The notes: generated by a model from the sequence alone, not told the origin. A stretch of DNA of 32,000 bases from Zygophlyctis sp. KS116 (GCA_054661495.1 BAAFSQ010000101.1:1-32000); one strand, 5' to 3'. Counted from the stretch's first letter, positions 1 to 32,000 are shown. A program made the numbers and translations.

Positions 1-94
1 TATCAACTTCTTTTTAAGCTGATGATCAAAAATCTATGCATATTATCAAGACAATACTTACTTCTAATGAATTCAGTAAGGGTAATTTCAACAT
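1..94 (-). CDS. 5' end of an unidentified gene running off the window edge (MLKLPLLNSLE|IFDHQLKKKLI...)
   Basis: ATG at 94; GTAAGT...TAG intron 34-61 (28 nt); frame stays open to position 1. Too short to identify. Confidence 0.4.
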
Positions 95-113
95 TTCATT
101 ATCAAAGGATACG

Positions 114-2801
114 TCATTCCCGATGCTCATTCAAGGATTTTGGTTTATCAAGCGATAACCATCGCTTCATCAATCCTAGGCCATCGCTACTTATGTTTTT
201 ACATATTTCTGTCATTGAAGAATGAAGACTTGTCTTTGAGCTTTTACTTATTTGTGATCTGTTATTTTGATCGCAATCTTCCTCATCAACCTTTGCCAAT
301 AAGTTCAAATGATTCTCAGAGTTTACTGCTATTCCGGAAGTTGAGCCTACTGATGTAGAATGTATTAAGTGCGATACAGAAAATAGCTGATCATCAAAAG
401 AAGGGAGAAGAACCGGCTGATTTGTTTGGAATAGCTGCACTTCACGATTCTTAAAAATCCTTAGAAACGCTTTCCTGTGAAATTCTGCGTTTTGAATCCA
501 TTTAATCTTGTCTCTTGATGATGAAACCAGAAATGTATGGATTCCTTTCCCAATATGAATAATTGAAAATCGTTTTTCGTCAAGAGTCCCTGATTATTTA
601 GTATTAAATTTAGTAAATACCCTGAAGGTTATCAATGAAAATTAAAGATTCGAGAGGAATAGGCTCATGGTATAGTTGAAGGCCAGTCTTTCTTTTCTTT
701 AAGATCAATAATAGATCTGAAAAAAGAGCAACGGTTACCTCGATAATTTCATTCCGACTCTTAAAGCATCCACAATCTAATTCAGAGACTAACTGACGAT
801 AATTGTTTTGAATCATAAATTTCTAATGTTAATTAAGGCGAACTGATCTACCTCGCTTGAACTCCCCATGTCCATTATTGAATCATAGTTTTTGACTGCA
901 AACAAAGAGTTTTCAATATGAACAGCATCATCAATCTGCTTAATTATTTCAGAAAAAAATCCAATCAGTTCTTTCAACGATTCGTGGTTTGGTGATTGGG
1001 GGGATACGTATGACAATAAGCGTTTGAATAGTAAATTATATCGGGTGATTTTATGCATTGGTTTCACTAATAAGTCTGCCAGTTTGAGTTTACACAATAG
1101 TGAGTTTTTTTCACAATTCTATTTGATTTATAATGATATATTTTACCGATACAAACTCTACAAACTCTTCATTTTCGTATAAGCGCTTCAAAGCTCTAGA
1201 GGCATTGTTTTGATTGGAGCAATAGATTTTATATAAGAAGAAATCTTCAGTATTCATTTTATAAGCTTCAATCATCTTTTCTAGCTTTGTTATTCCCTCA
1301 CTATTCTTCTGAATTTCAGCAAACGTTGCAGATATATCTTGGTGCAAGAGAACAATAGAATCTAAATTTGAGAAAATATTTTTAATAAGCTCTTCTTCAA
1401 TGATTCCTAATTTCTTTAAAGGTCGCATAAAGATCTATGATTTAAAACAAATTGATCACCTTGATAGTAGTCTTCATGTCTTCTGTGTATCTAGTCTCCG
1501 AGTCAAATATTTCGTTCATAACCTCCTCTAATTTATATATATGCTCCTCATTTAGAGTAAGAGAAGAGAATAACTCATTGGGATCGGTGGATGGCTCTGT
1601 AGGAAATTCTTTTGTTTTTCCATCACTATTCCTAGCGACTTTCACATCAACAATAGTGTTTGTGAGCTCGGAATTCCTAGCAATTAGTTTATAATCATCG
1701 TGATCTTTATCGATAATTAGATTCTTAAATTATAAAATCTTAAAATTACCAAAGATATTTGATTAGAGCCATTTTCATTCAATTGAACATTGTGAGTTAA
1801 GAAAGATTTGATCAAAGAATTAGATAATGTTGACTTACGATTGGTGTTTTATCAATATCAGATAGATTATTGAGTTGATAGCCGCCGAGTATTTTTGTAA
1901 ACATGGGATACATTTCAGCAGAACATTTACTCCTCAACATCAAAATTCTTTCACCAATTCTTTCATATACATTCTGGCTGATTACACTTTCTTCTGATAG
2001 TTAGAGTTTCAAGGCGGAATTTACCTTTATCCTTGTGATACATTTGATAAAATACCGATTCCTGAAATTTGGTTCTTTTAATTACTGGACCACTGAAAAC
2101 AGCTTCTGAATAGTCTACAAAGCTGCCGTGGTAATGTTTTGCTAATGTTTCATATACCAAAAGGTGTAGATCATTAAATAAGGACGGAGAAGCATTATTC
2201 AATGAATGTTTCAATTGTTTAATAATCTGGGCAGGAGTTGGAGATCTTGGATCTGCAGAGAATTGAACTATTTCAGTAGATGTTAGAGTCAAATATTGTG
2301 AGATAATATTTTTAGCAATTTGCGGACGAGTATTTGTTGTCTGTAGATGGTAATCAGCAGCGATCTTAGTTAAATCGTATTCCAAAAACTACAATCAAAA
2401 GTTAAGATACTTACAAACAATGTCTGGTATTCAAATTGAGATAGAAATAATAAAAAATATAATCTAAATATGGGATCTGTCCAATAATCAATAAATTCGG
2501 ACATTTCATTATTTAGCTTGAAACAAGAGACTTTTGGGATGTTACTTTGACAAAGAGATTCAAACTCTTTAGAGTAAACATCTAGAATATGGAGAGATAA
2601 TGATGATTTAGATCTAAAACAAACATAATCTGGCAAATCATTCTTTCCACCTGATGACTTTCTAGATCTAATTGAAATAAAAGATTCCTGCTTAATATAT
2701 CTTGATTCTGTAGTTGCTGATGCTGATCTTTTCTTTGATTTATAATCAGATTCTTTAAACGAGAGTTCAGTGTCCGAATGCGAAACTGGCCTCTCGTACA
2801 T
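114..2801 (-). CDS. RGS-DH-PH Rho guanine nucleotide exchange factor (RGS-RhoGEF-like)
   Basis: RGS-like region (FRLYFLLFLSQ...IAKNIISQYL...LFNDLHLLVYETL), DH motifs (EIFDSETRYTEDM, IFSNLDSIVLLHQ, LADLLVKPMHKITRYNLLFKRLL) and PH motifs (VALFSDLLLILK, KIKWIQ). Introns 2389-2414, 1994-2024, 1813-1838 (GT-TG?), 1724-1749, 1435-1459, 1119-1146, 823-851 and 590-620 join the ORF fragments in frame. Confidence 0.8.
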
Positions 2802-2844
2802 TTCAATAATGTAAACAAATAGTAAGAAATTCAAATATTTTATT

Positions 2845-3496
2845 TTAAGAAGCGATCTCCATATTTAATGCAGAAGCATTATTAAAAGTCTTTTCATAGT
2901 GCGTGGACAGAAATTTAACTGAAATTGGAGCGCTTAATAAATTATTATCAATAAAGTTTCCAGAAAGAGTAACATCAGCATGGCGAATTTCTCCTTGACC
3001 AGTTAAAATACCTTGATTCCAAGTCCCAAATTTCTAAATTTAATCAAATATAAAGGTTTACACGACTCCCTGATCCAGAATAAGTATATTCTCCTTGACC
3101 ATGTTTTTTATCATTATCCCATTCACCGATATAATAATCACCATTGGAAAAAGTATATTTTCCCTGTCCTGATCTCTTTCCAAAAGCGAAATTCCCTTCA
3201 TATCTTGATCCATCCGGATAAATAAAAGTCCCTTGACCATGTCTTTGATTATCTGCATAATTCCCAATATAACGATGACCATTTTTCCATTTATAAACTC
3301 CATTCCCTGATCTTTTTCCATTAGCATAAGATCCAGTATAAACATCTCCATTGGGAAAAATATTTTCTCCCTGCCCATGTCTGTCTTGATTCTCATTGCG
3401 ATCTCCAGTATAAACCTATCAATTAGATATCTGCCTTATTACACCCAAGACTGGACCATCTTCTCTGCCTTCTGTATCTGAGCCTGCGTCTGACAT
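2845..3496 (-). CDS. RSPH1: Radial spoke head protein 1-like MORN-repeat protein, 198 aa
   Basis: Spliced (introns 3416-3442 and 3034-3061): MSDAGSDTEGREDGPVLG|VYTGDRNENQDRHGQGENIFPNGDVYTG...RHGQGTFIYPDGSRYEG... Tandem MORN repeats with an RSPH1-type acidic N-terminus. The ORF track shows only a wrong-frame ORF here. Confidence 0.85.
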
Positions 3497-3686
3497 TATT
3501 TACTGATACGTCATTCACTCGGGAAATTCAAAGCCGATCAGTCTATTCCTTGCTGGCATCATTAAGAAACTATTTATCGTCATTATAAACTATTCTTATT
3601 ATAAGTAATCAGCATTATGCATTAATGATTGGATCGAATCATTAAGCAACAATATCAAAAGTGGCACTTATAACCTAGAATTTAAT

Positions 3687-4336
3687 ATGTTTCCATTCTT
3701 CAAAGGCCGAAAAAAGGAAATCCCAGGATACAAACCTCTGTTTCTTAATGAGCCATTTCTCTCTGCAACTCTCGTCAATGGAAGTTTTAAGAAATTGGTT
3801 GCGTTACCTGAATTTATGGACCCAAATGAATGGTTTGCCGCCAATGTTTTTGATTTCTTCAATTATATAAATCTATTTTATGGATCGATATCTGAACATT
3901 GTACTTGGAAAGAATGTCCGGTAATGTGTGCAGGAAATACTGAATATCCATGGATAGATTCTTCAAAAAAGGCTCTAAAGATACCAGCACCTCAGTATAT
4001 TGACTATGTATTTACATTTATACAAAATATAACAAGGGAAGAATCAGTATTTCCTACTAAAGCAGGTAATTTTACAAATTTAAAAATATAGATACTGAAT
4101 TTCCAAAAGATTTTTCAAATACTATGAAATCAATCTTTAAGCAATTATTTAGAGTAATTGCACACATTTATCATTCTCATTATGATAAAATATTACATTT
4201 TTCAGGTGAAGGACATTTAAATACTTTAGCAGCACATTTCTTGGCTTTTTCAAAAGAATTTGATTTACTAGACAAGAAGGAATTAATTCCTTTACAAGAA
4301 TTAATGGATGAATTTGAAAATATAAAGAGAATTTAA
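3687..4336 (+). CDS. MOB2: Mob1/phocein family kinase activator, MOB2-like
   Basis: PLFLNEPFLSATLVNGSFKKLVALP...NEWFAAN, CPVMCAG, APQYID, FRVIAHIYHSH; intron 4066-4091 (26 nt) gives FPTKADTEFP. Confidence 0.85.
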
Positions 4337-4361
4337 AAATTCTTAATAAAATTCTGTAAAT

Positions 4362-4709
4362 TTAACTAGACTCTTGCAAGAGTTGAGATGCAGCAAGAAA
4401 CTCTTCAGAACTTGAAAATACTTCTGATTTAGACATTTGAGACACTAATTCTTGTAAATCTAAAATGGATTTTTCAAGTCTTTGTTTTACATCTGGAAAC
4501 ATATCAGTAGTTTCCTTTAAAACTTCTTGTTGTTTTCTAATATCATGATCATCAGCGCCGGAATCTATTAAACCAGCGATTCTGGCTTCTTGATTGATTT
4601 TTTCTTTTTCATAAAATACTAATTCTTTTTCAATTCTATGGAATGAGATGAAATTACAAGAGTACCGTTTCACAATTGAAGTCTTGATCTTTAAATCTCG
4701 TATGGACAT
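4362..4709 (-). CDS. TBCA: Tubulin-specific chaperone A (Rbl2/TBCA)
   Basis: MSIRDLKIKTSIVKR|IEKELVFYEKE...DDHDIRKQQEVLKET; true ATG at 4709; in-frame 30-nt intron 4636-4665. Confidence 0.9.
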   Translation of the reverse strand: MSIRDLKIKTSIVKRYSCNFISFHRIEKELVFYEKEKINQEARIAGLIDSGADDHDIRKQQEVLKETTDMFPDVKQRLEKSILDLQELVSQMSKSEVFSSSEEFLAASQLLQESS

Positions 4710-4730
4710 TTTACAATTCGCGATCAATAG

Positions 4731-4848
4731 ACGCGAAACAGTGATACAAGCCAATGCAAGCAATACAAGCAATGGCTGTAATTGTCCACTCGCCAGACGC
4801 AATACGCAATACGCCAACACGCAAAACTGACAAACGACAACGCGAAAC
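4731..4848. promoter_or_regulatory. CpG-rich divergent promoter (TBCA/Lon) with two ACGCGAAAC boxes (E2F/SCB/MCB-like)
   Basis: ACGCGAAAC at 4731-4739 and 4840-4848; CG-rich relative to the flanks; short CAATAC(A/G) repeats between the boxes. Confidence 0.4.
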
Positions 4849-4861
4849 GGAAACTTTAAAA

Positions 4862-7262
4862 ATGAAGGCTGATCTGATTAGATCTGATCTAATACTTTTT
4901 CCAGGTGTAACTGTAAATGTGTTTCCAAATTCTAAATTATTCCATATTCTTAAATCAAATGATCATGATGTTGTAGGAATTGTACCAGTTGATGGAGATT
5001 TAGAATGTGAATATGGATGTTTGGCTTCAGTCACTAGAAAAAATAGAGTTTTTATTCTCCAAGGAACTAAAAGATTCAAGATTTTAGATTGGGAAAATGA
5101 TGTAATTCAAGTCATTGAGGATGATCTAGATTTAAATGATAAGGAAATTATGGGACTATCAAGTCTTTTTAAAAATCAAGTTCAAGTTTTTGCAAAAATG
5201 TTGCATCAAGTTGCGCCAGAGGTTTCATCAGATATTTTATTTTTAGTAGAAAGGAAATCTCCTGTAGCGATTTTATTTCTATTTACATTCTTGATGGATG
5301 TAAAAAATGTAAAATTTCAGATTTTGTCAAGTCAGGATCTCAAGTATAGTTTTGAGATTGGGTTGAAATGGATTGAAGATGCATTAAAGGATTTTAAAGT
5401 TGCTATTGTAAAGATCAAGTCTAAAATGGAAAATTCTAAAAGTACAGTGTCTGATGGTAAAAATGCTCAATCAGCAACAAGTACAACAGGCTCAGAATTA
5501 GAGGATTTGAAGGGGAAAGTAGAGGCTTTAAAACTTCCAGAAATTGTAATGAAGAGTGTAAAGAAAGATTTGGAGAGGTTATCAAGAATCAATCCTAATA
5601 ATGCAGACTATCACGTCATTTTTTCATATTTGGAGTATGTTGTTGATTTACCTTGGGATACGTTGCCTTCAAAGGTTGATATCTTGGAAGCTGAAAGGAT
5701 ACTAGATGAGGATCATCAGGGATTAGATAAAATTAAGAGGCGTATACTAGAATATATTGCAGTTTTTCAACTTACAAAATCTCTAAAAGGTCCCATATTA
5801 TGTCTAGTTGGGCCTCCAGGAACAGGTAAAACTTCTTTAGGTAAATCAATTGCTCGTGCTCTTGATAGGAAATTTTATAGAATTGCTCTTGGTGGTGTGA
5901 AAGATGAGGCGCAAATTAGAGGGCATCGAAGGACTTATGTTGGTGCCCTCCCAGGAGTAATTATTCAATCATTTAGAAAGATTGGCGTAAATAATCCAGT
6001 GATCCTCTTAGGTAATATAATAAGTTAATGAGATAGACGAAATTGATAAGCTGGGAACTGATGGGCGCTCTGATCCTACGTCTGCATTACTTGAAGTCCT
6101 TGATCCAGAACAGAATGAATCCTTTACAGACGCATATTTAAATTTACCATTTGATTTATCTAAAACTGTATTTATTGCAACTGCAAACGATTTGAATCAA
6201 ATTCCAGAACCTTTAAAAGATAGGATGGTATGATAATTTTACTTAATTCAAAAGGAAATAATCAAAATTCCCAGTTATACTATTTTGGAAAAAGTTTCTA
6301 TAGCAAAATCTCATCTTATTTCAAAACAAATTTCAATACATGGATTAAATCCTGAATATCAATCAGAATTTAGAGATTACTTGATTCATTACATTATAGA
6401 AAACTATACTCGTGAAGCTGGAGTCAGGGATCTGGAACGTCATATTGCTGCATTATGTCGATTCATTGTTATTGAAAGCTCTTTTACATCCAAAAAGCAA
6501 GAATTAAAACAAGATTTAATTGAAAAAGTTCTTGGGGTAATTTTATAGATTTTAATTGTAGCCTCCTCTATATTCAAATTTGAAGAAAACCATGACACCA
6601 ATCATTGGCCGAGCCACAGGACTTGCCTGGACCCCTGTAGGAGGTCAAGTCTTATTTATTGAATCCACATCAATGAAAGGCTCTGGAAAACTTTTTTTAA
6701 CAGGTAACTTAAAATTCTAAAAAATCTAGGCAGCTTGGGCGACACAATGAAAGAATCTGCACAAATTGCTCTAACATGGATCAAATCTAATCTAAAATAT
6801 TTCCCATCAGTACGTGAATTCCCATTCAAAGAGACTGATTTTCACCTCCACGTCCCATCTGCTGCAACCCCTAAAGATGGACCTTCAGCTGGAATAACAA
6901 TCTTAATTTCTTTATTATCTCATATCCTTGGAAAACCTATTATAAAAGACTTGGCAATGACTGGAGAGATTACCCTTTTAGGAGAAATCATGCCAGTTGG
7001 AGGAATCAGAGATAAAGTCTTGGCAGCAAAATCCATGAAAATTTCTACTCTAATATTACCAATCGACAATCAAAAAGATTTTGAATTAATCTCTGATATA
7101 CGCGATTTATCAGTTCATTTTGTTGATAGGATAGAATCTGCGATACAGATTGCATTTGAATCTTCTTTTAAAGATCTAGAGCATCATGGAGAAGAAAATA
7201 TCAAGAACCCCAATAGTACTCTCAAGACTCTAAATGATAAGGTTATAAATTGTAAATTGTAA
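4862..7262 (+). CDS. LONP2: Peroxisomal Lon protease (LONP2-like)
   Basis: Walker [10 protein letters not shown], Walker B VILL|[18 protein letters not shown], catalytic PKDGPSAG and GGIRDK; C-terminal CKL (PTS1-type). Introns 6012-6036, 6228-6254, 6537-6561, 6704-6729. Confidence 0.9.
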
Positions 7263-7296
7263 TAAAGTCTCTGAAATCGGAAATTTCCAAGACAAA

Positions 7297-7522
7297 ATGA
7301 ATGGATTGGGAGATAAAAAGATTCGCATGAATGAGCCAGCACCGATTTCTTTTTCATCTTACCATGGCCAATTAAGCGTATATATTTAATTTCTGATCAT
7401 TATAGAACATGGGAATGAAATTTAGAAAATCTATTGCTGAAGGATATAAAACTTGTCAAAAAAAACATGATTCTACTCTACAATCTCCATCATCTCAACT
7501 AAAGAGAAAGAGAGATTCTTGA
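7297..7522 (+). CDS. Small ribonucleotide reductase inhibitor, Spd1/Dif1 (HUG domain)-like, 65 aa
   Basis: ATG at 7297, intron 7378-7405 (28 nt), TGA at 7520-7522. The spliced motif QLS|NMGMKFRKSIAEGYKT matches the Spd1/Dif1 consensus L..VGMRVRKSV.EGYKT. Absent from the ORF track. Confidence 0.8.
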
Positions 7523-7534
7523 AGAATTATAATA

Positions 7535-8176
7535 TTAAAAATCTCTTGATCCAGGCGGTCTTTCTTGTATAGATCTTGGTGGTATTCTATGAGTAATTCC
7601 CATTCCAATATCACATCCTAATAATCCTTTTTGACCATTTCCCCAATTACTATTAGGAGTAACTAGAACTTGTCTCCAAGAATTATTTTTCGTGCTATAA
7701 ACTCCAAGTGTAATTGTTTTATCTCTAGATTCCTTGATTAAATCAAAGAATGATTCCTGATCGTTGAAACATTTATAATCCTTTGCATAAAATATATAAT
7801 CTAAATCTGAAAGTCCTGCATTAGACGCAGGTGAATTATTTATTACTCTAGAGACATGAAAAACATGTTTAAATGCGTCTGATGGATTACAAAATCGTAC
7901 TACAAGTCCTAAACTATTCCAAGAGGAAGGCAATTTAATTTTACGGATATCCATATCCCTGATATTCCTAAAAACTAGAATTATTTCTGAATTTTTCAAT
8001 GGAGTTAATAAATCATTTAAATCAAGATTTGAAGTTGTTGGAAAATCATTAATTCCAATTAAAAAATCAAAATATGGTTCAATTTTTAGATTATAGGCAA
8101 TTGAATTACTTTTTACTTGTATGACATGGTATCCCCCTTGACTGGGTTCATTAATAGTAGATTGTTCTTGGCCCAT
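7535..8176 (-). CDS. GRH1: GRASP55/65 Golgi reassembly stacking protein (two PDZ-like domains)
   Basis: MGQEQS (myristoylation-type N-terminus), GYHVIQV, IEPYFDFLIGIN, VTPNSNWG...GLLGCDIGMGITHRIP. Confidence 0.9.
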   Translation of the reverse strand: MGQEQSTINEPSQGGYHVIQVKSNSIAYNLKIEPYFDFLIGINDFPTTSNLDLNDLLTPLKNSEIILVFRNIRDMDIRKIKLPSSWNSLGLVVRFCNPSDAFKHVFHVSRVINNSPASNAGLSDLDYIFYAKDYKCFNDQESFFDLIKESRDKTITLGVYSTKNNSWRQVLVTPNSNWGNGQKGLLGCDIGMGITHRIPPRSIQERPPGSRDF

Positions 8177-8224
8177 GGGAAGTACTTTGGTAAGTACTTG
8201 ACTTTATGTGATTTTTGGACTAGG

Positions 8225-9925
8225 CAATCCGGAATCGCGTAGTAAAAAGGTCAATTCTCGCGGTTTAAAAAGGACCAGGCATGGTTAATAAATATCTTGT
8301 TTCCAAAGAGAAAGCATAATGCATCATAATGATAATCGCCGGAATATATTATGGACAGTTCTCGCTTGCAAATCAATTCACGAAATAAAGATATAGCTAC
8401 CAAAATGTCTTATTCAAGCCTCTTTTCATTCAAATTTATCATCCCATCATTTAACAGTCTAGCCAGAATAAGCAGCCTTTCCTTTCCGATACGTCGATAA
8501 TTTGCAATCTGTATATCTTCAGGGGCTCCAGTAAATTCATATCTCCAATTCGAATAGTTCTTGTATGGAACCTTGGTATTTGCAACATCATCTAAGATAT
8601 GTCATTTTAATCATAATTACCGCTCATTTTGTTCAGTTCTACACCGATTTTATACTTTAGGTACTCCAACTTTACTTTCTTGTCAGTTGGTATTTTGCTT
8701 TTGATCGTTATTTTGCGTCCAGAATTTATGCTTTTAGATTCTTTTTGTCTAGCAGTTTTTGTAACATGCAAAAACTGATTATAACCTCCCATTTGACTAA
8801 AATTCAAAACGAATTTAACACTTGGAATAGAGCATTCATAGTTACCCTCTTTAAAACCATAGTTTTCCAATAAAAAGAAAAAAGGAATACTAAGAATGCT
8901 TAGAACCTACCAATCATCAAAAACGATGTTATTACTTTAGTGATTTTCTTGGCCGTTTCTAAAATTCTATCCCTAATATCCACAAGTTCCTCTTCTTTCT
9001 CAGCTTTTTCTTTAAATTGTGCATGGTCTGCATTTTTCCAAAGCTCCGCATAAATAGAGCAAAGGGATTTTTGATCATTCCTTTGACTTTTAATTTCTAA
9101 GGCGGCTATTTTTATTATTTTCATGCTTACCCGGGGTAATTATTTGAACAAAGCAATCATATCCAGTTTTGATTCGACGTTTTTTAACAAATCTACCAAA
9201 GTTAAAGCTTTATCGTCCGAAATGACCTTATCATCAACAACAGTGAAAGACATGAATCTCTCGCGGCCATTTTGACTTAAAAATTCATAAGCATAAGCTC
9301 GACTTTGTTCATTATTTACAATTTGAGGCAATGAGCTTGAATCTAGCTTGCCGATAATTGTGAAAAACCCAAGCCCATTTATCAGCTTTCTAGTACATCT
9401 CCTATATTTTCTAGTTCATTCTTACAATGTTGTATTAAGTATTCTATGCCTTCATTAGATTTGATTGTTTTAATCTTGATCTCTTTGGCTTTTAATTTCC
9501 ATGTGTTTTGAACAGAGATTGGGAGATTCTTCCATGCATTTGCTGAAATAACTCTTGCATTGACACCTTGAGCATTTTCTAGGCCTTTCATGTTTTCATT
9601 TCCAAATATATCTACAATATTAATGATAACAATGTACCATATCTACACTCTTTGACAAACAGAGCATATCCAGTCAGCTTGAAAATTTCCCCGGGATTCA
9701 TAGAGTTTTGATGTGTCCGATCTGTTACTTCATGAGCCGCATTGGCCACCGCAGAGCTCTCATACAATAGAACCTGACTCATTTTCGATAAAATTTTCTT
9801 ATCAATTCTCTTATTCAATTTGCTCAAAATTCGCGAAAATCTGCAAAATCCGCGACGCCAAAACAGTACAGAGCCCCTTTTTAAACCCCCAAAAATTAAC
9901 CCTTACTCCCTCACATTCCGGATTG
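8225..9925. repeat. Imperfect ~50-bp inverted repeats (8225-8273 / 9876-9925) flanking the HMG-box gene
   Basis: Left CAATCCGGAAT...AGTAA...GGTCAATT...GGTTTAAAAAGG versus right reverse complement CAATCCGGAAT...AGTAA...GGTTAATT...GGTTTAAAAAGG. Perfect blocks of 11 bp (8225-8235/9915-9925) and 12 bp (8262-8273/9876-9887) in the same order and at similar spacing. No target-site duplication seen. Confidence 0.6.
8410..9782 (-). CDS. Uncharacterised protein with two tandem HMG-box modules and two unresolved frame breaks (possibly a pseudogene)
   Basis: Box 1: LTGYALFVKECRY...ISANAWKNLPISVQNTWKLKAKE. Box 2: KRRIKTGYDCFVQ...IYAELWKNADHAQFKEKAE. Canonical introns 9612-9637, 9106-9130, 8907-8935, 8592-8620; stop at 8410-8412. 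Frame discontinuities near 9385 and 9182. Confidence 0.6.
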
Positions 9926-9957
9926 TGCTCTCGAAATTATAGGCTCTTAAAGAAATA

Positions 9958-10972
9958 ATGGAACAATTCATGGAAATGACGGGTACTAAAGACCAGGGAC
10001 TAGCAGAATTTTATATTTCTTCGGCAGATGGAGATGTAAATAAAGCCGTAAACATATATTTTGAGTCGGTAAAAGGATCTTCTAAAATTGCTACACTCTC
10101 TGGAAATTCAAAAATTCAAAATCCAAATACATTCTTTGCCGGAGGAGATAAATCTGGTGTTTTACTTGAAGGGAATCCAGATAAGCCAAAACAAGATCTT
10201 GTAAAGGAAATAGTAAATTTGGCGTCGCAATCTAAATCTTTTGATGATGAATCGTCTACAGAATCTAGTTCACAATTTAAAGGAACTGGATTCAAGTTGG
10301 GAGCTTCATCGTCAAATCAAGAGTCTAAAAATGAAATTGTTGAAAAACAAGATGAAATTGTAAAATTTAAATCTTTAATATTAGGCTTCTAGAACTCTAA
10401 CATTTTGGAAAAATGGATTTTCTATAGATGATGGGCCTTTAAGAGATTTTAATGATGCAGAAAATGAAGCGTTTTTAAATTCTATAAAAAATGGAATGGC
10501 GCCATTACAATATCTGAATTTGAAACCTGGGCAAAAAGTGGAATTGAAAATCGCACATAGATCTGATCAAGACTTTGAACCTCCTCCAAAAGCTCCAATG
10601 AAGGCATTTAGTGGTACAGGTCAACGGCTAGGTTCTATTGTTCCAGGAGCACCTCTAAATGCCACTACTAGCCTTGGTGCTTCTAGTCCAGAAAAGTCTC
10701 AAAATATTAAATTTCAAGTAAATCAAGATGAACCGATAACTACTGTTCAAATTAGACTAGGAGATGGGACAAGATTGGTATTGAAATGTAATCATTCACA
10801 TACGATAAGACATGTACGGGATTTTATAATTGCCTCAAGACCTGGAGAATCAGCTAGATTGTGGATTTTACAAACAGTACATCCAGTTGTGGTTTTAGGA
10901 AATCTTGATCAAACGATTAAAGAAGCTGGATTACTAAATTCAGTGATTATTCAAAAATATATCAACGTTTAA
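9958..10972 (+). CDS. SHP1: p47/Shp1 UBA-SEP-UBX Cdc48 cofactor
   Basis: FFAGGDKSG, SEP TLTFWKNGFSIDDGPLR, SHP box FSGTGQRLG, UBX TTVQIRLGDGTRL; intron 10360-10384. Confidence 0.92.
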
Positions 10973-11720
10973 CCCAAGCAATCTTCTTTCTTGCTTTAGG
11001 CTGACCAGTCTTTTTCCTTTCCACTTGACGGGTATCTGGCTTTAAAAGTCCAGACTCTTTTAAAATAGATTCTAAATTTGGTTCATGAAGTATTAGACCT
11101 CTAGCAATTCCTAATCCAACAGCACCTGCTTGACTAGACTTTCCTCCTCCATTTACTATAGCCCAAATATTAAATTTCCCCCATACATCTACTGTATCCA
11201 ATGCCTTTACAGTCTGAACTCTTTCTGAATCATTTTGAAAATAGTCTGATAAATGCTCTCCATTGACCATAATTTCCCCTTTTCCTGGAATCAAATACAC
11301 CTGTGCTTTTGAAGTTTTTCTAGAAGCTAGAGAGACTGATCTACCATATTCATCTAATTTTGGATATTCTACGACTGGTCTCTTAAAAAAAGAGTCTGGT
11401 TTCATGTATTTTTCTAAAAAAGTCTGTAATTCTTCTCCTTCATGTTCAGAAAACAAGTGTTTTCTAGAATAAACAAGATCTAATTTTCCCCTTAATTCTA
11501 AATATTCCCTTTCAGATGTTTTTATCGATAGTCTATCCAAGAATTCTCGGTCATTCATCCATCTAACCTTGGGTTTCTCTATTGGAGCAGTTATAGGTTC
11601 AATATCCTGAATTTTCTCGATATACCGATTCAATGTCAACAATGCATCAAAATAGTATGGATTCCCAGTAAAATATGCAGGATGGGACTGTAAATGGGAG
11701 ATTGTGGAGAGTTTTCTCAT
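10962..11720 (-). CDS. MRPS9: Mitochondrial ribosomal protein S9 (uS9m)
   Basis: PAYFTGNP, RKTSKAQV, GGGKSSQAGAV, DTRQVERKKTGQPKARKKIAWVKR. Confidence 0.92.
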   Translation of the reverse strand: MRKLSTISHLQSHPAYFTGNPYYFDALLTLNRYIEKIQDIEPITAPIEKPKVRWMNDREFLDRLSIKTSEREYLELRGKLDLVYSRKHLFSEHEGEELQTFLEKYMKPDSFFKRPVVEYPKLDEYGRSVSLASRKTSKAQVYLIPGKGEIMVNGEHLSDYFQNDSERVQTVKALDTVDVWGKFNIWAIVNGGGKSSQAGAVGLGIARGLILHEPNLESILKESGLLKPDTRQVERKKTGQPKARKKIAWVKR

Positions 11721-11740
11721 TTTCTTGAGGGTTTAATTCG

Positions 11741-11773
11741 AATAAAATCTAATAAAATCTAATAAAATCTAAT
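11741..11773. repeat. 10-bp tandem repeat (AATAAAATCT)x3.3 in the MRPS9/FMP32 divergent promoter
   Basis: Exact copies at 11741, 11751 and 11761, plus AAT. Confidence 0.85.
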
Positions 11774-11828
11774 ATTAAAGCAGAAATTAAACCATAAATT
11801 ATAGCATAAATTAAACCGTAAAACATTT

Positions 11829-12498
11829 ATGATTCGTCACTTTTCCACCTTTGACACTTATAGAATTGTACGATCACTGGAAAGATCTGGCCTTTCTCGT
11901 CGTAAATCAGTAGCAATTATGCTTGTTATGGACAATATTCTAAAATCTCACATTGAAAATATCTCAAATTCTACTTTACAAAGATCTGAATTAGAAAATC
12001 AGAATTATTCTTACAAGGCTTCTCTATCTAAACAGAGAGATGAATTATCTTCTCTTAGACTAAAAGAGTCTGCAACTTTAAAATCTGAGAATGAATCTCT
12101 TGTAAAAGAATTGGAAAGATTAAATTCAAAATTTAATGAATTAAACTCTTCACTAAAATCAGAAATCAATTTAGACTTGAATAATCATAAATCAGAAAAT
12201 AGGGAAATTGGAACAGAAATTCATCTTGAAACTTCTCAAGTGATTCATAAATTACTAGTAAAGGTATCAGTCTTGAAAATGAATATGGAAACAGTAAAGG
12301 TGAATCTTACTAGAGATATTGTATGTAAGTGTTTTTTTATTAAAATTAAAATGATATAATTCTGATTTAATATTAGAATTATATCATTTTATATAAATTT
12401 CTGACGTTTTAGGGAATTGTTTTGGATTTTTAATTGGAATCTTGACTCTAGATTTTTTTATTCCAAAAACTGTTAATAAAAATGACACAATTGATTAG
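11829..12498 (+). CDS. CCDC90/MCUR1/Fmp32 family (DUF1640) mitochondrial coiled-coil protein
   Basis: FDTYRIVRSLERSG, INLDLNNHK coiled coil. An 88-nt intron 12325-12412 yields the C-terminal TM segment DIV|WNCFGFLIGILTLDFF, with stop at 12496-12498. Confidence 0.8.
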
Positions 12499-14614
12499 AG
12501 ACTTGAATGTAGAGTCTTTAAAAGTATTATCAGAGATTTATGAGACTCAAGATTCTTTTAAATCTAGAAATTTAACTCTAGAAATTCAAAATAAGATGAA
12601 TAAATTAAGTCAACGGATTAATAGAGGGAATTCTCAAGTTAAAATGGTAATTTATTTTTTACAATTTTTTAGAGTTGTGATTCTATTGATCAAGATTTAA
12701 ATATTTTTCAAGATACATTTAATAAAGTATCAGAGAAATTGGACAATTCAAGGTCAAGTACAGAAACAGTTTTAGGAATTTCGCGTCAATTAAAGTCAAA
12801 GAGGTTTATATTAAATAATTTACTATTAGGGATGCATGCACGCAGGAATTGGAAATGATTTCAATGTTTGTACAGTCATTTACACTCTCAAAAGATGAAA
12901 TTGATACTCTAACGAAAAATCCAAAAATGGATTCAGACTTTTTTAAGATTTTAGAGAAATTAAGTAGAGTCAATCAGAATACAAGGACATATTTAATGGA
13001 TGTTAATCCAGAACTAGGGTATTTTAAAGTTTTTTTAAAATTGAAAAAGGCAAGAATGTTTGGATATATTGTCTCCAGTTCATGATTTTGCTTTTAGCAA
13101 GGTTTATTCTTGGACTCAATCTCAAATTCTTTCTGTTCGTGTAGATTCCCCAGAAATTCCCAAAGGTTTAGTTGAAGGTGTTAGGGCTTTAAGATCTAGA
13201 CCGGTTCTTTTTCAGTATGTAAAAGATGATTAAACTTAGATCAATTTTAGATGAAATTGTGAGTCTGCGTAAGAATGTTGTACAAAGAGCATTTATAGAG
13301 GCTCTGACTCAAGGTGGGCCTGGTGGGGTTCCAAGGCCTATAGATATGTATGCACATGATCCTTTACGTTATATTGGAGATATATTGGCTTGGGTGCATC
13401 AGTCGAGTGCTAGTGAGAAAGAAATGATTGAATCACTTTTTGGGAATAGTACTTTGAATGTGGATAGTGAAGAAATATTTAAAGATTTACCAGATTTTGA
13501 TTTAGATACGGTGTCGGTGTCAAGTTTGTTACAGAGACATTTTGAAGGGATTTGTAGGCCATTGAAGACGCGAATTGATCATTTATTAGAATCTCAATCT
13601 AGTCCAATCTTATTATACCGTATGGCAAATTTGATTCAATTTTATGGGCAGACAATCTCTAAAATTTCTGGGGATAAGGCTCCGATTTCTATACAAATTG
13701 AAGAGTAACAATCACATAATTTTAATAATAGGCTCGCGAATATTGCGTTTAAAGTCTTCTTTGATAGATTAAATACTCAAGCGTCTCAACTGGTGAGCGT
13801 TTCGGATGTATTTTTTTAAAGTTAATTTTTAGGTTCCTTCTGGTGATTTACTACCGCTAGCTGCCCATCAAGCCTCTCTTGAACAATTGGTAAAATCTTA
13901 TTTGGCTAATTTTTAGAAAGATATTCTTCTCTCTCATGAAACTTCACTTTCTTTGACTAGCCAACCTGTTCTGGATAGTTCAAAGATTGTTGTAGCAGTC
14001 TTGGATCCCTTGAAGCAGTCTTTTAACATTATTTCGGAAAAATTGAAAAATCCACTAGAAAAATCAATATTTCTAGTCAACTGCTATAATCTTATTTTGG
14101 TAATTTATTTCTTTGCTTATTTAAAAGACTACAATGAGTATGTTTTCATTTACTATTGGGCATACCGATGACATGCAGGCATTATTGGACTTGCAAACAG
14201 AAACTTTGGTAGAAGAACAGGTTTTATCATTTAAACTAAATGTAGTATACAAATATTTTAAAACAATCTGGATTGGCTGCGCTATTACAGAGTGTTGAGA
14301 AAAACAAGAAATCAAATGTATTATTTTTTCGATTGAAAATTTAGATACCTCTAGCTCAAGATGAAAAAACTAATCGTACCATGGTAATTCGATCAATGTC
14401 TTTTTTAGATAATTTTTTATCATCAATTAGCTCGGATATTAGTCTGCAACTTTCTCGAATAACTTCTGCTAAATTACTAAAGACAGTCATGAAGCGTGGA
14501 TTTGTTAGATTTTTGGAAGTTTACAAGAGATTGTCACTGGATTTAACAGAAGAGTATGGTGATTCTATAGAACTTAGGACTCCCCAAGAGGTTGAGACGC
14601 TCTTGTCACTCTAG
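12482..14614 (+). CDS. COG6: Conserved oligomeric Golgi complex subunit 6
   Basis: ALTQGGPGGVPRPIDMYAHDPLRYIGDILAWVHQ, LRTPQEVETLL. Ten introns of 25-31 nt (12647-12672, 12804-12829, 13019-13049, 13215-13239, 13705-13731, 13808-13832, 13890-13916, 14100-14127, 14221-14245, 14318-14344). Confidence 0.92.
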
Positions 14615-14649
14615 GATCAAGTTTAGGCGAGTTAAAATCTGCTTGTGAT

Positions 14650-15876
14650 ATGAGAAACAAAACTAGTAAAGAGAGCAAGATTGAATGCAGATTTGATCCA
14701 CCACTTTGGATCCAAAGGCGAGCATTTGTTGCCAAGTTTCTTGTAGAAAATGCAGTTGAATCGGTCTTTGATTTTGGTTGTGGCGATGGATCTCTAATTC
14801 AAGTTTTAATAAATAATTGTAAGTTCCTTAAATTGGGTGGAGTTGACATAAATGCTGAAGAAATTCAACTTGCGATTGAAAATTGTTCCCCGACAGAACA
14901 AGACTTTAAGGAAAAAAGAGAATTGCCTTTAGATCTCAAGTTCTTTATGGGATCAATTGATTTACCAGACCATCAATGCAAAGATTGTGATGCGATCACA
15001 ATGATTGAAGTGTAATCATTTTCTATGATAGAATAGGATTGAACATTTACCAGCAGATGTTTTGGATCGGTTTCCAAAGCTACTTTTCGGTATTTATAAA
15101 CCAAAATTTGTTATAATTTCAACTCCAAACTCAGAATTCAATATAAACTTTCCAAATCTAAACTATGGAACGCCAAAATCTACCTATAGACATTGGGATC
15201 ATCAATTTGAGTGGACTAGACAGGAATTTCAAGATTGGTAATATTGTCTTTAAAGTTTACATTTAGGTCCTCAAAAGTCGCTCAGTCATATGAATATGAT
15301 GTATCGTTCCATAATGTGGGCTATTTTGTTAATAAGAATGGATCTGATGTTGGGGGCTGTACACAGGTAGCAATCTTTAAGCGATTAGTTGCAAACGATA
15401 AATCGGAAAGTGAAGAATTAGCAAATAGCTCTTATAAACTCATGTCTAGTATTGATTATCCATATTTTGAAGAATCTAATTTTACCGAAACGGATATTTT
15501 GGATGCAATTGTTGAACATGCAAAGGCAATATTCAAAAAAGAAATTCAATGGAGGCCAGAAATCTCTGCTGATTCTTTTAAGATTACTCTGAATGAGATT
15601 TGGAATATCTTGCGAGTTCGCCAAATGTGTAAAAGATTTGAAAATTTGGAGAGAATAGTTTCTAGTGACTCTGGTCTCAAGCTTTTTAATCGTATATCTG
15701 ATAATATGCTGGAGTGTCTCTTCGAGATTCCATCAGTAGCTGTAAAATTACCACATCACAATCATGCAAAGGATCTACTTCCATTTGAGGAATTGTGTAT
15801 TAACAAGTCGGAAGAGGGATCGTTTGACGGATGGGGGCAAGCCAAAAGTGACTTGATAGTCAAAAGCGGTTGGTAG
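14650..15876 (+). CDS. HEN1: Small RNA 2'-O-methyltransferase HEN1/HENMT1
   Basis: FDPPLWIQRR, DFGCGDG, IEV|IEHL, ISTPNSEFN, YRHWDHQFEWTRQEFQDW; introns 15012-15036 and 15238-15266. Confidence 0.92.
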
Positions 15877-15923
15877 ATCATGCATAATTGTCGCAAAAAT
15901 ATATCTATAGTATTCCTAATTAT

Positions 15924-18401
15924 TTATTCACGAGCAGAACTCTTCTTCTTCTTTTTGGTTACTACAGTAAAGCTGGATTCATCTTTTCCAATGCTAGAAT
16001 TTGATGTTTTCTCTTCCAATAGACGGCGGCGGATATATTCCTCTCCAAACTTTCGTGTATCAATAGAAGGGATTCCCCCAAGAGTATCATCACAAATATT
16101 GGTGATAAAAGTTTGGTCATTCACAGATATAGATTGCAAGATCGAGAAAAAATCATTAACTATACTCTGAATCATATAAAAACATACCGTTAACACCAGA
16201 GCTGGGAGGAATAGATTTTAAGGCAGAATAAAACCAATTAGTGAATGCAGGTGAAGCTTGGATCTTTGGTTTAGGAGCAGTTTTCACAGGAGCAAAGGCA
16301 GCAGACGGCTTGGCAGGTAATACTATACCATGTTGTGGAGAAGCATTTGCAGTGGGTGAAGTTAAGAGAGGCGCAGCTGGTCTTTCAAGTTAGTTTATTC
16401 CGTATTCTTACCTTGATTCAGCCACAGGATGAACAACTTGACCACCTTTTCCAACAGTTTGCCATCCTGAAGAAATCACTTCTCTTGATGCAACAACATT
16501 CTTAATTTGATTTGAGGTTGGCCCGGTGTGAGGGCGAGGTGCTTTTATAAGGTTTCCAGCAGCTGGAGCATTGACCAGATCTGCATAACGCTTGGCTCCT
16601 CCAATCACTACATTGGGCTTCCCTTGAAAATCAATATTTTTTTTTTGTATATTCTCTTCTACCATAATTTCTGAAAATTTAAGAGCTGCAGGTTTTGAAA
16701 CGTTTGATCCCCAAACATGACCTTCAGGTTTCGAAATATTGGCATTTTGAGCCTCAGCTTTCATGATCGCAGAAGCTTGGGCCAGAACGTGCTCATCCGC
16801 TTTTTTCTGACGTTCTTGTTCTATTTGGAGTCGACGTATTTCTTCCTTATCCTGTATATCTTTCATCTTCATCTTTTCCGAAGGTCCCTGGCCTGAAGGC
16901 ATTCCTCCAGCTTTTGCCCAAGGTGCCATAGTTGTACTAGCCTTTATAGGCGAGACTTCCTCTGATTTGATTGGTTTTTCACTTCTTTTTTTATCTGCAG
17001 TAACTGGTGAAAGTGGTTTTGGTTTTGGGGGCAGAGCCATGGGGTCCGCAACAGCCTTACTATTCTTGGTAGAAGGCGCAGGGTGAGATACAGGCGATAC
17101 TTGTAATGCTTCCATCTTTTCCTCCAAGGGTAAAGATTGATTTTTTGCATAAACATCTACCTCTGGTCTAGATCCAATCGTAGAAGCTAACATTGATTCG
17201 GGTGCAATTGGTCTCTGGGGAGGGGCCACGGCACTTACCACAGGATTATTATGCCTGCTATCTTCCCATGTTGGCCTTACAGCGCTCAATGAAGGTATTC
17301 CCCATGATGTACCAGTATGATCAGGTTTGATAACATTGGAGACTGTAGAATTATTATTCCCAGTTTGTCCCATACCAAAACGAGCCTGATCTTGTTGCTG
17401 AGAACTTAAAACCATTGCAGCAACCCTTCGCTCATATATTAACCTCGACATTGTATGAGATTCCTCCAATTCAGCTAAAAAGGGAACTTTAGATCCAAAT
17501 CTTGAAATAAGAGCAGCAATTGAAATAAACCCAGGGTCTTCAACATGCTTGATAGGTAAATCTGGTGGAAAGAATCCTTCAGAGTACCAATCTTGCATTT
17601 GCTGCGAACTAAAAGGTCCTATTATTCAATGTTAATTCAGCCTACCTTGCAAAATGCCTGATGGATCTCTATACATCCACGACTGTGGAGTGAAAGTAAA
17701 TGGTGGAATTCTAGGCAATAGCGGAGCACCTCTAGAATACATATCTGTTCTAGGATCATGTAAGCCCAATGGTACTTCTTGAGTATTTTTCTGATTTGAT
17801 AATTCAATCTGACCAATTCTTTGTTTAGGCTCTACTAAATCTTGAGGACTATTATTATGAAAAGCTTTTGTAGAAAAAGAATTTTGCACCGAATGATTAT
17901 CCAAAATCTCACGATGATTCTTTTCAACCTCTTTTTCCAGTTTTCCACCATCAGATAATTTTTTCGAGGCGTCCTGAAAAACACCATCTGAACCGAAACC
18001 TCCAATCCCCATTGGCATATCCCATAAATCTTGGGCTGATCCATTCGGAGACAGGATTTCTTCTTCGGGAAATGATTTAACTTCTAAATAATCATTAAGT
18101 AATATTTACCTTTACGATTCGCTGGTTTTCTATTCTTATCATGATGCTGCCTCTGCTTAGTATCTGCATTAATATTTGCAGATGCGATCAACTTTTTCTC
18201 AACTTCTGACAATGGAAGATTAGCCATCGGCACTAGTGTTTCAACTGAACAAACAAATGGAACTTCTTGCAATGCCAAAGGGATTGGCAAGGGCGTTGAA
18301 AAGTAGGATAGTAATACTTCTTTAGAGTAGGAATATTGGGACTTTTCTGGAGCTTTTGCAGGCTGACCAGTCGTCTGAGCCCAAGTCAATTTCGATTCCA
18401 T
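15924..18401 (-). CDS. GYF-domain protein (Smy2/GIGYF-like)
   Basis: YSYSKEVLL N-terminal motif; GYF domain WMYRDPSGILQ|GPFSSQQMQDWYSEGFFPPDL; C-terminal FGEEYIRRR...FTVVTKKKKK. Introns 18084-18109, 17619-17645, 16382-16411, 16160-16187. Confidence 0.85.
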
Positions 18402-18422
18402 TTTTTTTAGTAAACCTACACA

Positions 18423-19722
18423 CTAAAACACGCTGGCAAACTTGGCCTTGATTTCCTTTAGAGACTCTTCTTGTTCTTTTAAATTTTGTGGTACAATGTC
18501 ATAAACATCAGTAAACATTAGAGAAAAGTGAGGTTTCTCTACCTTTTCAGCTTCCATAAATGCTTTAAGAACATCTGATCTTGTCCGAGACTTAAATTCC
18601 TTGTCCAGAGTTGCATTCCACCAGCCCTTTGATTCCAAATATTTATAAAAACGAGACATTGCAGTATCCTTTGTATAATTTGAGACTTCAGATTTAGATC
18701 TATATGCTGATGAATCATCAGAAGTGGAATGGTGACTCACTCTAATCATTTTTTAGGATAAAAATTTACCGATAAGTTAAAGCTTCAATTAGAATCGGAC
18801 GTGGACCTTTTAATGCTCTTTTTCTAGCCTCTAGAGTTGCATTATAGATGGCCTTGGTATTCATTTACAAAAATACTTACTAAAACATCATTTCCATCAA
18901 CTCTAATAGTTTCAATTCCATACCCAGATCCACGAGAAGCAATACCATCACCCCTATACTGTTCTTTAGCAGGTGTAGATATAGCATAACCATTATTTCT
19001 ACAAAAGAAAATAACAGGTGCTTCTGTAGTCGCAGAAAAATTTAAAGCTAAAATTAAAGGTTAAAATTACCTGCATGGAAATCACCTTCACTAGCTGCAC
19101 CATCTCCAAAAAAGCAAATTACAACTGCATCCGCTCCCTCTCTTTTCAGCGCATATGCAGACCCTGCAGCATGAGGCAATTGTGTTCCCAATGGAGAGGA
19201 AATTGTCTGAAAATTGAGTTTTTTTGAGCCATAATGAACAGGCATTTGTCTTCCTTTTCCCAAATCCTTGGAATTTGAATATACCTGATTCATAAATTGT
19301 TCAAGCGTAAATCCCCTATATAGCAAAACACCAGCTTCTCTATATTGACCATATACAACATCTTGCATTTTTAATGCTGCCGCAGTCCCCATATGCGTGG
19401 CTTCTTCTCCATAGCTGGTCATATAGAAAGAAATACGTCCTTGACGTTGGGCATCGTACAATATACTATCCATGGCATTCAGAGTAAGCATACTTTCATA
19501 CATTTTTAACGCTGTTTCTTTTGTCCAGTCTGGTTCTTCTTTTGAATTTAGCAATGATCCGGTGGAATCTAAAACTCGATACGTTGGCATAATTGAATCG
19601 TTTTTCGTAAACTGCAACTTTGTTGTATATTTCCCTCCGGAAGCTCCTGGAAAATGGACTTTATCAGCATGAAGAAGGATGCGAGAATTAGAAAACTGTC
19701 TTAACAGCGGACGAATCATCAT
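18423..19722 (-). CDS. BCKDHA: Branched-chain 2-oxoacid dehydrogenase E1 alpha
   Basis: [19 protein letters not shown] motif [14 protein letters not shown]|[10 protein letters not shown]; introns 19048-19070 (23 nt), 18853-18880, 18742-18769. Confidence 0.95.
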
Positions 19723-19763
19723 TTTTACAAGTCAAAAAAATTTGCAAGTTTTGGCGTTCAAGA

Positions 19764-21472
<1,709 letters not shown>

Positions 21473-21568
21473 TAAATTCGATGATTGCGTTGCCGACAAA
21501 AACTCAAAGTTTAAAATCCAGAAAAATCCGGTTTCCGAATTCCGGAACCAAAAAAATCTAAAATTGTT

Positions 21569-21826
21569 TTATTCCTGCTTCTTCTCCACGTCATCACCTT
21601 CCATGAATGCTAGTAATATGTAACAGAATAATACAATATTTGCTGAAACTGCTGCAGAGATTCCAGAAATTGTAGAGGAATAAGATAAAATGTAGTACAA
21701 GAGATAGTATGTTCCCAGAGGGGCAATTACCATTAGTAGACTGAAAACTAGGAGTTTTATAATGACTGATCTAGGAACTTGGGCCCGATCTACAGCTTCA
21801 GAACTTTGTTCATTGGAATTTCCCAT
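21569..21826 (-). CDS. VMA21: V-ATPase assembly factor VMA21
   Basis: VIIKLLVFSLLMVIAPLGTYY, two TM helices, C-terminal KKQE dilysine motif. Confidence 0.88.
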   Translation of the reverse strand: MGNSNEQSSEAVDRAQVPRSVIIKLLVFSLLMVIAPLGTYYLLYYILSYSSTISGISAAVSANIVLFCYILLAFMEGDDVEKKQE

Positions 21827-21862
21827 TTTTAAAAAGTGTTAGGCGGTTCAAATAAAAATATT

Positions 21863-24800
21863 CTATTTCTTTGCTTTATGACTAGATTTTAATAATTTCT
21901 TGAATTCATTCTTAAAGACAGATGTCTTCTTTCTGTTTCCTACAATCTTTCCAGAGAGTGGGATGTATGCATGAGGATCAGCCATTCCTTTTCGTTTAAC
22001 ATCACCTCCAGCCTTCTTTGATGCATACTTTTCTCCAAGCTTTTGAGAAGACTTGGTAATAGTCTTTTTGGAATGATTCTTTTTGCGCCAATCAGATCCA
22101 GATTTACCAGATTCTTCAGTCTTTGCCTTCTTGTTTCCCTTATCCAAAAACTTTATACGGCCTCCAGGTGTTCTTATAAATGATCCTTCACCAGTAAGAG
22201 TTTGTTTGTAATAGTCTTCAGACTCTTTAGGTTTGTTTTCTTCTTGTTCATCTGGTTCACATAGTACTAGACGGCCATACTCATTAGTCATGAAATCCTC
22301 TTCTTGACGAGATCTCTTTTTGGGATTTTTAGATGATACACTAGAAATTTTAGAGCTAAGTTTAGCAGAATCTAAAAAGTCTAAAACATCATCTTGATCT
22401 TCAAGTAAAGTTGCAGCAGTAGTGGCTTTGGTCTTGGTTTCATCTTTATATCTATCAGGAATATATTTTTCATCTTTTTCGGATTCAATATCAGAGTCAC
22501 TGTTGTACATTGTGTCTTCAAAGGTCTTGTTGGACAATGTCTTTGGCTAATTTTAAGAAAATAAAAAATTACCGAAACTTCTTGATCAGAATCATCCTCG
22601 CCTCCTTCCAAGGATTTTTCAATCTTTTTCTTTTTTGAACGTTCCTTCCTTTTCTTAATGTTAGTGATCAATTTTTGATCTGCTTCTGGGATGAATTCTT
22701 CAATGTCAGAGTAACCAAATTTCCGAATGAGTCGTTCCAAAATGTGTCTAATTTTAGACTTGAAGTGTGATTTTTCATTTTTGGCATGATTCATTATTCC
22801 TCCAACCTAAAGTTATTAAGTATTTCTACTCTTACAATATCTTTGAGATATGATTTCAAGATGGGCTGAGAAACCGATGCAATTAAAACTTTAACAAATC
22901 CTAGCAAGGATTTCAAGACTTCCCTACTCTTATTCGTTAACATTGCACATATGGCTTGAATGATACTTTCAATAAATGATTCTTCAAGAAAAGTATGAAA
23001 TTCGAAAAATAAACGTGACAAACTACCAATAGCAGCGCTTTGCAAATGTGGTGTACTTGCATCCAGCCCAGCAGAAACCATTGTAAAGAACTCTGTTATG
23101 CCATTTGCCGAAGAAATACCAAGTGGTAGCATATCGTTTTCTTCCGCCATTTTATCCTCATTTTCCAAAGCATTCATAAGCTGATCTGAGTCTTTGGGCA
23201 AGTTCTCAAGTTTGCTTTCCATCATCTTTTGTCCCATAGCTACCAGACATTCATAAGCAGCATGTCTAGCCTTTTCACTAGCCTCTTTAGTGGCAAGCAT
23301 TACTTCAGATAGACACATTGGGATCCATTTCAGCAGCCAGTCACTTTCCAAACTGCCAACCTTTTCAGTAAGACGAGTAATACACAGAATTCGCGCTCTC
23401 TTTGACCCAGATGTAATACTTGTAATCACATTAGCATCCAACAACTTAGCCGATAGTCCATTTAAAGTGTTTCGATCTAAAGGGATATAATCCAATAGAG
23501 TAACAAGAGACTTGTATGCTTTTTTCTGAACAGTTGAATCCTTTTCTTGTAACAAGCCAACTATCAATTGAAAATAATCGTCAAAAGGTGAAACGTCATC
23601 TGAAGGTAAATGTCTCAAAAGCAATAAGAGCAATTCCAGAACCGCATATGATCTAAGTTTTTCCAACTGAGCTTCTGGTGACAAAACAGTTTCTGAAGAT
23701 TTTAAAGCATGGAGTTGGGCCTGAGTATTTCTTAACAGATCTAGCATAGTTGTAAAGTATGTTTTCACATCCTTCTTTTCAGCAATTCCTAAGAAAACAG
23801 AGATAGTCTTTTCGATATACTGAGTTTGACTTTCATGCAAATTTTGTAAAGCGACACCTTTTGTAGGATTTTCCAAAATTTCAGCTGGAACAGTAGTAAA
23901 TAAATTACAAAGAGTACTTAAAAACTGATTAGTATACTCTTTAGCCTTTAATATTCCATTAGCAGCATGGTTTAGTTCATCAGTTTCCTCTTCTCCTAAT
24001 TCTTCTACTAATTCAACATATCCCTTTATTAATTTCTGCAATGTATCACAAGCAAGCGGCCTAAAGTCTGGATGTGAAGGAAGATTGGGATAGAGCATCT
24101 TTGGATCTGATTGCAAAATGTGGCCTAAAGCTGGGACCAACATTTCTAGACCGATTTCAAAATCTAAAGGTCTAGTTTTTGCTATTAAGGGCATTAAATT
24201 CATTGCCTGTAGTCCCAATGTTTCATAAAGTTTAGATTCAAGCTCCTTTCCTTCTAAAATCAAAGCCTCTGATTTCTCAAAAAGCTTTCTAGATAGCTGA
24301 AATAGATTTTCATAGAAAAACTTTAGAGAATGCTTTCCAAAAAACGAGAATGGAACCCAAGGTGATTCCAGCTGAGATCCTTTTAGTGCTTTTTCCAAAG
24401 TAGCCAACAAGTAGGGCCTAGTTGCTTCTCCTTGAATTTCTTGTTCAATGTTTAATGGAATATTTGACAGCACAAAGTCTATTCCCAAATTCTGAATCGC
24501 TGAGATAATGCAAGCCTCTAATTGATCCTTAAATGGAAAATCCTTATATTGATTATCGTCCCTAAAGTCAAAAAGTTTTACTAAAAGGCCTTGACAAATC
24601 TCTGGTGCTTCAACCCCCAACCTTACAAATACAGATTGACAAATCATTAAAATATTTCCCCAAGATTCACGACAATGCAGTGATCCTAAACTATTCAAAA
24701 CAGTCTTTAAAATTATTTCTAGCTCAGAATTTTTCAATCCTTGTAGTCCTTCTTTCACCATGGGTGTAGAGACGGCATGAATAATCAAATTTCCTAAAAC

Positions 24801-25811
24801 TGAAGCAGTGATTTGTTTAATAGCATTTTTAGTTGAATACTTTGCATCAAAAGCAGAATTAAAATTCTGTATAAAGAATTTCGACACAAACTGCGATAAA
24901 ATTTTAAAATATTCACTATTCTCCTGCATTTTTAAAACCTGTGCATATTTAATTAAAATGTTTCCAATTAATTGTAGATAAGAAGGGATCAGAGTAATAT
25001 CATTATAAAATGGTCTTATATCCATTGCATTTCTCGCAATAGAATCAATCATTTCTATAGAATCTATAGAGTCAATCTCTTTTGTAATCCCTTGAACCGA
25101 AATTTTTTCAATAATTTCCTCCAAAGTTTCAAAAACCATTTTCCCAGTAATCATTGACCCAACATGTTTCTTTGGAATTTTAATAAGTTGTTGAATTAAA
25201 CCATCAATTTTTGTTTTTGAAACCGAGAAATTCTTTGAAAAGAGACTTTTTAAAAATTGTAGTATTAAATGCAATTTATCTAAAGCTTCTACTTGTTTTA
25301 GCTGCTGTATAGAAAAATCTACAGTTAATTCTGATTCTTTTTCTATAAGTTCCATGATTGCTACGACTGCTCTTTTCCTTACTTTAGGTCTTGGATCAGT
25401 CACTAATCCTAATAAAACCTTAAAAACAGACTTTGAATGTAAATCCTTGATTGGAATTAGGGCTAATAGAGTCTGAAGACCACCGATAATAGATCTAGCC
25501 ATTGAAGAAGAAGAATCCTTTAAAAATTCCAAGAGTAATTGAGAAATTGAATTAAACTTTACAATACAAATATTGTGAGGAACCCAAGGCAAAACCTTAT
25601 CCAATATATAAAGAGTAATTTCAGCATTCTCATCCCCATTCTGAAGTAAATTCATCAAAATCGCAAAATAAGCAACTGGATTTTCCAATTTTTCTTCATT
25701 TTTTTGAATTAAAACTTGAATTTCTTTTAGTAAAATAGCAATTTTGAATTGATTGTCTAAATTAGAAGATGATAGATCAAGTAATTTCTGAATTTCTTTT
25801 GTGAAATTCAT
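21863..25811 (-). CDS. RRP12: Ribosomal RNA-processing protein 12 (NUC173, HEAT repeats)
   Basis: DPRPKVRK, VQKKAYK, EVMLATKEASEKAR, IRHILERLIRKFG, YASKKAGGDVKRKG..DPHAYIPL; introns 22807-22835 and 22547-22572; ATG at 25811. Confidence 0.92.
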
Positions 25812-25907
25812 TCTTGCAAGAAAAATTTGTTGCGGTACAAAAAAATTTTCTGTACTTTTTGACACAGCCCTACTTTTTAACCTAGATATAAAAAATCCAA
25901 AAAATCA

Positions 25908-26486
25908 ATGATTCGATCTGCAACCAAAATGAGTAAAAAAACAACCGCCAATCAAATACCTCCAGCCTACAGCCTAGATCGCATCAGTACAGGCTTAAAA
26001 ATCCTTAAATCTCCTCCAATCACTGCAACCCCAAATAATTTAGTTGCAAATTTAGAATTCTCTGGTTTTATTCCTGATCATTTGGATTTTATTGCATCTT
26101 TAGCAAAAATAATGACTGAAAAATCTAGTATTACAACTACTCCAGTCATTTCTAAACCTAGCCACATTAAAAGAATTAATACTCTGGTGTCTCCCTTTGT
26201 ACATGCAAAGACTAAAAATGTTTTTGAACAAAAAACGTATTTTAGGGTTTTACAAGTCTATGATACCCATACAGATAATGTACAAGAAATTGTAAAGGCT
26301 CTCATCAATATTATGCCTCCAGGAATCAATTTAAAAGTAGAAAATTTTAATCATGTAACAATGGATAAACTTTTACAAGAAACACCTAGAGAAAATCAAG
26401 TGGATTTGAAAGATTCTTTTGAAGATCAAGTTCAAAAAAGAATGGAAGAGTTTATAAAGGAATTTTCAAAATCAAAATCAGGATAA
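25908..26486 (+). CDS. MRPS10: Mitochondrial ribosomal protein S10 (uS10m)
   Basis: LDFIA, SPFVHAKTKNVFEQKTYFRVLQVYD, MPPGINLKV. Confidence 0.85.
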   Translation: MIRSATKMSKKTTANQIPPAYSLDRISTGLKILKSPPITATPNNLVANLEFSGFIPDHLDFIASLAKIMTEKSSITTTPVISKPSHIKRINTLVSPFVHAKTKNVFEQKTYFRVLQVYDTHTDNVQEIVKALINIMPPGINLKVENFNHVTMDKLLQETPRENQVDLKDSFEDQVQKRMEEFIKEFSKSKSG

Positions 26487-26566
26487 TATTTGGATAATAA
26501 AATCTTTATCTCTTGCAGCACCTCAAACCTGAGACTTCAATTTTTCTCTTTTTGCAGTTGCGAAAA

Positions 26567-27733
26567 ATGAATTTCTTTCTGCTTCTACTGTTTTGCATCA
26601 TGGTCAGTTCACAATCACTTGTCTCTAATCAGTCATCTACAATTTGTCCGAATGATTGCTCACAAATCGGGCTCTGTAATTCTGATGGATCTTGCACATG
26701 TCCAAATATTGATCCATCAACTGGAATCTATTGGTATGTTCCACCGACAAAGGATTGTTCGGCTTATGGTATAAAGGCTTATGGTGTAGAGATGTTGACT
26801 TTTCAGATCTCTTGGGGGATTTTGTATCTATTTGGTTTCTTTTTTATGGTTTTAATCAATCTTTCATTGTACATTGAAAATGGATATCACTTTCAGGCAA
26901 ATGTCAAATCTTATTGTTTTATATTGATCAATTTGGCTTTTATGGTGCGAGCGCTCTATTATATGATTGATCCTTACTCTCTAAAAATGATTGTACATCC
27001 AATTCCAAACAGAATTTTGTCAAATATTTTTGTTCCGCTTACATTATTGGCTTATTGTGGATTACTCTTTGAATGGATTGAAATTTGTAGTCCAGATTCA
27101 AAGTATATTCAAGATAGGTATGTAAGTACTACGAAAATTGCTGGTGGGATATTTGCACTTATACTATTAACTATGGAAGTCATTAGTAGTTATTTGCAGT
27201 CAAATAATAGTGAATTTATTGTGTATTGGAGTATATATTATATATTTGTAGGAGTGGTTATTGTAAGTTTTTTTTAGAAATTTAACTTTAGGCAATAACT
27301 ATTCCATTATATATCTATTATGGGAATCATTTTAGAGTACATTTGGCATCACTACCAAATCAAGATGAATCAATTCAAAATTTAAAACAACGAGTAAGGT
27401 TTAAATTTACTAAATATTTAGATTTTTTTTCTAAGTTATGCTCCAGGATTAAGTCTTTTACTCACATTTATAATATGTGGGCTAGATATTTTGTTTATGA
27501 GAAAAAATCAAGATATGTTTTTGATTGGAGAAGCAATTGTTTGTTTTATGGAAATGATAACTCTGGGCATTTTCCTATTTGCTCTATTTACCAGGAAAGA
27601 TGTTGGTCTAAATGATCATTCTGATCTCTTTCAAAAATCTGATGATTCAGAAATACCAATTAAGATTAATTCAGATGATTTGGAAGTGATTTCTTTTATC
27701 TCTTTGCCGGAAAATGCTGTCATTGCTGATTAA
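26567..27733 (+). CDS. Signal peptide + EGF-like domain + multi-pass (~7TM) membrane protein, TOM1/PRRT3-4-like fold suspected
   Basis: Hydrophobic leader MNFFLLLLFCIMVSS; CPNDCSQIGLCNSDGSCTC...DCS; hydrophobic helices with VRALYYMIDPY. Introns 27263-27291 and 27394-27421. Confidence 0.7.
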
Positions 27734-28709
27734 TTATATGACATAGATTCCTCTTTCTAATAGTCTAAACTTTGCATCCATTGTAATTTCACTGCAATAA
27801 GACAGATTTACAATCTTTAAGCTTGGTAATTGTAATATATGATCAATAATTTGATTGCTTAACTGATAACAAAAGCTCATATTTAACTCTTTTAGATTAC
27901 ATCCAATTAATTTAGTTGGGTCAGTTGTGAGTATGTTATTTGTTAGTTTCCAACAGTAAGAAACAGTGAGAGTTTCCAAATTTGTATTTCCATTTAATAA
28001 CGATTTAATCCCAGTATCTGTTATTAAAAAGGCGCCGGTAATATCAATATATTTCAGATCAGACAGATAATGAGAGACTGCACGTAATCCTACATCTGTG
28101 AGGCCTCTTGATCCTGCACAGATCAGCTTTTGAATTTTCGGACATCCTTGCACCAATTTCTGAATCCCAAAATCCGAGAATCTCGATTGCACTGCATAAA
28201 CACTTAAATCGATATGTAAAAGATTGGGTGATGAATCTGCTACTAGAGTCAGGATTGAATCATCCACAAGAATATTCGATAAGATTAGTGTTTCAATGTC
28301 TGGACACGATTTTGTAGAGAAGAGAAATTCCAAGCCTTTTTTACCAACATTGGATTTAGTAAGATCAAGAAAGACCAGCTTGGGAGTGAATCTAACCAAT
28401 CTAGCTAAATGAACATCATTAAAGTAATTTTCAGTTCCATTTACTGATAAGATTTTAACATGCATGCCTATCCATGGGATGAGTGTACCTACAATATAGT
28501 TGATGATATTGATATCTCCCTCTAATTGTGAAGATGATGATTTGGGTAGATCCAACTCATTCCAAAAGACTTGCCTTGTAATCTTTAAGAACATATTTTT
28601 TGACACAAGGCTTAGTCTGATCTTTTCGGACAAGGAAAGCAGAGATATAAGTGGGGAAAATACCTAATTATTACAAGCCATTGAATACCTCTGGTGGGAG
28701 CTTGTCCAT
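27734..28709 (-). CDS. F-box/LRR-repeat protein
   Basis: MDKLPPE|VFSPLISLLSLSEKIRLSLVSK F-box (intron 28664-28688), followed by cysteine-containing LRRs. Confidence 0.88.
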
Positions 28710-28906
28710 TGTATTTGAAAGTTTGTTTATTTACGCTTTAATCCAATTGCAAACTATGATCCGTCTGTCTGAATGCGGATTCAAATTCAAATGCTATAAT
28801 ACTCATGTATTTATCTGATTTGCAATATATTTGAATGCTGATTTTGAATGATAAGATGATTGCCATTGTCATAAGAGGAAAAATCACCGCCGGTTAAAAC
28901 TGAACA

Positions 28907-30267
28907 ATGGAAATCGATCAGGAAGTGGAGCAGGGAGTCAGTATAATCAAAAGACTCTATATTACTCTCACCAATACATATGCTCTGGGATTTATTGCTT
29001 TTGGAGGACCAACCGTTCATGTTGCGTTGTTTCACAATCATTTTGTCCAAAATCTAAAGTGGATTTCACCGGAAACATTTGTAGAATTGTTTGCGATTGC
29101 ACAGTCTTTACCAGGCCCAGCATCAACACAATTACTATATTCTATTGTTTTAATAACTCAAGGATGGGCTTCTGCGATATTATGTTTCTTGTTGTGGTCG
29201 CTTCCAGGACTGATTTTAATGATTGGACTGGGGATTGGAGTATCATCCTTGATTTCTATTCCGGTTTGGGTATATACAATAGAAAATGGACTAACATCTG
29301 CTGCAGTAGGACTTATAGCTTTAGCAGCATTTAATCTTTCTAGAAAAGTAAATGATGGAGTAATTGATAACCTGTTAACGGTTTTTGCTATTATTATTGT
29401 TTTGAATTTTTCTAAAGAACCTTGGTTACTACCAGCCATAATGGCATTTGGCGCCATATTTAGATTATGCCATGAATGGCTTTATAGAAAAGAGCAAGTT
29501 AGATTACCAGGCTCTTTTGATTCTGAAAATGAATCATTGATTACAATTCAAGAAAATGATGATGTCAAAATTGATATTTCTACAAGAAATGGTTTAATTA
29601 TTATTGGAGTTTGGGCAACAATTTTGATGTCTCTACTAAGTATCAATACTAGTTTAAAATATCTGAATCTGGTAAAAGTATTCTTTATCATAGGGTCTGT
29701 AATCTTTGGGGGAGGTCCTGTTGTTATACCATTATTACAATCATTTGTTGTGACTGATCAAGGATGGTGTACAGATGCTGAATTTTTAATTGGCCTAGCA
29801 ATCATACAAGCTTTACCTGGACCAATGTTTAACATTGCGGCGTTTTGTGGAACTCTAGCATGTAGAGACATGGGTATCGGAGGTTCAATAATCGGAGGAA
29901 TATTAGGATATTTGGGAATTTTTGTTCCAGGACTACTAATAAAATCTGGGATTATACCACGTAATTTTCAAAGGAAATCAAAGATTTACCTTTTTTTAAT
30001 TTAACCTAACAAATAGTATGGAAAGCTATCAGAGGCTACTCATCAGTCAAGATTGCTTTTAAAGGGATTAATTCATGTGCAGTTGGATTAGTGTATAGTG
30101 CCACATATCTTTTATTGATAAATTCTATACAAGGTCATCAGTCTTCAAATTTAACAATGCATCCATGGTTTTCCTCAATAGCAGTCATATCTTTTGCGCT
30201 GGGACATTTTCTTAAAGTTTCTGCCCCATGGATTATTGTAATTGGTGGAGGTATTGCTTCGATTTAG
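28907..30267 (+). CDS. Long-chain chromate transporter (ChrA/CHR family)
   Basis: AFGGPTVH, AQSLPGPASTQ, IFGGGPVVIPLL, IQALPGPMFN. A 56-nt intron 29961-30016 leads into LWKAIR...GINSCAVGLVYSA. Confidence 0.9.
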
Positions 30268-30298
30268 ATAAATTGCGCGTTTACTGCCATTTTTTTTC

Positions 30299-31398
30299 AT
30301 GAATTTCCTTCGAATTTCAAGACTTTCCCAGCGTAAGACTACTACAGTTTCTAAAAATCAGGAAGAATCGCCACCGGTGCCGGTGTTTTCCCGCAATATG
30401 ATAAAACGATTTCAAATATGCTGATATCTAAAAAAACTAGAGTAATTTGTCAGGGACTTACAGGAAAACAAGGAACTTTTCATTCACAGCAAGCGATAGA
30501 TTATGGAACACATCTAGTTGGTGGTGTATCACCTTCTAAAGCAGGATCTACTCATTTGGGAGTTCCTGTGTTTAAATCTGTCTCTGCGGCAATGGATGCG
30601 ATTAAACCGGATGCTACGGTTATTTATGTCCCTCCGCCTGGAGCTGCAGCAGCTATTCTAGAAGCGATCGAGGCAGAGATTCCATTGGCTGTTTGTATAA
30701 CTGAAGGAATTCCTCAGCATGATATGGTCAAAGTATAATAATGTTTTTATGATTTTTAGGTGATGAAAGTGTTACATTCACAAAGTAAAACAAGACTAAT
30801 TGGTCCAAATTGTCCAGGAATTATTAAGCCTGATCAATGCAAGATGGGTATTATGCCTGGACATATTCATAAACCTGGAAAAATTGGAATTGTTTCGCGA
30901 TCAGGAACTTTAACATATGAGGCAGTCGCTCAAACTACTGCTGTTGGTCTTGGTCAATCTCTATGTGTTGGTATTGGTGGTGATCCATTCAATGGAACTA
31001 ATTTTATTGACTGTTTGACAGTGTTTTTAAATGATCCAAACACTGAAGGTACTTTTAAATCCAGGTTAAAAACGTGTAGGGATAATTCTAATCGGAGAAA
31101 TTGGTGGTTCTGCTGAAGAAGAAGCTGCTGAATATCTTATTGAACATAATCTTTCTCTGGATAAGCCAAAACCAGTTGTCTCATTTATTGCTGGTAGAAC
31201 TGCACCACCCGGTAGACGTATGGGTCACGCAGGAGCAATTATTGCAGGCGGAAAAGGTAAAGCTGAAGACAAGGTAGCTGCATTAGAAAAGGCAGGAGTT
31301 ATTGTCTCGCAGTCACCCGCAAGACTAGGAGAACTAATGAAAAAGGTAAGTCGCAATTTTTAAAACTTTAGGCAATGATAGACTTGGGTTTAGTTTAA
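30299..31398 (+). CDS. LSC1: Succinyl-CoA ligase alpha subunit, mitochondrial
   Basis: Presequence [11 protein letters not shown]|[34 protein letters not shown]; introns 30333-30361, 30733-30759, 31049-31079, 31346-31371. Confidence 0.95.
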
Positions 31399-31401
31399 TA
31401 C

Positions 31402-32000
31402 TTAAAGTAAAATTGAATCATTGAAACTATCTTTTGTAGGAAGAGTGCAAGGTCCAAGTACATTTATAACATCAGCAAAATAAGGATGAGCCAAAGCATC
31501 CTTTGCGCTAATTCTTAAATGAGGTTGATACTGAAGTAATCTGGAAATCAAATCCAAAGCTACCGCATTCATTGTAGGTAACTTTGACTGAATTGGAGCA
31601 GCAGGATAAACCGGAAAACTCCTTTTATATTCTGAGAGTTCAGATATTTTTGGCCAAGTATCTTCATTTGGCGTTCCAAAAAGTTTAAAAATTCTGAGTA
31701 ATTGATCTTCATTTGTTTTACCAGGAAACAGTGGTTTTCCATTATACATTTCTGCCATTATACATCCCACTGACCACATATCAATCGATGTGGAATAGTT
31801 TCTTGAACCTAATAGTACATCTGGAGCCCGATACCAAAGCGTCACAACTTCATTAGAAAAAGTATTAACTGGTATTCCAAAAGCCCTCGCTAAACCAAAA
31901 TCTCCTAATTTAAGTTCCATTGATGCATTCAACAACTAATAATCATCAAAAATAATAAAAATACCAGATTTTGTGGCTTTAAATCTCTATGCAAGACTCT
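31402..32000 (-). CDS. PHO85: Cyclin-dependent kinase Pho85/CDK5-like, 3' part
   Basis: HRDLKPQNL|[37 protein letters not shown]; intron 31936-31964. Confidence 0.9.

Follow-up and report, generated by a model that had tools for sequence, protein, structure and literature searches.

A probable decayed, transposase-less relic of a KDZ-linked DNA transposon in the bidirectional GRH1-SHP1 promoter of Zygophlyctis sp. KS116

The window analysed here, a stretch of 32,000 nucleotides from Zygophlyctis sp. KS116 (GCA_054661495.1 BAAFSQ010000101.1:1-32000), contains an inverted-repeat-bounded cassette between two divergently oriented genes. Domain matches confirmed that these genes are GRH1 (GRASP55_65) and SHP1 (UBA/SEP/UBX) and that both are directed away from the cassette; PF14555 was also matched on the SHP1/p47 products of relatives. 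One minus-strand gene lies between the repeat arms, in agreement with the original prediction, which had described the interval 8225-9925 as a cassette enclosing exactly one gene. The features of the locus are as follows:

7535-8176, minus strand: GRH1/GRASP gene, first ORF (PF04495 matched on an identical product)
8177-8217, no strand: residual ancestral spacer on the GRH1 side, the 41 nt upstream of the ATG, colinear with the relative's spacer
8218-9932, no strand: whole inserted element, 1715 bp, delimited by blastn against contig L048 of the closest relative and by reading by eye
8218-8276, plus strand: left terminal inverted repeat, on the side that would have carried the transposase gene
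8411-9782, minus strand: HMG-like gene of a KDZ-linked family (ATG at 9782, TAA at 8413-8411), delineated by exon-by-exon homology to paralogues
9863-9932, minus strand: right terminal inverted repeat, about 90 nt upstream of the ATG of the HMG-like gene
9933-9957, no strand: residual ancestral spacer on the SHP1 side, the 25 nt upstream of the ATG, colinear with the relative's spacer
9958-10972, plus strand: SHP1/p47 gene, two ORFs (UBA/SEP/UBX; PF08059 and PF00789 matched on the L014 and L015 products)

An Rfam search of positions 7000-11000 returned only a sub-threshold U7 match (23 bits against a cut-off of 34), and a tRNA search found none.

The colinear, imperfect inverted repeats that had been predicted from the window are present. 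A perfect 11-nt block, CAATCCGGAAT, occupies 8225-8235 and has its reverse complement at 9915-9925, and a perfect 12-nt block, GGTTTAAAAAGG, occupies 8262-8273 with its reverse complement at 9876-9887. The order of the two blocks is colinear, the gap between them being 26 nt (left arm) or 27 nt (right arm). When the left arm was aligned locally to the reverse-complemented right arm, 39 of 52 columns were identical and the score was 32. This was compared with two null sets, namely 1000 dinucleotide shuffles, which scored 17.6 +/- 2.3 (maximum 29 in the 1000), and 787 native window pairs at equal spacing, which scored no higher than 30. By itself, then, the arm repeat is only moderately significant. 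It is counted as real because the 11-mer is rare, because the arm has three copies genome-wide, and because the arm ends are the insertion ends. The 12.7-Mb assembly has five occurrences of the 11-mer, including two at the cassette, and a sequence-only covariance model of the arm found three copies in the same 12.7 Mb, namely C879:604-665 in addition to both arms of the cassette. Identity between the left arm and C879:604-662 is 92%, with similarity beginning exactly at 8218. The right arm aligns with the left over 9876-9925 and with the C879 copy inward to about 9863, and is much less similar to the C879 terminus than the left arm is. The arms are thus imperfect, about 58 nt long and about 75% alike. 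The fallback explanation that they are merely two similar promoters does not hold, since the spacers of relatives lack the arms and the arm, with its three copies in the genome, is not a common motif.

The third arm copy lies on a 1.7-kb contig, where the ORF ahead of it (L004 (C879) 2-367) contains a GCR1_C domain (PF12550, E = 4e-10), a domain that also occurs in Crypton-type elements. The ORF downstream of this arm copy showed no similarity to the KDZ N-terminus, and elsewhere it recurs only as a 272-bp fragment, on C404.

Relatives were found by querying metagenome and read-archive assemblies with the GRASP ORF in a word search. The GRASP proteins of three relatives are 96, 74 and 68% identical to that of the window, and their GRH1-SHP1 spacers measure 126, 104 and 64 bp, respectively, the two genes being adjacent and divergent with nothing between them. 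The wider order, ribosomal protein S9 - SHP1 - GRH1 - Lon protease, is kept in the relatives, and the longest relative contig also carries TBCA and Mob1 in conserved order. By blastn, contig L048 of the closest relative is colinear with the window over 12866-9933 (95.7%) and 8187-4780 (97.4%). Reading by eye extended the common left flank to 8217 and placed the start of the common right flank at 9933; where the window has the element, L048 holds 56 unrelated nt. At the left, the element begins at 8218, where the C879 arm match also starts; at the right, it stops at the mirror-image position in the other arm, 9932, and each end of the insertion falls on the outer end of a repeat. Because the site is empty in all three relatives, none of which has an alternative gene in the interval, 8218-9932 is, as judged from these alignments, a lineage-specific insertion. 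The predicted cassette limits therefore stood as far as the repeats are concerned and were too narrow in extent, the unit reaching 7 nt further on each side. The empty site of the closest relative is unlikely to reflect secondary loss by excision, against which the two more distant relatives speak.

Two small differences were noted in the spacer DNA itself. A 10-nt unit is present three times in L048 (2937-2990) and once in the window, and the threefold arrangement may be the relative's own later gain. Just upstream of the GRH1 ATG, window 8176-8199 contains a 12-nt duplication (TGGGAAGTACTT / TGGTAAGTACTT) that is single-copy in the relative.

The HMG-like gene contains four typical GT-AG microintrons of 25-29 nt (9637-9612, 9130-9106, 8935-8907 and 8620-8592), and both of its HMG-like boxes are interrupted by introns. 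Further features within and beside the gene are:

8291-8411, no strand: 121-nt stretch directly 3' of the stop, 84% identical to C84:16101-16221
8414-8591, minus strand: last exon, encoding the family C-terminal domain (VPYxNYxxWxYxFTGxP...LNxGxIxL)
9608-9690, no strand: end of exon 1 and intron 1, 83% identical to C64:31237-31311, which lies beside a copia fragment

The 121-nt stretch is read as non-coding because its differences from the C84 copy show no third-codon-position bias; the DNA next to that copy is related to internal sequence of the C756 and C824 elements. Other copies sharing the window element's termini amount to one terminus (C879, 92%), to which the internal fragments on C84 and C64 can be added, with no second complete copy. 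These three fragments (83-92% identical), which lie among transposon debris, look like the remains of sister copies, going by their similarity. One public contig, L014, fuses the GRH1-SHP1 locus to C64 at 2708-2899 via the shared 83-nt repeat (window 9608-9690); this junction is a chimeric product of assembly and does not represent a structural variant. A word search with window exon 8610-8870 gave no candidate, and no orthologue of the HMG-like gene was found in the relatives.

The gene had been described as an orphan, which is incorrect, as at least nine copies of its family are present in the same genome. The last exon matches eight further genome copies (C556, C28, C756, C391, C164, C149, C824 and C312) at 33-47% identity, and the assembly holds no donor copy closer than this in protein identity. 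Exon 2 matches the C556, C28 and C312 copies (E 4e-9 to 2e-5). Across the family, with gene models at the ORF level only, the architecture is an HMG-like box plus a module starting (I/L)P(F/L)F..LG, this pair occurring twice, followed by the C-terminal domain with the motif given above. Genome searches with the arms and the protein thus returned a multi-copy family, three copies of the arm and no second complete element. The family copies seem to be located in transposon-rich DNA. The copies L030 (C391) 5265-6070 and L031 (C164) 5169-5606 are 92-94% identical in DNA, which indicates recent duplication or transposition within the family. An ORF upstream of the C149 copy (L029 (C149) 2968-3579) has motifs, recognised by eye, that we take to be hAT/MULE-like (TRWNGSY..., ...CFFHFMQAL). 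Three copies have an N-terminal Cys-rich region, at L026 (C28) 4981-5370, L032 (C312) 5512-5898 and L024 (C824) 303-494, with the motif C.EC.KRH..D.CY.KCN..DC....P.GTA.A.H.CQ.V followed by C..YHA.H......CY.C and no match in Pfam; neither the window copy nor the C556 copy has the region. Beyond this genome, a profile of the C-terminal domain gave 21 matches at E <= 0.001 among 1.84 billion representative proteins, of which about a dozen are credible, all of them short metagenome ORFs with the same layout on contigs too short to show neighbour genes. A word search with the C556 ORF returned nothing besides its 96% counterpart.

That the gene encodes a double HMG box, as originally proposed, is supported indirectly, through paralogues and a box-1 profile, and not by the window exons taken singly: Pfam searches of the seven window exons one by one gave nothing at E <= 5 besides one chance TPR match. 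Against PF09011 (cut-off 22.4) the C556 paralogue reached 24.6 bits; against PF00505 the C312 paralogue reached 24.8 bits, slightly below the cut-off of 25.4. With a box-1 profile that included the window exon, 22 of 24 PDB matches were HMG-box proteins, the best being NHP6A (E = 0.01), followed by HMGB1, Abf2, SOX, TOX, Capicua and UBF. A diverged HMG-box fold in the family is therefore likely on profile evidence. For the C-terminal domain, the structural model has a strand-helix-helix-strand order with a pLDDT of 70. In a Foldseek search, 9 of the top 16 matches, including all of the first six, were GTF2I domains (14-28% identity), these matches being weak (Foldseek E > 1, structural-alignment Z 2.2-2.9), and the cluster of protein-language-model neighbours carries PF02946. 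The PF02946 (GTF2I) profile itself, run against the genome, gave no match at the family copies and weak matches elsewhere (C121, C908 and C968), and the C-terminal domain profile run against PDB sequences gave only chance matches to coronavirus HR2 peptides. A GTF2I-like fold suggested by the model is thus a lead only. Arrays of sub-threshold matches to the second half of PF02946, several per contig, were seen on C121, C908, C968, C1163 and C1054 and are unrelated to the family.

KDZ elements are a poorly characterised group of transposons. The KDZ transposase profile, PF18758, matches five places in the genome, and three of these (C28, C756 and C149) are no more than about 2 kb from a family copy, in convergent orientation. 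On C556, a family copy is convergent with a truncated KDZ ORF that keeps the DACFK motif and matches the C28 transposase at E = 1e-6, and the pair is enclosed by 80-bp inverted repeats of 87.5% identity. In the closest relative, a copy with 98% identity to this element adjoins a CCT chaperonin gene; it has a different flank, and similarity begins at the outer end of the repeat, for which reasons the C556 element is regarded as a true inverted-repeat-bounded mobile unit. A target-site duplication is not clear-cut from its flanks. Its layout is that of the window cassette plus a transposase remnant. Among the family members, the C556-type copy in the closest relative seems the most complete. No clear terminal repeats were found around the C28, C149, C756 and C391 copies. 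Because the window arms have no resemblance to the C556 repeats and were not found beside KDZ-carrying copies, their link to KDZ is via the gene family only.

Given these observations, 8218-9932 is probably a decayed, transposase-less relic of a KDZ-linked two-gene DNA transposon lying in the bidirectional GRH1-SHP1 promoter. The parent element would have consisted of a KDZ transposase gene and a convergent gene for a DNA-binding protein with two HMG-like boxes and modules and a C-terminal domain. A copy with the two imperfect arms and the second gene, and without the transposase gene, would have entered the promoter after the split from the relative that is 96-97% identical in DNA (3-4% divergent). 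We infer that a transposase acting in trans, and not break repair, brought it in, and that the arms are the true termini of the element. Of the two alternatives that had been offered for the cassette, the non-autonomous inverted-repeat element in a bidirectional promoter is the one favoured by the three empty sites, the coincidence of insertion and repeat ends, the KDZ-linked family with its many copies and the scattered fragments.

The junctions bear on how the element arrived. As had been remarked from the window, neither a target-site duplication nor a transposase is visible: the flanks at the insertion ends, GATTTTTG and GAAATTAT, are unmatched, and PF18758 has no match between the arms. 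The 56 nt of the closest relative's spacer are also absent from the window at the junction. For the relic of a KDZ-linked transposon, the missing duplication and the missing 56 nt would mean that the junctions were reworked later, or that a fragment was captured in break repair. Since the arms are only about 75% alike despite the insertion being young, they must have been unequal already on arrival. All three of these features (no duplication, lost spacer DNA and unequal arms) would also fit captured filler, that is, an excised or broken transposon fragment end-joined into a double-strand break of the GRH1-SHP1 spacer. We consider that origin unlikely, as both ends of the insertion are inverted-repeat ends, the left one being also the boundary of the C879 copy, which a random break fits worse; moreover, the relative's 56 nt contain the threefold 10-nt unit and may in that part never have been lost.

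The coding sequence of the window copy is interrupted at two positions:

9379-9388, minus strand: first frame break, frame 0 to 2; paralogue homology ends at about 9388 and resumes at 9379
9179-9185, minus strand: second frame break, frame 2 to 1, in an A6 run (9185-9180) that is one A short of the family frame

The C28 paralogue is continuous across the codons equivalent to the second break (..LIRKKDRTSYGHY..). If the gene were instead a domesticated regulator, a working host gene with the arms as promoters, both breaks would have to be bypassed by unusual splicing or -1 frameshifting. The four microintrons are indeed intact, and two GT-AG intervals, 9396-9347 (50 nt) and 9251-9208 (44 nt), would restore the frame, but they span segments conserved in paralogues (the GLGFFTIIG module start and a stretch aligned with C28 and C556), which their removal would cut out. 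The sole GT..AG interval at the first break itself is 11 nt. Formally, the second break is an A_AAA_AAC -1 slippery heptamer in the correct frame. One-nucleotide deletions usually arise in homopolymer runs, and as the second break is in such a run, the heptamer most likely arose by chance when one nucleotide was lost there; no slippery site is present at the first break. Both breaks are read as mutations because the frame-restoring intervals cost conserved segments and the first break lacks a slippery site. Assembly error is unlikely, since the sequence is identical in contigs from two public read sets, although all three may come from one strain. The window gene is thus probably decayed and no longer intact, as judged against its paralogues, and a domesticated regulator, for which no orthologue exists in the relatives searched, is very improbable.

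HMG-box genes are the sex determinants of Mucorales (sexM/sexP) and part of the MAT loci of ascomycetes (MATA_HMG). The window family shares with them a likely diverged HMG-box fold, and its HMG-box content, its presence or absence between close lineages and the inverted repeats at both ends had made it reasonable to propose a mating-type-like idiomorph, in which the HMG gene marks mating type, or a switch that flips between the arms. That second alternative is now barely credible: in contrast to sexM/sexP and MATA_HMG, the window gene belongs to a multi-copy, transposon-borne family (at least nine copies, several of them KDZ-linked) and is frame-broken twice within homologous coding sequence; the empty allele (64-126 bp) has no alternative gene or idiomorph; the flanks differ by 3-4%, above expectation for the idiomorph flanks of one species; the flanking genes differ from those of known sex loci, with no sex-locus synteny; and, unlike the long, near-identical inverted repeats and two orientations of a flip-flop switch, the arms are short (58 nt) and diverged (~75% identity) and the cassette has a single orientation across the genome assembly and contigs from two read sets, three assemblies that possibly represent one strain.

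Fungal KDZ elements include KDZ1-3 and KDZx1 of Cryptococcus and Zisupton/Dileera of rusts (PMC11343200, PMC12730594), and PF18758 transposases are likewise present in this genome. The KDZ elements characterised so far are bounded by terminal inverted repeats and generate 8-bp duplications, and their extra ORFs encode TET/JBP dioxygenases or proteins without a recognised domain (PMC12730594, PMC11343200). Elements of the present genome resemble them in having extra ORFs beside the transposase and, in the case of the C556 sister, in being bounded by terminal inverted repeats and mobile between close lineages. The window element differs from them in having no transposase and no 8-bp duplication and in its size (1.7 kb versus 6-11 kb), and its companion gene encodes an HMG-like DNA-binding protein rather than a TET/JBP dioxygenase or a domain-less ORF. 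A KDZ transposase paired with an HMG-box gene was not reported in the literature searched. Non-autonomous cut-and-paste transposons are comparable in their terminal inverted repeats, lack of a transposase, empty site and insertion into a promoter; unlike these, the window element contains a long passenger gene and has no target-site duplication. MITE families are multi-copy, whereas the window element is effectively single-copy. With regard to the C-terminal domain, the likeness to the I-repeat domains of TFII-I proteins is that the top Foldseek matches of the model are GTF2I domains, weak as these are (E > 1), and the difference is that the family copies are unmatched by the PF02946 profile.

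Because only 41 and 25 nt of the ancestral spacer remain, the arms would have a promoter role, and GRH1 and SHP1 would now depend on element-end sequence for their transcription. The locus is a cleanly dated case of a transposon that splits a compact bidirectional promoter, and two essential-pathway genes with 41 and 25 nt of original upstream DNA offer a test of either a minimal promoter or the donation of a promoter by transposon ends. What looked like an attractive mating-type locus of a chytrid can be struck off as mistaken. The family copies indicate a lineage-restricted family of DNA-binding proteins placed tail to tail with KDZ transposases, while the extra ORFs described for KDZ elements differ (TET/JBP or domain-less). 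Tentatively, the passenger might represent an undescribed class of KDZ companion, confined to this lineage, with a Cys-rich head, two units of HMG box and module and a GTF2I-like tail, which would bind the element ends and help transposition, and the repeats of the relic may have been co-opted as the promoters of GRH1 and SHP1.
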